Below are positions 1 through 58,632 of a stretch of 58,632 nucleotides of DNA, one piece after another; position 1 is the stretch's first letter; the number at the start of each line of letters is the position of its first letter. The DNA lies in contig JBDTUN010000311.1 of assembly GCA_040007715.1 (NCBI GenBank), forward strand, positions 1 through 58,632. The letters run 5' to 3'. Position numbers and translations under genes: made by a program. This stretch comes from Acidobacteriota bacterium. Lineage in GTDB: Bacteria; Acidobacteriota; Blastocatellia; RBC074. The notes under the pieces are model-generated. The model made no database searches, was not told the DNA's origin, and saw only the letters and a program-made list of their open reading frames with translations.

Positions 1-1404
1 CTCGTAATAAAGCATCGGCACATAACCGACGGCGTTGACGGCGTAATAACCTTTGCGAGTTTGCACCTCCAGATCGTTACGTTTGAGCTTGATCGCGATC
101 TCGCGGAATTTGCCGTCAAGGTTTTGATTGGCCGGCGCGTAAGTCAGCAGGTAATAGCTGTGCATATCTTCATCAACCTGCTTCAGCCTGGCGCCGACGT
201 TGTTGGTGTCGCCGATGAACGTGCCGCCGGTTTCGTGCGCAAGCTGCATCAAACCGCTCTGCGGATTCGATCTCAACAGGTCTTCGTTATGTTCAAGCTT
301 GGCCGTCATCGGGCCTGAAAGATCGGGGCGGCGCGAATCAGCATCCACTCGCCGCCGTCCCATGGCTTCAATCTCTTTGCGCGCTTCCTGATTTCCGCTG
401 ATGACGCGCAGTCCGGCGATGTCAATCGTGTAGACGCTGACGTTGACGCGATTGGCCTGACTGATGACTGAACGGAAATGCGCCAGCACGTTGGGCGGAA
501 TCGAAAGACCTTCCGAAAAGAAGATGACGGCTTTGCGGCCTGGCAGGCTGCGCATTGAATTGACCACAGCCAGCAAACTGTTCGACGTGGCGTAACCTTG
601 CTCATTGCGCTCCAGCACTTCAAAAGTTTCCAGCGTGCGCTGCGCCATTTCGGCAAATTTCTGATCAACCGAAGCCGCTCCAGACGCCGCACCCGCCGCT
701 GCCGCGCCTGCGCCACCGCTCGCTGCTGCTGATGCGGCGGAGTCGGCAATGCGTTGCGCGGCATCCGCGATGTCGCCTTGCGCACGCGCCATCTCGCCGT
801 TGGAACTGAAGCTGGCCGAAGAGCTAATGCCGGCCTTCTCGATTCCCTGCCTGACCAGCCTGTTATCCGTCGTGTAGTTCTGAAGAACATTCAGCGATAA
901 ATTGATATTGAAGACGCCGATGAAATCATCCGGGCGGGCGTTGTCGCCAACGTAGCTCATCGCCGCGTCGCGCGCGCGTTTGCGGGCATCGGCTGATAAA
1001 CGGTCAAAGACCAGCGCAATTGCGCTGACGCCCACATCGGTTTCACCGGTGGCCAGATTGGTTGGTTTGTTCGTTTCCGGCGCGCGCGGGGGCGAAGACT
1101 CCTTGTCAGCAACAACCGGCGAGACGCTGTTGGCCGTTTTGCGCGTGACCAGCCTGAACGATTCGATCTGTTGCCGCGCGCCGTCTTCGTAAACTTCAAA
1201 GTCGCTGGCGCTGAGGTCCTTGACCAATCGGCCCTTTTTATCCTTGACCACCGCGTCCAGAATCACTTCGGCGGTTTTGAGTGAAATCTTTTGATCTTGC
1301 TGTTCGCGGCCAGTAGCGGGTGATTGGGTTTGCCCCGACGCGCGGAACGGCAGCGGCAGCGACAATGAAAAGATAAACAGCGCACACAACAATCGCTTTT
1401 TCAT
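1..1404 (-). CDS. Secreted VWA (von Willebrand factor A) domain protein, acidobacterial VWFA type. The 3' end runs off the window.
   Basis: Absent from the ORF track because its stop lies outside the window. Manual minus-strand translation from the ATG at 1404 gives the signal peptide MKKRLLCALFIFSLSLPLPFRASGQ. It continues through ...DFEVYEDG...IALVFDRLS...AVIFFSEGLS...VSVYTIDIAGL...GGTFIGDTN...YYLLTYAPAN...GYVPMLYYE and stays open through base 1 (468 codons). I spot-checked several 60-nt blocks and found no stops. The 306..890 track ORF is an Arg-rich shadow frame of this gene. Confidence 0.75.
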   Translation of the reverse strand, partial: MKKRLLCALFIFSLSLPLPFRASGQTQSPATGREQQDQKISLKTAEVILDAVVKDKKGRLVKDLSASDFEVYEDGARQQIESFRLVTRKTANSVSPVVADKESSPPRAPETNKPTNLATGETDVGVSAIALVFDRLSADARKRARDAAMSYVGDNARPDDFIGVFNINLSLNVLQNYTTDNRLVRQGIEKAGISSSASFSSNGEMARAQGDIADAAQRIADSAASAAASGGAGAAAAGAASGAASVDQKFAEMAQRTLETFEVLERNEQGYATSNSLLAVVNSMRSLPGRKAVIFFSEGLSIPPNVLAHFRSVISQANRVNVSVYTIDIAGLRVISGNQEARKEIEAMGRRRVDADSRRPDLSGPMTAKLEHNEDLLRSNPQSGLMQLAHETGGTFIGDTNNVGARLKQVDEDMHSYYLLTYAPANQNLDGKFREIAIKLKRNDLEVQTRKGYYAVNAVGYVPMLYYE

Positions 1405-1647
1405 TTCGAATTCTCCGGAAGATAGGTTAATGACAGGTGAAGAAGGCAGGCTTACGATGCGCCCGCGCGCGGTAAAGGTAACACCAACGGGCGCGAAGCT
1501 GAAGCATCAGGGCAAGCGGGCGAAAGAAGAGCTAAGTTTTCTTGACAGGTTTTCGCCGCCTATGGTCTAGTGCAGCCCGTGCCGGTTTACCGGTATCCAA
1601 ACGCATCTACCAAAATCAAAATCAAACAGTTGAAATAAAGGTTCGTG

Positions 1648-1743
1648 ATGATTTCACGCCGCGAATTTTTGACCGCCGTCCCGCTGGCCAGCGGATCGTT
1701 TACGATCCCCGATAGGGCGGCTGAAGCCGCCGCTGCCGCCTGA
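1648..1743 (+). CDS. Possible 31-aa ORF with a twin-arginine-like motif (MISRREFLTAVPLASGSFTIPDRAAEAAAAA)
   Basis: ATG at 1648 and TGA at 1741-1743, 40 nt upstream of the TAT-signal oxidoreductase gene. It contains an SRREFL twin-arginine consensus. The SD is weak and the ORF is below the track size cutoff. Confidence 0.25.
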   Translation: MISRREFLTAVPLASGSFTIPDRAAEAAAAA

Positions 1744-1782
1744 AGGCGGTACTCTGAACGCCGTCCGCCGGAAGTTAGGGCT

Positions 1783-2982
1783 ATGAAGCGAAGAGATTTT
1801 CTAACAGGCATCACTGCAACAGCAATTACTGCTGCTTCATATTTGCGCATCGTTGGCGCAAATGACCGGCTGGGAATGGCGCTGGCAGGCAGCGGGCGGC
1901 GCGGGCGCGAGGTGATGAAGGCGTTTCTTTCAACCGGCAAAATCGAGCTTCGCTGCATCGCCGATGTTTACGACGTGCAGCGCGCGCGGGCGCGGGACTT
2001 TCTGGGTGTCAAGCCGCCGGATGCCGTCGCGATTGAAGACGCCTTGAACCGCAAGGACGTTGACGCCGTGCTGATTGGTTCGCCCGATCACCTGCATCTG
2101 ACGCACACGCTCACCGGCCTCAACGCGGGCAAGCACATCTATCTGGAAAAGCCGGCTTCGCACAACTTTGACGAAGGGGCGAAGTTCATCGAAGCCGTTC
2201 GCAAAAGCGGAAAGGTCTGTCAGACCGGCACGCAACAACGCAGCGGCGCGCATTACCGCCGCGCCAAAGAAGAGATATTTGCTCAGGGCAAATTGGGCAA
2301 AGTCGTTTTTGCCCGCGCTGTCTGGCACGACTTTCCGTGGCAGCGCCGCAAGATCGAACCGCAGCCGAAGCCTGCGGGCCTGGATTGGGAACGCTTTCTT
2401 GGCCCAGCGCCCAAAGTACCGTACGACTGGATTCGTTATGATTCGTGGCGTTACTTCCCGGATTACGGCGGGGGCTTGCTGGCGGACATTCTGACGCATT
2501 GGGCCGACGTGGCGCAGTGGATGATGAACGAATCGCGCCCGCTGAACGCAGTGGCTACTGGCGGCATTTACCAGATGAACGATGGCCGGGTGAATCCGGA
2601 CACAGTCAACGCCGTGTTGCAGTACGCGGGCGGCAATAACGGCAATTGGAATCTGACGTTTGAATCTTCGGTGCTGCCGATCCGCAATGAACGCCCGGGC
2701 GTCTTTTTTCAAGGCACGGAAGGCACGCTGGAAATCACACGGGCCGATTACGTCTTTACGCCAGCCAAAGGCGATGCGCAGGTGGTCAAAGCCGAAGGCA
2801 GTCTGGAGGTCGCGCACGCCAATGATTTTCTCGACGCGGTGAAGAACGGCAAACGTCCAAATGCGGATATTCAGATTGGCGTCGAAGCCTGCAATCCGGT
2901 GCATTTGGCGAAGGCTGCGTATTGGCAGAAGAAGCGGATGACGTTTGATGCCTCAGGCACGAAGATTGTCGAAGGGGTATAG
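1783..2982 (+). CDS. Gfo/Idh/MocA family oxidoreductase with a TAT signal peptide
   Basis: 399-aa ORF. The N-terminus MKRRDFLTGITATAITAASYL carries a twin-arginine motif. It has a Rossmann-type block (LGMALAGSGRRG) and the typical family block HIYLEKP. Confidence 0.9.
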   Translation: MKRRDFLTGITATAITAASYLRIVGANDRLGMALAGSGRRGREVMKAFLSTGKIELRCIADVYDVQRARARDFLGVKPPDAVAIEDALNRKDVDAVLIGSPDHLHLTHTLTGLNAGKHIYLEKPASHNFDEGAKFIEAVRKSGKVCQTGTQQRSGAHYRRAKEEIFAQGKLGKVVFARAVWHDFPWQRRKIEPQPKPAGLDWERFLGPAPKVPYDWIRYDSWRYFPDYGGGLLADILTHWADVAQWMMNESRPLNAVATGGIYQMNDGRVNPDTVNAVLQYAGGNNGNWNLTFESSVLPIRNERPGVFFQGTEGTLEITRADYVFTPAKGDAQVVKAEGSLEVAHANDFLDAVKNGKRPNADIQIGVEACNPVHLAKAAYWQKKRMTFDASGTKIVEGV

Positions 2983-2985
2983 CCG

Positions 2986-3495
2986 ATGATTACGATTCGA
3001 CCCGAAAAGCCGGAAGACATCGCCGTCATTCACCAGATCAACGCTCAGGCATTTGGCAGCCCGGCTGAAGCGAATCTGGTTGACGCGTTGCGGCGCAATG
3101 GCAAGGCGATTTTATCGCTGGTCGCCGAAGATAATGGCCGCATCGTCGGACACATTCTCTTCAGCAAAGTCGTGATAGAGACAGGGACGCAACAAGTCCC
3201 CGGCATTGGTCTGGCGCCGTTGGCCGTTTCGCCGGAAAGGCAGAATGAAGGCATTGGTTCTTTGCTGGTCGAACATGGTTTGAAGATGTGCCGGGACGCC
3301 GGGCATCCGTTTGTCGTAGTGCTTGGGCATCCTGAATATTACCCGCGCTTCGGGTTTGTCCCTGCCAGCCGGTTTGGCGTCAAAAGCGAATTCGACGTGC
3401 GCGACGAAGTTTTCATGGTGACTGAATTACAACAAGGCTCGCTGCTGGGAGTGACTGGTATGGCCAAATATAACGATGAATTCAAGGCATTCTGA
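2986..3495 (+). CDS. GNAT family N-acetyltransferase (YhbS-like)
   Basis: 169 aa. It has an acetyl-CoA binding-like block (QNEGIGSLLVEHGL), and the size and organisation are typical of a GNAT. It starts 3 nt after the upstream stop. Confidence 0.85.
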   Translation: MITIRPEKPEDIAVIHQINAQAFGSPAEANLVDALRRNGKAILSLVAEDNGRIVGHILFSKVVIETGTQQVPGIGLAPLAVSPERQNEGIGSLLVEHGLKMCRDAGHPFVVVLGHPEYYPRFGFVPASRFGVKSEFDVRDEVFMVTELQQGSLLGVTGMAKYNDEFKAF

Positions 3496-3602
3496 ATAAG
3501 GCCGGCCAGTCGAACGGATTCACTCAAACAATCGCATGAAGTTGAGGAATTCCCCTCTCTCGTTCATCAACGTTTCAACCAAAACTGCTAAGGAGGATCC
3601 TA

Positions 3603-6600
3603 ATGATTCGAAAAGCTGCAGCGATACTTTCTCTGGCGTTGTTGGCGCTGCTGTTGCACACGGATGCGTTCGGGCAGGCGGTATACGGCAACATCGTCGG
3701 AACCGTGACTGACCCGTCTGGCGCTGCCGTGCCGAATGCGAAGGTGACGATTACCGACACCGATCGCGGAGTCAGCGTTAATACCACCACCAATGAATCA
3801 GGCAATTTCACGCAACGGTTTCTGATCGTCGGGCGCTATCAGGTGCGCGTCGAAGTGCAGGGTTTCAAGTCCGCCGTGCAGGAAGTGAGCGTTTCGGTTG
3901 ACCAGGAAGTCAGCCTGACCGTCAACCTGCAAACCGGCGCGGTGACCGAAGAGGTGACGATCACTTCGGAAGCGCCGCTGTTGAAAACCGAACGCGCCGA
4001 TGTGGCGGTTACTTTCAGTGAGAAAACCGTCAACAATCTGCCGATTCTGAATCGGCGCTTCACGGCGCTGGAAGTCTTCACGCCGGGCGTGACAGCCTTT
4101 CCGGGCCAGACCGCTGCGTCAGAAGACCCGCAAGGGTCTTACCGCAAGGTCGTCAACGGCCAGAGTTTCGCGGGCACGTCGCACCTGCTGGATGGCACGG
4201 ATAATCACGATTCGATGCTCGGACTGATTGTTATCAATCCGACGCTGGAATCGGTGACCGAGGCGAAGATCACGACTTCGGCTTACGACGCGGAGTTTGG
4301 CGCAAACGCCGGCGTCGTCAGCGCGCAAACGCGCTCCGGCACGAACAGTTTTCACGGCGTCGGATTCGAGTTCCTGCGCAACGATCACCTTAATGCGCGC
4401 AACCCGTTCACTCAGTTTCAGAAGATTCGCGGAACGGATCGCTTCATTCCCATCACGCAGATCAATCAATTCGGCGGCGCATTCAGCGGGAAAATCATTG
4501 AAAACAAGCTGTTCTGGTTCGGCGATTACCAGGGGACGCGCCGCAACATCGGCGGCTCAGTGCTGATGCGCGTGCCGACGGCGCTGGAACGCACGGGTGA
4601 TTTTTCGGCGACCGGCGTCAATATCTTCGACCCGGCGGGAAGCACTGCTCCGGCTGGCCGCACCCAGTTTGCCGGAAATAAGATTCCAACGAACCGGTTG
4701 TCGGCCCCGGCAGTTGCGCTGCTCAATCAATACATTCCATTGCCGAACTTTACGGCGGCTTCGCCTGACTTGCCCAACTACGTTGGCTCAGGGTCGGTCA
4801 AATTCAACGAAGACTTGACCAACACTCGGTGGGATTATTACGTCAACGAGAAAATGCACACCTTCGGGCGTTACAGCTTCGCCGACTACCGGCTGATTTC
4901 GCCGGGCGTTTTTGGCAGCACCGGCGGCGGTGTGGGCTTCGATCCGAACTCGACATTTTCCGGCGAATCGAAAACCCGCAATCAGAGCGTGGCGGCAGGT
5001 TTTGACTACTCTGTGAGTCCATCCTGGCTGACCGATTTCCGTTTCGGATTCTACCGTTATCGTGTCAACGTTGATCCAGGCGCGGCGACCACCACGCCAG
5101 CGAAAGATTTGGGCATTCCGGGCCTGAATAACGACGACTTCACGGGTGGCATGCCCGCATTCTTTATCAACGGCGTGGGAGCTTTGAATTTCGGCTACGC
5201 GCTCGGCGTTTCGGCCTGCAACTGTCCGCTGCGCGAAAACGAGCGGCAGATTCAGTTCGTCAACAACTGGACGAATCTGCGTGGCAACCACACCATCAAA
5301 TTCGGCGCGGATGTTCGCCGCGCTTACAACCTGCGCATCCCCAGCGACCGCCATCGCGCGGGTGAACTGAACTTTGACGCGGCGCGCACCGCTGGGCCAT
5401 CCGGCGGCGGCACGGGATTGGCCAGCTTCCTGCTCGGCGATGTCAGCCGTTTCGAACGCTACGTCAGCACGATCACCGATGCTGAAGAGAGACAGAACCG
5501 CCTGTTCTTCTACGGCCAGGACACGTGGAAAGTGTCGAAGAAGCTGACGATCAATTTTGGTATGCGCTGGGAGCTTTATCGTCCGCAGACTGTCACAGGC
5601 GCGGGCAAAGGCGGCTTCGTTGACATCAACACCGGCGAAGTTCTGATCGCGGGCAGTCAGGGCGTCGGCCTTGACCTGAATCAGAAAGGCACACTCACGA
5701 CGGTTGCGCCGCGCCTGGGCATTGCCTATCGCGTGACCGACAAAACGGTCGTGCGGCTGGGTTACGGACGAGGATTCGACATCGGCGTTTTCGGCTCGGT
5801 CTTCGGCCACAACGTGACGCAGAACCTGCCTGTGCTTGGCATTCAGTCGGTGCAACCGGCGCAGAATTATCTGTCGGTCTTCACGTTGTCGCAGGGGCCG
5901 ACGCCGCTTGATCCGGCGACGATTCTGAACAATCAGCCGAAAGGCCCGAATGGCCGCCCGATCCTGCCCAACGGCGTGACGGCGTTCATCCTGCCTGAAA
6001 CGCTGCGGCTGCCGACCAGCGACCAGTGGAACCTGACGGTGCAGCATCAACTGCCGCACGACATTTCGGTCGAAGCCGCTTATGTCGGCACGAAAGGCAC
6101 GCACGTCTTTGCCGGAAACGGCGGAGACTATGACTTTAACCAGGCGACGATCCAAGGTTACTTCGGCGCGAACGGCCAACAAACCTCGACCAACTCCCGC
6201 AAGCCGTTCTTCAACAAATTCGGCTGGTCGCAGAACTTCCGTTATTACGGTTCGGACGCCAGTAACAATTACCACGGAATGCAGCTCAAGGCCGAAAAGC
6301 GCTTTTCAAAAGGCTTTTCGATGTTGACCCACTACACGTGGTCGCGTTCGTTCAACTACATCAACACCTATTACAACATTGACGCGAAGCTGGCCTACGG
6401 GCCGAACGACAACACGCGCAGTCACGTTTACCTGCTCGCCGGAGTCTTTGAACTGCCGTTCGGCAAGGGCAAGAAGTTCGGTGGCGATGCGCCCAAGGTG
6501 GTGGATGCCGTGCTTGGCGGATGGCAGTTGAACACCGTCTGGCAGTTGCAGAGCGGTTTGCCGTTTACGCCTACCTACCGTGATTGCAACGCTGACCGCG

Positions 6601-7007
6601 ATACCGGCTGGTGCCGTCCCGACCTGGTGGGCGATTGGAAGCTGGACAATCCGACTCGCGATGCGTGGTTCAAGACCACGTCCGTGCCGCTGACGGCGAA
6701 CGGCCAGACGGATGGTCCGTGGCGTCGCCCGGCGCGTGGCACGTTCGGAAGCGTGGGGCGCAACCGGCTGCTCGGCCCCGGTCTATCGCAATGGGATTTG
6801 TCGCTCTTCAAGAACTTCAACATCACCGAACGCTTCAAAGCGCAATTCCGCGCCGAATCGTTCAACTTCGCAAACCACATGAACCTTAGAAATCCAGCCG
6901 GGAACGGCGCTTGTGTTGATTGCCCCGGCTCCGCCGGCAAGATCACGGCGCTCTACCAACTGTCGAATCCGCGCCAATGGCAGTTCGGATTGCGGCTGGA
7001 GTTTTAA
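3603..7007 (+). CDS. TonB-dependent receptor, Oar-like, with an N-terminal carboxypeptidase-regulatory-like domain
   Basis: 1134 aa. A strong SD (AAGGAGGA) precedes the ATG. It has a signal peptide, then GNIVGTVTDPSGAAVPNAKVTITD...GRYQVRVEVQGFK (CarboxypepD_reg fold), a plug and barrel, and a C-terminal aromatic end ...FGLRLEF. Confidence 0.9.
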   Translation: MIRKAAAILSLALLALLLHTDAFGQAVYGNIVGTVTDPSGAAVPNAKVTITDTDRGVSVNTTTNESGNFTQRFLIVGRYQVRVEVQGFKSAVQEVSVSVDQEVSLTVNLQTGAVTEEVTITSEAPLLKTERADVAVTFSEKTVNNLPILNRRFTALEVFTPGVTAFPGQTAASEDPQGSYRKVVNGQSFAGTSHLLDGTDNHDSMLGLIVINPTLESVTEAKITTSAYDAEFGANAGVVSAQTRSGTNSFHGVGFEFLRNDHLNARNPFTQFQKIRGTDRFIPITQINQFGGAFSGKIIENKLFWFGDYQGTRRNIGGSVLMRVPTALERTGDFSATGVNIFDPAGSTAPAGRTQFAGNKIPTNRLSAPAVALLNQYIPLPNFTAASPDLPNYVGSGSVKFNEDLTNTRWDYYVNEKMHTFGRYSFADYRLISPGVFGSTGGGVGFDPNSTFSGESKTRNQSVAAGFDYSVSPSWLTDFRFGFYRYRVNVDPGAATTTPAKDLGIPGLNNDDFTGGMPAFFINGVGALNFGYALGVSACNCPLRENERQIQFVNNWTNLRGNHTIKFGADVRRAYNLRIPSDRHRAGELNFDAARTAGPSGGGTGLASFLLGDVSRFERYVSTITDAEERQNRLFFYGQDTWKVSKKLTINFGMRWELYRPQTVTGAGKGGFVDINTGEVLIAGSQGVGLDLNQKGTLTTVAPRLGIAYRVTDKTVVRLGYGRGFDIGVFGSVFGHNVTQNLPVLGIQSVQPAQNYLSVFTLSQGPTPLDPATILNNQPKGPNGRPILPNGVTAFILPETLRLPTSDQWNLTVQHQLPHDISVEAAYVGTKGTHVFAGNGGDYDFNQATIQGYFGANGQQTSTNSRKPFFNKFGWSQNFRYYGSDASNNYHGMQLKAEKRFSKGFSMLTHYTWSRSFNYINTYYNIDAKLAYGPNDNTRSHVYLLAGVFELPFGKGKKFGGDAPKVVDAVLGGWQLNTVWQLQSGLPFTPTYRDCNADRDTGWCRPDLVGDWKLDNPTRDAWFKTTSVPLTANGQTDGPWRRPARGTFGSVGRNRLLGPGLSQWDLSLFKNFNITERFKAQFRAESFNFANHMNLRNPAGNGACVDCPGSAGKITALYQLSNPRQWQFGLRLEF

Positions 7008-7011
7008 CCAT

Positions 7012-7090
7012 CTGCCCACGAAGCCACACCAAGGAACACGAAGAGGAATTGTTCTACCTCGTGAACCTTATGTGTGATTTCGTGGGCAAA
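7012..7090. terminator. Compound hairpin / REP-like element downstream of the TonB receptor
   Basis: The outer 9-bp stem is GCCCACGAA (7014-7022) paired with TTCGTGGGC (7079-7087), followed by AAATTTT. Inner partial complementarity occurs around CACGAAGAGG...CCTCGTG. Confidence 0.4.
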
Positions 7091-7108
7091 TTTTCCTGGA
7101 TGTAAGCG

Positions 7109-7942
7109 ATGAGCACGACCGCAAAACTTGCAGTTCAGCCGGCAGCTATTGCTGATCCGGTCAACAAAAGTGATTCCGTCAAACCCGGCACGCTCTTTCA
7201 GGCATTGAGCGACACTTCGCCAAGTATCGGCTATCAACCTCGCTTCACGCCGGAATCGGCCAAGCTGGAATGGCTGAGCTGCGGCGAATACACCATCGAA
7301 CCGGGGGCGAAGTCCGAAACCCTGAGCCAGCCAACGGATGAAAGCTTGCTTTTTATGTGGAAGGGAAGTGTTGAAGTTGAAATCGGCGGCAGGCAATACA
7401 GCCTTGCGCCGTATGACACGCTCTACATTCCGCGCGGCGCGCAATTCCAAATCTCGAATCTGAAACCGGAGATTGCAAAAGTCATTCAGTGTTCGGCGAC
7501 GGCTGCCAATGTTCATCCCGTCCATCATTCAAGCTTCGCCGAATATTCAAAACGCGAAGACCGCATTCGCCATTTGAGCGGCAAAGATGTCTTTATGATG
7601 TTTGACGTGCCCGAAGCGGCAGACAAGCTGATCGCTGGTTATACTTTCTTCCAGCCCTACCAGCGTTCGTGGCCGCCGCACAATCACACCGATCAGGAAG
7701 AGACCTACATCTTCATCAAGGGCCACGGCGCAATGGAAGTTTATGAATCGCCGGAAAAGATGTGCTTTGTCACTTCGGTCAACGAAGGCGACCTGGTGAC
7801 GATTCCGATGATGAATTACCACCCGGTCTTTTCGCAGGAATCGCCGCTGGAATTCATCTGGTGCATCGCCGGCGCGCGGTACTGGGTGGGCGACAAGAAC
7901 AAGGATTTTATGCAGGGTAAAGGCGATTCTATTACCACATAA
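7109..7942 (+). CDS. KduI/IolB family bicupin (5-deoxy-glucuronate isomerase-like)
   Basis: 277 aa. The block WPPHNHTDQEETYIF...VTIPMMNYHPV resembles the IolB block YPPHKHDQ..EETYYH...VIVPAGYHPV, which I recalled from memory. The two-cupin length fits. Confidence 0.55.
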   Translation: MSTTAKLAVQPAAIADPVNKSDSVKPGTLFQALSDTSPSIGYQPRFTPESAKLEWLSCGEYTIEPGAKSETLSQPTDESLLFMWKGSVEVEIGGRQYSLAPYDTLYIPRGAQFQISNLKPEIAKVIQCSATAANVHPVHHSSFAEYSKREDRIRHLSGKDVFMMFDVPEAADKLIAGYTFFQPYQRSWPPHNHTDQEETYIFIKGHGAMEVYESPEKMCFVTSVNEGDLVTIPMMNYHPVFSQESPLEFIWCIAGARYWVGDKNKDFMQGKGDSITT

Positions 7943-7963
7943 GTATGGCGCCGTGGAGGAAGT

Positions 7964-8131
7964 ATGTCGGTCGAACGATTGAATGAAATCAAACGGCAAA
8001 TCGGGGAACTGACTCTGGAGGAGAAGCAAGACTTGCTTGCTTTTCTGATCGGGCAAATAGACAAGGAAAAAGACGCTCTCGCGGGAAAGCGCGATCTGTC
8101 GGATGAACAGCAAGAAGAGCCTGGTACTTAA
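7964..8131 (+). CDS. Small hypothetical protein (55 aa, acidic coiled-coil-like)
   Basis: ATG at 7964 is preceded by GGAGGA (7955-7960), and TAA lies at 8129-8131. The product is MSVERLNEIKRQIGELTLEEKQDLLAFLIGQIDKEKDALAGKRDLSDEQQEEPGT. It is below the track size cutoff. Confidence 0.3.
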   Translation: MSVERLNEIKRQIGELTLEEKQDLLAFLIGQIDKEKDALAGKRDLSDEQQEEPGT

Positions 8132-8171
8132 CGAATGGTCTATCTCCGATGAATGAAAAGGAATTGTTTGA

Positions 8172-9347
8172 ATGTATGTTACTTACCTCGAATGTTCTAA
8201 AACTGGCAAAACCTACGAACCCAACAAACTCTACAACCTTTCGGAAGCGGGCAAACCATTGCTGGTCCGCTACGACCTGAAACGCGCGGCTGAAACTCTG
8301 ACCAAAGAGAGTCTGAAAGATCGTCCGTCCACGCTCTGGCGTTATCGCGAAGTTCTGCCGGTCGTGAATGACGAAAATATTGTCACGCTCGGCGAAGGCT
8401 GGGTGCCGCTGCCGCACGCGAAACGCTTGGGCGCGCTGCTGGGCATGCCGGAACTGTATATCAAAGACGAATCGCTGAATCCGACCGGCGCATTCAAAGC
8501 GCGTGGCCTGTGTCTGGCAATCTCGATGGCGAAAGAGTTGGGCGTCAGGAAAGTGGCGATTCCCACGGCAGGCAATGCTGGTGGCGCGATGGCGGCGTAT
8601 GCGGCGAAAGCCGGGCTTGAAGCTTACGTCTTTATGCCGCGCGATACGCCGATGGCGAATCAAATCGAATGCCAGCAATACGGCGCGCACGTGACGCTGA
8701 TTGATGGGCTGATTACGGATTGCGGCGCGGAAGTGGCCAAACGCAAAGACGCCGAGGGTTGGTTCGATGTCTCAACCTTGAAAGAGCCGTACCGCATCGA
8801 GGGCAAAAAGACTATGGGCTACGAACTGGCCGAACAGTTCGGCTGGGAATTGCCGGACGTGATTCTGTACCCGACGGGCGGCGGCACGGGCCTGATCGGC
8901 ATGTGGAAGGCGTTTGACGAAATGGAGGAGATGGGCTGGATCGGCTCGAAGCGCCCGCGAATGTTTACTGTTCAAGCGGCAGGCTGCGCGCCGATTGTTC
9001 GCGCCTTTGAAAACGGCTGGGACGAAGCGCCGGAGTTCGAGAACGCGCACACGGTGGCTTCGGGCTTGCGGGTGCCGCGCGCCATCGGCGATTTCATTAT
9101 GCTGGACATTTTGCGAAAGAGCGGCGGCGGCGCAGTCGCCGTCACCGACGAAGAGATGATCGCCGACACGCGGGTGATCGGTTCGACCGAAGGCATTTTC
9201 TGTGCGCCGGAAGGTTCGGCTTGTTTGTCGGCGCTGAAAAAGATGTTGGCTGATGGCCGCGCCAACGCCAGCGAGCGAGTTGTAATCTTCAATACGGGCG
9301 CAGGCGGCAAATATCTGGAAGCTTTCGGCCTGAAGGAAGCGCGATAA
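8172..9347 (+). CDS. Threonine synthase family PLP-dependent enzyme
   Basis: 391 aa. The PLP-lysine block is [12 protein letters not shown], and a glycine loop ([10 protein letters not shown]) is typical of fold-type II threonine synthases. The context is not a thr operon, so I do not assign thrC. Confidence 0.75.
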
Positions 9348-9353
9348 AACGAA

Positions 9354-10637
9354 ATGGCGGAAGCAACAGCACAACTGGCGACGATGCCTCCGCTTTACCG
9401 GCAAGTGCGTTGGTGGATTCTGGCATTGCTGTTCGGCGTGACGGTGTTGAACTTTGTTGACCGGCAGGCGCTGGCGGTGTTGGGCAACGACATCACCAAA
9501 GAGTTCAATCTGTCGAATACGGCTTTCGGCACAATCGGCGCGGTTTTTCGCGCGGGAATGATGGTTGGCGAATTCCCGATGGGCATGCTGATGGATCGCA
9601 TTGGCGTGCGCGCGGGGCTGGCATTTGCCGTGTTGTGGTGGTCGCTGGGGAATGGACTGCATTCGATTGCGACTTCGATCCGGCAGTTTTATGTCTTTCG
9701 ATTCTGGCTGGGGACGGGCGAATGCGGAAACTATTCGGGCGGCAACAAGATCGTCGCCAGTTGGTTTCCGGTGCGCGAACGGGCCTTTGCCATCGGAGTA
9801 TTTAACAGCGCTTCGATGCTGGGCGCATTCATCGCCGCGTATTTGATCATCCCGATTCGCGAAGCCTACGGCTGGCGAATGGGCTTTCTGGTGCCGAGCG
9901 CGCTGGGAATTATCTGGGCGGCGGCGTGGTGGTTGATTTACCGCCAGCCCAAAGATCATCCGAAATTGACCGAAGCCGAAAGGCAATATATCAACAGCGG
10001 CATTGAACCGGTTGTGAACGAACCCGCGCCAACCAATCGGCAGTTGCTGCGGCTACCGCAAACGTGGGGTTTGATGCTGTGCCGGTTCTGGGTAGGCGCG
10101 GTGGTGGATTTTTACTTGCTGTGGATGCCGAAGTATTTCCACGACGTGCGCGGGCTGAGCGTGAAAGACAGTGCTTACTTCAACTCCTTCACGTTCATCT
10201 TCGGCGACATCGGCAGCATTGGCGGCGGCATCGCGGCGGCTTGGTTGTTGAAAAAAGGGCTGGAAGTGAGGTCGGCTCGGCGCTCGACGCTGTTGTTTGG
10301 CGCGGCGCTTTGTTTGCTCAGTTTCGTTGTGCCGTTGACCGGCAGCATCCCGATGGCAATCGGGCTGATTTCGCTGGTGCTGCTGGGCCACACTTTTTTA
10401 TCGGCGAATATGTTCGCTTCGATTTCGGACGTGTTTCCGAACTCTGCCGTCGCGCGCGTGACTGGCCTGACTGGGGTCGCTAACGGCGTCAGCGGACTGA
10501 TCTTCCCGATTGTCACTGGCGTGATTGTGGATCGTTTTTCTTATCTGCCGGTCTTTTTTATGGCGGGCGTGATGCCGCTGCTGGGCGTGTTGCTGGCGCT
10601 GTGGACGCTGAAGGATTACCGGCGTGTTCAGTTGTGA
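9354..10637 (+). CDS. MFS transporter (hexuronate/anionic sugar transporter-like)
   Basis: 427 aa with about 12 predicted hydrophobic segments and an MFS motif region ([11 protein letters not shown]). Confidence 0.85.
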
Positions 10638-10650
10638 CGAAGGATCATAA

Positions 10651-11088
10651 ATGAATCAGCCAGACGAAGAATTGGACAGAGGCGAAGTGCTCAAGCAATT
10701 GCTTGGAACAGGCAATTGCTTAGCAGCGGAGCAATTCGCTCACAGTGTAGAGGCCGGTTGGCAAAGAGGCGAATCATTAGGTGAGGTTGCCAGAGCTTTG
10801 GCATCGGCTGGCGAATCGGATCAAGCGTGCAGAGTTTGGGAGGAGGCAATCGCGACAGCACGAAAAGGCGAGGACGAGGGTGACGTGCAGGACAGCATGG
10901 ATAGTTCAAGCGTTTTGTGGGAGATCGCGGAAGACTTGGCATTAGTTGGAGAACAGGAGCGTGCCAACGAAGTTGCTAATGCAATTAAAAATGACTGGAA
11001 GAGACAGAAGGCATTGCAAGGCCTTAAGGACATCGAAGGCGGTGGAAAAGGCTCTTTCTACAAAATACATAACCATGAATCTCTCTAG
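10651..11088 (+). CDS. Hypothetical protein (helical-repeat-like, acidic)
   Basis: 145-aa ORF with an AAGGA SD. Its composition is visibly more AT-rich than its neighbours. I recognised no family. Confidence 0.5.
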   Translation: MNQPDEELDRGEVLKQLLGTGNCLAAEQFAHSVEAGWQRGESLGEVARALASAGESDQACRVWEEAIATARKGEDEGDVQDSMDSSSVLWEIAEDLALVGEQERANEVANAIKNDWKRQKALQGLKDIEGGGKGSFYKIHNHESL

Positions 11089-11105
11089 ACTTGAGATAAA
11101 CCACT

Positions 11106-12071
11106 ATGCCAGACATTTTAATTACCGAAAATATTATCGGTGAAGAGATGGACAAACTGCGCCAACGCTTCGACGCCGTCTTTGAACGGGAATTATGGAA
11201 AGAGCCAAACAAGTTGCAGGCGATGATTCCGAATTTCCGTGCTTTGGTTGCGCGCAATCAAACGCAGATTACGCGCGAATTGATCGAAGCCGGAACGCGA
11301 TTGGAAGTTATCGCGCGCGCTGGCGTCGGGATGGACAACGTGGATTTGGAAGCGGCTTCGCGCGCTGGGATCGTCGTCGCCTGGACGCCGGAGCAAAATT
11401 CAAATTCCGTCGCTGAATTGACGATTGGGCTGATGCTCAGTCTGGCGCGGATGATTCCTGACGCTGATGTTGACACCAAAAAGGGCGGCTGGAATCGGTG
11501 GAAATACATCGGCGTGGAACTGTCGGGCAAGACGCTCGGCATTGTTGGGTTGGGGCGCATCGGCAGTCTGACAGCGGCGAAAGCGCGCGCCTTGGGCATG
11601 GAGGTTCTCGCCTGCGATCCTTATGTTGATCCCGAAAGCTTGCGCGCGATGGAAGTGCGCGCGCGGCTGACCAGTCTTGACGAAGTTCTTTCACTATCCG
11701 ATTTCGTCTCGCTTCACGTGCCGGAGACGGACGAAACGCGCGGAATGTTCGGCGACGAACAATTTCGCCGGATGAAGCCGGGCGCTTATTTCATCAACGC
11801 TGCTCGCGGCGGCGTGGTTAGGGAGGACGATTTGCTATGCGCTTTGCAGGAAAAGCGCATAGCGGGCGCGGCGTTGGATGTCCGACAGCAGGAACCCGGC
11901 GTGCCGAGCGCTTTTGATGACATGGCCAACGTCATTTTGCTGCCGCACATCGGCGCACAAACGCAGGAAGCACAACGCCGAGTAGTCACCGCCGTTTGCC
12001 GCGATGTGACTGCTATTTTGAACGGCGGAGAAGCAAAGCACTTCGCGAATTTTAGCAGGCCACGGCGATAA
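11106..12071 (+). CDS. D-isomer-specific 2-hydroxyacid dehydrogenase (phosphoglycerate dehydrogenase-like, no ACT domain)
   Basis: 321 aa. The NAD-binding motif is GIVGLGRIGS. The catalytic-domain blocks ARAGVGMDNVD and LLPHIGAQT are present. Confidence 0.85.
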   Translation: MPDILITENIIGEEMDKLRQRFDAVFERELWKEPNKLQAMIPNFRALVARNQTQITRELIEAGTRLEVIARAGVGMDNVDLEAASRAGIVVAWTPEQNSNSVAELTIGLMLSLARMIPDADVDTKKGGWNRWKYIGVELSGKTLGIVGLGRIGSLTAAKARALGMEVLACDPYVDPESLRAMEVRARLTSLDEVLSLSDFVSLHVPETDETRGMFGDEQFRRMKPGAYFINAARGGVVREDDLLCALQEKRIAGAALDVRQQEPGVPSAFDDMANVILLPHIGAQTQEAQRRVVTAVCRDVTAILNGGEAKHFANFSRPRR

Positions 12072-12116
12072 CGTTCGCTGTCACAGGCAACGGCGTTCAA
12101 GCTTGAAGTCAAAATC

Positions 12117-12156
12117 AAAACCGCCGGGAAGACTTTCGTGATCTCCCGGCGGTTTT
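12117..12156. terminator. Bidirectional intrinsic terminator between the dehydrogenase gene and rpmB
   Basis: AAAA, then CCGCCGGGA (12121-12129), a loop, then TCCCGGCGG (12144-12152), then TTTT. It lies between convergent genes. Confidence 0.6.
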
Positions 12157-12190
12157 GCTTTGGGTTTGAATCTTGGTATAGGTTTTGGCC

Positions 12191-12427
12191 TCAAACTTTC
12201 TCGCCGTTAGCGCGAATATCGGCCAGCACTTTTTCGATCCCGTGCTTATCAACTGTCTTGATCCCGCGCGCTGAGACGCGCAGACGCACCCAGCGTTTTT
12301 CGCTCGGAATCCAGAACCGGTGCCACTGCAAGTTCGGCTCGAAGCGGCGCTTCGTTCGGTTGTTCGCGTGGGAGACGTTGTTGCCCGACATCGGTTTCTT
12401 GCCGGTCACCTGACATCTTTTAGCCAT
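12191..12427 (-). CDS. rpmB: 50S ribosomal protein L28
   Basis: An internal ATG at 12427 is preceded by GGAGGAG. The 78-aa product [34 protein letters not shown]... carries the canonical L28 N-terminus. The 115-aa track ORF over-extends it. Confidence 0.9.
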
Positions 12428-12634
12428 TGAATACTCCTCCTGGTGAAAAAATTGCGTATGATTGAAGGGCGGGAAGATAACACACGGACGCCGGAAAAGG
12501 CTAACGATCCGGGCGGGTTTTGGGATTTTATGCGGCAAAACCTTTGGCGGCCCATTGAGCAGCTTGACAGTTTCAGAAGGGAAATGTTTGATAGTGGCTG
12601 TCTGGAAAATTTTGCCCGCGACTGCTGATGACTA

Positions 12635-13279
12635 ATGATAAAACGGGGCCGCTTCCTCCTGCTTCTGCTGCTGATTTCCGCTGTTGTAGCCTTCGGTTAC
12701 ATACATTTCCAGGTTCACAGCTACGATAATCAGATCATCACCAACATCAACGAACTCGACACGAATGGTTGGGGGCGTCCGCGCGTGGCCATTGTGTTCG
12801 GCGCAAGCGTGTACGGCAATGGCGATCTTTCCCCGGTTCTGGAAGACCGCGTGGACACGGCAATAGAGCTTTACCGCGCGCGCAAAGTGGATCGCATCCT
12901 GGTTTCCGGCGACAACCGCCACCCAAGTTACAATGAGCCGAAGGCCATGCAGGAATATCTGGTCACGCATGCGGTTGCGGCGAAAGATGTGGTGGTGGAT
13001 TACGCCGGACGCTCGACATATGAAACCTGTCTGCGCGCGAAAGAAATATTTGGATTGCAGCGCGCCGTGCTGGTTTCGCAGCGCTATCACTTGCCGCGAG
13101 CTCTCTACATTGCCAATCAATTGGGACTTGATGCTGTTGGGATGGCCGGTGATTTACGGACAAAGAGCAAGGTTGATTACCAGAGCGTTCGTGAGTGGGC
13201 GGCAGAGGTGAAGGCTTATCTGAATCTGAAGTATTTTCCGCCTGATGCGCTGCTGGGACAGAAAGAACCGATTCGATGA
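12635..13279 (+). CDS. SanA/YdcF (DUF218) family protein
   Basis: 214 aa with an N-terminal TM segment. The DUF218-type blocks VFGASVYGNG...DRILVSGDN...VSQRYHLPRA are present. Confidence 0.8.
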   Translation: MIKRGRFLLLLLLISAVVAFGYIHFQVHSYDNQIITNINELDTNGWGRPRVAIVFGASVYGNGDLSPVLEDRVDTAIELYRARKVDRILVSGDNRHPSYNEPKAMQEYLVTHAVAAKDVVVDYAGRSTYETCLRAKEIFGLQRAVLVSQRYHLPRALYIANQLGLDAVGMAGDLRTKSKVDYQSVREWAAEVKAYLNLKYFPPDALLGQKEPIR

Positions 13280-13290
13280 CACCAGGTTTC

Positions 13291-13319
13291 TTGACGGATT
13301 CACCGGGCTTGCGCATAAT
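13291..13319 (+). promoter_or_regulatory. Sigma70-like promoter for the phe leader transcript
   Basis: TTGACG (13291-13296), a 17-nt spacer, then CATAAT (13314-13319). The first ATG downstream is the leader ORF start at 13362. Confidence 0.5.
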
Positions 13320-13361
13320 GCCGCCCGTCATAAATCTTCTTTATCAAATCTTCAAAACGAT

Positions 13362-13523
13362 ATGGCACTTTGGCTGACTACAACGCAGGCACTCAATCGC
13401 GGCACTGAAAGCTTTGCAGCGCGTGTGGCGAATTGGTTTGCCTGGCCTTTCTCCTTTGGGTTTGGCTTCTATTTTTATTTTTACTTTAGCCGCTCCAGAG
13501 GGGTTGGGAGTTCGTTAGCCTGA
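13362..13523 (+). CDS. Aromatic-amino-acid-rich leader peptide (53 aa) of the pheA-DAHP synthase operon
   Basis: MALWLTTTQALNRGTESFAARVANWFAWPFSFGFGFYFYFYFSRSRGVGSSLA. Codons 25-42 (13434-13487) include 8 Phe, 3 Tyr and 2 Trp. The start is uncertain; an in-frame GTG at 13425 is possible. Confidence 0.6.
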   Translation: MALWLTTTQALNRGTESFAARVANWFAWPFSFGFGFYFYFYFSRSRGVGSSLA

Positions 13524-13547
13524 AGCAAACGGAACACCTGAAAACAT

Positions 13548-13592
13548 AAGGCCCCTCGTTCAACACTCGAACGAGGGGCCTTTCGGTTTTTT
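13548..13592 (+). terminator. Intrinsic terminator (attenuator) ending at the pheA start codon
   Basis: A 14-bp stem pairs AAGGCCCCTCGTTC (13548-13561) with GAACGAGGGGCCTT (13569-13582) around a 7-nt loop. Downstream the sequence reads TTTCGGTTTTTT from 13581, and its first two Ts are the last two stem bases. The pheA ATG is at 13593. Confidence 0.8.
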
Positions 13593-14453
13593 ATGAACAC
13601 AGAAAAGAAAAATCCACGAGTCGCTTTTCAAGGGGAACTAGGCGCGTTCAGCAGTCAGGCTGCGCGCAAACTGCTCGGCGATGGAATCACGCTGGCGCCG
13701 TGCGAGACATTCGACCAGATGTTCGCGTCGGTCGAAAACGGCCAGAGCGATTACTGTCTGGCGCCGATGGAAAACTCGCTTTTCGGTTCGGTCTATCAAA
13801 ACTACGACCTGCTGCTCAAACACAACCTGACGATTGTCGGCGAAATCAGCCTGCGGATAGTCCACAACCTGATCGCGCCGCCCGGGGTGAAGCTGGAAGC
13901 GGTCGAGCGGGTCTACTCGCATCCGGTGGCGCTGGCACAGTGCCAGAAGTTTTTAGCCTCACATCCTGCAATGAAGTCCGTGGAAGCCTACGACACGGCG
14001 GGCAGCGTCAAAATGTTGATGGAGAGTCGCGAAGCCGGAGCCGCCGCGATTGCCAGCGCCGCCGCCGCTGAAGTTTATGGCGCGCAAATTTTAGCCGCAG
14101 GCATTGAGGACGATCAACAGAACTTCACACGCTTCTTGCTGCTCGCGCGCGCGGCCGAGGCAAGCAAGCCGTCGCCTGAAGCCGATAAAACTTCAATTGT
14201 CTTTGCGCTGGAACACCGCACGGGCGCGCTCTTTCGCGCAATGGCAGTGCTGGCGCTGCGCGAGATTGATCTGATGAAGATCGAGTCGCGGCCACTCATT
14301 GGCCGTCCGTGGGAATACAGTTTCTACGTGGACTTTATTGGCAACACCGCCGAACCACGCGTGCAAAATGCGCTGGCGCATCTGGCGGAGTTTGCGACGA
14401 ACGTCAAAGTTCTGGGATGTTATCGGCGAGCGCCGAAAAACACTGACGGGTGA
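13593..14453 (+). CDS. pheA: Prephenate dehydratase with a C-terminal ACT domain
   Basis: 286 aa. It shows VAFQGELGAFS, the CLAPMENSLFGSV block and the TRFLLL motif, plus an ACT domain with ESRP (KIESRPL). Confidence 0.9.
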   Translation: MNTEKKNPRVAFQGELGAFSSQAARKLLGDGITLAPCETFDQMFASVENGQSDYCLAPMENSLFGSVYQNYDLLLKHNLTIVGEISLRIVHNLIAPPGVKLEAVERVYSHPVALAQCQKFLASHPAMKSVEAYDTAGSVKMLMESREAGAAAIASAAAAEVYGAQILAAGIEDDQQNFTRFLLLARAAEASKPSPEADKTSIVFALEHRTGALFRAMAVLALREIDLMKIESRPLIGRPWEYSFYVDFIGNTAEPRVQNALAHLAEFATNVKVLGCYRRAPKNTDG

Positions 14454-14522
14454 CAAGCAGAAAACTTGATCGCTCACTTCAAACTCAAACACCAAACCAA
14501 ACCTTTCAGGAGCATTTGAACA

Positions 14523-15542
14523 ATGATTATCGCTATGCAATCAGGAGCCACAGATGAACAGATTGATCATATTTGCGACCGCGTGCGCGAGTACGGCTAT
14601 GCGCCGCACGTGATTCGCGGCGCGGAACGCACAGTCGTCGCAGCCGTTGGGCCGGGGGACAAGAAAGAGCACATCGAGTCGCTTAAATCCGCCGATGGCG
14701 TCGAAGATGCTTTTCCGATCTTGCAGCCATTCAAACTGGTCAGCAAAGAGGTCAAAAAGCAAAAGTCGGTTATTAAGATCGGGAATGTCAGTATTGGTGA
14801 TGGCGGATTTGTGGTGATGGCCGGCCCTTGTTCGGTCGAAGGCCGCGAGCAGTTACTGACAACCGCCGTATCAGTCGCCAAATCCGGCGCGCATCTTCTG
14901 CGCGGTGGCGCTTACAAACCGCGCACATCGCCTTACGATTTTCAGGGAATGGCCGAAGATGGCTTGAAACTGTTGGCCGAAGCGCGCGAACTTACGGGTC
15001 TGGCCGTCATTACTGAAGTGCTGGATACAGGTGACGTTGACATCGTGGCTGAATACGCAGACGTGCTGCAGGTTGGCACGCGCAACATGCAGAACTTCGC
15101 GCTGCTCAAAAAACTGGGCGAAATCAAAAAGCCTGTCATGCTCAAACGCGGATTGTCGGCGACGATCAAAGAATTCCTGCTTTCGGCGGAATACATCGTC
15201 ACGCACGGCAACCCGAACGTGATGCTGTGTGAACGTGGCATCCGCACATTCGAGACGGCAACGCGCAACACGCTCGACTTGGCAGCGGTACCACTTTTGG
15301 GTGAACTGACTCACTTGCCTGTGATTGTTGATCCCAGCCACGCCACTGGTAAACGCAGTTTGGTGCGTCCTCTGGCAAAAGCGTCAGTCGCTGTCGGCGC
15401 GGATGGGTTGATGGCCGAAGTGCATCCGAAGCCGGAAGAAGCCTGGTCAGATGGACCACAGTCACTGCGGCTGGAAGAATTCTCGCAATTGATGCGCGAA
15501 ATCGAACCTTACATCAACTTGCGCAAGAGCGAGTCGAATTGA
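14523..15542 (+). CDS. aroF: 3-deoxy-7-phosphoheptulonate (DAHP) synthase, class I-beta, with an N-terminal ferredoxin-like regulatory domain
   Basis: 339 aa. An N-terminal domain of about 70 aa is followed by VMAGPCSVE...[17 protein letters not shown]...DPSH, as in Thermotoga-type DAHPS/KDO8PS-family enzymes. Confidence 0.9.
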
Positions 15543-15786
15543 TCCGGCGCGATCTCCGGGCAGCTTGTGGCGCGAGCTTTTGAACTCAAGCCACAAGCCG
15601 TCCATACACCTACTAATTGACTCCTTGCCCATCTCCATCCCTGCGTGACACAATGATCGCGCTTCAAAGAAACGCGGACTCCTCCTCCTTCTGACAATAA
15701 AATATTGATTGATTGTTCTTGTTGCCTTCGTTGGTTCCAGTGGGTTTGAAACAGATTTGAGGGATTATTTACGTGTCGAATGGGTG

Positions 15787-16047
15787 ATGCTGATTATGCG
15801 AGTAAAGAAAACAGCTCTGATTATTTGCAATGATGGCAAAGAGTATTGGATTACACAGAAGCAGTTCTGGAATATGGTGCGAGAAAGAGTGGTTGAACAA
15901 ACGGGCGATCAACCGCTGCAAGGAAAATTTCGCGGGCGCGATGATCAGCTTTTGATCACGCTGAATCACACTGTGCTCAACCAGGCAACGCCGATTCATA
16001 CAGGTGAGTTCTTGCAGAACTCCCGGCTTAAAAAGAGCCGCCGTTGA
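15787..16047 (+). CDS. Hypothetical small protein
   Basis: Internal ATG of the 112-aa track ORF; the start is uncertain (15709, 15787 or 15796). The region is AT-richer. I recognised no family. Confidence 0.35.
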   Translation: MLIMRVKKTALIICNDGKEYWITQKQFWNMVRERVVEQTGDQPLQGKFRGRDDQLLITLNHTVLNQATPIHTGEFLQNSRLKKSRR

Positions 16048-16233
16048 GCGTTGCCAGTGAGGGAAGGTGGAATTGCGATTTTCTCCAAGCTCCTTCGGGA
16101 ACTTTTTTCTTCTGGTTGCGTGTCAGTGCCAGCTAGTGTGAGGAAGGCCTAAACAAATACGAGCACTACAACACTCGCAAGTAGGTCTTAATAATCGCAT
16201 CGCATAGAGTGGCTATTCGCCAATACACGAACG

Positions 16234-16268
16234 GGGAACCGATGACTTGTGAGGGGACATCGGTTCCC
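16234..16268. terminator. Hairpin between convergent genes (probable bidirectional terminator)
   Basis: GGGAACCGATG (16234-16244) pairs with CATCGGTTCCC (16258-16268), followed by TTTCGTGTTTT on the + strand. Confidence 0.45.
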
Positions 16269-16310
16269 TTTCGTGTTTTCTGGCATCGAATATTTCTCGC
16301 AATTCTGATT

Positions 16311-17081
16311 TCAGCCGCAAAGCACCGAGCCGCCGTTGACGTTCAAAATCTCTCCGGTGATGTGACGCGCCATGTCGGAAGCCAGAAACAGAATTGAGTA
16401 AGCCACATCTTCAGACGATGCCACGCGCCCAAGCGGGATGGCAGCGTTGACCTGTTGGCGCTTCTCTTCGCTGACGCGCAAGGCCGAAGCAGCCATCTCG
16501 GTATCAATCCACCCCGGCGCGACACAGTTCACACGTACATTGAACCGACCCAACTCAGCAGCGAGTGATTTGGTGAAGCTGATGCACGCGCCTTTCGATG
16601 CGGCGTAATCAGAATGGAAAGCTTCGCCGCGCTGACCGGCGGTTGAACTGATGATGACGATGTTGCCGCTTTGTTGGCCGGTTAAGATGCGGGCCGCTTC
16701 GCGGCAGACGTAAAAGACGCCGTTGACGTTAATCCGCATCGTCTCGCCCCACTGGGCGTCGTCAAGCTCGGTGATGGCGCGGTCTTCGGCGGGCCACACG
16801 CCTGCATTTGCCACGACTATATCGAGCCTCTCAAAACGATCCATTGTTTGCCGAACCAGCGACTGTGCCTGGTCAGAGTGCGAAACGTCGGCCTGAACGA
16901 GCAAGGCTTTCGCGCCCGCACGCTCGACTGCTTCGGCTACAGTCAAGGCCGCGTCGCGATTCGCTCGATAATTGATGACTACACCTGCCGCGCCCGCTTC
17001 TGCGAATTTGATTGCCGTTGCCGCGCCTACGCCGCGCGATGCCCCGGTGATCAAGGCGATTTGATTCTTGAAACAGAGCAT
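16311..17081 (-). CDS. SDR family oxidoreductase (FabG-like)
   Basis: Internal ATG at 17081 gives 256 aa: MLCFKNQIALITGASRGVGAA (TGxxxGxG), then NAG and the YAASKGA catalytic motif. Confidence 0.85.
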   Translation of the reverse strand: MLCFKNQIALITGASRGVGAATAIKFAEAGAAGVVINYRANRDAALTVAEAVERAGAKALLVQADVSHSDQAQSLVRQTMDRFERLDIVVANAGVWPAEDRAITELDDAQWGETMRINVNGVFYVCREAARILTGQQSGNIVIISSTAGQRGEAFHSDYAASKGACISFTKSLAAELGRFNVRVNCVAPGWIDTEMAASALRVSEEKRQQVNAAIPLGRVASSEDVAYSILFLASDMARHITGEILNVNGGSVLCG

Positions 17082-17206
17082 TGCGAATCCCCGTAAAGTT
17101 GTTACCTTGTTTCCCCAAAGAAAGGTTAATTGAGAGCGTTGGGACGCGGTGCTACACTGCGCCCCCATTCACGACAACATCACGCCAACCATCAGGAGAG
17201 AGCGAA

Positions 17207-17689
17207 ATGTTTTGCCCAAACTGCGGAACCGAAAATGCGAAGAGCCAGAAATTTTGTACCCGCTGCGGCACGAACCTGCTGGCGATTGACCGCGCGCGCG
17301 AGATCGTCAGCGAGATGACCGGCAGCGCCCCTGTTTCCCAAGTCTCGCCTAACCTCGTGTTCATCACGGCGGCGTTAATTAGCATCATTGGAATCATTGT
17401 CATTGCGGTTGGAACGACGGAGTTAGCCCAAAGACCGGACAGAGGGCCTGAGCCGATTATCTTCTGCCTGGTTGGTTTTGCGACGCTAGTGCTAATCTGC
17501 CGTTACTTGATTAGCTTGATTAAGCCCGCAAGCAAGTCCTCAACGAAAGCAATCATCTCGCCTGCGCCGCCAGTCTTCATACCAACCAGCACGACTAACC
17601 GCTCCTTAAATGAAGCGCCTGCGCCATACCAAAGCATCGTCGAAGATTCGACGCGGCAATTAGAAGGCGACCGCCGCTCGAATTCATAG
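17207..17689 (+). CDS. Zinc-ribbon domain membrane protein
   Basis: ATG at 17207 follows an AGGAGAG SD. MFCPNCGTENAKSQKFCTRCGTNL carries CxxC...CxxC. It is followed by two hydrophobic segments and a low-complexity tail. 160 aa. Confidence 0.6.
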   Translation: MFCPNCGTENAKSQKFCTRCGTNLLAIDRAREIVSEMTGSAPVSQVSPNLVFITAALISIIGIIVIAVGTTELAQRPDRGPEPIIFCLVGFATLVLICRYLISLIKPASKSSTKAIISPAPPVFIPTSTTNRSLNEAPAPYQSIVEDSTRQLEGDRRSNS

Positions 17690-17701
17690 CCTTGGGTTTG
17701 G

Positions 17702-18163
17702 TCATTGCGAATTGGGTCTAGGAGTAGGCGTCACTGTTGGTTTTGCAGTGGGCTGAATCTCACTCTTTGAAGACGGTTCTTCGGTCTTTGGTTTTGCAGC
17801 GGGCACAGTTTCGGTGGCAGATTTGCCCGGCGCTTCCGACGGCGATTGAGAAGAAGGGTTTGCCGCACGGCGCTTGGACGAATGTCCGGGCAGAGCCGGC
17901 CCCGATTTGACAGAAGGCGAAACTTCCGCCGAAGGGTTGACGCTATTCAACAACTCTTTCCACTTGATGGCTCTTCCCAACACAATGCCGCCGCCAATCA
18001 AAAGCAGAATCAGGAATAGATCAAGCAGTCGCCTGCCGGCTCGTTCAAGTCCCCCGCCGTTCGCCTTCGCGCCTTCCGGTATATAGCCATAAACCGAGGC
18101 GTGGCAGTTGGGACAGTAAAAGTGGCTATCAGGAACATTCGTCTGACACTTCGGACAACGCAT
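17702..18163 (-). CDS. Zinc-ribbon domain membrane protein with a Pro/Ser/Thr/Lys-rich tail
   Basis: Internal ATG at 18163 gives MRCPKCQTNVPDSHFYCPNCHASV, one TM segment (LLDLFLILLLIGGGIVLG) and a low-complexity tail. 153 aa. Confidence 0.6.
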   Translation of the reverse strand: MRCPKCQTNVPDSHFYCPNCHASVYGYIPEGAKANGGGLERAGRRLLDLFLILLLIGGGIVLGRAIKWKELLNSVNPSAEVSPSVKSGPALPGHSSKRRAANPSSQSPSEAPGKSATETVPAAKPKTEEPSSKSEIQPTAKPTVTPTPRPNSQ

Positions 18164-18449
18164 AAAACTTCCACCTAAAGGCTTTCGGATAATTGCAAGA
18201 ACAGCGATTTTCAAAGGATGAATGGAGTCAGGGGAGAACAAGCATTGCAACTGATTGATTGAGGCAATTAACCAATCTGTTAGTCAACCTGAGTAATCGG
18301 GGCGCATCATCGCATATCAAGAGAGCCATGAAAAGCTGGCTGGAGCCGCTTTTAGCCAACCCATTTAACCTTCACAATATTTTCCCAATGGGATACAACT
18401 CGCAGGTCGGGTCTTACCCCGATCACAAATCAACAATGTAGGAGATAGA

Positions 18450-18908
18450 GTGAACACTTTTTTTGGAGATGCATATAGGTGGCCCTTCGTCGTGCGTTGC
18501 CTGGCGCTGCTGATGATTTCAACCGTTGCCCTGGTCGCGGCCTGTTCCGGCAAATCTTCACCTGAAACAGCCTTGCCCGCAGCGGCAACCGTGACCGAGC
18601 AAACAAAGAACCCATTGCCGGATGCGAGGGCGGCTGCGGCGGCTGGGAAATTGCTTTACGCCGTTCACTGCACAATGTGTCACGGCGATGACGGCAAGGG
18701 CGAAGGAAGTGCTGGCGGTTCAATAGCCGTTAAGCCCACCAATCTGACGACGGAAGATGTGGCTGCCGCTGCCGATGGGAAGCTTTACCTGATTATCAGG
18801 AATGGAGTGAAGAAGGAAGGCAAGCAAACCATGCCGCCTGCAAAGAAAATTACCGACGAAGAAATCTGGCGGATTGTTACTTATGTTCAAATGCTGGCAA
18901 AGAGATAG
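18450..18908 (+). CDS. c-type cytochrome (class I, probable lipoprotein)
   Basis: GTG start after an AGGAGAT SD. It has a lipobox-like LVAACSG, the haem motif CTMCHG and a distal Met (KQTMPP). 152 aa. Confidence 0.8.
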   Translation: MNTFFGDAYRWPFVVRCLALLMISTVALVAACSGKSSPETALPAAATVTEQTKNPLPDARAAAAAGKLLYAVHCTMCHGDDGKGEGSAGGSIAVKPTNLTTEDVAAAADGKLYLIIRNGVKKEGKQTMPPAKKITDEEIWRIVTYVQMLAKR

Positions 18909-18934
18909 ATTGGTAATTCAACGCGTGAATAAAC

Positions 18935-18974
18935 AAAAAGCCCGAGAATCTTGAACCGGATTCTCAGGCTTTTT
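18935..18974. terminator. Bidirectional intrinsic terminator
   Basis: AAAAA, then GCCCGAGAATC, an 8-nt loop, GATTCTCAGGC, then TTTTT. The 12-bp stem has one mismatch. It lies between convergent genes. Confidence 0.6.
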
Positions 18975-19002
18975 GTTCTTATCGCTCTTTTGAGATTGGG
19001 AA

Positions 19003-19356
19003 TTACGACATCTCAATACCGACAGCGCGCAACGCATCAAGCGCGAATGGGCGCGATTCCATCAATCTCATTTGACCATCACAAACTATCGCCAGAGGAC
19101 GCCCGCTCTGTTTCTTGGTCAATCTGAAGTCTTCGCCAAAATCTTCGCCTGTAGTTAACAACCACATATCAGTCAACCATTCGTGAATCACCAAGTTGAC
19201 TTTGGCCTGCTGTTGTACGCGAGTAATCGAGACTGTGGGTGGCTCAATTGGCGGAATGATTTCGGACGTGTTGATTTCAGCAGTATTATTGATGGCAATC
19301 ATATCTTCTGCTCCAGTTGTCAGGTTTGTTTCAGTTGTCTTCTTATCCATTGTCAT
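19003..19356 (-). CDS. Hypothetical protein
   Basis: 117-aa ORF preceded by a GGAGGAG-type SD (reverse complement of 19361-19367). I recognised no family. Confidence 0.5.
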   Translation of the reverse strand: MTMDKKTTETNLTTGAEDMIAINNTAEINTSEIIPPIEPPTVSITRVQQQAKVNLVIHEWLTDMWLLTTGEDFGEDFRLTKKQSGRPLAIVCDGQMRLMESRPFALDALRAVGIEMS

Positions 19357-19776
19357 TCTCCTCCGGTTTCAAAATTCAACTCCTGCAAGATCACAAACAG
19401 CAAATCTCAAATCTCTTTCTCAAACTATTTGTTGATTAGATTTCTTCTTAACGCTTGGCTCAGACGCAACCTTGATGCCAGAAGTTGCTCAAGCTTCTTC
19501 TTGATCACTTAACTTATCAGAAAAAATCTGAACCGGCCACAGAACAGCGGATAATCAACTGACTTGCAAGGGGATACTTCCTTAATCAGGATTGCGAATA
19601 TCGCGGGCGAATATAGGAGTGACATAAAACCTGCCACCAGCAGAGAAATTATTACTCGCGATCGTGTCCACAGGTGTTGTTTTGGGGTGCAGGTTGTCAA
19701 CGAATGGAGACTGCGGTTGACTTCCTGGACGTCATGTTTCCGTCGTCAGGTTCGGAAAATTTGACAGACCTTCAGC

Positions 19777-19804
19777 TTGACATTGCGTAGAGGTTACCTA
19801 TCAT
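19777..19804 (+). promoter_or_regulatory. Candidate sigma70-like promoter in the AT-rich intergenic region
   Basis: TTGACA (19777-19782), a 16-nt spacer, then TATCAT (19799-19804). It would give a 5' UTR of roughly 280 nt for the 20089 gene. Confidence 0.3.
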
Positions 19805-20088
19805 TGCCGTCGTCCTCATAAAAGTAGTCCATCACGAAACAGATCACTGACAACAATCAGATGTAATGAAGCGGCGGCGGAGCTTGTTTTGTCTCTTCGT
19901 TTACGAAGAGACAGGTGCCCAAGCTAAAGGATTATCTGTAATCGCTGACCGCAGCTACCATTCGCTTGCCCTGAGGAGATAGCCTGCTGCTGTGGACTTT
20001 ATTGTTGCAAGTGGCAGCTTCTTCTTCGCAACTTTTGTCTCCCGACCCCTGCTGCGCTCCCCACATTTATCGCCAGTCAGGAGAAAAA

Positions 20089-21666
20089 ATGGGAAGGATT
20101 TTTGAACCTCACGAGATCATTAACACGCGAGAAGCGAAGGGAATGAGAACGTTGCCTTCATCACGCGGTGTGAACGTCAATTTCAGCGAAATCAGAGCCA
20201 AACGGGAATCGCAATTACAGACTCCGCATCCCACGCCCAACGGGCGCGAAGTCAATGTCGCGGATTTTATCAGGCTCAAATCAAAAGCTTTATCAACCCC
20301 GGGTGCGGCCCTAGCGCCGGAGCTTTCACAAATTGATCCACAGAAGGAAGGCGAAGCGGCCAGTCTGGATTCTGCGCGTTTGGTGGCGGATTTTGCCGGG
20401 CTGGACGATGCCAATTGGACGCCGCCCGACAGTCAGATTGCCGCAGGGCCGGATCACTTGCTGGCTGCGGTGAACGCCACGTTTGCCGTCTTCGACAAGA
20501 AGGGACGGCAGCTTTTGCGGCGTACGCTGGCTGACCTCTTCTCGCGTCTGGTGGAAGACGCGCTGATCTTCAATCCCAAACTCATTTACGACCAATTTCG
20601 CGGCGTGTGGTTGATAGCAGCCTGTGCCCGCAGCTTTGACGCGCAGCGTTCCTGGTTTCTGCTGGCGTCTTCGCAGAGCGGCAATCCGTTGGGTGATTGG
20701 TGGCTTTGGGCGCTTGATGCAGGCAGCGATAGCCTCAGCGAGACTTCGCACTGGCCGGAAGGGCTTGGTCTGGCGGTGGATAATTCGCAGTTGTATCTGA
20801 CGGCCAATATGTTTACCACTTCTGGTGAATTCGCCTACGCGAAGCTGCGCGTTTTGAACATCAAAGAGATGCAGTCCGGCGGCGTGTTGCATGGTTGGGA
20901 TTTCTGGCAGTTGCGCAATTCCGATGGTTCGCTGGCTTTCGGGCTGCAACCAGCGCTCAATCTGAGAGCAGCCGGAGCGCAGTATCTGCTCAATGCGACG
21001 CCCGATGGACAGGGTTTGACTCAATGGACTATCACTCAGCCAATGCGCCAGGCGCCGGCGCTGGCGCGCCGTTTCATTCCCACGGCGCAATATCACCTGG
21101 CGCCGGATGCGAGACAAGTTACGGGCAAAATCGAAGTCGGCATAGGTGATTCCAGGTTGGTGAACGTCGTATTTCGGCACGGCCTGTTATGGACGGCACA
21201 CACAGTTGCAGCCAACTGGGATGACGTGGCAAATACCGCTGCCATTCACTGGCTTCAGGTCAATCCGCGCGCCGGTTGCATTACGCAGCAGGGCTTTTAT
21301 GGCGCGCCGCGCGAGCATTATTTCTGCCCGGCGGTGATGGTGGACGGCGAGGGCAATATGCTGTTGGTCTTCAACCGCGTGAATGAACACGAGCCGCCTT
21401 CGCTACGCTTTACTGGCCGCCAGGCCGCCGACGAATCCGGATTGCTGCAAGCCAGCGAATTACTGCTGCTCAGTTCGGCTTCGGCTTCGTGCGATTGGAG
21501 CAATTTCAACGGGGCCGCAGTCGCGCCGGATGATTCCGAAGTTTGGCTGATCGGCCAATACGTGGCGACCGCAAGCGACTGGCCGACGTGGATCGGCGCG
21601 GTCACTTTCAGCGAACCGGACGATGGCGCGAATGTCCCTTATTCCAATCAATCCATCTACGCTTGA
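20089..21666 (+). CDS. Hypothetical protein (525 aa), disordered N-terminus followed by a probable beta-rich domain
   Basis: Internal ATG at 20089 follows an AGGAG SD. There is no signal peptide. I recognised no family motif. Confidence 0.6.
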   Translation: MGRIFEPHEIINTREAKGMRTLPSSRGVNVNFSEIRAKRESQLQTPHPTPNGREVNVADFIRLKSKALSTPGAALAPELSQIDPQKEGEAASLDSARLVADFAGLDDANWTPPDSQIAAGPDHLLAAVNATFAVFDKKGRQLLRRTLADLFSRLVEDALIFNPKLIYDQFRGVWLIAACARSFDAQRSWFLLASSQSGNPLGDWWLWALDAGSDSLSETSHWPEGLGLAVDNSQLYLTANMFTTSGEFAYAKLRVLNIKEMQSGGVLHGWDFWQLRNSDGSLAFGLQPALNLRAAGAQYLLNATPDGQGLTQWTITQPMRQAPALARRFIPTAQYHLAPDARQVTGKIEVGIGDSRLVNVVFRHGLLWTAHTVAANWDDVANTAAIHWLQVNPRAGCITQQGFYGAPREHYFCPAVMVDGEGNMLLVFNRVNEHEPPSLRFTGRQAADESGLLQASELLLLSSASASCDWSNFNGAAVAPDDSEVWLIGQYVATASDWPTWIGAVTFSEPDDGANVPYSNQSIYA

Positions 21667-21748
21667 ACAACTTCGAGTTTGAAGTTTCGGGCCTGCAAGC
21701 TCCTAACTATGAATTTGTCCTGCTATCATTCCGGCCAGGAGGCGCCGC

Positions 21749-22681
21749 ATGCGAAACATTCTGCTGGTGCTGGCGAAGCGGTTGCTGTTTGTGTTGCCCG
21801 TCGTGTGGGCGGTGGTGACGCTGGTGTTTCTGCTCATTCACATTGTGCCCGGCGATCCGGTGCGCAATTCCCTGGGCGATAACGCGACCGAAGCGCAGGT
21901 TAATGAACTCAAGCATAAGCTCGGACTCGATCTGCCGCTTGCCACGCAATACGCCAATTATTGGCGCGGTGTGGTGCAAGGCGATCTAGGTGTCAGCCTG
22001 CTAAATCCGTCGGACAAGGTCTTCGAGAAAATCTTTTCACGTTACCCGGCGACGATTGAACTGGCGTTGGCTGGTCTGATCGTCGCCATCTTGATTGCCA
22101 TCCCGCTGGGCGTCACTGCCGGGACGAATCAAGGCAGGCTGACCGATAACGTTGCTTCGGTGGTGGCGCTGCTCGGCATCAGCACGCCGGGCTTCGTGCT
22201 GGGGCCGCTGATGATCTATCTGTTTGCTATCAAGCTGGACTGGCTGCCGGTGTCTGGGCGTTACGGGTGGGAGTATCTGATCTTGCCGTCTGTCACTCTG
22301 GGCGCGCCGCTGGCCGCCATCCTGACGCGGATGGTGCGTTCCAGCGTCATCGAAGAACTGCACGAAGATTACGTTCGCACCGCGCGGGCAAAGGGTTTGA
22401 GCGAGCGGCAGGTCATCTACAAACACGTTTTGAAAAACGGCTTGATCCCGGTCGTCACGGTGCTGGGCCTGCAATTCGGCGTGTTGCTGGCAGGCGCAAT
22501 TATCACTGAAATGATCTTCAGTTGGCCTGGACTGGGCCGGCTGACGATTGATTCGATCAATGCGCGCGATTACCCGATGGTGCAAGGCTGCATTTTGATG
22601 ATTGCGCTGACTTACATTGTCGCCAACCTGCTGACCGACTTTGCGTATCGGCTGCTTGATCCACGGATCAAAGTCGAGTGA
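21749..22681 (+). CDS. ABC transporter permease, DppB/OppB type
   Basis: 310 aa with an AGGAGG SD. It has the N-terminal block VTLVFLLIHIVPGDP and the EAA-like block DYVRTARAKGLSERQV. Confidence 0.9.
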   Translation: MRNILLVLAKRLLFVLPVVWAVVTLVFLLIHIVPGDPVRNSLGDNATEAQVNELKHKLGLDLPLATQYANYWRGVVQGDLGVSLLNPSDKVFEKIFSRYPATIELALAGLIVAILIAIPLGVTAGTNQGRLTDNVASVVALLGISTPGFVLGPLMIYLFAIKLDWLPVSGRYGWEYLILPSVTLGAPLAAILTRMVRSSVIEELHEDYVRTARAKGLSERQVIYKHVLKNGLIPVVTVLGLQFGVLLAGAIITEMIFSWPGLGRLTIDSINARDYPMVQGCILMIALTYIVANLLTDFAYRLLDPRIKVE

Positions 22682-22687
22682 GGTGTT

Positions 22688-23134
22688 ATGCCAACCTTTG
22701 AAAGATCAATTGAGATCAACGCGCCCCGCGCGGCGCTCTTCGACCTGACTCAGGACTATTCGCGCCGCCTGGATTGGGATCCGTTTCTGAAAGAAGCCCG
22801 GCTGGTCGGCGGCGCTGGCAAATCTGCTGTTGGCGTGCGCGCTTGGTGTGTAGCCAAGACCGGAATGGGAATGGAGACCGAATACATCTCGTTCAATCCG
22901 CCGGAGCGCACAGCCATCAAAATGACTCGCGGCCCGGCGATCCTGAAATCGTTCGCCGGAAGCTGGGTCTTCGAACCGAAAGGCGAGAACCGGACCCGAG
23001 TCGTCTTTCGATATCATCTATTGGCTCGCCCCGGTTGGCTCAGGTTTGTACTGGAGCCAATACTGCAATGGGTCTTTTCACGCGACACGCAAAAACGGCT
23101 TGAGGCGTTGAAACAAGCCGTCGAGAAAATATGA
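22688..23134 (+). CDS. SRPBCC (START / polyketide-cyclase-like) family protein
   Basis: 148 aa: MPTFERSIEINAPRAALFDLTQDYSRRLDWDPF... has a typical SRPBCC N-terminus. It starts 6 nt after the dppB-like stop and overlaps the dppC-like start by 4 nt. Confidence 0.8.
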   Translation: MPTFERSIEINAPRAALFDLTQDYSRRLDWDPFLKEARLVGGAGKSAVGVRAWCVAKTGMGMETEYISFNPPERTAIKMTRGPAILKSFAGSWVFEPKGENRTRVVFRYHLLARPGWLRFVLEPILQWVFSRDTQKRLEALKQAVEKI

Positions 23135-23958
23135 ATCGTCTTGGCAAAGCTGGAACCGTCATCATCACGCTGTTTTTCATCGTCGCCATTTTCGCGCCGC
23201 TGATTGCGCCGCACAGCCCTATCGAGCAAAAACAATTCACGGACGACGCGCCGCTCGAAGAGCGATTGCAGCCAACGCGCGCCAATCCGTTTGGGATGGA
23301 CGATCTTGGGCGCGATGTGATGTCGCGCGTGATCTTCGGCGCGCGCATTTCAATGCAGGTCGGCGTGGCCGTGGTGCTGATCTCAGCATGCATTGGAATG
23401 ATTATTGGCGCGGTGTCGGGCTATTACGGTGGTTGGGTGGATAGGCTCCTTTCGGGATTCTTGTTCAATGTCTTCCTCTCGTTTCCGAGCATTCTGCTGG
23501 CAATTGCGATGGTCGCGTTTCTGGGGCCGAACATTCAAAACGTGATTCTGGCGTTGTCGGTGGTCGGCTGGGTTGGATATGCGCGGTTGATGCGCGGGCA
23601 GGTGCTGAAAGTCCGCGAATATGATTTCGCCACCGCCGCGCGCGCGCTGGGTGCAAGCGACCTGCGCATCATCTTTCGCCATATTTTGCCGAACGCGATT
23701 CAGCCGTTGATCGTCCAGGCCAGTTTGGGAATGGCGGGCGCAGTGTTGTCCGAAGCCAGTCTGAGCTTTTTGGGTTTGGGCGTGCAGCCGCCAACGCCAA
23801 GTTGGGGCGTGATGCTGAACGATGCGCGCAGCTTTCTGCGTGTTGCGCCGCACTTGCTGATCTTTCCCGGATTGGCGGTAATGCTGACCGTGCTCGCATT
23901 CAATTTCGTTGGCGACGGCCTGCGCGAATGGCTGGACCCGAAACAAAACCGTCAGTAA
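23131..23958 (+). CDS. ABC transporter permease, DppC/OppC type
   Basis: 275 aa. It shows NPFGMDDLGRDVMSRVIFGAR and the EAA-like block DFATAARALGASDLRIIFRHILPN. Confidence 0.9.
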   Translation: MNRLGKAGTVIITLFFIVAIFAPLIAPHSPIEQKQFTDDAPLEERLQPTRANPFGMDDLGRDVMSRVIFGARISMQVGVAVVLISACIGMIIGAVSGYYGGWVDRLLSGFLFNVFLSFPSILLAIAMVAFLGPNIQNVILALSVVGWVGYARLMRGQVLKVREYDFATAARALGASDLRIIFRHILPNAIQPLIVQASLGMAGAVLSEASLSFLGLGVQPPTPSWGVMLNDARSFLRVAPHLLIFPGLAVMLTVLAFNFVGDGLREWLDPKQNRQ

Positions 23959-23973
23959 CCTCAGTCTAACACC

Positions 23974-25527
23974 ATGGCTATTACTGCAATCGTCTTGATG
24001 TATGCCGCCTTCCTGCTGGTCGGCTGGCTGGCCGCGCGCAAAGTCAAAGACGGTACGCCTGCCGATCTGCTGGTTGCCGGGCGATCAATGCCTGTCTGGA
24101 TTGCGACGCTGACAATGACGGCGACGTGGGTGGACGGCGGCTATCTGCTCGGCACTGCCGAAGGCGCTTTCAAATCGTCGTTGTCTTTGGCTATTCAAGG
24201 CGGATTGTGTTTCGGTATCAGCCTGATTTTGGGCGGCTTGTTTTTCGCGCGGCGGATGCGGCAACTGGAATTCACCACGCTGATTGATCCGTTTGAAAGG
24301 CGTTTCGGCAAACACTGGGCGGTGGTCTTGTTCGTGCCTGCAATGCTCGGCGAAGTGTTTTGGAGCGCGGAACTGCTGGCGGCCATCGGTTCTACCTTTG
24401 GCGTGTTGCTGGGGATGAAGCTGGTGACGGCGATTATGCTGTCCGCGATTGTTGTCATTGCTTATACGATGGTCGGCGGGATGTGGTCTGTGGCTTATAC
24501 GGACGCGTTTCAACTCGGCCTGGTTGTGCTTGGTCTGGCCGTCGCGATGCCGTTTGTCTTCGATGCCGCCGGAGGGTTCGAGGCAAGCTGGTCGAATTAC
24601 CTGGCGGTGCGCGCCGACCGTGGGGGATTCTTTCCGCCGCTGCAACCGCACGGAGATTTCTGGACTTCGCAAACGATCATCGGTTGGTGGGACGTTAGCC
24701 TGATGCTGGTGCTCGGCGGCATTCCCTGGAACTGCTACTTCCAGCGTGTGCTGTCGTGTCAGTCGCCACGCAAAGCGCAACTGCATTCATATTTCGCCGG
24801 TGTTTGTACCATCGTGTTGACGATTCCGCCGTTGCTGCTTGGAGTTGCGGCGTTCAAATACAACTGGCCCGCCGACCTGCTGCGCCAGCTTCAGGAAAAT
24901 CCGTCGCAGACCTTGCCGATGTTGCTCAAACACGTCACGCCGCCATTGGTTGCGTTGCTCGGACTCGGCGCAATCGTTGGGGCGGTAACTTCCAGTTTCA
25001 GTTCATCCATTCTGTCGGCGGCTTCGATGATCAGTTGGAACTGCTGTTACCGGCTGCTGTGGCCGCAGCTTTCCGTGAAGCAGATGAAGCGGATCATTCG
25101 CCTTTCGATTGTGCTGCTGGGCGCGGGTGCAGTGGTGATGGCGCTGAAGGTGCAGAGCGTGCAGGCGCTGTGGTTCTTCACCAGCGACCTGATTTTCGTC
25201 CTGCTCTTTCCGCAACTGGTCTTCGCGCTGTTTGACCCGAAAGCGAACCGAATCGGATCAATCACGGCGTTTAGCGTTTCGCTGGTCTTGCGCCTGGGAG
25301 GCGGCGAGCCATTGTTCAACATTCCACATTTCATCCCCTACCCTGAGATATTTACGAGCAACCCTGCAAGTTGGTACGACGCGCAAACGGGCGCGCTACT
25401 CTTTCCGTTCAAGACGCTGGCGGCGGCGGTCGGCTGTGTGCTGTTGCCTGTGGTATCTCGGTTGACTGCAAAATTTGATCCGCCAAGGCAATTGTCAATC
25501 GCCAACCAAACAACACACGATGGGTAA
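23974..25527 (+). CDS. Sodium:solute symporter family transporter, high-affinity choline transporter (CHT1/SLC5A7)-like
   Basis: 517 aa with about 13 hydrophobic segments. The blocks TMTATWVDGGYLLGTAEG, SLILGGLFFARRMR, YTMVGGMWSVAYTDAFQL, LGGIPWNCYFQRVLS and FPFKTLA closely match my recollection of human CHT1. Confidence 0.8.
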   Translation: MAITAIVLMYAAFLLVGWLAARKVKDGTPADLLVAGRSMPVWIATLTMTATWVDGGYLLGTAEGAFKSSLSLAIQGGLCFGISLILGGLFFARRMRQLEFTTLIDPFERRFGKHWAVVLFVPAMLGEVFWSAELLAAIGSTFGVLLGMKLVTAIMLSAIVVIAYTMVGGMWSVAYTDAFQLGLVVLGLAVAMPFVFDAAGGFEASWSNYLAVRADRGGFFPPLQPHGDFWTSQTIIGWWDVSLMLVLGGIPWNCYFQRVLSCQSPRKAQLHSYFAGVCTIVLTIPPLLLGVAAFKYNWPADLLRQLQENPSQTLPMLLKHVTPPLVALLGLGAIVGAVTSSFSSSILSAASMISWNCCYRLLWPQLSVKQMKRIIRLSIVLLGAGAVVMALKVQSVQALWFFTSDLIFVLLFPQLVFALFDPKANRIGSITAFSVSLVLRLGGGEPLFNIPHFIPYPEIFTSNPASWYDAQTGALLFPFKTLAAAVGCVLLPVVSRLTAKFDPPRQLSIANQTTHDG

Positions 25528-26245
25528 AGCGAAGATTCTGGCTTGGTGCGTTCACGTCTATACGGCGTCCGGCTTGGTCGCCGCCGCCGGGATGGCGTTC
25601 TTTATTGTGCGCGGTGATGCCGAAGCCTTTCGTTGGGTGATTGCGTTGATGATCGTTGCCACATTCATTGACGCGACTGATGGAACGCTGGCGCGGCGGT
25701 GGCGCGTGAAGGAAATCCTGCCCGGTTTTGATGGGCGGAAGTTGGACGACATCGTTGATTTTCAAACATACACTTCGTTGCCGCTGCTGTTTATTTGGCG
25801 TGCGGGTGTTCTGCCAGAGCATTTGAGTTGGTGGTTGTTGCTGCCGCTCTTGGCCAGCGCTTACGGCTTTTCGCAATCCGATGCCAAGACCGAAGACCAT
25901 TTCTTTCAAGGCTTCCCATCATACTGGAACGTGGTGGCGATCTATCTTTACTGGCTGCAACTGCCCGTCTGGTTGGCGCTGGCGTTGATCATTTTGCTGG
26001 CACTGCTGACGTTCGTGCCTTCGTTGTATCTCTACACTTCTTACAAAGGGCCATTCAGCCGGTTGACCAATTGGCTGCTGTTGGGCTGGATGGTGTTGCT
26101 GGTTCTGCTTGTGGCGCAAGTCGCTGATCCCCAGCGGTTGAAGCTGCTGGTGTGGCTGTCGCTAGTATTTCCTATCTATTATTTTGTCCTCTCCTGGGTG
26201 CTCACTTTGCAACGCTGGGCGAGAGGCTCGTTCAAAGGTCTGTGA
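25520..26245 (+). CDS. pcs: Phosphatidylcholine synthase (CDP-alcohol phosphatidyltransferase family)
   Basis: Internal ATG at 25520 gives 241 aa. The motif DGTLARRWRVKEILPGFDGRKLDDIVD fits DGx2ARx12Gx3Dx3D, the Pcs-type spacing. HVYTASG and KTEDHFFQGFPSYWN resemble rhizobial Pcs. The start overlaps the symporter stop by 8 nt. Confidence 0.85.
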   Translation: MGKAKILAWCVHVYTASGLVAAAGMAFFIVRGDAEAFRWVIALMIVATFIDATDGTLARRWRVKEILPGFDGRKLDDIVDFQTYTSLPLLFIWRAGVLPEHLSWWLLLPLLASAYGFSQSDAKTEDHFFQGFPSYWNVVAIYLYWLQLPVWLALALIILLALLTFVPSLYLYTSYKGPFSRLTNWLLLGWMVLLVLLVAQVADPQRLKLLVWLSLVFPIYYFVLSWVLTLQRWARGSFKGL

Positions 26246-26334
26246 ATCAGACTGTATGTGCCGGTTGACGGTCGCCCGCAGCGGCGACTACACTTTTCCT
26301 CCAACGGTAGACCAACCATTCGGAACTAATCATT

Positions 26335-27684
26335 ATGCGATTTTCAAAGCTTTTTACGCCCTTGCTGTGTTGTATCTTTTTGCTTGGAGTTCTTCCCGCT
26401 GCCAGCGCGCAGAAGAAAGACAAAGCGAATCCGCCCGTGCCGGAAACGGCGCAAATCACGCCATACAGCAACGTGCGGCGCGACAATCTGCTCAACGGGT
26501 TGCAACTGATCACGCTCGACCGGCAAAGCGACGCTGTCATCAAATGCGATCTGATCATTCGCGGCGGAGCGATGTTCGATCTGGTGGGCAAGACCGGTTT
26601 GGCCGCGTTGACGCAGGATTCCCTGATGATCGTTAACCCGCAGATCACGGAAGAACTGGCTTCGCTGGGCGCAAAGATGGATTGGGGCGTGACTTGGGAC
26701 ACGACCTGGTTCCATGTTGAAACGCCTGCCAGCAACTTCGGCGCAACGTTCGAGATCGTTGCGCGCTTGCTGGTCATCGAAAATGTCCGTCCCGCAGCTT
26801 TCAAAAAGGCGCAGCAGGCGCAATTGGAGAAGCTGAAAGCGCGCAAGCTGACCGCCGCCGAACAGGCCGACGAAGCGTTTCTGAATACGATTTACGGCGC
26901 GCATCCGTACGGCCACAACATAGAAGGTGACGAGAAGACGATCGCAGCCATCACGCAGGGCGACGCGTACGAGATATTCCGCAAGTTTTACATCGCCAAC
27001 AATGCCGCAGCGGTAGTCGTCGGCAACATCTCGCATGAGCGCGTGATGCAAGTCTTCAAGGTGTTATTCGGCGGCTGGGTCAAAGGACAGATTGTGCCGG
27101 CGACCTTTCGCCAGCCGACCCAGACCACAAAATTGAAACTGGTCAAGGTGGATTTGCCTGATGCTGCCAGCGTTGAGTTGCGTGGCGGGTTGATAGGCGT
27201 CAAACGCAGCGATACGGATTTTCTGACGACCGAAGTAATGGCGCGCCTGCTGGCCAATCGTCTGAAGCGCGATGCGGAAGCTGCTTCCGCCAATCTTTCG
27301 GTCAAAGCCACGCCGCGCATCCTGTCCGGCCCGGTCTACTTTTCGGCATCAGTCCCGGGCGAGAAAGCCGCGGAATTTTCGCGCCGTGCGACTGAAAGTT
27401 TCGCCGCGCTGGCAACAGCGCCTGTCTCCGAGATTGAAGTGGAAGCGGCCAAGTCGGTTTTGGCCAGTGAGTATGCCGCCCGTTCGATTGAATACAATCT
27501 GCGCGAGATAGAGATGTTCCTGTTGCCGCGCAATTTTCCCGTGGAAGCCCCAGGCGCGATTCAAAAGATTACGGCTGCCGACGTACAGCGCGTTGCCAAG
27601 CGACTGTTCGACGCCAACGCGCTGACAGTTGTCGTCGTCGGCAAAGTCAATGACGCATTTAACTCCGGCAAGTCCGGCCTGTGA
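26335..27684 (+). CDS. M16 (pitrilysin) family protein, non-catalytic type (no HxxEH)
   Basis: 449 aa with a signal peptide and the M16 two-domain length. The position of the zinc motif reads GLAALTQDSL. There is no HxxEH anywhere in the protein. Confidence 0.75.
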   Translation: MRFSKLFTPLLCCIFLLGVLPAASAQKKDKANPPVPETAQITPYSNVRRDNLLNGLQLITLDRQSDAVIKCDLIIRGGAMFDLVGKTGLAALTQDSLMIVNPQITEELASLGAKMDWGVTWDTTWFHVETPASNFGATFEIVARLLVIENVRPAAFKKAQQAQLEKLKARKLTAAEQADEAFLNTIYGAHPYGHNIEGDEKTIAAITQGDAYEIFRKFYIANNAAAVVVGNISHERVMQVFKVLFGGWVKGQIVPATFRQPTQTTKLKLVKVDLPDAASVELRGGLIGVKRSDTDFLTTEVMARLLANRLKRDAEAASANLSVKATPRILSGPVYFSASVPGEKAAEFSRRATESFAALATAPVSEIEVEAAKSVLASEYAARSIEYNLREIEMFLLPRNFPVEAPGAIQKITAADVQRVAKRLFDANALTVVVVGKVNDAFNSGKSGL

Positions 27685-27710
27685 TTTGAAGAAGTTGATA
27701 ACTCGTTTTT

Positions 27711-28502
27711 ATGCCTGTAACTATCGAAACTGAACCTGCCACTCCTCTCCCAAATCCTGAATTCCCCAACCCCGGGCTAAATACCGGCAAACGTGACGCT
27801 GTCCGCGCGATGTTCGCCGAAATCGCGCCCAGCTACGACCGGCTGAACCATCTGCTTTCGATCAATGTTGACAAGGTCTGGCGGCGCTTCACGGTCAAAA
27901 AGCTGCGAGACGTGTTGGACCGTCCGGACGCAATCGCGCTTGACCTGTGCTGCGGCACGGGCGATCTGACGCTGGAGCTTGAACACCACGCACGCGTCAT
28001 CGGCTGCGATTTCTGCCACCCCATGCTCGTCATCGGCAACCAGAAGATCGCCGCGCAAGCTGCGCGTAAAGCCGCGCTGGCCGAAGGCGACGCCTTGCAA
28101 CTGCCCTTTGCCGATGCCAGTTTCGACGCCGTGACCATCGCGTTCGGTTTGCGCAATCTGGAAAACGTCGAAGGCGGGTTGGCGGAGATGTTCCGCGTGC
28201 TCAAACCAGGCGGGCGTTTGGCGGTGCTGGAATGTTCGCGCCCCATCATTCCGGTCTTTCGCCAGTTATACGAGTTCTACTTTCACAACATCCTGCCGCG
28301 CATCGGCGGACTGCTCTCCGGGTCAAAGGCCGCGTATACTTACCTGCCGAAATCAGTCCGCAACTTCCCCGATCAAAAACGGCTGGCTGCGATGATGCGT
28401 TCGGTCGGTTATGCCAACGTGAGCTATCACAATCTATCCGGCGGCATTGCGGCGCTGCATTTGGGCGAACGCTCCTTGTTGCCCGGCGGCGCAAAAAACT
28501 AG
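27711..28502 (+). CDS. ubiE: Demethylmenaquinone / ubiquinone biosynthesis C-methyltransferase UbiE/MenG
   Basis: 263 aa. It shows FAEIAPSYDRLNHLLS, the SAM motif LDLCCGTGD, and FGLRNLENV...LKPGGRLAVLE. Confidence 0.85.
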   Translation: MPVTIETEPATPLPNPEFPNPGLNTGKRDAVRAMFAEIAPSYDRLNHLLSINVDKVWRRFTVKKLRDVLDRPDAIALDLCCGTGDLTLELEHHARVIGCDFCHPMLVIGNQKIAAQAARKAALAEGDALQLPFADASFDAVTIAFGLRNLENVEGGLAEMFRVLKPGGRLAVLECSRPIIPVFRQLYEFYFHNILPRIGGLLSGSKAAYTYLPKSVRNFPDQKRLAAMMRSVGYANVSYHNLSGGIAALHLGERSLLPGGAKN

Positions 28503-28539
28503 AATCTCCACGCACCATTCTTTCGCAGGAGGAAAAGCG

Positions 28540-29091
28540 ATGACTTCAATCATTCAGTCCGCCACTGCAATTGCTCTTGATGAAGACTTCGACAAGAAGT
28601 ACGAAATTGTTGACGGACAACCGGAGGCAAAGGAGATGGGCAGTTCACTACACAGCGGCGTTGGCACGCGCCTGATTATTGAAATGGGAATGCACGTCAA
28701 GCTCAACAAGCTTGGCGCGGTTTATGGGCCGGATGCCACCTTTCAAATCGGCGGCAATGAACGCATGCCGGATGTTTCTTTCGTTTCCGCTGAGCATATC
28801 CCGGAAGAGGGGGAAACCGATCAGAAATGGCATATTGCGCCTGATCTGGCCGTCGAAGTCATCTCTCCCAGCGAGAGTTGGGTAAAGGTCAATTACAAGA
28901 TTCGTGAATATTTCGCCGCCAGTGTGCAGCAGGTTTGGCTGGTCTCGTTGGAACTGCGCGAAGTCCACATTTACGATTCGCCGAAAGCCATCACGGTCTT
29001 GTCTGAAGACAACAATTTAATCAACGAAGTCTTGCTGCCCGGCTTCCGCTGCCGCATCAGCGAATTGTTTCAACAACCAGCCCACGCGTGA
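28540..29091 (+). CDS. Uma2 family endonuclease (DUF820)
   Basis: Internal ATG at 28540 follows a GGAGGA SD. The 183-aa product has PDVSFV...APDLAVEVISPS...KIREYF, which is typical of Uma2. Confidence 0.8.
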   Translation: MTSIIQSATAIALDEDFDKKYEIVDGQPEAKEMGSSLHSGVGTRLIIEMGMHVKLNKLGAVYGPDATFQIGGNERMPDVSFVSAEHIPEEGETDQKWHIAPDLAVEVISPSESWVKVNYKIREYFAASVQQVWLVSLELREVHIYDSPKAITVLSEDNNLINEVLLPGFRCRISELFQQPAHA

Positions 29092-29097
29092 TTTCTT

Positions 29098-30528
29098 ATG
29101 ATCGAACCAATCAAGTTTTTTACCGACAAATTCAACATCACAATTCCGCAGATCGAATCGCTGCTTGGCGCGGCGCTGTCGAAAGGCGGCGAGTACGCTG
29201 ATCTCTACTTCGAGTACAACGTCCTAAGCAATCTGGGAATGGAAGAGCAGATTATCAAATCGGCCAATCGTTCGGTGCGGCAGGGCGTCGGCGTGCGCGT
29301 GATTTCAGGCGAGCGGACGGGTTTTGCCTACTGCGACGAGATTTCTGCCGATGCGATTCGCAAAGCCGCAGTCACCGCCGCGCACATTGCCAACAGCAAC
29401 GCGACGGTCAACGCCGTCAACGTCACTGCCGATAAACCGCAGCACGATCTTTACGCGGTGGCGGACTTGTTGGGCAATGAACCGCTCGAACGCAAGATCG
29501 AACTGCTCAACCGGATTGACCGCACTTCGCGCGGTTACGACGCGCGCATCCGCGAAGTGCAGGCAGGACTCTCCGACGAATTCAAAGTCATCCTGATCGC
29601 CACGTCCGAGGGGAAATTGATCGGCGACGTGCAGCCGCTGGCCCGCATGCGCGTGATGTGCATCGCCGATGACGACGGCAATCTGCAATCTGGCACGTCG
29701 GGCGGCGGCGGACGCGTCGGCATTGATTATTTCAACGACGCAATCATCGAACGCTATGCCAGCGAAGCAGCCCGGCAGGCGATTTTGCTGCTTGAAGCGA
29801 CGGAGGCTCCGGCGGGCGCGATGGAAGTCGTCCTGGGTTCAGGCTGGCCGGGCATACTGCTGCACGAAGCTGTCGGTCATGGCCTGGAAGCCGACTTCAA
29901 TCGCAAAGGAACATCCGCATTTTCGGGAATGATGGGGCAGAAAGTGGCCAGCGAACTTTGCACCGTTGTGGATGAAGGCACGATTCCTAATCGGCGCGGT
30001 TCACTGAATATTGACGATGAAGGCAATCCGACCGGGCGAACAGTGTTGATCGAAAACGGCATCTTGCGCGGCTATATGCAAGACACACTGAGCACACGGC
30101 TGACAGGCGCAAAACTCACGGGCAATGGCCGACGCGAAAGTTACCGCCATCTGCCGATGCCGCGAATGACCAACACTTTTATGCTGAGCGGCGAAAGCGC
30201 GCCGGAAGACATCATCAAATCGGTCAAACGCGGCCTGTACGCCGTGCAATTCGGCGGCGGACAAGTAGACATCACCAGCGGCAAGTTCGTCTTTTCGGCC
30301 AGCGAGGCTTACTTGATCGAAGACGGCAAAGTCACCACGCCGGTCAAAGGCGCGACGCTGATCGGCAACGGCCCAGTTGCCTTGACCAAAGTCACTGCTG
30401 TCGCCAACGACCTGGCGCTGGACGAAGGCATGGGCACCTGCGGCAAAGATGGACAATCGGTGCCGGTCGGTGTGGGAATGCCGACAATTAAGATTTCAGA
30501 GATGACGGTTGGTGGAACCAAAGGTTGA
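29098..30528 (+). CDS. tldD: Metalloprotease TldD
   Basis: 476 aa with the HExxxH motif LLHEAVGHGLEAD and the C-terminal block GMPTIKISEMTVGG. Confidence 0.9.
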   Translation: MIEPIKFFTDKFNITIPQIESLLGAALSKGGEYADLYFEYNVLSNLGMEEQIIKSANRSVRQGVGVRVISGERTGFAYCDEISADAIRKAAVTAAHIANSNATVNAVNVTADKPQHDLYAVADLLGNEPLERKIELLNRIDRTSRGYDARIREVQAGLSDEFKVILIATSEGKLIGDVQPLARMRVMCIADDDGNLQSGTSGGGGRVGIDYFNDAIIERYASEAARQAILLLEATEAPAGAMEVVLGSGWPGILLHEAVGHGLEADFNRKGTSAFSGMMGQKVASELCTVVDEGTIPNRRGSLNIDDEGNPTGRTVLIENGILRGYMQDTLSTRLTGAKLTGNGRRESYRHLPMPRMTNTFMLSGESAPEDIIKSVKRGLYAVQFGGGQVDITSGKFVFSASEAYLIEDGKVTTPVKGATLIGNGPVALTKVTAVANDLALDEGMGTCGKDGQSVPVGVGMPTIKISEMTVGGTKG

Positions 30529-30550
30529 GAACCGATGAGGAGGTTGAACA

Positions 30551-30907
30551 ATGGTCGCAATTGAAACAGTTCAAGCAGTGCCGCTGACGCAATTGCCGAA
30601 TGGCGCAATTCGGGTCGCTGGCACGCGCGTGAGTTTGGATACGATTTTGTATCACTACAAGCAGGGAGCATCGGCGGAAGAGATTACCAACCGATTCCCG
30701 GCTGTTCCGCTAGAAAAAGTGTACGCTGTGATTGCTTATTACTTGAGCCATCAGACAGAGCTGGATGCTTACCTTCAACAACAGGAAGAAGAGGAAGCCG
30801 CTTTTATGAAACAGCTCGAAGCCGATCCGCAATATCAGGCAGAGCGGGTGGCACTTCGTGAACGACTAATGCGCCGATGGGACGAGATGCAGAAGAATCG
30901 CCAATAA
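30551..30907 (+). CDS. DUF433 domain protein (putative antitoxin)
   Basis: 118 aa with a GAGGAGG SD. RVAGTRVSLDTILYHYKQGASAEEITNRFPAVPLEKVYAVIAYYLSH is the DUF433 helix-turn-helix-like core. Confidence 0.75.
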   Translation: MVAIETVQAVPLTQLPNGAIRVAGTRVSLDTILYHYKQGASAEEITNRFPAVPLEKVYAVIAYYLSHQTELDAYLQQQEEEEAAFMKQLEADPQYQAERVALRERLMRRWDEMQKNRQ

Positions 30908-30922
30908 CTGGCAGGTACTCAA

Positions 30923-31273
30923 ATGTTACGAGTGCTACTTAACCAAGACTTCGATCACAAAATCTTACACGGATTGCTGCGTCGTATCCCTGAGCTTGAT
31001 TACCTGACGGCATACGAGGCGGGATGGAGTGAACTGGACGATCCTGATTTGTTGATTGAGGCATCAGGCGAACAGCGAGTTCTCTTCACCCATGACCTCC
31101 GAACAATGCCGCAAGCGATTGCTGATGTGATTGGCGCGGGCCACAACATCGCTGGAGTTTTTGTCGTCCCGCGCAGTCTCCCACTGGCGCAGGCGATCAA
31201 CGAGCTTGAGTTGATCGTGATGGCTAGCACCGATAGCGAATGGCTCGATAGCTACCGCATCTTGCCACTTTAA
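30923..31273 (+). CDS. DUF5615 family PIN-like protein (putative toxin)
   Basis: 116 aa: MLRVLLNQDFDHKILHGLLRR...LFTHDLRTMP. The Mut7-C/PIN-like organisation is commonly paired with DUF433. Confidence 0.7.
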   Translation: MLRVLLNQDFDHKILHGLLRRIPELDYLTAYEAGWSELDDPDLLIEASGEQRVLFTHDLRTMPQAIADVIGAGHNIAGVFVVPRSLPLAQAINELELIVMASTDSEWLDSYRILPL

Positions 31274-31280
31274 TGAATCA

Positions 31281-32633
31281 ATGACCATACAACTTTCTAC
31301 AGATTTACTTTCCGACATTATCGCGCAGGCAATCAAACGCGGCGCGACCGATGCCGAAGCCGTGGCGATGGAGACGACTGATTTTTCCGTCGAAGTCCGG
31401 CTCGGCGAAATTGAGAAGCTGCAGGAAGCGGCTTCTCGCGGCGTGGGCTTGCGCGTGCTTTACGAGGGCCGTCAGGCGTCGTGCTCGACTTCGGATGTCA
31501 GCGTGGAAGGCATTGAAGAATTGGTCGCTCACGCCGTCGAGATGGCCAGGCGAACGTCCGTGGACGAGGCCGCCGTGCTGCCAGCGCGCGAAGAACTGGC
31601 GCGGGAAGTTGCAGACCTTGGCCTGTACGATCCGGCCATCGTTGACCTGTTGCCCGAACGCAAGATCGAAATGGCGCGCGCCGCCGAAGACGCCGCCCGC
31701 AGCTTCGATCCGCGCATCGTCAATTCCGAAGGCGGAAGCTGTTCGACTACTGTCGGCAGAACATTGCTGGTGACCAGCGCCGGCTTCGCCGGTGAATACC
31801 AGGGCACGCGCTGCGGCGTCGTCACCGCGCCGATTGCCAAAGACGGCGAGCAGATGCAGGTTGGGTACTGGGGGCACGGGCAGCGATTGCTGGCTGCGCT
31901 GGATTCGCCGGAAGAGATCGGGCGCGAGGCTGCTCGGCGTGCGCTGCGCAAGCTGGGCGGGCGTAAAGTCGCTACCCGGGAAGTGCCTATTGTTTTTGAA
32001 GACGGCGCGACAGAAGAGCTGCTCAGTAATTTTTTCGAGGCTGTCGAAGGCGGCGCGATCTTCCGCCGGTCGTCGTTTCTGGTCGGGCAACTGGGCGAAC
32101 AGATTGCTTCGCCGCTGCTGACGATTGTGGACGACGGCACGATGCGCGGCGCAGTTGGTTCCAGACCATTCGACGGCGAAGGTTTGCCAACCCGGCGCAC
32201 TGTCGTAGTCGAGAACGGTGTGCTGAAAAGCTATTTGCTCAACGCCTACACGGCGCGCAAACTCAATCTGAATTCGACAGGCAATGCCGCGCGCGGATTG
32301 ACCGGCGCACCAGTTGTCGGTCCCGGCAACTTTTTCATCGCCTCCGGTGTCTACACGCTGGACGAGATCATCGCTTCGGTCAAGGAAGGCTTTTACGTCA
32401 CTGAGATGATCGGCTTCGGCTTCAATCCGGTGACAGGTGATTATTCGCGCGGCGCTGCCGGTTGGTGGATCGAAGACGGCAAGCTCGCCTTTCCGGTCGA
32501 AGAAGTAACGATTGCCGGAAACTTCAAAGAGATGCTCAAAGGCATTGAGATGATTGGCAACGATCTGCGCTTTCGCGGCAAGATCGCTGCGCCGACGATC
32601 AAGATTGATCGAATGATGGTTAGCGGAGAGTGA
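31281..32633 (+). CDS. pmbA: Metalloprotease PmbA/TldE
   Basis: 450 aa, a TldD paralogue lacking HExxxH. It shows FDGEGLPTRR and the C-terminal block APTIKIDRMMVSG. Confidence 0.9.
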   Translation: MTIQLSTDLLSDIIAQAIKRGATDAEAVAMETTDFSVEVRLGEIEKLQEAASRGVGLRVLYEGRQASCSTSDVSVEGIEELVAHAVEMARRTSVDEAAVLPAREELAREVADLGLYDPAIVDLLPERKIEMARAAEDAARSFDPRIVNSEGGSCSTTVGRTLLVTSAGFAGEYQGTRCGVVTAPIAKDGEQMQVGYWGHGQRLLAALDSPEEIGREAARRALRKLGGRKVATREVPIVFEDGATEELLSNFFEAVEGGAIFRRSSFLVGQLGEQIASPLLTIVDDGTMRGAVGSRPFDGEGLPTRRTVVVENGVLKSYLLNAYTARKLNLNSTGNAARGLTGAPVVGPGNFFIASGVYTLDEIIASVKEGFYVTEMIGFGFNPVTGDYSRGAAGWWIEDGKLAFPVEEVTIAGNFKEMLKGIEMIGNDLRFRGKIAAPTIKIDRMMVSGE

Positions 32634-32640
32634 ACAACAC

Positions 32641-32672
32641 AATCTCGAATCTCAACCTTGAGATTCGAGATT
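32641..32672. terminator. AT-rich perfect palindrome after pmbA (terminator-like, REP-like)
   Basis: AATCTCGAATCTCAA (32641-32655), then CC, then TTGAGATTCGAGATT (32658-32672). Confidence 0.45.
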
Positions 32673-32706
32673 CAATATTCAACATCCGAGATAGGCGAGG
32701 TAGGCT

Positions 32707-33222
32707 ATGTTTGAGAATGTATCCCAGGCCGAAAAGACTGTGGCACGTTCGCGCGGGCGCGCGGTTCTGTTTGGCGGAACGGCTTTGGTGCTTTTGCTGG
32801 CGGTGATCATCGTCTTATTTGCAAAGTCGAGGCCAGCGGAATCGCTTACGCTGGAAGGCTCGGCGCGCGCTGGCGATGCGGAGTTCGAGGCATACAAGAG
32901 CAAGGTTGAAATAGAAATCACTCCTGACGACAAAAGAGTTTATGGCAATATAATCGGGATGTTCCAGATTGAAGTACGAGCCAAAATCTACAATCGCGGC
33001 GACCGCCCGATCACCGGCCTGGAAGTCATCGGCAAGATGCTGTCTCTGGACGACAAGCTCATTGCGCAGCGCGTCAGCATTCCGATCCCGCGCGCACGGC
33101 CAGAGCCGCTCAAACCGGGAGAATTCTTGCCGGTCAGCGTCAAACTTGATGCGCCTGCCAAGATCACCGAAAACGACATCAAAGACGTAACAATTGAGCT
33201 GCAAGCGTTAAAGTTTCAATAA
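32707..33222 (+). CDS. Hypothetical membrane-anchored protein
   Basis: 171 aa with a single N-terminal TM segment (AVLFGGTALVLLLAVIIVLF) and a beta-rich ectodomain. I recognised no family. Confidence 0.6.
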   Translation: MFENVSQAEKTVARSRGRAVLFGGTALVLLLAVIIVLFAKSRPAESLTLEGSARAGDAEFEAYKSKVEIEITPDDKRVYGNIIGMFQIEVRAKIYNRGDRPITGLEVIGKMLSLDDKLIAQRVSIPIPRARPEPLKPGEFLPVSVKLDAPAKITENDIKDVTIELQALKFQ

Positions 33223-33237
33223 GCCCCAGTGAAAATC

Positions 33238-33280
33238 AAAAATGGCGAGCGCGGATGTGATAATCCGCGCTCGCCATTTT
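33238..33280. terminator. Bidirectional intrinsic terminator
   Basis: An A-tract, then ATGGCGAGCGCGGA (33242-33255), an 8-nt loop, TCCGCGCTCGCCAT (33264-33277), then TTT. It lies between convergent genes. Confidence 0.7.
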
Positions 33281-33306
33281 AATTTGGACTCTCTTGTTTT
33301 TGCCGG

Positions 33307-34776
33307 TCACTGCTGCAAGTTGCTTATCACCTTGTGGTCTTGGGCAGGAGCCTCCGTGGCTGCCGATGAGGAGGTGAGCGACCTTTCGCGGAAGAAGCGC
33401 GGTGCGATGGCCGCATAAACTTTTCCGGCAATTTCACTGGCGTGATTGCCTCCGAGTTTTGAATCGGTGGTGATCACCGTGACCACGAGCCGTGGATTGT
33501 CCACGCTCGAAAACGACGTGAAAAGTCTCAGCTTGTCGCTGTTACCGGTGCAGGTTCCGGTCTTGCCCGCGACCTGTCCCAGTGAGTTGAAAGCACGCTT
33601 GGCCGTGCCGTAATTGACTGCGCCGATCATGCCGGACATCAGCCGGGTGCGATCTTCCGGCGACATCTCGATTTTGCGTTTGAGTTCCGGTCTGAAATCT
33701 TCGGCATCCTCGAAGGTGCGCGGAACCCGAGGCGTGTACAGGTAACCGCCGTTGGCAATCGCGCTGGTGAAGGTTGCAAGCTGAATTGCCGTCACGCCGA
33801 ACCCGTCGCCGAAGCTGCATATCCGGCCTCTTTCATCCTCTGGCAAAAAGCCATCGCTCTCGCCGGGATAGTTAATGCCCGTCTTATGCCCGAAGCCGTA
33901 ATTGTCGGCGTATTTCACAACCCGGTCATAACCAAGCAGCCGGCCAAGCACATCGAAGAATGAGTTATCCGAGCGCGCAATCGCGTCGGTCAGGTTCAGG
34001 CTGCCGTATCTGGCGGATCGCATGTCCTGATTAGGGTCAAAGACGCCTTCATGCAGCGCAGCCAGGCTGGTGATCATTTTGACTGTCGAACAGGGTTTGA
34101 CGGGCGAACTTATAGCCATGTGCTGATTGACAATGGTGTAGACGCGCCCGGTGTTCGGGTCCATCACTACCACTGTCCCGGAACGTCCCTCCAGAGCAGC
34201 AATGGCGGCGTTGCGAATTTCCAGGTCTTCGCCCGCGCTGTTGTCTTTTTCAATGTTGGAGGCGGTGATGTTGTGCAGCGCTGCGTCGTGAGCGCGAGTG
34301 GCGCGCAACCGGGCCATCTGCAGCGCGCGGGCGCGGGCACGGCGGGACGATCCACGCGAAGACGCCAGCAACCGGCGCTCTGCTTTCGTCAGCTTGCCGC
34401 GCTTGCCCAATGCGGCTTGGATTTGTTTGTTGTTGTCAGACGACTTGGCGCGGGCGGAACGGCTGTTGCGGCTGCTTCGGCTTTTGCGGGAGCTATCGGC
34501 CACAACCTCGTCGCGGACGACCTTCCCGAATTTACCACGACGGGCAGAATTGGCTTCCGCCCTGGTTGTTTTGCCTTTCGTTGATGTTTTAGCAACGCTT
34601 TTGTTGGAAACTTTTCCGGAAGCGGTCTTGCTCGATTTAGTATTTTTGCCAGCCGCCTGTTTCTTCGATGACGAGACCCGTTTTGATTTGGCCTGGGCTG
34701 TCACAGAAGCTCCCACGCAAACGACTAGAAAAACCACTACCCACGACGTCATAAAGACGCGAAAATTCTTCCTCAT
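33307..34776 (-). CDS. Penicillin-binding protein transpeptidase with a long basic low-complexity N-terminal region
   Basis: 489 aa with the SxxK (STVK), SxN (SDN) and KTG (KTGT) motifs. A signal anchor is followed by about 170 aa rich in K/R/S, where a PBP dimerisation domain would normally sit. Confidence 0.85.
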   Translation of the reverse strand: MRKNFRVFMTSWVVVFLVVCVGASVTAQAKSKRVSSSKKQAAGKNTKSSKTASGKVSNKSVAKTSTKGKTTRAEANSARRGKFGKVVRDEVVADSSRKSRSSRNSRSARAKSSDNNKQIQAALGKRGKLTKAERRLLASSRGSSRRARARALQMARLRATRAHDAALHNITASNIEKDNSAGEDLEIRNAAIAALEGRSGTVVVMDPNTGRVYTIVNQHMAISSPVKPCSTVKMITSLAALHEGVFDPNQDMRSARYGSLNLTDAIARSDNSFFDVLGRLLGYDRVVKYADNYGFGHKTGINYPGESDGFLPEDERGRICSFGDGFGVTAIQLATFTSAIANGGYLYTPRVPRTFEDAEDFRPELKRKIEMSPEDRTRLMSGMIGAVNYGTAKRAFNSLGQVAGKTGTCTGNSDKLRLFTSFSSVDNPRLVVTVITTDSKLGGNHASEIAGKVYAAIAPRFFRERSLTSSSAATEAPAQDHKVISNLQQ

Positions 34777-35160
34777 TTTTCAAATCCCTTTCTTTCACCT
34801 GTCTTATCGGCCGGGCTGTTGACAGGGATTAGGGCAACTAGTTTTGTGAGACTAGCGCCGGACAAGAATACTTCAGCAAATGTTGCGAGATTTGCCAAAT
34901 TTTTATACTGGATCACTTGAATCATCGGCTTCGAGTGCAAAGCCGGGGGTGGCGCACGGCGCGCAGTGTAGCAAAACTCCTACAGGGCGACAACCTCAAC
35001 TTCAGGATACTTTCGGCGGAACTTCGGAGGGCTTGTGCTATTCTTAGCGTCCAAACCAGCAAGAGCGGGTTTTCTTATTAGAAGATCAAATCAAATCTCG
35101 AATCCGAAACCGCGGGCAAGCAAGCGGAGAGGCGAATTTTAATCTGGCTAAGCTGAGCAT

Positions 35161-36117
35161 ATGCACGATTTATGGTCATTTATGGTCTGGGGATGGCATC
35201 TGCTTGAACTCAGACACTTGATTGACATACTCATTGTCGCCTTCCTGATTTATGAGTTACTCAGGTTGGTGCATGGGACTCGTGCGGTTCAGATGGGGGT
35301 GGGCTTGGTGCTGGTGGCAGTCTTGTACGGGGTTTCCAAGCGGTTTGGTTTGAGCACAGTGCAGTGGGTGTTGCGTAACGCGGCCTTTTACGTGGGTTTT
35401 GCCGTCATAGTGCTTTTTCAACAAGAGATTCGCGCGGCGCTTACACGGCTGGGAAACAACATTCGCCTGCCGTTTGCCCGGCAGAAACAGCGCGCCCGAA
35501 ATCCTTTCGGGCAGGAATGGTATGACGAAGTTGTGCTGGCGGCCACGTCGCTGGCTTCAGAAAAGCTGGGCGCGTTGATCATCTTCGAGCGAGAGGTGGG
35601 ATTAAAGACTTACATTGAAAGCGGCATCCGGCTGGACGCGCGCATCAGTTACGACCTGCTGGTGACGATCTTCGACAAGAACACCACGCTGCACGACGGC
35701 GCGGTCATTATCAGCAGCAACCGCATGGCGGCGGCCTGCTGTTTCCTGCCGCTGACGCAAAATCCGATGATTTCGCGCGAACTGGGCACGCGGCACCGCT
35801 CGGCCATTGGCGTAACGGAAGACAGCGATGCCTTCGCCGTTATCGTGTCGGAAGAAACCGGAGTGATTTCGTTTGCCATCGAAGGCAAATTGAAACGTAA
35901 CCTGGACGGTCCCGGATTGCGACGCCTGATTCAGCAGGCGATGGAACCCTGGCGCAGTGAGGAAGAATCCGAAGAGATGGAGACGGAGGAACGCGCGCGC
36001 GAACGCGAAATTGATGAACTGGTTACGGCGCGCAAACGTGGCCGCCAGGCAGTTTACCTGCCGGGCGACGACGCGCACCCGCAAAACGATGAAGTCCAGG
36101 AGGGTAGCACGCTATGA
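35161..36117 (+). CDS. cdaA: Diadenylate cyclase CdaA (DisA_N/DAC domain, 3 N-terminal TM segments)
   Basis: 318 aa. It shows TTLHDGAVIIS and GTRHRSAIGVTEDSDAFAVIVSEETGVISFA. It also has an acidic C-terminal extension. Confidence 0.9.
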   Translation: MHDLWSFMVWGWHLLELRHLIDILIVAFLIYELLRLVHGTRAVQMGVGLVLVAVLYGVSKRFGLSTVQWVLRNAAFYVGFAVIVLFQQEIRAALTRLGNNIRLPFARQKQRARNPFGQEWYDEVVLAATSLASEKLGALIIFEREVGLKTYIESGIRLDARISYDLLVTIFDKNTTLHDGAVIISSNRMAAACCFLPLTQNPMISRELGTRHRSAIGVTEDSDAFAVIVSEETGVISFAIEGKLKRNLDGPGLRRLIQQAMEPWRSEEESEEMETEERAREREIDELVTARKRGRQAVYLPGDDAHPQNDEVQEGSTL

Positions 36118-37118
36118 AGACATTCGAACTTCTGGGTGATCTTCTGGGCGATCTCCCGCGCCAACTTTCGCCCGCAAGGTTGTGGCAGCGGCTGGGCCAT
36201 CTTCACGTTGAACATAAAGGGCTGAAGCTGATGGCGTTGGCGCTGGCAATCCTGCTGTTTATCGTCTCGCGCCAACCAACCAGTGATTTAAGGCTGTTTA
36301 ACGTCCCGCTGGAATATCGCGGCTTGAATTCCGGCCTGGAGATCAGCGGCGAAGTCGAACAGACAGTCAGCGTGCGCCTGCACGGGCCGCAAGACATTGT
36401 GCGCAACTTGATGCCCAGCCAACTTTCCGTGGTCGCCGACCTGTCGAATAAAGAACCCGGCGAGCGCGTGGTACAGCTTCACGCCGACGACGTTTCGCTG
36501 CCGGACGAGAGCATCAGGGTGATTCAGATCGAACCGGCCAGCATCCATTTGACGCTCGAACCGAAGTTGAAAAAGCGCGTTGCTGTGGAAGCACAGTTCA
36601 TGGGAGAACTGGCTGGCGGGCTGGAAATTTATCGCACTACTGTCGAGCCGCCGGAAGTTGAACTCGAAGGCCCACAATCACAACTGAATAAGATCAGTCT
36701 GGTGCTGACGGAAACCGTCAACTTGAATGGCCATGGCAAAGATTTCCAGACCACGGTGGATGTGGAAACGCCGCAGCAATCGTTGCGCGTCCTGACGCCC
36801 AGCCCGATCAAGCTTTCCATTGAAGTCGGCGAAAAGCGCGGCCTCAAACGCTTCGGGAATATTCCCATCAGTTGGCACGACTCGCTGGCTAATGGACGGC
36901 TGTTGACCAAAACTGTAGAAGTCGAGTTGTATGGCCCCCTGACCCTGATTGAATCGTTACCGGCGAAAGACCTGCGCGTCGAGGTAAAGTCTATCAGTTG
37001 GACGAATGGCACTGGCGGCGTAGGAATCGGGCTGCCAGCGGCCATCCTGCCAGACGCAGCTGGCAAGCGCATCGAGGTGCGCAATATCTTTCCGAGAGAG
37101 GTTAAATTGAAAAAGTAG
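36114..37118 (+). CDS. cdaR: CdaR (YbbR-like domain) regulator of CdaA
   Basis: 334 aa with an ATGA overlap with cdaA. It has an N-terminal TM segment and repeated YbbR-like beta modules (VPLEYRGL..., VQIEPASIHLTLE...). Confidence 0.8.
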   Translation: MKTFELLGDLLGDLPRQLSPARLWQRLGHLHVEHKGLKLMALALAILLFIVSRQPTSDLRLFNVPLEYRGLNSGLEISGEVEQTVSVRLHGPQDIVRNLMPSQLSVVADLSNKEPGERVVQLHADDVSLPDESIRVIQIEPASIHLTLEPKLKKRVAVEAQFMGELAGGLEIYRTTVEPPEVELEGPQSQLNKISLVLTETVNLNGHGKDFQTTVDVETPQQSLRVLTPSPIKLSIEVGEKRGLKRFGNIPISWHDSLANGRLLTKTVEVELYGPLTLIESLPAKDLRVEVKSISWTNGTGGVGIGLPAAILPDAAGKRIEVRNIFPREVKLKK

Positions 37119-37119
37119 T

Positions 37120-38463
37120 ATGGGGAAATTTTTTGGCACCGACGGCATTCGCGGCTACGCGGGCGAATCGCCACTGGACGAACCGACCATCGAACGCATT
37201 GGATATTCACTGGCAAAAGAGTTGGCGGCGCGACTGGGTCGCGCTCCGCAAATCATCATTGGCCGCGACACGCGCGAATCCGGCGACTGGATTGAAGCCG
37301 CTGTCGCGCGCGGCGCAATTACCGCCAAAGCCGATGTTAAGTCGGCAGGCTTCATCACCACGCCGGGCGTGGCTTATGTGACGCGGGCGCTCGATGCCGA
37401 TGCGGGCGTTGTTATCTCTGCCTCACACAATCCTTATCACGATAACGGCATCAAGATTTTCGCTCCGTCGGGGCAGAAGCTGGACGACATTACCGAACAG
37501 GCCATCGAACGCGACCTGGAAGCGGATGCCGGGGATTTTCCGCCAATCGTTGACGCGATCGTTTATACCGACGCGAGTCTGAAAGAGAAGTACCTTAACT
37601 TTCTGCGCGATGAAATCGGCGCAGGGCTGAATTTGAAAGGTTTGAAGCTGGTGATTGATTGCGCCAACGGCGCATCCTCCGAACTGGCGCCGAAACTGTT
37701 CGATATGCTCGGCGCTGAACTCACGGTCATCAATGCCGATCCGAACGGGCGTAACATCAACCTGAATTGCGGTTCGCTGCATCCCGAAACGCTGCAACGC
37801 GCCGTGCTGGCGGCGAAGGCCGACGCCGGATTGGCTTTCGACGGCGACGCGGATCGTTTGCTGATGGTGGATGAAAAAGGGGAGTTGGTGGATGGCGACC
37901 GGGTTCTGTTCGTGATGGCCGAATACTTCGCTGCGCAGGGCAAGCTGAAGGGCAATCGCGTCGTTGCCACGGTCATGAGCAATATGGGCCTGGAAGTCGC
38001 GCTGGCTGAACGAAACATCACTTTGGCCAGAACTGGCGTCGGCGACAAGAACGTGCTGGAGGAATTGCTGAAAAACGGCGGCAGCATCGGCGGCGAACAG
38101 TCCGGCCACGTCATCTTCCCCGAAATCAGCCTGGCCGGCGACGGGATGATTACCGGGCTGGAAGTGCTGCGCGTGATGGCCGAATCGAAGCGAACATTGA
38201 GCGAACTGGCGAACGGTTTCACCCGTTACCCGCAGGTTATCGTCAACGTCCGCGTCGCGCGCAAACCGCCGCTTGATTCCATCGCAACTGTCAAAGAAGC
38301 CATGGCCAAAGTTGAAAGTGAATTGGCAGGGAAGGGAAGATTGCTGTTGCGCTATTCCGGCACCGAAAATTTAGCGCGCGTGATGATCGAAGGAGAGGAC
38401 GAAACGACTATACGCGAGCAGGCCGAATTACTAGCTCAGTTAATCAAAGAAAACATCGGGTAA
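37120..38463 (+). CDS. glmM: Phosphoglucosamine mutase
   Basis: 447 aa: MGKFFGTDGIRG, the phosphoserine loop SASHNPYHDNGIK, FDGDADR and GGEQSGH. Confidence 0.95.
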   Translation: MGKFFGTDGIRGYAGESPLDEPTIERIGYSLAKELAARLGRAPQIIIGRDTRESGDWIEAAVARGAITAKADVKSAGFITTPGVAYVTRALDADAGVVISASHNPYHDNGIKIFAPSGQKLDDITEQAIERDLEADAGDFPPIVDAIVYTDASLKEKYLNFLRDEIGAGLNLKGLKLVIDCANGASSELAPKLFDMLGAELTVINADPNGRNINLNCGSLHPETLQRAVLAAKADAGLAFDGDADRLLMVDEKGELVDGDRVLFVMAEYFAAQGKLKGNRVVATVMSNMGLEVALAERNITLARTGVGDKNVLEELLKNGGSIGGEQSGHVIFPEISLAGDGMITGLEVLRVMAESKRTLSELANGFTRYPQVIVNVRVARKPPLDSIATVKEAMAKVESELAGKGRLLLRYSGTENLARVMIEGEDETTIREQAELLAQLIKENIG

Positions 38464-38537
38464 AAATAGACAGGATTCACAAGATGAACCAGGATGAAGA
38501 ACAATCCTGGTTCATCTTGTGAATCCTGTCTATTTTT
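38462..38537. repeat. 34-bp perfect inverted repeat (long hairpin, bidirectional terminator, REP-like element)
   Basis: AAAAATAGACAGGATTCACAAGATGAACCAGGAT (38462-38495), an 8-nt loop, then the exact reverse complement (38504-38537) and further Ts. The core TGTGAATCCTGTCTA recurs at 44099-44113. Confidence 0.85.
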
Positions 38538-38542
38538 TTTGT

Positions 38543-39538
38543 TTATGCTGGCAGTAAACCTTTGATCTCGCTTACCACGCGCGCGACTTCTTCCTGATCG
38601 GCCAACGCAATCATAAAGAACTTGTAGCCTTCGCTGATGCAAACGACGCCGTTAGCAAAGAACCAGATGCCGCTCAGCAATGGATTCCCGCCCAAAATCA
38701 AGCTCACCGGAAAGCCCGTCACTGTCGCCCCCGAAAAAGCCGCGCCAATCATCGAAGCGCCCGCCGCCACGCTGAATGCTCCAAGCAGCGGCGCGCCGAC
38801 ATATTTGGTCAGATTGCGCTGAAACTCTATCCGCCCGCGTTCGGCTTCATCCAGCTTGCCTTCAGCCAACATCTTTTCCTGTTCTTTCAGGTAGTCGTTG
38901 TATTTTTCGGTCAGTTTGCGAATGCCCACGATGGGCAGCGCGCTGTGAAAAAACCAATTGCCCGAAGCGCCCGCGCCCAGCACCGTTGCGCCCAGCCCGG
39001 ATACAGCCGACCCGACGCGTGTTCCGGCGATCATGGAAAAGCTGACGACTGCGGTCTTTCCCGGATTTTCTTTCACCCAGACGCGAGCTTTTTCATAGCC
39101 GCTGACCGCTGCTTCAGCCATCCGCGCGCCCGCCGTGCCGGTGTTATAAACCTGCTCGGCGCGTTTGTAGTAGGTCTTGGCGCTGCCGAAGACTTCGCGC
39201 GCAGTCTCTTCGGTGGCTTTGGAAAACTGTTCGGCGCTGGTCTGCGCGACTTGCGCGCCCTGCTTGATGACATCTTCTGCTTTGTCGGCAGCTTTCGACG
39301 CCGTGTCGCGCAGGTTATCGGTGACCTTGTGCTCTTCGTCGAATTTGTTGAATCGCTCGCGGGCGGTGGCAGTGGCTTGATTGACTGTTTCGCCGGCGCG
39401 CCGGGCGGTTTCACCCGCAACTTGGCTTGCTGTGTTGACGCCTTGATCGAACTTATTTTTCAGATCGTACTTTTCATCCAATTCCTGCGCCGTGCGTTTG
39501 GCCGCGTCGCGCAGTTGATCGAAGATGCTGTTAGCCAT
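38543..39538 (-). CDS. Hypothetical protein: LEA/apolipoprotein-like helical N-terminal half and a glycine-zipper membrane C-terminal half
   Basis: Internal ATG at 39538 follows a GGGAG SD and gives 331 aa. The N-terminal ~170 aa is hydrophilic and rich in A/K/E/T. The C-terminal half has Gly/Ala-rich hydrophobic segments (GSAVSGLGATVLGAGASG, GAFSVAAGASMIGAAFSGA). Confidence 0.6.
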   Translation of the reverse strand: MANSIFDQLRDAAKRTAQELDEKYDLKNKFDQGVNTASQVAGETARRAGETVNQATATARERFNKFDEEHKVTDNLRDTASKAADKAEDVIKQGAQVAQTSAEQFSKATEETAREVFGSAKTYYKRAEQVYNTGTAGARMAEAAVSGYEKARVWVKENPGKTAVVSFSMIAGTRVGSAVSGLGATVLGAGASGNWFFHSALPIVGIRKLTEKYNDYLKEQEKMLAEGKLDEAERGRIEFQRNLTKYVGAPLLGAFSVAAGASMIGAAFSGATVTGFPVSLILGGNPLLSGIWFFANGVVCISEGYKFFMIALADQEEVARVVSEIKGLLPA

Positions 39539-39736
39539 TGTCCATTTCTCCCTCTGGTGTTTGCTGCGTTGTGATGATTGCTTGCGATGATAGCCTACGC
39601 CAGGCTGTCGGCTAAAGTTCACTTTCGCCCCAATCCATCTTCCACAGGCGTCGCCGAACCGTGCCGTCTTTTGACAGCAGAGAGTGCGGCGGGATGAAGT
39701 TTGATTGTACGTATCCCGCCACTGAGAAGGCCAAGC

Positions 39737-40339
39737 TCAATTCTTTCCCTTTTGTGTCTTGAGTTGTTTCAACTCCTGCTCACGATCCAAGAAGCTGACG
39801 CCGCCCGTGATCCATGGCGAGGCTGATTCATCTTTCAAGTAATGCCCGAACCATTCCAGGATGCGGCGGTGGTAATCAATCTGATTCGGCTTCTTGCGCA
39901 GTCCGTGGTCTTCGCCTGCGTAAACCAGCAAGACCACGTCCTTCTTTGCGCGGCGGGCGATGTTGTACAGTTCGACGCCTTGATGCCAGAAGACTGTGCC
40001 GTCACTGTCGCCGACTTCGATCATCAGCGGCGTTTTCATGTTCTGGACGTTGAAGACTGCGGAGTTGCGAACATAGGCTTGCAAGTCTTCCCACAGCGGC
40101 ACCTCCATGCGTTGCTGTCCGGTTTCGATGTGGTCGGTTTCGGCAATGCCTGAACTCCAATGGTGGTTGCCGTAGTTGCTGATCAAATCAGTGATCGGCG
40201 CGCCCGCCAATGCGGCTGCAAACACATCCGAGTGCGTGGCAAGGTACGTCGTGTCGAAACCTCCCCACGAATAGCCCACCACGCCGACTTTGCGCGCATC
40301 AACTATCATTCTTTCATCGCTCATACCGCAGCGCTTCAA
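39737..40339 (-). pseudogene. S9 (prolyl oligopeptidase family) serine peptidase, C-terminal catalytic-domain fragment only
   Basis: The ~200-aa ORF begins just before the nucleophile elbow (VGVVGYSWGG) and carries the downstream Asp/His region (GDSDGTV...GEDHGL). The beta-propeller and the first part of the hydrolase fold are missing. Its 5' end abuts and overlaps the stop of the complete permease gene upstream. Confidence 0.5.
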
Positions 40340-41609
40340 TCGGATTGAGCCGCGCCGCGCGCCAGGCTGGCCAGAGGCCGAAGAAAAGACCGACGCTCAT
40401 TGAGACGATCAAGCCAGCGGTGATTGCGCCGATTGAAATGCTTGCCCGCAATGACGGCAGCAGGAATTGAATGGACAGTGCAATAGCTATTCCGATCAGC
40501 ACGCCGGCCACGCCGCCCATCACGGTCAGCATCATCGCTTCCAGCAAAAATTGCCACATCACATCACGTCGGCGCGCGCCAACGGCTTTGCGCAAGCCTA
40601 TCTCCGACGTGCGCTCGGTCACCGAAACCAGCATGATGTTCATCACGCCAATTCCGCCGATGAACAGGCCGAGCGAGGCGACGCCGATCATCAGCACGGA
40701 GATTCCGCCGGAAGCCTGAGTCCAGATGTCAACGAGTTGATTTGAGGTGAAGACGACGAAGTTATCCGGCGCGTCCGCCGACAGGCGGCGATGGTGACGC
40801 AGGGCCTCGCGCGCTTCGTTCATTCCCCGCTCGACCTCTTCGGGCGAACTGACCAGACAGAAGAATTGCAAAAACTCCTTCTCGCGCTCGGAGTAGTATT
40901 TGTCGAAAGTGCCGAAGGGAATCAGCACGATCTGGTTTTCGCTCGGCCCGCCGAAGAGCGCCTCGCGCTGTTCAATCAGCCCGACGACTTCATAAACCGT
41001 GCTGTCAATGTGAATCATCTTGCCAAGCGGATCCTCAATGCCGAAAAGGCCGTCAGCGATCATCCGTCCGATGACCGTGACGTTGCGCCGGTGCGAAGAA
41101 TCGCTGGCGCTGATCATGCGGCCACGATCTACCAGGATGCCGGTGGCGTCAGCGAAGTATTGATCCACGCCGCGCAGGATTGGGCTTTGCGCTTCTTCGC
41201 CTTTATACCAGACGCGGATCGGATCGAAGGCCGTCTTGGCATAAAAGGGACTGAGCACCTTCACGCTCGGACAGTTTGCGCTTACCTCCCCGGCATCATC
41301 CAGCGTGAGCGGCGGGCGCTTTTTGAGCAAGCCCATGAAATCAGGATTGCCGAAATCCGAAAACCCGGCGCGCGCGACGACGAAGCTGGCGGGATTCAGG
41401 CGCGTCAGCGCGCTCTTGATAGTGTTATCCAAACCTTGAATTAAAGCGACGACGACGATCACCGTCGCCACACCCATAATCAACCCGGTCAGCGTCAGCG
41501 CCGATTGAAAGCGATGCTGATTGATCGCGCCCAGCGCCAGCGAGAAGGCTTCGCCAATCTCCGCCCTGCGTTTACCGCGCACCAGTTGTCTGAGGCTTTC
41601 TCTATTCAT
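40314..41609 (-). CDS. ABC transporter permease, MacB/FtsX-like
   Basis: Internal ATG at 41609 gives 431 aa. It has an N-terminal TM segment, a large periplasmic domain and a C-terminal FtsX domain ending [18 protein letters not shown]. The start overlaps the upstream stop by 8 nt. Confidence 0.85.
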
Positions 41610-42822
41610 ATCGTAATGCGTCAATCGGTGAAAGCTGCGCGGCGCGGCGCGCGGGATACACGCCGGCAATAAGCCCGACGAGTGAAGAGACGGCAAATCC
41701 GATGAGCGCAACCATCGGGCGCGAACTGGCCGGAAGCGGCGTAACCCAGGCGATGATTTTTGCAACCGTCAGCCCAGCCGCAGTTCCAAGCGCTCCGCCC
41801 ATCAAACAAAGCACGACGGTTTCAGCCAGAAATTGTGCCAGCACATCGCGGTGGCGCGCGCCGACAGCTTTACGCAAGCCGATTTCGCGCGTCCGTTCGC
41901 GCACATTCACCAGCATGATGTTAGTCACGCCCAGCCCGCCAACTGTCAGCGCAATGCCGGAGATGATGATCGTTATGAGGTAAAAGCCGCCAATCACGGC
42001 TTGATAGATTCCAGCCGCCGAATCCGCCGTGGTGATGAAAAACGTGTCTTCCTGATTGAAAAGCACATGACGTTGCCGGCGCATGATGCCGCGCACTTCG
42101 TCAACCACCGAAGCGAGCGGGGTACCGGGCGGTTGCTGACAATAAATCGTCAAAGGCTGATGCGCGCCGAAGCGTTGCAACATCGCGGCCAGCGGCATGA
42201 CGATAAAGCGATCCTGCGAACGGCCAAACAGCGAACCGCGCCGGGCGATGGTGCCGATTACCTGAAACGGCTGGCCCATCACGTTCAGTTGCGCGCCGAG
42301 CGGGTCGCTTTGCCCAAAGAGGTCTGTCACGATGTCGGCTCCCAGCAGGCAAACAGACATGTGCTGGCTGTCTTCCGCCGCGGTGTAAAAACGCCCCGTC
42401 GCCACTTCCACTCGTTCAATGTCGAGCATGCCAGCCGTCAGCCCGCGAACCTGCACGCTGCCGGTGACCGTGCCGCGCCATTTCAAGCGACCCATCAAAT
42501 CCGATTCCGCTCCCACTGCGGCGCATTCGCGGCTGTCGCGGCGAACGGTCAAATAATCTTCGTATTCAATCCGCTTCCACTTCGAGGCCTTGATGAAATC
42601 GTTGACGTTGAGCATTGAGGCGGGAAGCTGCGACACTTGAAAGACATCCGGCTGAAGCGTCACCAATCGCTCAGTGATGTACGCATTCGCTCCTTCGATC
42701 AAAGCGACCATCGCCACCAACGCGCCGATGCCGACGACGATTCCGAGCACGGCCAGCGCAGAGCGCAGCTTTTGCGCCAGCAGCGCGTTGACGGCATTCG
42801 CTAAGATTTCCTTGCGGTCCAT
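41602..42822 (-). CDS. ABC transporter permease, MacB/FtsX-like
   Basis: 406 aa with the same architecture, ending [17 protein letters not shown]. Confidence 0.85.
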
Positions 42823-42935
42823 ATCTATTTTATTTGCGGTTCCGCGGATGATCTGGTTTTCAGTCCGCGTCCAGTGCTACAGTTCCGGCGCGGTCATTTG
42901 CATCGAATCATGTACATCAAGAACAGGAGTTTCGT

Positions 42936-44018
42936 ATGAGCCGAAGAACAATCTGGCTTTTTGCGATTATGTTTTGTGTCCACATTGCCGTCGCGGCGCA
43001 ACTGCCAACGCCAACTGAAGGCGATTTCACGATCCGCGACTTCCGATTTGAAAGCGGCGAGACGTTGCCCGAACTGCGGCGGCATTATCGCACGCTGGGC
43101 AAACCTGAGCGCGATGCTTCCGGCACGGTTCGCAACGCCGTGTGGATTGGCCACGGCACGGGAGGCAGCGGTCGCAACTTTCTTTCGCAGCAATTCGCTG
43201 GTGTGTTGTTTGGCCCGGGACAGCTTTTGGATGCGAACAAATACTTCATCATTTTGCCTGACGGAATTGGCCACGGCCAATCATCGAAACCTAGCGACGG
43301 GCTGCACGCGAAGTTTCCGCATTACAACTACAACGACATGATCACCGCGCAGTACCGGTTGCTCGTCCAACATCTGGGTGTGAATCATCTGCGGCTGGTG
43401 ATGGGCACTTCGATGGGCGGGATGCATTCGTGGGTGTGGGGCGAAAAGTATCCTGACTTTATGGACGCGCTGATGCCGTTGGCCAGCTTGCCGGTGCAGA
43501 TCGCCGGGCGGAATCGTTTCTTTCGCCGAATGGTGATTGATTCGATCACCAAAGACCCGGAATGGAACAACGGCGAATACAAACAACAGCCGCGCGGGTT
43601 GACCGCAGCCAACTATACGTTGCTGGTGATGAGCAGCATTCCCCTGCAACAGCAGAAACAAGCGCCGACGCGCGAAGATGCCGACAAGCTGTTTGACAAC
43701 GCAGTGCGTTCAGCACTGAATGGCAAAGACGCCAACGATATGCTTTATCAGTTCGACGCTTCGCGCGATTACAACCCGCAGCCGCTGCTGGAAACAATCA
43801 AAGCCCCGCTCGTGGCAATCAATTCCGCAGACGACCAGGTCAACCCGCCGGAACTTGGCATCGCCGAACGCGAGGTCAAACGCGTCAAACGAGGCCGCTT
43901 CATTCTGATTCCGATCAGCGATCAGACGCGCGGCCACGGCACGCACACGCTGCCCGCGCTGTGGAAACAGCACTTGGCAGAATTGCTGGAAGAATCGAAG
44001 CAACCGAGCAAACCATAA
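42936..44018 (+). CDS. Secreted alpha/beta hydrolase, homoserine O-acetyltransferase (MetX)-like fold
   Basis: 360 aa with an AGGAG SD and a signal peptide. It has a MetX-like N-terminal block (FRFESGETLPELRRHYRTLG) and the nucleophile elbow GTSMGG. Confidence 0.75.
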   Translation: MSRRTIWLFAIMFCVHIAVAAQLPTPTEGDFTIRDFRFESGETLPELRRHYRTLGKPERDASGTVRNAVWIGHGTGGSGRNFLSQQFAGVLFGPGQLLDANKYFIILPDGIGHGQSSKPSDGLHAKFPHYNYNDMITAQYRLLVQHLGVNHLRLVMGTSMGGMHSWVWGEKYPDFMDALMPLASLPVQIAGRNRFFRRMVIDSITKDPEWNNGEYKQQPRGLTAANYTLLVMSSIPLQQQKQAPTREDADKLFDNAVRSALNGKDANDMLYQFDASRDYNPQPLLETIKAPLVAINSADDQVNPPELGIAEREVKRVKRGRFILIPISDQTRGHGTHTLPALWKQHLAELLEESKQPSKP

Positions 44019-44026
44019 AAGCCTTC

Positions 44027-44112
44027 GACAGGATTTTATGGATTGACCGGGATTGGCAAAACTGAAATCAATTGCCGTTTTTTCAATCCTGAAACATCCT
44101 GTGAATCCTGTC
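44027..44112. repeat. Imperfect long hairpin / REP-like element between convergent genes
   Basis: GACAGGATT (44027-44035) pairs with AATCCTGTC (44104-44112). Inner pairs are GGATTG/CAATCC and GGCAA/TTGCC. It shares TGTGAATCCTGTCTA with the 38.5-kb palindrome. Confidence 0.55.
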
Positions 44113-44143
44113 TAAACGACTTTGGCTCCAACGCCAGCCAATC

Positions 44144-45019
44144 TTAAGCGCCGAGCGCCTTCTTGCAATACTCGTAACACCGCTTCACTTCGGCCACGGT
44201 ATCCGCGCCTTTGTATTCGTATTCGATATTGGCGGGAATCTTCCAGCCGCCTTTCTGCAAAGCCGTCAGGGCTTCCTTGATCGGCGTGTCGCCTTCGCCA
44301 AAAGAGACGTTATCTCCCTGATTCTTTTTGCGGTCTTTGATATGCAGCGTGACGATGCGGTCATGATGCTTTTTCAGATAATCCACGGCGTCGAAACCAG
44401 CGGCGGTAAGATGGCCGATGTCCAGATTGATGCAGATGTATTCGGAATTGCCTTCCATCGCTTTGGCGAAATCGTCGGGCGTGGCGAATTCGTTGGGCTT
44501 GATGTTTGAATGGTTGTGCATGCCGACGCGCATCTTGTACTGCTTGGCGTACACGTCAATTCGTTTGGCCGTCGAAACGTTGGACGAGGCGGTAATGCAC
44601 TTTGCGCCAAGCGCCTTGGCTATCTCGAAGCCGCGTTTTATCTCTTCGTCTGTGTAATCGTCCTTGAAGCTGTAGTTATAAGCGTACAGATCAATGCCTG
44701 CCTTCTTGAACTTTTCGGCGGTAAGCGCAAAGAAGCTCAAGGGGGTGGTGATGCGCCACGTGCGCTGGTCTTGGCGATTCAATCCCTTCGGCTCCAAATG
44801 GCCGGCCCACAGCTCGCAACAGCTTAAGCCCGTGTCAGCGTATGCTCGTATCGCTTCATCCAAAGATCGGTCGCGAAAGCTGTAACTTTGCGCGCCCAGT
44901 TGCACGCCTTTGATTTTGGAGTTGAGCTTGTCGGCGGCGGCAATTTCAAACGGTAAAGCAGCGGCAGCCAGACCGCCAAGCGCAAGCTTGTTCCATTCTC
45001 TTCTGGTCAAGTCAGACAT
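44144..45019 (-). CDS. Sugar phosphate isomerase/epimerase (xylose isomerase-like TIM barrel) with a TAT signal
   Basis: Internal ATG at 45019 follows a GAGGAG SD and gives 291 aa starting MSDLTRREWNKLALGGLAAAAL. TIM-barrel blocks are present (VGMHNHS, DIGH). Confidence 0.85.
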   Translation of the reverse strand: MSDLTRREWNKLALGGLAAAALPFEIAAADKLNSKIKGVQLGAQSYSFRDRSLDEAIRAYADTGLSCCELWAGHLEPKGLNRQDQRTWRITTPLSFFALTAEKFKKAGIDLYAYNYSFKDDYTDEEIKRGFEIAKALGAKCITASSNVSTAKRIDVYAKQYKMRVGMHNHSNIKPNEFATPDDFAKAMEGNSEYICINLDIGHLTAAGFDAVDYLKKHHDRIVTLHIKDRKKNQGDNVSFGEGDTPIKEALTALQKGGWKIPANIEYEYKGADTVAEVKRCYEYCKKALGA

Positions 45020-45050
45020 CGGTTTCTCCTCGTTTTTTTTGATGACGGTA

Positions 45051-45129
45051 CAGTACGGGGAGCTTGAGCGACCTGAGATCACTTGACCGCTTATTCGTGA
45101 GGCTCCGGTCGCTCAAGCTCCCCGTACTG
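45051..45129. repeat. 23-bp perfect inverted repeat with a 33-nt spacer in a divergent promoter region
   Basis: CAGTACGGGGAGCTTGAGCGACC (45051-45073) and GGTCGCTCAAGCTCCCCGTACTG (45107-45129). Confidence 0.75.
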
Positions 45130-45289
45130 CAATTGGTAAGGTGTGAAAGCGCGGCGATTGTAGTCGCGGCTGTTTTGCATCACAAGCTCGCGCTACGCAA
45201 GAACGCAACAGTTGTGGTAGTCTCCCCCAACTCTTCAGCGTCCCAATTCGATTTTTTGATTTTGACTTTAGATAGGAGAAGGAGCTTTT

Positions 45290-46279
45290 ATGCTGGCCTT
45301 TGACCCAACGGATACCGTGCGGCTGTGCGTATCCTGCAAACGATGTTACCCGGCGAATCAGCAATTTTGCCGGGACTGTCTGGTTGAGCTGATTCCCATC
45401 GAAACCATCCCGTACACCATCAATTCGCGCTATCAAATGGAGAAGGTGCTGGGGCGTGGCGGAACAGGCATCGTCTTCTGCGCGACCAATCTGGAGTCAG
45501 GCCAGCCAGTAGCGGTCAAAGTCATTCGCGCCAGCGTCATTGCCGACCCGCGCGCGCAGGATCGCTTTCGCCGCGAAGCGCAGCTTGCGCTGCAATTCAA
45601 ACATTCACAAATCAGCGCCGTGCTGGATTTCGGCCTGCTGCAGGACGCCACCGGCTACGTCGTTTCTGAATACGTCAAAGGGCCGTCCTTGCGCGATGAG
45701 ATGAAGCGCGCGGGCAAGTTCGACATTCCAACCGCCGTTGAAATTCTGTCCGCCATCTGCGAAGCGATGGACGCTTCGCACAAAGCCGGCCTGGTGCATC
45801 GCGATCTGAAGCCCGAATGCGTAATCCTGAATCCTCCCACCCAAACGCCGACAGGCACGTTAAATTCCGGCATTTCGCTGGTCGGCTTCAGCTTCACCAA
45901 ATTTGCGACCGGCAAACAGTTCGTGCCCGGCACCACCAGCAAGCTGCAAGGATTGGGACAATTGCCGCTGCGCCCAACCTATCTAAGCCCGGAGCAGTTT
46001 CGCGGAGAAGAGGCCGATCTGCGGTCAGACATCTACAGCATCGGCGTCATCGCGTATGAAATGCTGGCAGGCCAGCCGCCGTTTATGGCCAAGCGGGTAG
46101 GCGAATTCGGCGTCAAGCTGCTTAATGCGCGGCCACAGTCGCTGCGCCAGCTCAACCCCGACGTGAACATCGTCATCGAAGCCGAGATTCTGCGCGCGCT
46201 GGAAAAAGACCCTCTCAACCGCCAGCAACGCGCCCTGGAATTCAAACGCGAACTGGTCAACGCCGCGAATCTGAGTTGA
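45290..46279 (+). CDS. Ser/Thr protein kinase-like protein with an N-terminal zinc ribbon; predicted pseudokinase
   Basis: 329 aa with an AGGAGAAGGAG SD. It has CVSCKRC...CRDC, the G-loop LGRGGTG, VAVK, HRDLKPECV (the Asn of HRDLKPxN is Cys), LVGFSF in place of DFG, and SPE. Confidence 0.85.
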   Translation: MLAFDPTDTVRLCVSCKRCYPANQQFCRDCLVELIPIETIPYTINSRYQMEKVLGRGGTGIVFCATNLESGQPVAVKVIRASVIADPRAQDRFRREAQLALQFKHSQISAVLDFGLLQDATGYVVSEYVKGPSLRDEMKRAGKFDIPTAVEILSAICEAMDASHKAGLVHRDLKPECVILNPPTQTPTGTLNSGISLVGFSFTKFATGKQFVPGTTSKLQGLGQLPLRPTYLSPEQFRGEEADLRSDIYSIGVIAYEMLAGQPPFMAKRVGEFGVKLLNARPQSLRQLNPDVNIVIEAEILRALEKDPLNRQQRALEFKRELVNAANLS

Positions 46280-46400
46280 GCAAAGTCAGGAAGCCATTAT
46301 TGTCTCGTCATCTCTGAAGAACCTGGTTGACGTATGCGGCTCGCCGCAGGAATGAGACGTTATCGTATTCGGCATTTTCGTATTTAGTGCTCACTGGTTT

Positions 46401-47624
46401 TTACAGTCTTTCGGGCCTTTGCCCGCCGACGATCAAATAACCCAGACGGACGTGATGGCCTGAAGCTTTCGCATTCTTTTCGCCGGTGACGCGGACGGTC
46501 AGTTTGTGTTCGCCGGTGGAAAGCCCGCTGATGATGCGCGCGGAGAGTTGCGTAGAGCTGCTGTAGCCGTCAATTTTGCCAAGCGGCGCGGGCGCGGGCT
46601 TGCCGTCAATCAGGCATTCGATGATTCCGGCGTCCTGGCCTGAGCGAAAGGTGATGCCGACAACGGTTCCTTCAAAATAAAACTCCACCTGCGAATTGGC
46701 CTTGTCGCTGGACATCAATGCCGATGGCATTGCGCGGTCGTTGCTTGGTTCGGCCTTCCAGTTGGTTTCCTGGCCCTTGATCGGCTTGATCTCGGCAAAG
46801 GCTTTGAACTCGCCGTAATTCATCTCGTCGCTGATGAGCGGGGCAGGGAGTGTTCGGGCGAATGGCGAGGATTCCAGTTTTTCCTGCTCGGCCAGAAAAG
46901 CTGTGATCAGATCGGCGTAGATTTTATGCCCGGCATCTGTCGGATTGGCGCCGTCTTTCGATAACACGGCAGCAGTCGTTTTTCCGCCCTCGATCATCGC
47001 CAACGTTTTCTCTTGCAGGTTGACCGCCGGAACCTGGTAATGCGCGGCCAGTATGTCGTGCAATTCGATTCGCGCGGTCTGTCTGGCGGCTGGCGCGTAA
47101 AGCATGACGACTTCGGGCGGCTGCGGCAGAATCAGCAACTGGCGCAGCAATCCTTCAACGGCTTTTTTGACCATTGCCTCTTCATCGTTCGCATCGCTGG
47201 CGGCGAATTCGACGAAGACCAGATCGGGCTTTTGCGCAATCACGTCGCGGCGAGCGCGCATTGTGCCGTAAAGCGAGCCGGTGGTTGGCAGTGCGGCGTT
47301 GATCTCGGTGATTTCAACTTTCGGGAAACGCTGCCGCAGCCAAGAGGTGACCAGCGGGCGATAAGCCGTCTTCTCGCTGTTGCTTGCGCCCAGCCCGGCG
47401 GTCGCTGGCCCACCGATGTAAGCAACGGTAACCGGACGCGCAGCGCGCAGCTTGTCGAAAAAGCGCCCGATGTTGCGGCGAGGTTTCGGCGTGCTGCTGG
47501 TAATTTGCTGGTTGGGAGCGGTGATGGTGAATTGCTGTTTTTCGCGGACTTGCGCATCTTGCGGCGGCTGGCCCGGCGAAAAGGCGAATGGCAGCAGAAG
47601 AAAGGAGAAAATGTATTTAAGCAT
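46401..47624 (-). CDS. SGNH/GDSL-like hydrolase family protein with a C-terminal beta-sandwich-like domain
   Basis: Internal ATG at 47624 gives 407 aa with a signal peptide. Block III-like FAASDAND and block V-like DAGH are present. The block I serine is not obvious (IGGPATAG). Confidence 0.55.
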   Translation of the reverse strand: MLKYIFSFLLLPFAFSPGQPPQDAQVREKQQFTITAPNQQITSSTPKPRRNIGRFFDKLRAARPVTVAYIGGPATAGLGASNSEKTAYRPLVTSWLRQRFPKVEITEINAALPTTGSLYGTMRARRDVIAQKPDLVFVEFAASDANDEEAMVKKAVEGLLRQLLILPQPPEVVMLYAPAARQTARIELHDILAAHYQVPAVNLQEKTLAMIEGGKTTAAVLSKDGANPTDAGHKIYADLITAFLAEQEKLESSPFARTLPAPLISDEMNYGEFKAFAEIKPIKGQETNWKAEPSNDRAMPSALMSSDKANSQVEFYFEGTVVGITFRSGQDAGIIECLIDGKPAPAPLGKIDGYSSSTQLSARIISGLSTGEHKLTVRVTGEKNAKASGHHVRLGYLIVGGQRPERL

Positions 47625-47638
47625 AGGTCGGTGTTTGT

Positions 47639-47702
47639 GGTTGGTGGTCAGTGGCCAATAGTTGACTTGTTGATGGTCTGAAGCGGCCACTGACCACTAA
47701 CC
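47639..47702. repeat. Imperfect inverted repeat between the capD-like stop and the SGNH gene start
   Basis: GGTTGGTGGTCAGTGGCC (47639-47656) pairs with GGCCACTGACCACTAACC (47685-47702) at 17 of 18 positions, around a 28-nt loop. Confidence 0.5.
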
Positions 47703-47703
47703 G

Positions 47704-49755
47704 CTAACCACCCGCCGCTGCTTTCATCTCCGCAATCTCCTTTGGCTCTTTCGGCTTCCATTGCGTAGGGCGGAAACCGATGCCCATTGCGGAGAAGGTT
47801 CCGTAGATCGCTTCTTCATCGCCTGCCTCGGCAGCGGCGGTCAATCGGGCGACCCATTCATCTAGCCGGGCGAAATCATACTGCAAAGGCGGCGCAACGA
47901 AAATCTTTTCGTACAAAGTCGTTTCCGCGCCCTCTTCGGCGATCAGCAACTCTTCCTTCATCTTTTCGCCGGGACGCAGGCCGGTGAATTCAATGTCCAC
48001 GTCTTCGCCGACGGTCAAGCCTGACAGACGAATCATATCTTTCGCAAGCTCGACGACCTTCACCGGCTCGCCCATATCCAGCAGGAAGATTTCGCCGCGC
48101 TGGCCCAGCGCTCCGGCTTGAATGATTAACTGCGCGGCTTCCGGGATGGTCATGAAATACCGCTCGACATCCGGATGCGTGATGGTGACGGGGCCGCCGT
48201 TTTTGATCTGTTCGCGGAAGATCGGCACAACGCTGCCGCGGCTGCCCAGCACGTTACCGAAGCGCACGCACGAATAATGCCTGCCGCCGTTGAGCTTGAT
48301 AGCCTGCGATTGAAACATCAATTCCGAAACGCGTTTGGTCGCACCCATGATGTTGGTCGGATTGACGGCCTTGTCTGTCGAAACCATGACACAGCGTTCG
48401 ACGTTGAATTCCGCCGCGCATTCCAACAGTCGCTGCGTTCCCGCGACGTTGTTGTAGATGGCTTCGGCGACGTTGCTTTCCATCAGCGGCACGTGTTTGT
48501 GCGCGGCGGCGTGCAAAACGACTTGCGGCTGATGTTTGGCGAAGACCTGGCGCATTCGCGTCATCACGCGCAGATCGCAGATGCAGGGAACGATCTCGAT
48601 GTTTTTGTTCTGGCCTTGCTGAACCGCCGCGTGCAATTCGCGTTCAGCTTCAAACACGGAGTTTTCGTCCTTGTCCAGCAGGATGATCGTTGTTGGATTG
48701 AGAGTGGCAATCTGGCGGCACAGTTCGCGTCCAATCGAACCACCCGCGCCGGTAATCAGCACGCGCTTGCCGGTGTAAGAACCCTGGCTGGCTTTGAGCC
48801 AGGCTTCGACATCAATCGTATCGCGCCCCAGCAGGTCTTCGATCTCGACCGCGCGAACGTTGCTGACGGTGACGTGATTGCCCAGGATTTCATACAAACC
48901 GGGAATGATCTTGACCGGCGCTTTGGCTTCTTCGCACAAATCCAGAATGCGGCGGACGGTTTTGCGGCGGGCGTTGGCCATGGTGATGATGACCTGGTCA
49001 ACGTTGTGCTGGCGGACGATTTCAGGCAGCGACGAAGTCGTGCCGAGCACGGAGATGCCTTGAATGACGGTGTTCAGTTTGCTGGCGTCGTCATCCAGAA
49101 AGCCGCAAACGTGAAAGCCCAGATCGCGGCGGCGAGTAATCTCGCGCGCGGTCATGATTCCCGCGTCGCCCGCGCCCACCAGCAGCGTGCGATGCCTGAT
49201 GCCTTTGGCCTGCACCTTTGCGCGCGCGGCGTTTTCGCACACCACACGCCACAGCAATCGTGCGCCCAGCATTCCCACGGATGCCAGTAAAAACTTGATA
49301 ACGATGATGCCGATCGGGAACGCCCACATGCTTTCGCTGTTCGCCACCACCAAACGCAGCACCAGCATGGTTACGGAGATTGCGCCGACCGAGCAGGTCA
49401 GATGAACTGCGTCCGGGATGCTGACGTAACGCCAGATGCGCCGGTACAGCCCCATCAGGTTGTTCATAATCAGATGGAGCATGACCACATAAGGCAGCGC
49501 CAGAATCATGCGCTGCCCCGCCACGGTGGGCGGCCATCCGTCGAAGCGCAATACGTGCGCCAGCACGAAAGACACCAGCACGATAACAGCGTCCAGCGCC
49601 ATCTGCGTGCTGCGGCTGAGCATGTAATTCTGAACCCAGGGTTTCATCACGATCTTCGGCAGCATCGAATTTACCCGCTGATAGAAGGCCGGCTTCGCGT
49701 TGGGCGCAAAGACCGGTTCATTGGATTGCGAAAGGAACTGCTTGCTCGAATTCAT
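47704..49755 (-). CDS. Polysaccharide biosynthesis protein CapD/PglF/WbpM type (membrane-bound NDP-sugar 4,6-dehydratase)
   Basis: 683 aa with N-terminal TM segments, two Rossmann motifs ([18 protein letters not shown]) and catalytic-domain blocks ([17 protein letters not shown]). Confidence 0.9.
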
Positions 49756-49944
49756 TCGATATATCTTTCATCGGCTCTGCTGAGCCATATGGAAGCCAGG
49801 CAAGACAAAAATTCGTGAGGCGATGGGGTAGGCAACGCCGCGAATCTTACTTGACGACATGGAAGACTGGCAACCGATGGCCGGTCGCTGGCGAAAGAAA
49901 ACTTCTTAACCAGTCACCGGCCCACCGCCGCCAATCGCAAATTT

Positions 49945-50595
49945 TCAATTGAGAAGTCGCACGACTGTCCGGGCGATCACAGCGCAATCGCTCCGGATGG
50001 TCGCCTGACGCGAATAAAGGAGGTCTTTGCCAATCTTTGCCGGCATCAGTTCAGTGCGATAGAAGTTTTCGGGGTCTGGCTGTTGCGCAAGGATTTCGTT
50101 TTCGTTACTGAAGGCAATGGATGCAGGGCTGGTGATGCCCGGACGATAGGCCAGAATCTGTCGCTGCTCGTCGTTGTAAAGCGCGACATAGCGCGGCACT
50201 TCGGGCCGTGGGCCGACGATGCCCATTTCGCCTTTCAGCACGTTCAGCAATTGTGGAAGTTCGTCGAACCGGTACTTGCGCAGAAAATGGCCGCAGCGCG
50301 TGATGCGCGGATCGCGCCCGATGGTGATCTGAGTCCCGCGCTGTTCGGCGTCCACCACCATTGTGCGGAATTTGAAGATGCGAAAAGGAAGCCCGCCGCG
50401 CCCAATACGCTCTTGCAGAAAGAAGACCGGGCCGCGCGAATCAAGCTTGATCCAAATGGCAATGATGGCGAAGACCGGCAACAGCACAATCGTTGCCGGA
50501 AGCGCAATCAGCAAATCCAACGCCCGACGCGCGCGCGACGAACCGGATTCAATCACCTGATCTGCCAAATCGAATTTTGATGTTGCAGTGACCAT
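49945..50595 (-). CDS. Sugar phosphotransferase (PglC/WbaP C-terminal type, bacterial sugar transferase family)
   Basis: Internal ATG at 50595 gives 216 aa. It shows [19 protein letters not shown]...[11 protein letters not shown]...FKFRTM...[22 protein letters not shown]. Confidence 0.85.
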
Positions 50596-50635
50596 TGTTT
50601 TGCACAGTGCCGCAAACGTTATTGGCGGTACTGTA

Positions 50636-51850
50636 TCAGGCTGCGAAAGAACCAGCCGCCATCTCCAATTCGGCAGGCTCTTCTGACCGGGCTTGATAAC
50701 CTCTGAGAACATCTTTGACGGCTTCGATGACGCGCGTTTGATCGTCATCGGTCATACGGGTGTAGAGCGGCAAACTGACCGCGCGTTCGTAGGCCAGCCA
50801 AGCCGCCGGGAAATCATGCGGCTGCAGGTCGTAAGCTTTCTGCCAATACGGATGCAGGTGCAGCGGGATGAAATGGACGCTGCATCCGATGCCGCGCGCG
50901 TACATTTGCTGAATGAAGTCTTCACGATTGATCTGTGCCGAATCGTCCAGCCGGATCGCATATAGATGCCAGGCATGAAGATCGCCGTCTTGCGGCTGCG
51001 GCGGCAACACCACCGGCAGGCCAGCCAATTCGGCGTTGTACCGTTCAGCCATCTCCTGCCGCCGCCGCTGGAATGCCCATGCCTTTTTCAACTGCTGCAA
51101 TCCGATGGAAGAAGCGATGTCGGTCAGGTTGTATTTGAAGCCCGGCGCAATGACTTCGTAATGCCACCCCGGTTTGGTCGAAGTGTAGCGGTCAAACGCA
51201 TCGCGGCTGATGCCGTGCAGCCGCATGATGCGGCAGCGTTCGGCGATGCTGTCGTCGCGCGTGACGATCATTCCGCCTTCGCCGGTCGTGATCGTTTTGG
51301 TTGCGTAAAAGCTGAAGACCGTGGCGTCAGTGTCGAGCGCGCCAATCAGTTGTCCGCCGTAAGTCGCCGGCAGCGCATGCGCCGCGTCTTCAACGATTTT
51401 CAATCCGTACTTGCGAGCAATCTCGATGATCGGTTCCATCTCGCACGGCAGACCGGCGAAATGGACCGGAATGATGGCTTTGGTACGCGGCGTAATTGCG
51501 CGTTCGATCTTTTTGGGATCAAGGTTGAAGGTGCGCGGATCAATGTCCACGAAGATCGGGTCAGCGCCCAGATGGCGAACGACGCCTGCGGTGGCGGTGA
51601 ATGTGTAAGGTGTGGTGATTACTTCGTCGCCCGGCCCTATGCCAAAGGCCTCGAGCACCAGATGCAAGCCTGCGGTGGCGGAGTTGACTGCCAGCGCCTG
51701 CACGCCGGCACCGATGAAGCCTGCAAATTCACGTTCGAATCGTTGCGTCTTCGGCCCGGTAGTCAGCCATCCCGAACGTAGAGAATCAACAACCTCGGCT
51801 ATTTCCTCTTCTCCAATGTCGGGAAGAGCAAAAGGAATAAAGTTCATCAT
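50636..51850 (-). CDS. DegT/DnrJ/EryC1/StrS family aminotransferase (PglE-like)
   Basis: 404 aa. It shows [13 protein letters not shown]...SGWLTTGPK and a PLP-lysine region ([15 protein letters not shown]). Confidence 0.9.
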
Positions 51851-52219
51851 AACGGTGTCAAAGTAACGAAAGCTCTGCTTTCAAAGGTGGGGTCGAGGCG
51901 GGATGCATTGCTTTTTACGGGGCTACAAGTCTGGCTAAGTTGCATCAACTTGGCGGGCGTGAATAAACCACACATTAGAACTGGAAATCAAGCGAATTAT
52001 TTGTCCGGGCTAAGTCACTCGCAGCTTTACAGAGATAGTACAGCCGTAAAATCCTCTTCCGGTTTCATCAATCACCTTGCCAGCCTGTCGCCGATGACGC
52101 ACACTCTTCGCCATCCGCGCGAAACCGAAGTACACAATATTCAGACAATCTCCGATTCGGCTTATAACGATGTTACACCCAACCCAAAGCCGCACGGTTA
52201 TTCTCCGGGAGAGAACATA

Positions 52220-55009
52220 ATGGAATACGACCCCCTAGACGATGAGTTTGAAGCTGCTCAGCCCGAGCGTCGAAGCTATAAACGCCCGCGCTGGCTGATC
52301 CTTCTTCCCATCTTGATTCTTGTCCTGTTTCTTTGGCCAAGCTGGGTTGGCTTTTACACTGAATGGCTGTGGTTTCGGGAACTGGGTTATCAGCGGGTTT
52401 TTTCGACCACGCTGATAACTAAATTAGGGCTTGGCTTGGTTACAGTTCTGATTGTCACAGTGCTGGCGTGGCTTAATTTCAAACTGGCTTTGTGGTTGAG
52501 CAGTGCCAATGCCCGAATCGTGCGCTACATCACCGTCAACAAAGAAAGAGTTCCTCTGCCGGACATTGCGCGATTTATCGAACGATGGGTGCTGCCCATC
52601 TCGCTGCTGATCGGCATCTTTTTCGGATTCAGCATCTGGGAATCGTGGGAAGTGATTCTGCAATATCGTTACCAGGTTCCGTTTGCCGAAACCGACCCGG
52701 TTTTTGGCCGGAACATCGCTTTCTACTTCTTTACCTTGCCGCTGCTTGAACTGGTTTCGCAATTGCTTTTTCTGTTCGTGATTGTTTGTTTGATTGGCGC
52801 GGGCGCACTTTACGTTTTGCGCGGCGGGATCAGCGTGGGCGGCAATGCGCCCCTGATTGAGCGCGCGCCGCGCAAGCATCTGCTGGGATTGGTCGCTGCC
52901 TTCTTTCTGGTAATTGCCTGGCGAGCCTATCTGGAAATGCCGAACCTGCTGTTTTCAAGCAATGGCCCCGTGGCGGGTGCAAGCTACACGGATATTGCAG
53001 CGCGGCTGCCGCTGCTGTGGGTGGAAGTGGGAGCGGCCTTGCTGGTTGCTGCACTGGTGATTGCCACAATGTTCAGTTCGGGAATCCGGTTGTTGTTGGC
53101 CGGGCTTGCCGTTTACGCGCTGGCGCTGGCGGCTGGATGGGTGTATCCGTCGTTCGTGCAGCGGTTTTCAGTCGCGCCAAACGAACTGGTCAAAGAGACG
53201 CCTTACATCCTGAATAACATTCAGGCCACGCGCAAAGCGTTTGCACTCGATCAGGTTGAAGAACGCGAACTGGCCGGCAACGTGGAACTGACGTTACAGG
53301 ACATTCAGGAAAACAAACCTACAATCAACAATATCCGGCTGTGGGATCGTCAGCCGCTGCTAGATACCTTCGCGCAGATTCAGGAGATTCGCACCTACTA
53401 CCAGTTTGAATCAGTGGACAACGATCGTTACCGGATCGGCGGCGAATTGCGCCAGACGATGATTTCGCCGCGCGAACTTGCCGTCGAGAGTCTGCCAAAT
53501 CGCAATTGGATCAACGAACACCTGACATTTACGCACGGCTTCGGCCTGACGCTTGGGCCGGTCAATCAAATAACGCCCGAAGGTTTGCCGGTATTGTTCA
53601 TCAAAGACCTGCCGCCAGTTTCCACCGCGCCCGAATTGAAAGTTACTCGGCCTGAAATCTACTTCGGCGAATTGTCGAATGATCCTGTCTACGTTAAGAC
53701 GGCCACCAAAGAGTTCGATTATCCTTCCGGCGAAGAGAATGTTTCTACAAGTTACGAAGGCGATGGCGGCGTCCCACTCGGTTCTTACTGGCGCAAGCTG
53801 ATGTTCGCCACCCGATTCGGGGACATGAAACTGCTGCTTTCAAACGACGTTTCCGCCGAAAGCCGCGTGCTTTACCATCGCAACATCCTTGACCGGTTAA
53901 AGCGCGTCGCGCCGTTTTTGCGATTCGATCAAGACCCTTACATGGTGATTTCGGAAGGCAGGCTGTTCTGGATTGCCGATGCCTACACCATCAGTAACCG
54001 CTATCCGTATGCGGAAAACTTCGGCGGCATCAACTACATCCGCAATTCTGTCAAAGCCATTGTTGACGCCTATCACGGGACAGTGCGCCTTTACATCGCG
54101 GACGAAAGCGATCCGTTGATCCAGACCTGGGCGCGAATCTTTCCCGGCACTCTGCGCCCGCTGACCGAATTATCCGATGATCTGAAAGCGCATCTTGCTT
54201 ACCCGAAAGACATCTTCACACTTCAGACGGCGGTCTATGCGACGTATCACATGGATCAGCCGCAGGTCTTTTACAACAAGGAAGATCAATGGGAAGGCGT
54301 GGCGGTTGCGGCAGATCAGAAAGAGCCTCAGATGATGGAGCCTTACCACAACATCATGAAATTGCCCGGCGAACAGAAAGAGGAGTACATCCTGATGCTC
54401 CCGTTCACTCCGCGCAGCAAGGACAATCTGGCGTCGTGGATGGTGGCGCGCTCTGACGGAGACAGCTATGGCCGGTTGCGCGTCTATCGTTTCCCCAAAC
54501 AGAAACTGGTGTACGGCCCGAAACAGATCAGAGCGCGTATCAACCAGGACGCTGAAATTTCGCGTCAGACTTCGCTATGGAACCAGCGAGGCTCGCAGGT
54601 CCAGTTCGGCACGCTGCTGGTGATACCGATTAAGGAATCGCTGCTTTACGTCCAGCCGCTTTATCTGCGCGCTGAATCCGGCAAGATTCCCGAACTCAAG
54701 CGCGTCATCGTCGTCGCCGAAAACAAAATCGCGATGGAAGAGACGCTCGAAGCCAGCCTGGCCCGCATCTTCGGCAGCGGCACGCCTGCCAAACAGACGC
54801 CAACCGGAGAGACGCTGGCATCCGCTTCTGCTCAACCGGGTACGCCGCCCGCTGCGCCAGCCAGTTCAGATGCGCAAGGGTTGGCCGCGCAAGCCAAACA
54901 GCATTACGACCGCGCCATCCAGGCACAGCGCGATGGCGACTGGGCGCGTTACGGCGACGAGATTAAACGGCTGGGCTTGGTGATCGAACAGATGTCGAAA
55001 CAGAAGTAA
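52220..55009 (+). CDS. UPF0182 family membrane protein
   Basis: Internal ATG at 52220 gives 929 aa. The N-terminus ...[13 protein letters not shown]... is followed by about 7 TM segments and a large soluble domain. I judge the 111-codon N-terminal extension in the track to be spurious. Confidence 0.85.
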
Positions 55010-55055
55010 GTCTGATGATTGTCTCGACTACGGCTTCTGACTTTTGAATATTCGA

Positions 55056-56420
55056 TTATTTGTGTGGCTGGGTCACCTGAACCCGCATGCCTTCGTGCAA
55101 TGCATCTGAAGGTGTGGCGATGACGGCTTCGCTGCCATCCAGGCCGGAAAGAATCTCAACCTCTTTGCCAAAATCGCGTCCGACTTCGACGGCTTGGTAA
55201 TGAGCCGTTTGGTCAGCGCGCACCAGAATCACCTGCGTGCCTCCGCCGTTGACCACCAATGCGCCTGCCGGAATCAGGACGGAGCGTCTGGTTGTTGGCA
55301 GCGTGAATTTGACCTGCGCATACATTCCCGGCAGGAATTGTTGGTCAGAATTTGGGAAGCGAATTTCAGCCATCATCGTGCGCGAAATTTGATCAACCGA
55401 ATGCGTGGTGCCGATGACTTTGCCGGTGTATTTGCGGGGAGCCAGTTCTCTTACTTCGATGGTAGTTTCCAGGCCGGCCTTCACGGCGGGCGCGAAACTC
55501 TGCGGCACGTTGACGAAGACGCGAATAGTGTCGAGGCGCGAGATTTTGTACAGCCCGGCAGCGGTCGCCGTGCCGCCGCTGGGCGTAATCAGCGTGCCGA
55601 CTTCGATATAGCGCGCGGTGATTGTGCCGTCGAATGGCGCGACCACTCGTTGATAGGATTTCAGATCGGCGAAGCGTTGCGCATTGGCCTGGCGCGCGCT
55701 GGACGTGGACATTCGCGCGTCAATTGCCGACTGCTGCGCCTTGATTGCAGATTGCCGCGAACGGACGGTGGCTTGCGCGGCTTCGACATCGGCCTGGCGC
55801 GCGTCGAAGGTCGCTTGTTTGTCGTCCAGATCCTGGCGAGAGAGAACTCCGTTTGCAACCAGAGTTTTTGATCTTTCCAGATTGACGCGCGCCAATTCCA
55901 GATTGGTGCGCGCCTGTTTCAGCGCCGCTTCCGCCTGCTCCTGTCCCGCCTGTGCTTGCGATAGCTCTGCTCTTCCTTGCGTTACATTCTGGTTGGCTTC
56001 GGCGGCTTCCTGCTGGGCTTCGCTCAAGAGTTGATTGCTTTCCGGCGCGTCAATTTCGGCCAATAATTGGCCAGTGCGCACCGGCTGTCCAATTCCAACC
56101 AGCCAGCGGCGCACATATCCGCTGGTGCGGGCAGAAACGATGATTTCCTGAATCGCCTGCGTGGTCGCGGGCAATACCAATTCACTGGTTGCGTCGGCTT
56201 GGCGCGCGAAGATGGTTTCAACCGAAGGCACCGCGCGTTCCTGCTGTTGCGCGGACGCCGCCAGTTCAGACTGCCGTTTGAGCCTGGGCAGGATGCCGAT
56301 AACCAGCAACGCGACCAGTAAAAATCCCACGGCAATGAAGGGCGTCTTTGACATGCGCGACTCAGGCTCCAATTCATTTTCCTGCCTAGCCTTCGTTACG
56401 TTTGACGAGCCGAGGCTCAT
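55056..56420 (-). CDS. Efflux RND transporter periplasmic adaptor subunit
   Basis: 454 aa with a TM anchor, a coiled-coil hairpin (Gln/Ala-rich), and lipoyl and beta-barrel domains. An ATGA overlap with the RND pump stop supports the 56420 start. An alternative ATG lies at 56354. Confidence 0.85.
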   Translation of the reverse strand: MSLGSSNVTKARQENELEPESRMSKTPFIAVGFLLVALLVIGILPRLKRQSELAASAQQQERAVPSVETIFARQADATSELVLPATTQAIQEIIVSARTSGYVRRWLVGIGQPVRTGQLLAEIDAPESNQLLSEAQQEAAEANQNVTQGRAELSQAQAGQEQAEAALKQARTNLELARVNLERSKTLVANGVLSRQDLDDKQATFDARQADVEAAQATVRSRQSAIKAQQSAIDARMSTSSARQANAQRFADLKSYQRVVAPFDGTITARYIEVGTLITPSGGTATAAGLYKISRLDTIRVFVNVPQSFAPAVKAGLETTIEVRELAPRKYTGKVIGTTHSVDQISRTMMAEIRFPNSDQQFLPGMYAQVKFTLPTTRRSVLIPAGALVVNGGGTQVILVRADQTAHYQAVEVGRDFGKEVEILSGLDGSEAVIATPSDALHEGMRVQVTQPHK

Positions 56421-58632
56421 GAAAATTCTCCTTCTCGAAGTTGATGCGCCAGCCCCAAGGGCGACGGCGCGATGGAATCACTGACAATATTCTCTTCCAC
56501 TTTAACGACAGGTTTGCGGCGCAGCACGCTATAAACCACGGGCACGAAAAACAGCGTGGCGAATGTTGCAACCAATAATCCGCCGATCACTGCGCGTCCG
56601 AGCGGCGCATTCTGTTCGCCGCCTTCGCCGAATCCTAAAGCCATCGGCAGCATTCCGATAATCATCGCCAGCGCCGTCATCAACACAGGGCGCAACCGCG
56701 TGAATCCGGCAGACAACGCCGCAGTAACGGCATCCTGTCCCAACATCCGCTGTTCATTGGCGAAAGTGACCAGCAGGATGCTATTTGCCGTCGCCACGCC
56801 GACGCACATAATCGCTCCCATCAAGCTGGGCACGCTGATGGTCGTTTGCGTTACGAACAGCATCCACAGAATCCCGGCCAGCGCGCCAGGCAGCGCCATC
56901 AGGATGATGAACGGGTCCAGCCACGATTGAAAATTGACCACCATCAGAAAGTAGACCAGCAGGATCGCAAACAGCAGCCCGAAGCCCAAGCCGAAAAAAG
57001 ACGACCGCATGTTTTCAACCTGACCACGCATGACTAGCGAACTGCCGCGCGGCAGCTTCGGTTGAAATTCGGCCATGACACGATCAATCTCCCGCGCCAC
57101 GCCGCCCAGATCGCGATCCTGCACATTGGCATATACATCGAACAGCGGTTGCACATTCCAATGATTGATTACCGCTGCTGACTGATTGTGTTCGACCGTG
57201 GCCAGATTGCTCAACAGTTGGGGAGTTGTCGTGCCGCCGCCGGTGACCGGCGTGCGCCCGATCGCGTCCACTGAATCCATCTTGTACTGCGGCGTTTGCA
57301 CCGTCACCTGATAGCTGACGCCGTTTTCCGGATTCAGCCAGAAGTTCGGCGCGGTCTGGCCGCTGGAACTCAGCGAGGTAAGCAGTGTGCTGGCCACGTC
57401 GCGTTGGGTCAGGCCGGACTGTTCGGCGCGCGTGCGGTCAACGTTGACGCGCAGTTCCGGCGCATCCATCACTTGATGCAGATGCACGTCCGCCGCGCCC
57501 GGAATGCGCGCGATGCGTTCAACCATCTGCCGCGCAAGGTCGTAATTGGCCTTCTGATCGCGCCCGATAAGCTGTACGTCAATCGGCGCGGGCAACCCGA
57601 AATTCAGAATCTGGCTGACGATGTCTGCCGGTTGGAAGAAGAAAGTCAGTTGCGGGAACTGCTCTTTCAATTCGCGCCGCAGCCGTTTGACGTATTCAGG
57701 CGTCGGGCGGTGATCTTCTTTCAACGAAACCAGAATCTCGCCGTCGGCTGAACCGACTGTCGCGCTATCGGAATACGCCAGGTTGATGCCGACCGAAGGC
57801 AGGCCGATGTTGTCCAGAATCAGCCCCAACTCTTCGCGCGGAACGATTTTTCGAATCGCGTCTTCCACCTGTCCGAAGATGCGTTCGGTTTCTTCCAAAC
57901 GGGTTCCCGCAGGCGCGCGCACGTGCAGGCGGAATTGCCCTGCGTCCACCGCCGGAAAAAAGTTCTCGCCGATGAACGGCAGAAACAGAAACGATCCGCC
58001 GCAGAAAAGCAGAAACGCGACGATCACTGCTCGGCGATGTTCCAGCGCCAGCTTCAGCGTGGCGGCATAGCGTTCGCGCCAGCTTTCAAAAAGACCTTCA
58101 AACGCGCCGTGAATGCGCCAGATCATCCCCCTTCCTGAAATGTGCTCGCCTTCGGTTTGATACCGTTTTGATTCGTCGCGCAGCAGGTACAAAACCATCG
58201 TCGGGATCAACGTTCGCGACAGCAGGTAAGACGCCATCATCGCGAAGACTACGGCCATTGCCAGCGGCGTGAACAAGGATTTGGCCGCGCCACTCAAAAA
58301 GACCACCGGCACAAAAACAATGCAGATGGCCAAGGTCGAAACGAAAGCAGGGGTGGCAATCTGTTGCGCGCCGTCCAGAATCGCCTGCCGCAGCGGTTTA
58401 CTTTGCGCCAGATTGCGGTGAATGTTTTCAATCTCGACCGTCGCGTCGTCTACCAGAATGCCGACTGCCAGCGCCAATCCGCCCAGCGTCATGACGTTCA
58501 AGGTTTGGCCGAGCAGCTTCATCAGAATCAGCGAACATAGGATCGAAAGCGGAATCGAGATTGTCACGATCAGCGTGGAGCGCCAGCTTCCCAAAAACAG
58601 CAGGATCATCGCGGCGGTCAAACACGCGGCGA
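56417..58632 (-). CDS. Efflux RND transporter permease (AcrB/CzcA family); the 5' end is outside the window
   Basis: The frame stays open to the window edge. About 738 C-terminal residues are visible, with typical TM bundles and periplasmic porter domains, ending ...VVYSVLRRK. Confidence 0.9.
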   Translation of the reverse strand, partial: AACLTAAMILLFLGSWRSTLIVTISIPLSILCSLILMKLLGQTLNVMTLGGLALAVGILVDDATVEIENIHRNLAQSKPLRQAILDGAQQIATPAFVSTLAICIVFVPVVFLSGAAKSLFTPLAMAVVFAMMASYLLSRTLIPTMVLYLLRDESKRYQTEGEHISGRGMIWRIHGAFEGLFESWRERYAATLKLALEHRRAVIVAFLLFCGGSFLFLPFIGENFFPAVDAGQFRLHVRAPAGTRLEETERIFGQVEDAIRKIVPREELGLILDNIGLPSVGINLAYSDSATVGSADGEILVSLKEDHRPTPEYVKRLRRELKEQFPQLTFFFQPADIVSQILNFGLPAPIDVQLIGRDQKANYDLARQMVERIARIPGAADVHLHQVMDAPELRVNVDRTRAEQSGLTQRDVASTLLTSLSSSGQTAPNFWLNPENGVSYQVTVQTPQYKMDSVDAIGRTPVTGGGTTTPQLLSNLATVEHNQSAAVINHWNVQPLFDVYANVQDRDLGGVAREIDRVMAEFQPKLPRGSSLVMRGQVENMRSSFFGLGFGLLFAILLVYFLMVVNFQSWLDPFIILMALPGALAGILWMLFVTQTTISVPSLMGAIMCVGVATANSILLVTFANEQRMLGQDAVTAALSAGFTRLRPVLMTALAMIIGMLPMALGFGEGGEQNAPLGRAVIGGLLVATFATLFFVPVVYSVLRRKPVVKVEENIVSDSIAPSPLGLAHQLREGEFS

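Follow-up and report, generated by a model that had tools for sequence, protein, structure and literature searches.

Our analyses have identified, directly upstream of pheA in the genome of an Acidobacteriota bacterium, a conserved leader module that is very probably a classical ribosome-mediated transcription attenuator of the pheA–DAHP synthase operon. The window (the whole 58,632-nucleotide stretch of DNA that was analysed, viz. positions 1 to 58,632 of contig JBDTUN010000311.1 in assembly GCA_040007715.1) carries this module in the 313-nt gap between the stop codon of a DUF218/SanA-like gene (13279) and the pheA ATG (13593), and the coordinates of its elements and of the genes that it precedes are summarized in Table 1. 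A preliminary description of this sequence had proposed a leader-peptide attenuator in front of pheA and DAHP synthase. Its positions for the promoter, the ORF, the aromatic run, the hairpin and the short complementary motifs GAGGGG (13498-13503) and CCCCTC (13552-13557) were all confirmed in the sequence, and the proposal itself is upheld by the conservation of the ORF, its Phe-rich codon run, the promoter and the terminator hairpin 5′ of pheA in related genomes and by the linkage of these elements to pheA and the DAHP synthase gene.

Table 1. Positions of the leader elements and of the putatively controlled genes in the window.
Feature	Position	Strand	Details and basis
Putative promoter	13291..13319	+	−35 TTGACG 13291-13296, 17-nt spacer, −10 CATAAT 13314-13319; motif score and cross-locus alignment
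Leader ORF	13362..13523	+	53 codons + TGA (MALWLTTTQALNRGTESFAARVANWFAWPFSFGFGFYFYFYFSRSRGVGSSLA*); ORF reading and cross-locus conservation
Candidate regulatory aromatic codons (25-42)	13434..13487	+	WFAWPFSFGFGFYFYFYF, alternating F-x-F-x; 8 Phe, 3 Tyr and 2 Trp in 18 codons
Segment 1, 5′ arm of predicted anti-antiterminator hairpin	13446..13467	+	In early aromatic codons; MFE folds
Segment 2, 3′ arm of hairpin 1:2 and 5′ antiterminator strand	13488..13508	+	Contains GAGGGGUUGGG, 13498-13508
Hairpin S, around leader stop TGA 13521-13523	13510..13535	+	dG −6.1; inner part of antiterminator
Antiterminator 3′ strand	13537..13557	+	CCU 13537-13539 and GGCCCCUC 13550-13557
Intrinsic terminator	13548..13592	+	Perfect 14-bp stem 13548-13561 with 13569-13582, 7-nt loop; dG −27.0 kcal/mol
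pheA, monofunctional prephenate dehydratase	13593..14453	+	Pfam PDT E = 3e-62; NCBIfam NF008865
DAHP synthase, second gene of the putatively controlled operon	14523..15542	+	Pfam; NCBIfam NF006421, 492 bits

The assignment of the two genes downstream of the leader is based on profile matches. PheA scores 241.9 bits against NCBIfam NF008865 (cut-off 219), and the DAHP synthase, which matches Pfam DAHP_synth_1 and DAHP_snth_FXD, is of class I-beta with an N-terminal ferredoxin-like regulatory domain. A scan of the whole window for further leader ORFs with amino-acid runs returned nothing convincing, and no tRNA genes are present in the window.

To our knowledge, almost no cis-regulatory RNA with an assigned function exists in the Acidobacteriota, an abundant soil phylum with little genetics. 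The module is present 5′ of pheA in 24 species-level genomes of the class Blastocatellia and in 3 metagenome contigs, which together hold ~25 distinct leader sequences, as several of the loci are near-duplicates. It consists of a CTTGAC-N17-(G/C)ATAAT promoter, an ORF of 40-55 codons with alternating Phe-x-Phe-x, a G-rich segment in the tail of the ORF, a small hairpin that contains the stop codon and, lastly, a strong GC hairpin with a downstream U tract. The PheA proteins of the module-bearing loci share 58% to 81% identity with that of the window, and DAHP synthase is encoded directly 3′ of pheA in every one of these loci that extends far enough; the gene upstream of the module can be DUF218, a divergent response regulator or another gene. 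A covariance model of the RNA (R1) detects 28 sites at 72-143 bits, including sites on contigs outside its training set, with a single copy in the window (13446-13591) and no matches in the non-Blastocatellia loci. The module was likewise not found in the other acidobacterial classes, where DAHP synthase does not follow pheA, and in a pattern scan of metagenomes, which gave 46 matches (43 chance and 3 real), none of the matches was located 5′ of any gene but pheA. The R1 alignment and covariance model (~28 members) provide a ready start for a new cis-regulatory family, and the model would improve genome annotation, in which the leader ORF is otherwise ignored or called a hypothetical protein.

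The putative promoter, TTGACG-N17-CATAAT, is the top sigma-70-like match within 12000-16500 (10/12), and the CTTGAC-N17-(G/C)ATAAT motif can be aligned in ~20 of the 25 related loci, with a constant spacing to the leader ATG. No Shine-Dalgarno sequence is present at this ATG, which is also the case for ~60% of the genes in the window. Several other features of this region were observed. An ATAAA-N5-TTTAT palindrome (13330-13344) at the transcript start is conserved and might constitute a second regulatory layer; an out-of-frame ATG (13318-13320) overlaps the −10 box; and the leader frame can be followed without a stop back to an ATG at 13245, within the DUF218 gene and 5′ of the conserved promoter.

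The in-frame ATG and stop codon of the leader ORF are preserved in 24/25 loci, although indels occur and the N-terminal half is poorly conserved. At least 13 aromatic residues in 18 codons are expected with P ~3e-11 per position from the residue frequencies of the window (F 4.3%, Y 2.4%, W 1.2%), the fold of 13420-13600 reaches a z-score of −4.7 when compared with dinucleotide shuffles, and the same arrangement recurs 5′ of pheA in relatives; chance can therefore be excluded. In contrast to the weakly conserved, indel-bearing N-terminal half of the peptide, its tail is conserved, and conservation of synonymous third positions is higher there (0.54-0.84) than in pheA (0.44-0.65). The rapid change of the N-terminal half, together with the conserved third positions of the tail, points to selection that acts on both codon identity and RNA structure and not on a folded protein.

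These observations bear upon the possibility that the ORF specifies a true small protein, aromatic or hydrophobic, which has a terminator of its own, and that pheA depends on unregulated read-through or on an unrecognized promoter. Fifty-three codons are many for a leader, the ORF is intact in nearly all loci and some relatives share its last 29 residues without a single change, all of which such a protein would explain. Nevertheless, we consider it very unlikely, because the N-terminal half has changed at a much higher rate than the proteins encoded nearby, the conserved R-G-x-G residues of the tail vary in exact step with the terminator arm, as expected from constraint at the RNA level, and the peptide has no match in Pfam or, at E ≤ 1, in NCBIfam. 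Additionally, the terminator in the window adjoins pheA and leaves no space for another promoter, and the element is never seen without pheA.

The RNA of the attenuator favored here can adopt several competing structures. In the window, segments 1 and 2 form an anti-antiterminator hairpin (13446-13508, dG −22.3 kcal/mol) in which the FYFYFYF codons make up the loop and GAGGGG lies in the 3′ arm; this hairpin was missing from the preliminary description. The pairing of GAGGGG with CCCCUC that had been suggested as an antiterminator is borne out and lengthens to 8 bp (13498-13505 with 13550-13557); 13506-13508 add 3 more pairs with 13537-13539, and the whole encloses hairpin S. Its 3′ strand GGCCCCUC is the U-tract-proximal half of the terminator 5′ arm, and the terminator stem is followed by TCGGTTTTTT, i.e. 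UCGGUUUUUU up to the pheA ATG. Once the RNA is full-length, the terminator conformation is favored over the antiterminated one by 11-13 kcal/mol, even when segment 1 is masked, and read-through must thus be kinetic.

The mutually exclusive terminator and antiterminator that had been anticipated within 13420-13600 are present in the window and in all 25 loci. The full-length MFE structure contains the terminator in 25/25 loci and sequesters segment 2 by segment 1, in the early aromatic codons, in 21/25. When the aromatic codons and segment 1 are masked, as by a stalled ribosome, and the terminator 3′ arm is not yet made, pairing of segment 2 with the terminator 5′ arm is the MFE structure in 25/25 loci.

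Comparison of the loci provides further evidence for these pairings. The terminator has 90% of its cells paired, with compensatory changes in 8/14 pairs. The 8-bp antiterminator helix (alignment A1) has 83% of its cells paired, compared with 58-66% when the partner is slid, and it exhibits 4 compensatory pairs; its observed score was reached by 0/500 shuffles. Both-sided changes occur in 10/18 pairs of hairpin 1:2 and in 6/9 pairs of hairpin S, an equivalent of which is found in most loci. Hairpin 1:2 is just 64% paired in a single consensus register, without gain upon realignment with the covariance model, because the register differs between subclades. Segment 2 also follows the divergent terminator arms, viz. 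AGAAGGGUC with GGCCCUUCU in L015, AGAGGCC with GGCCUCU in L018, and GGAGCGGG with CCCGCUCC in L025 and L028. When segment 2 and the terminator arms were swapped between classes and duplex energies compared, the main class paired no better with its own partner than across classes, as G-rich and C-rich strands pair generically, and the minority classes alone preferred their own partner; the covariation of the antiterminator hence rests on few divergent lineages. RNAalifold on the sequence alignment recovered the terminator as the sole structure. Overall, the covariation clearly supports the terminator and provides weaker support for the antiterminator.

From the order and spacing of these elements we infer the following mechanism. 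Transcription would begin just 3′ of the promoter, and the leader ORF would be translated behind the advancing RNA polymerase. With plentiful charged Phe-tRNA, and probably Tyr-tRNA too, the ribosome would pass the aromatic codons and reach the stop codon in hairpin S, which it would melt and where it would be positioned between segment 2 and the terminator arm; after its release, segment 1 would capture segment 2. Whether the ribosome is at the stop codon or released, the terminator and its U tract would form and transcription would end just 5′ of pheA. With scarce charged tRNA, the ribosome would stall on the F/Y codons (13449-13487) and cover or separate segment 1, leaving GAGGGGUUGGG free to pair with CCU and GGCCCCUC before the terminator 3′ arm exists; the antiterminator so formed would block the U-tract-proximal half of the terminator stem, and the polymerase would read into pheA and the DAHP synthase gene. 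When the last Phe codon (13485-13487) is in the A site, a footprint of ~12 nt would extend to near 13497, and GAGGGG begins at 13498; the leader stop codon, in turn, is situated within the antiterminator. With footprint sizes taken from E. coli, this geometry predicts that a stalled ribosome frees the antiterminator strand and that a ribosome at the stop codon prevents the antiterminator. Such a mechanism would imply tight coupling of transcription and translation in these bacteria.

Alternative RNA structures do not by themselves identify a sensor, and the switch could in principle be driven in trans by a TRAP- or PyrR-like RNA-binding protein, by a small molecule acting on a riboswitch or by uncharged tRNA, the ORF being incidental; a hint of an additional factor comes from the palindrome at the transcript start. 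This explanation appears very improbable, since a search of the whole window against Rfam at the gathering threshold gave no match, T-box and known riboswitch models included, and a search of 13200-13700 at E ≤ 10 found no leader family and only spurious miRNA/sRNA hairpin matches on the terminator. Further, in-frame Phe codons and the ORF boundaries persist in all lineages, with no candidate ligand pocket, and the stop codon is placed within the antiterminator, as sensing by a ribosome would lead one to expect.

The codon content of the leaders suggests which amino acids a ribosome-mediated attenuator would sense here. Phe accounts for 4-12 of the last 33 codons in all 25 leaders, against a background of 4.3%, and on this basis is the universal signal. 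Tyr, with a background of 2.4%, occupies 40/114 Phe-flanked positions (35%), a count made on phylogenetically related sequences, and is probably a co-signal, although it is absent or rare in the most divergent leaders and its enrichment could alternatively reflect a demand for U/A-rich codons that leave the loop unstructured. No more than 0-2 Trp codons occur per leader. The earlier view that all three aromatic amino acids are sensed is thus partly supported; it is upheld for Phe, is favored for Tyr by its enrichment between Phe codons though not by its scarcity in the most divergent leaders, and is unproven for Trp. It is conceivable, and we suggest it tentatively, that the leader is a multivalent aromatic sensor, in which Tyr codons are interspersed among the Phe codons, some lineages have Trp codons further upstream and the palindrome is a possible second layer. 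If this is true, one attenuator would integrate the charging of two or three aromatic tRNAs to set the expression of the Phe-branch enzyme as well as that of DAHP synthase at the pathway entry.

Two other explanations were considered. A free amino acid, and not tRNA charging, might cause the nascent aromatic peptide to arrest the ribosome, as in TnaC or SecM; the unusual length of the leader and the conservation of its C-terminal tail in the closest group are compatible with this, yet we regard it as extremely unlikely, because the tail peptides diverge across the wider clade (viz. SRSRGVGSSLA, SGQRGEQGSPA, STAAIAEGAGV and SLPIEAISSAR), the tail and the terminator arm covary in the RNA, and no arrest peptide is needed where an intrinsic terminator has an alternative pairing. 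The view that the hairpin merely terminates the upstream DUF218/SanA-like gene, the aromatic ORF being a chance product of a T-rich spacer, is almost certainly incorrect, and the preliminary description had already called it unlikely. Although the hairpin is the first terminator-like site past the DUF218 stop codon and the leader frame continues open into DUF218, that stop codon and the ORF are separated by a conserved promoter, the aromatic run is conserved in frame and improbable by composition, and the whole module is kept where the upstream gene is divergently transcribed (L004, L005, L017) or different (L025, L028, L059).

Comparison with known systems indicates that the Blastocatellia element is a new, non-homologous example of the classical ribosome-mediated attenuator class, an assignment that is well supported in silico. 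In agreement with the preliminary description, no report of a leader-peptide attenuator in the Acidobacteriota was found in the literature searched, the coverage of which did not extend to the 2010 survey of Lopatovskaya et al. Among the closest known systems is pheL of E. coli (Rfam Phe_leader; gammaproteobacteria; PMC3082878), which is likewise located 5′ of pheA, contains a short Phe-rich ORF and a terminator with a competing antiterminator, and follows the same logic of ribosome stalling on Phe codons. However, the two leaders show no homology (no Rfam match at E ≤ 10 and no NCBIfam match). The pheL ORF has ~15 codons compared with 53 in the window and contains Phe runs in place of the F-x-F-x alternation with interspersed Tyr. 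The E. coli operon encodes a chorismate mutase/prephenate dehydratase fusion, whereas here a monofunctional prephenate dehydratase is accompanied by DAHP synthase.

The structural plan resembles that of E. coli trpL, which also has four segments, with segment 1 overlapping the regulatory codons, segment 2 swapping partners and 3:4 forming the terminator, and in which a ribosome that does not stall reaches a stop codon positioned to keep 2:3 from forming; as in trpL, absence of translation would yield 1:2 and 3:4, i.e. superattenuation. It differs from trpL in that most of the regulatory codons are found in the loop of hairpin 1:2 and the composite antiterminator encloses an extra hairpin with the stop codon, in addition to the difference in amino acid and lineage. 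With the multivalent attenuators of E. coli (ilvGMEDA for Leu/Val/Ile and thr for Thr/Ile) it shares a leader that mixes codons for several end products of a branched pathway, in this case Phe with Tyr, and perhaps Trp, before the entry enzyme of the common pathway; unlike in those operons, multivalency is suggested here solely by the enrichment of Tyr, which is missing in the most divergent leaders. Leader peptides at amino-acid genes outside the Proteobacteria have been found by comparative genomics in other groups, viz. the predicted attenuators of Actinobacteria (PMC1262725), the hisS leader of bacilli (PMC2965389) and the ilvB uORF of Corynebacterium (PMC10272879). These are similarly lineage-specific and non-homologous, and the present element differs from them in phylum (Acidobacteriota, Blastocatellia), amino acid and operon. 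It would thus extend classical leader-peptide attenuation to the Acidobacteriota (class Blastocatellia) and provide a natural case of a non-homologous Phe attenuator that evolved independently, and whose F-x-F-x design may sense Phe and Tyr jointly.

Our analyses support, in silico, the preliminary reading of the region before pheA and the DAHP synthase gene as a ribosome-mediated attenuator, on the grounds of conservation, alternative pairings, and genetic linkage. Reading of positions 13100–13800 confirmed all of the coordinates first described (viz. promoter, ORF, aromatic run, hairpin, and pheA start), and gene assignments bore out the identities of the flanking genes (SanA-like, pheA, and DAHP synthase). 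Given the amino-acid usage of the window itself, the occurrence of 13 aromatic residues in 18 codons has P ~3e-11, and the leader region folds with z = −4.7 relative to shuffles; hence, a chance origin of the aromatic run and fold is excluded. No Shine-Dalgarno sequence is found at the leader ATG, a lack shared by ~60% of clear genes across the window, pheA included.

Features of the leader and its flanking genes in the window
Feature	Position	Strand	Description
DUF218/SanA-like gene	12635–13279		upstream of leader
Promoter	13291–13319	+	TTGACG-N17-CATAAT; top sigma-70-like match within 12000–16500 (10/12)
Leader ORF	13362 (ATG) to 13521–13523 (TGA)	+	53 codons
Aromatic codon run	13434–13487	+	codons 25–42, WFAWPFSFGFGFYFYFYF; 8 Phe, 3 Tyr, 2 Trp
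Predicted hairpin 1:2	13446–13467 with 13488–13508		5' arm (segment 1) in early aromatic codons; 3' arm (segment 2) contains GAGGGG; dG −22.3 kcal/mol
Predicted hairpin S	13510–13535		small; holds leader stop codon
Terminator hairpin	13548–13561 with 13569–13582	+	perfect 14-bp stem, then UCGGUUUUUU; pheA ATG at 13593
pheA	13593–14453		monofunctional prephenate dehydratase; downstream of leader
DAHP synthase gene	14523–15542		class I-beta, with ferredoxin-like regulatory domain

A scan of the PheA protein against one genome per species yielded 64 loci, the closest of which (58–81% identity to the window PheA) are from Blastocatellia MAGs. A search of the regions upstream of orthologous pheA genes, as suggested in the preliminary description, revealed that the aromatic run and hairpin are conserved in 24 Blastocatellia loci, where the 450 nt preceding pheA contain an in-frame alternating Phe codon run (e.g., FGFGFYFYFYF, FEFGFYFSFYF, FSFSFWFSFYF, FAFYFRFYF, or RFSFFRFSFF). 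The short ORF carrying this run terminates 70–180 nt before pheA, with a GC-rich hairpin and a U tract downstream. Neither a Phe run nor a covariance-model match is present in the loci from Terriglobia, Bryobacteraceae, Vicinamibacteria, and Thermoanaerobaculia, in which pheA is not followed by a DAHP synthase gene. The covariance model, trained on 22 sequences, identified 28 sites at 72–143 bits, with exactly one copy in the window (13446–13591). Scanning of metagenomes with a strict DNA pattern gave 46 matches, of which 3 are genuine further copies, located upstream of pheA-DAHP synthase where the flanks permit checking, and the remainder are due to chance. Three MAGs (L001, L005, and L012) carry the labels "uncultured Heliomicrobium sp." or "Heliobacteriaceae" (Bacillota); their DUF218-leader-pheA-DAHP synthase locus is syntenic with, and 73–92% identical to, the Blastocatellia loci, and these labels are probably wrong.

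In every locus of sufficient length the leader precedes pheA, the DAHP synthase gene, and a conserved small ORF. Most loci carry DUF218 upstream of the leader; L004, L005, and L017 have a response regulator gene transcribed divergently, and L025, L028, and L059 have an unrelated gene there. Alignment of the upstream parts of the loci indicates that the promoter (CTTGAC-N17-(G/C)ATAAT) and the ATG equivalent to 13362 are conserved. Because the upstream gene varies while these elements are retained, the leader is predicted to have its own promoter, and the possibility that the hairpin is merely the terminator of the SanA-like gene, already considered unlikely, is ruled out by linkage of the module to pheA across differing upstream genes. 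The small ORF (15709–16047, conserved part from ~15790), directly 3' of the DAHP synthase gene, encodes ~83 residues with 68–88% identity in all Blastocatellia loci reaching that far; it matches no Pfam or NCBIfam family and may be the third gene of the operon.

Other observations concern sequences around the leader. A palindrome (ATAAA-TCTTC-TTTAT, 13330–13344), 3' of the −10 box and 5' of the leader ATG, is kept as ATAA(A)-N5-7-(T)TTAT in L001–L007, L009, L011, L014, L023, and L031, and could act either as an operator bound by a second regulator or as a stem at the transcript 5' end. The A-rich GAAAAC (13540–13545), 5' of the terminator, is able to pair with the U tract (13586–13591). On the minus strand, too, the terminator hairpin receives a terminator score; it looks bidirectional, though a convergent gene is absent. 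Lineage-specific insertions are present in L018 (tandem GTGATGGTGATAGCT-type repeats in place of the promoter region, ~2400–2640) and, between terminator and pheA, in L025 (tandem GCAGTTTTTGGAGAGNG repeats, ~2900–3000) and L015 (a second long inverted repeat, GGGGCAGACCTGCGTGTCTGCCCC, ~2880–2990).

When folded at full length, the window leader and that of each relative show three hairpins (viz. 1:2, S, and the terminator). In the window, the 20-nt loop of hairpin 1:2 consists of the FYFYFYF codons and the terminator has a dG of −27.0 kcal/mol. When a stall was simulated by masking the aromatic codons and ending the transcript before the terminator 3' arm, segment 2 paired with the terminator 5' arm in the minimum-energy fold; in the window, 13498–13508 pairs with 13550–13557 and 13537–13539, enclosing S (dG ~−21 to −22 kcal/mol). 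The antiterminator initially proposed, GAGGGG with the terminator 5' arm, thus forms under the simulated stall in the window, segment 2 pairs with this arm in 25/25 loci (stall position set uniformly), and the mutually exclusive terminator forms in 25/25 full-length folds, with segment 1 sequestering the antiterminator strand in 21 of them. Of the terminator stem, the antiterminator takes the 8 bp nearest the U tract, the part required for termination.

Compensatory change was scored for three helices. The terminator is paired in 90% of cells, with compensatory change at 8/14 pairs, and the aligned antiterminator in 83% (4/8 pairs), compared with 58–66% after the partner strand was shifted ±1 to +3 columns and less at −2 and −3; 0/500 shuffles were as good. 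Helix 1:2 reaches 64% (10/18 pairs) in a single consensus register, because its register differs between subclades. Both antiterminator strands have changed together in L015 (AGAAGGGUC with GGCCCUUCU), L018 (AGAGGCC with GGCCUCU), and L025 and L028 (GGAGCGGG with CCCGCUCC). When duplex energies were compared after swapping arms among loci, the test was not discriminating for the main sequence class, and hence the antiterminator covariation, which these alignments indicate to be real, rests on few lineages.

In the proposed mechanism, a ribosome stalled on the Phe/Tyr codons would keep segment 1 off segment 2, and free segment 2 would pair with the terminator 5' arm, allowing the polymerase to read through. 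An unhindered ribosome would arrive at the stop codon inside the antiterminator and prevent this pairing; upon its release hairpin 1:2 would re-form and the terminator act. On the basis of footprint sizes known from E. coli, a ribosome whose A site holds the last Phe codon would have its leading edge near 13497; GAGGGG starts at 13498, a geometry that would fit. The terminator conformation is favoured by 11–13 kcal/mol at equilibrium, so read-through must be kinetic, as is generally assumed for attenuators of the classical leader-peptide type. Translation, termination, and the amino-acid response of the leader are putative.

The preliminary description envisaged sensing of all three aromatic amino acids. 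Phe codons are found in all leaders (4–12 each), and we conclude from the sequences that Phe is the likely primary signal. Between Phe codons, Tyr occurs most often (40/114 positions versus 2.4% background, related sequences counted), and in the main clade it is probably a co-signal; L018 and L025 lack it, and it is rare in L028 and L059. Its enrichment could be partly due to a need for U/A-rich loop codons. Trp sensing is unproven, with 0–2 codons per leader, mostly 5' of the run. The peptide is poorly conserved in its N-terminal half, where indels occur, although neighbouring proteins are 80–92% identical. Conservation is seen at the Phe positions and in the tail, whose residues (R-G-x-G) shift along with the terminator arm, and synonymous third-position conservation in the tail (0.54–0.84) exceeds that in pheA (0.44–0.65) in most comparisons. 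This pattern suggests selection on codon identity and RNA structure, as expected of a leader peptide; neither a functional small protein nor an arrest peptide would show it. UUUAGC (last Phe codon plus Ser; window 13485–13490 and the aligned positions in L001–L059) is invariant in 25/25 leaders though its flanks diverge, and may help to close hairpin 1:2 or serve as a pause/stall site.

The leader is without a match in Rfam, both at the gathering threshold and with the limit relaxed to E ≤ 10, and its peptide has none in NCBIfam or Pfam. Consistent with the initial impression, no description of leader-peptide attenuation in Acidobacteria was found in the literature searched, which did not cover one 2010 survey; a 2016 paper reports a statistical peak of short upstream ORFs and nothing beyond (PMC4833913). 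The window leader is a further putative example of classical leader-peptide attenuation, solidly supported in silico and not homologous to the E. coli pheA and trp leaders. Its predicted mode of working is that of these leaders, from which it differs in leader length, its alternating codon design, the location of the regulatory codons in a hairpin loop, a composite antiterminator enclosing the stop-codon hairpin, and the operon controlled, viz. prephenate dehydratase and DAHP synthase.
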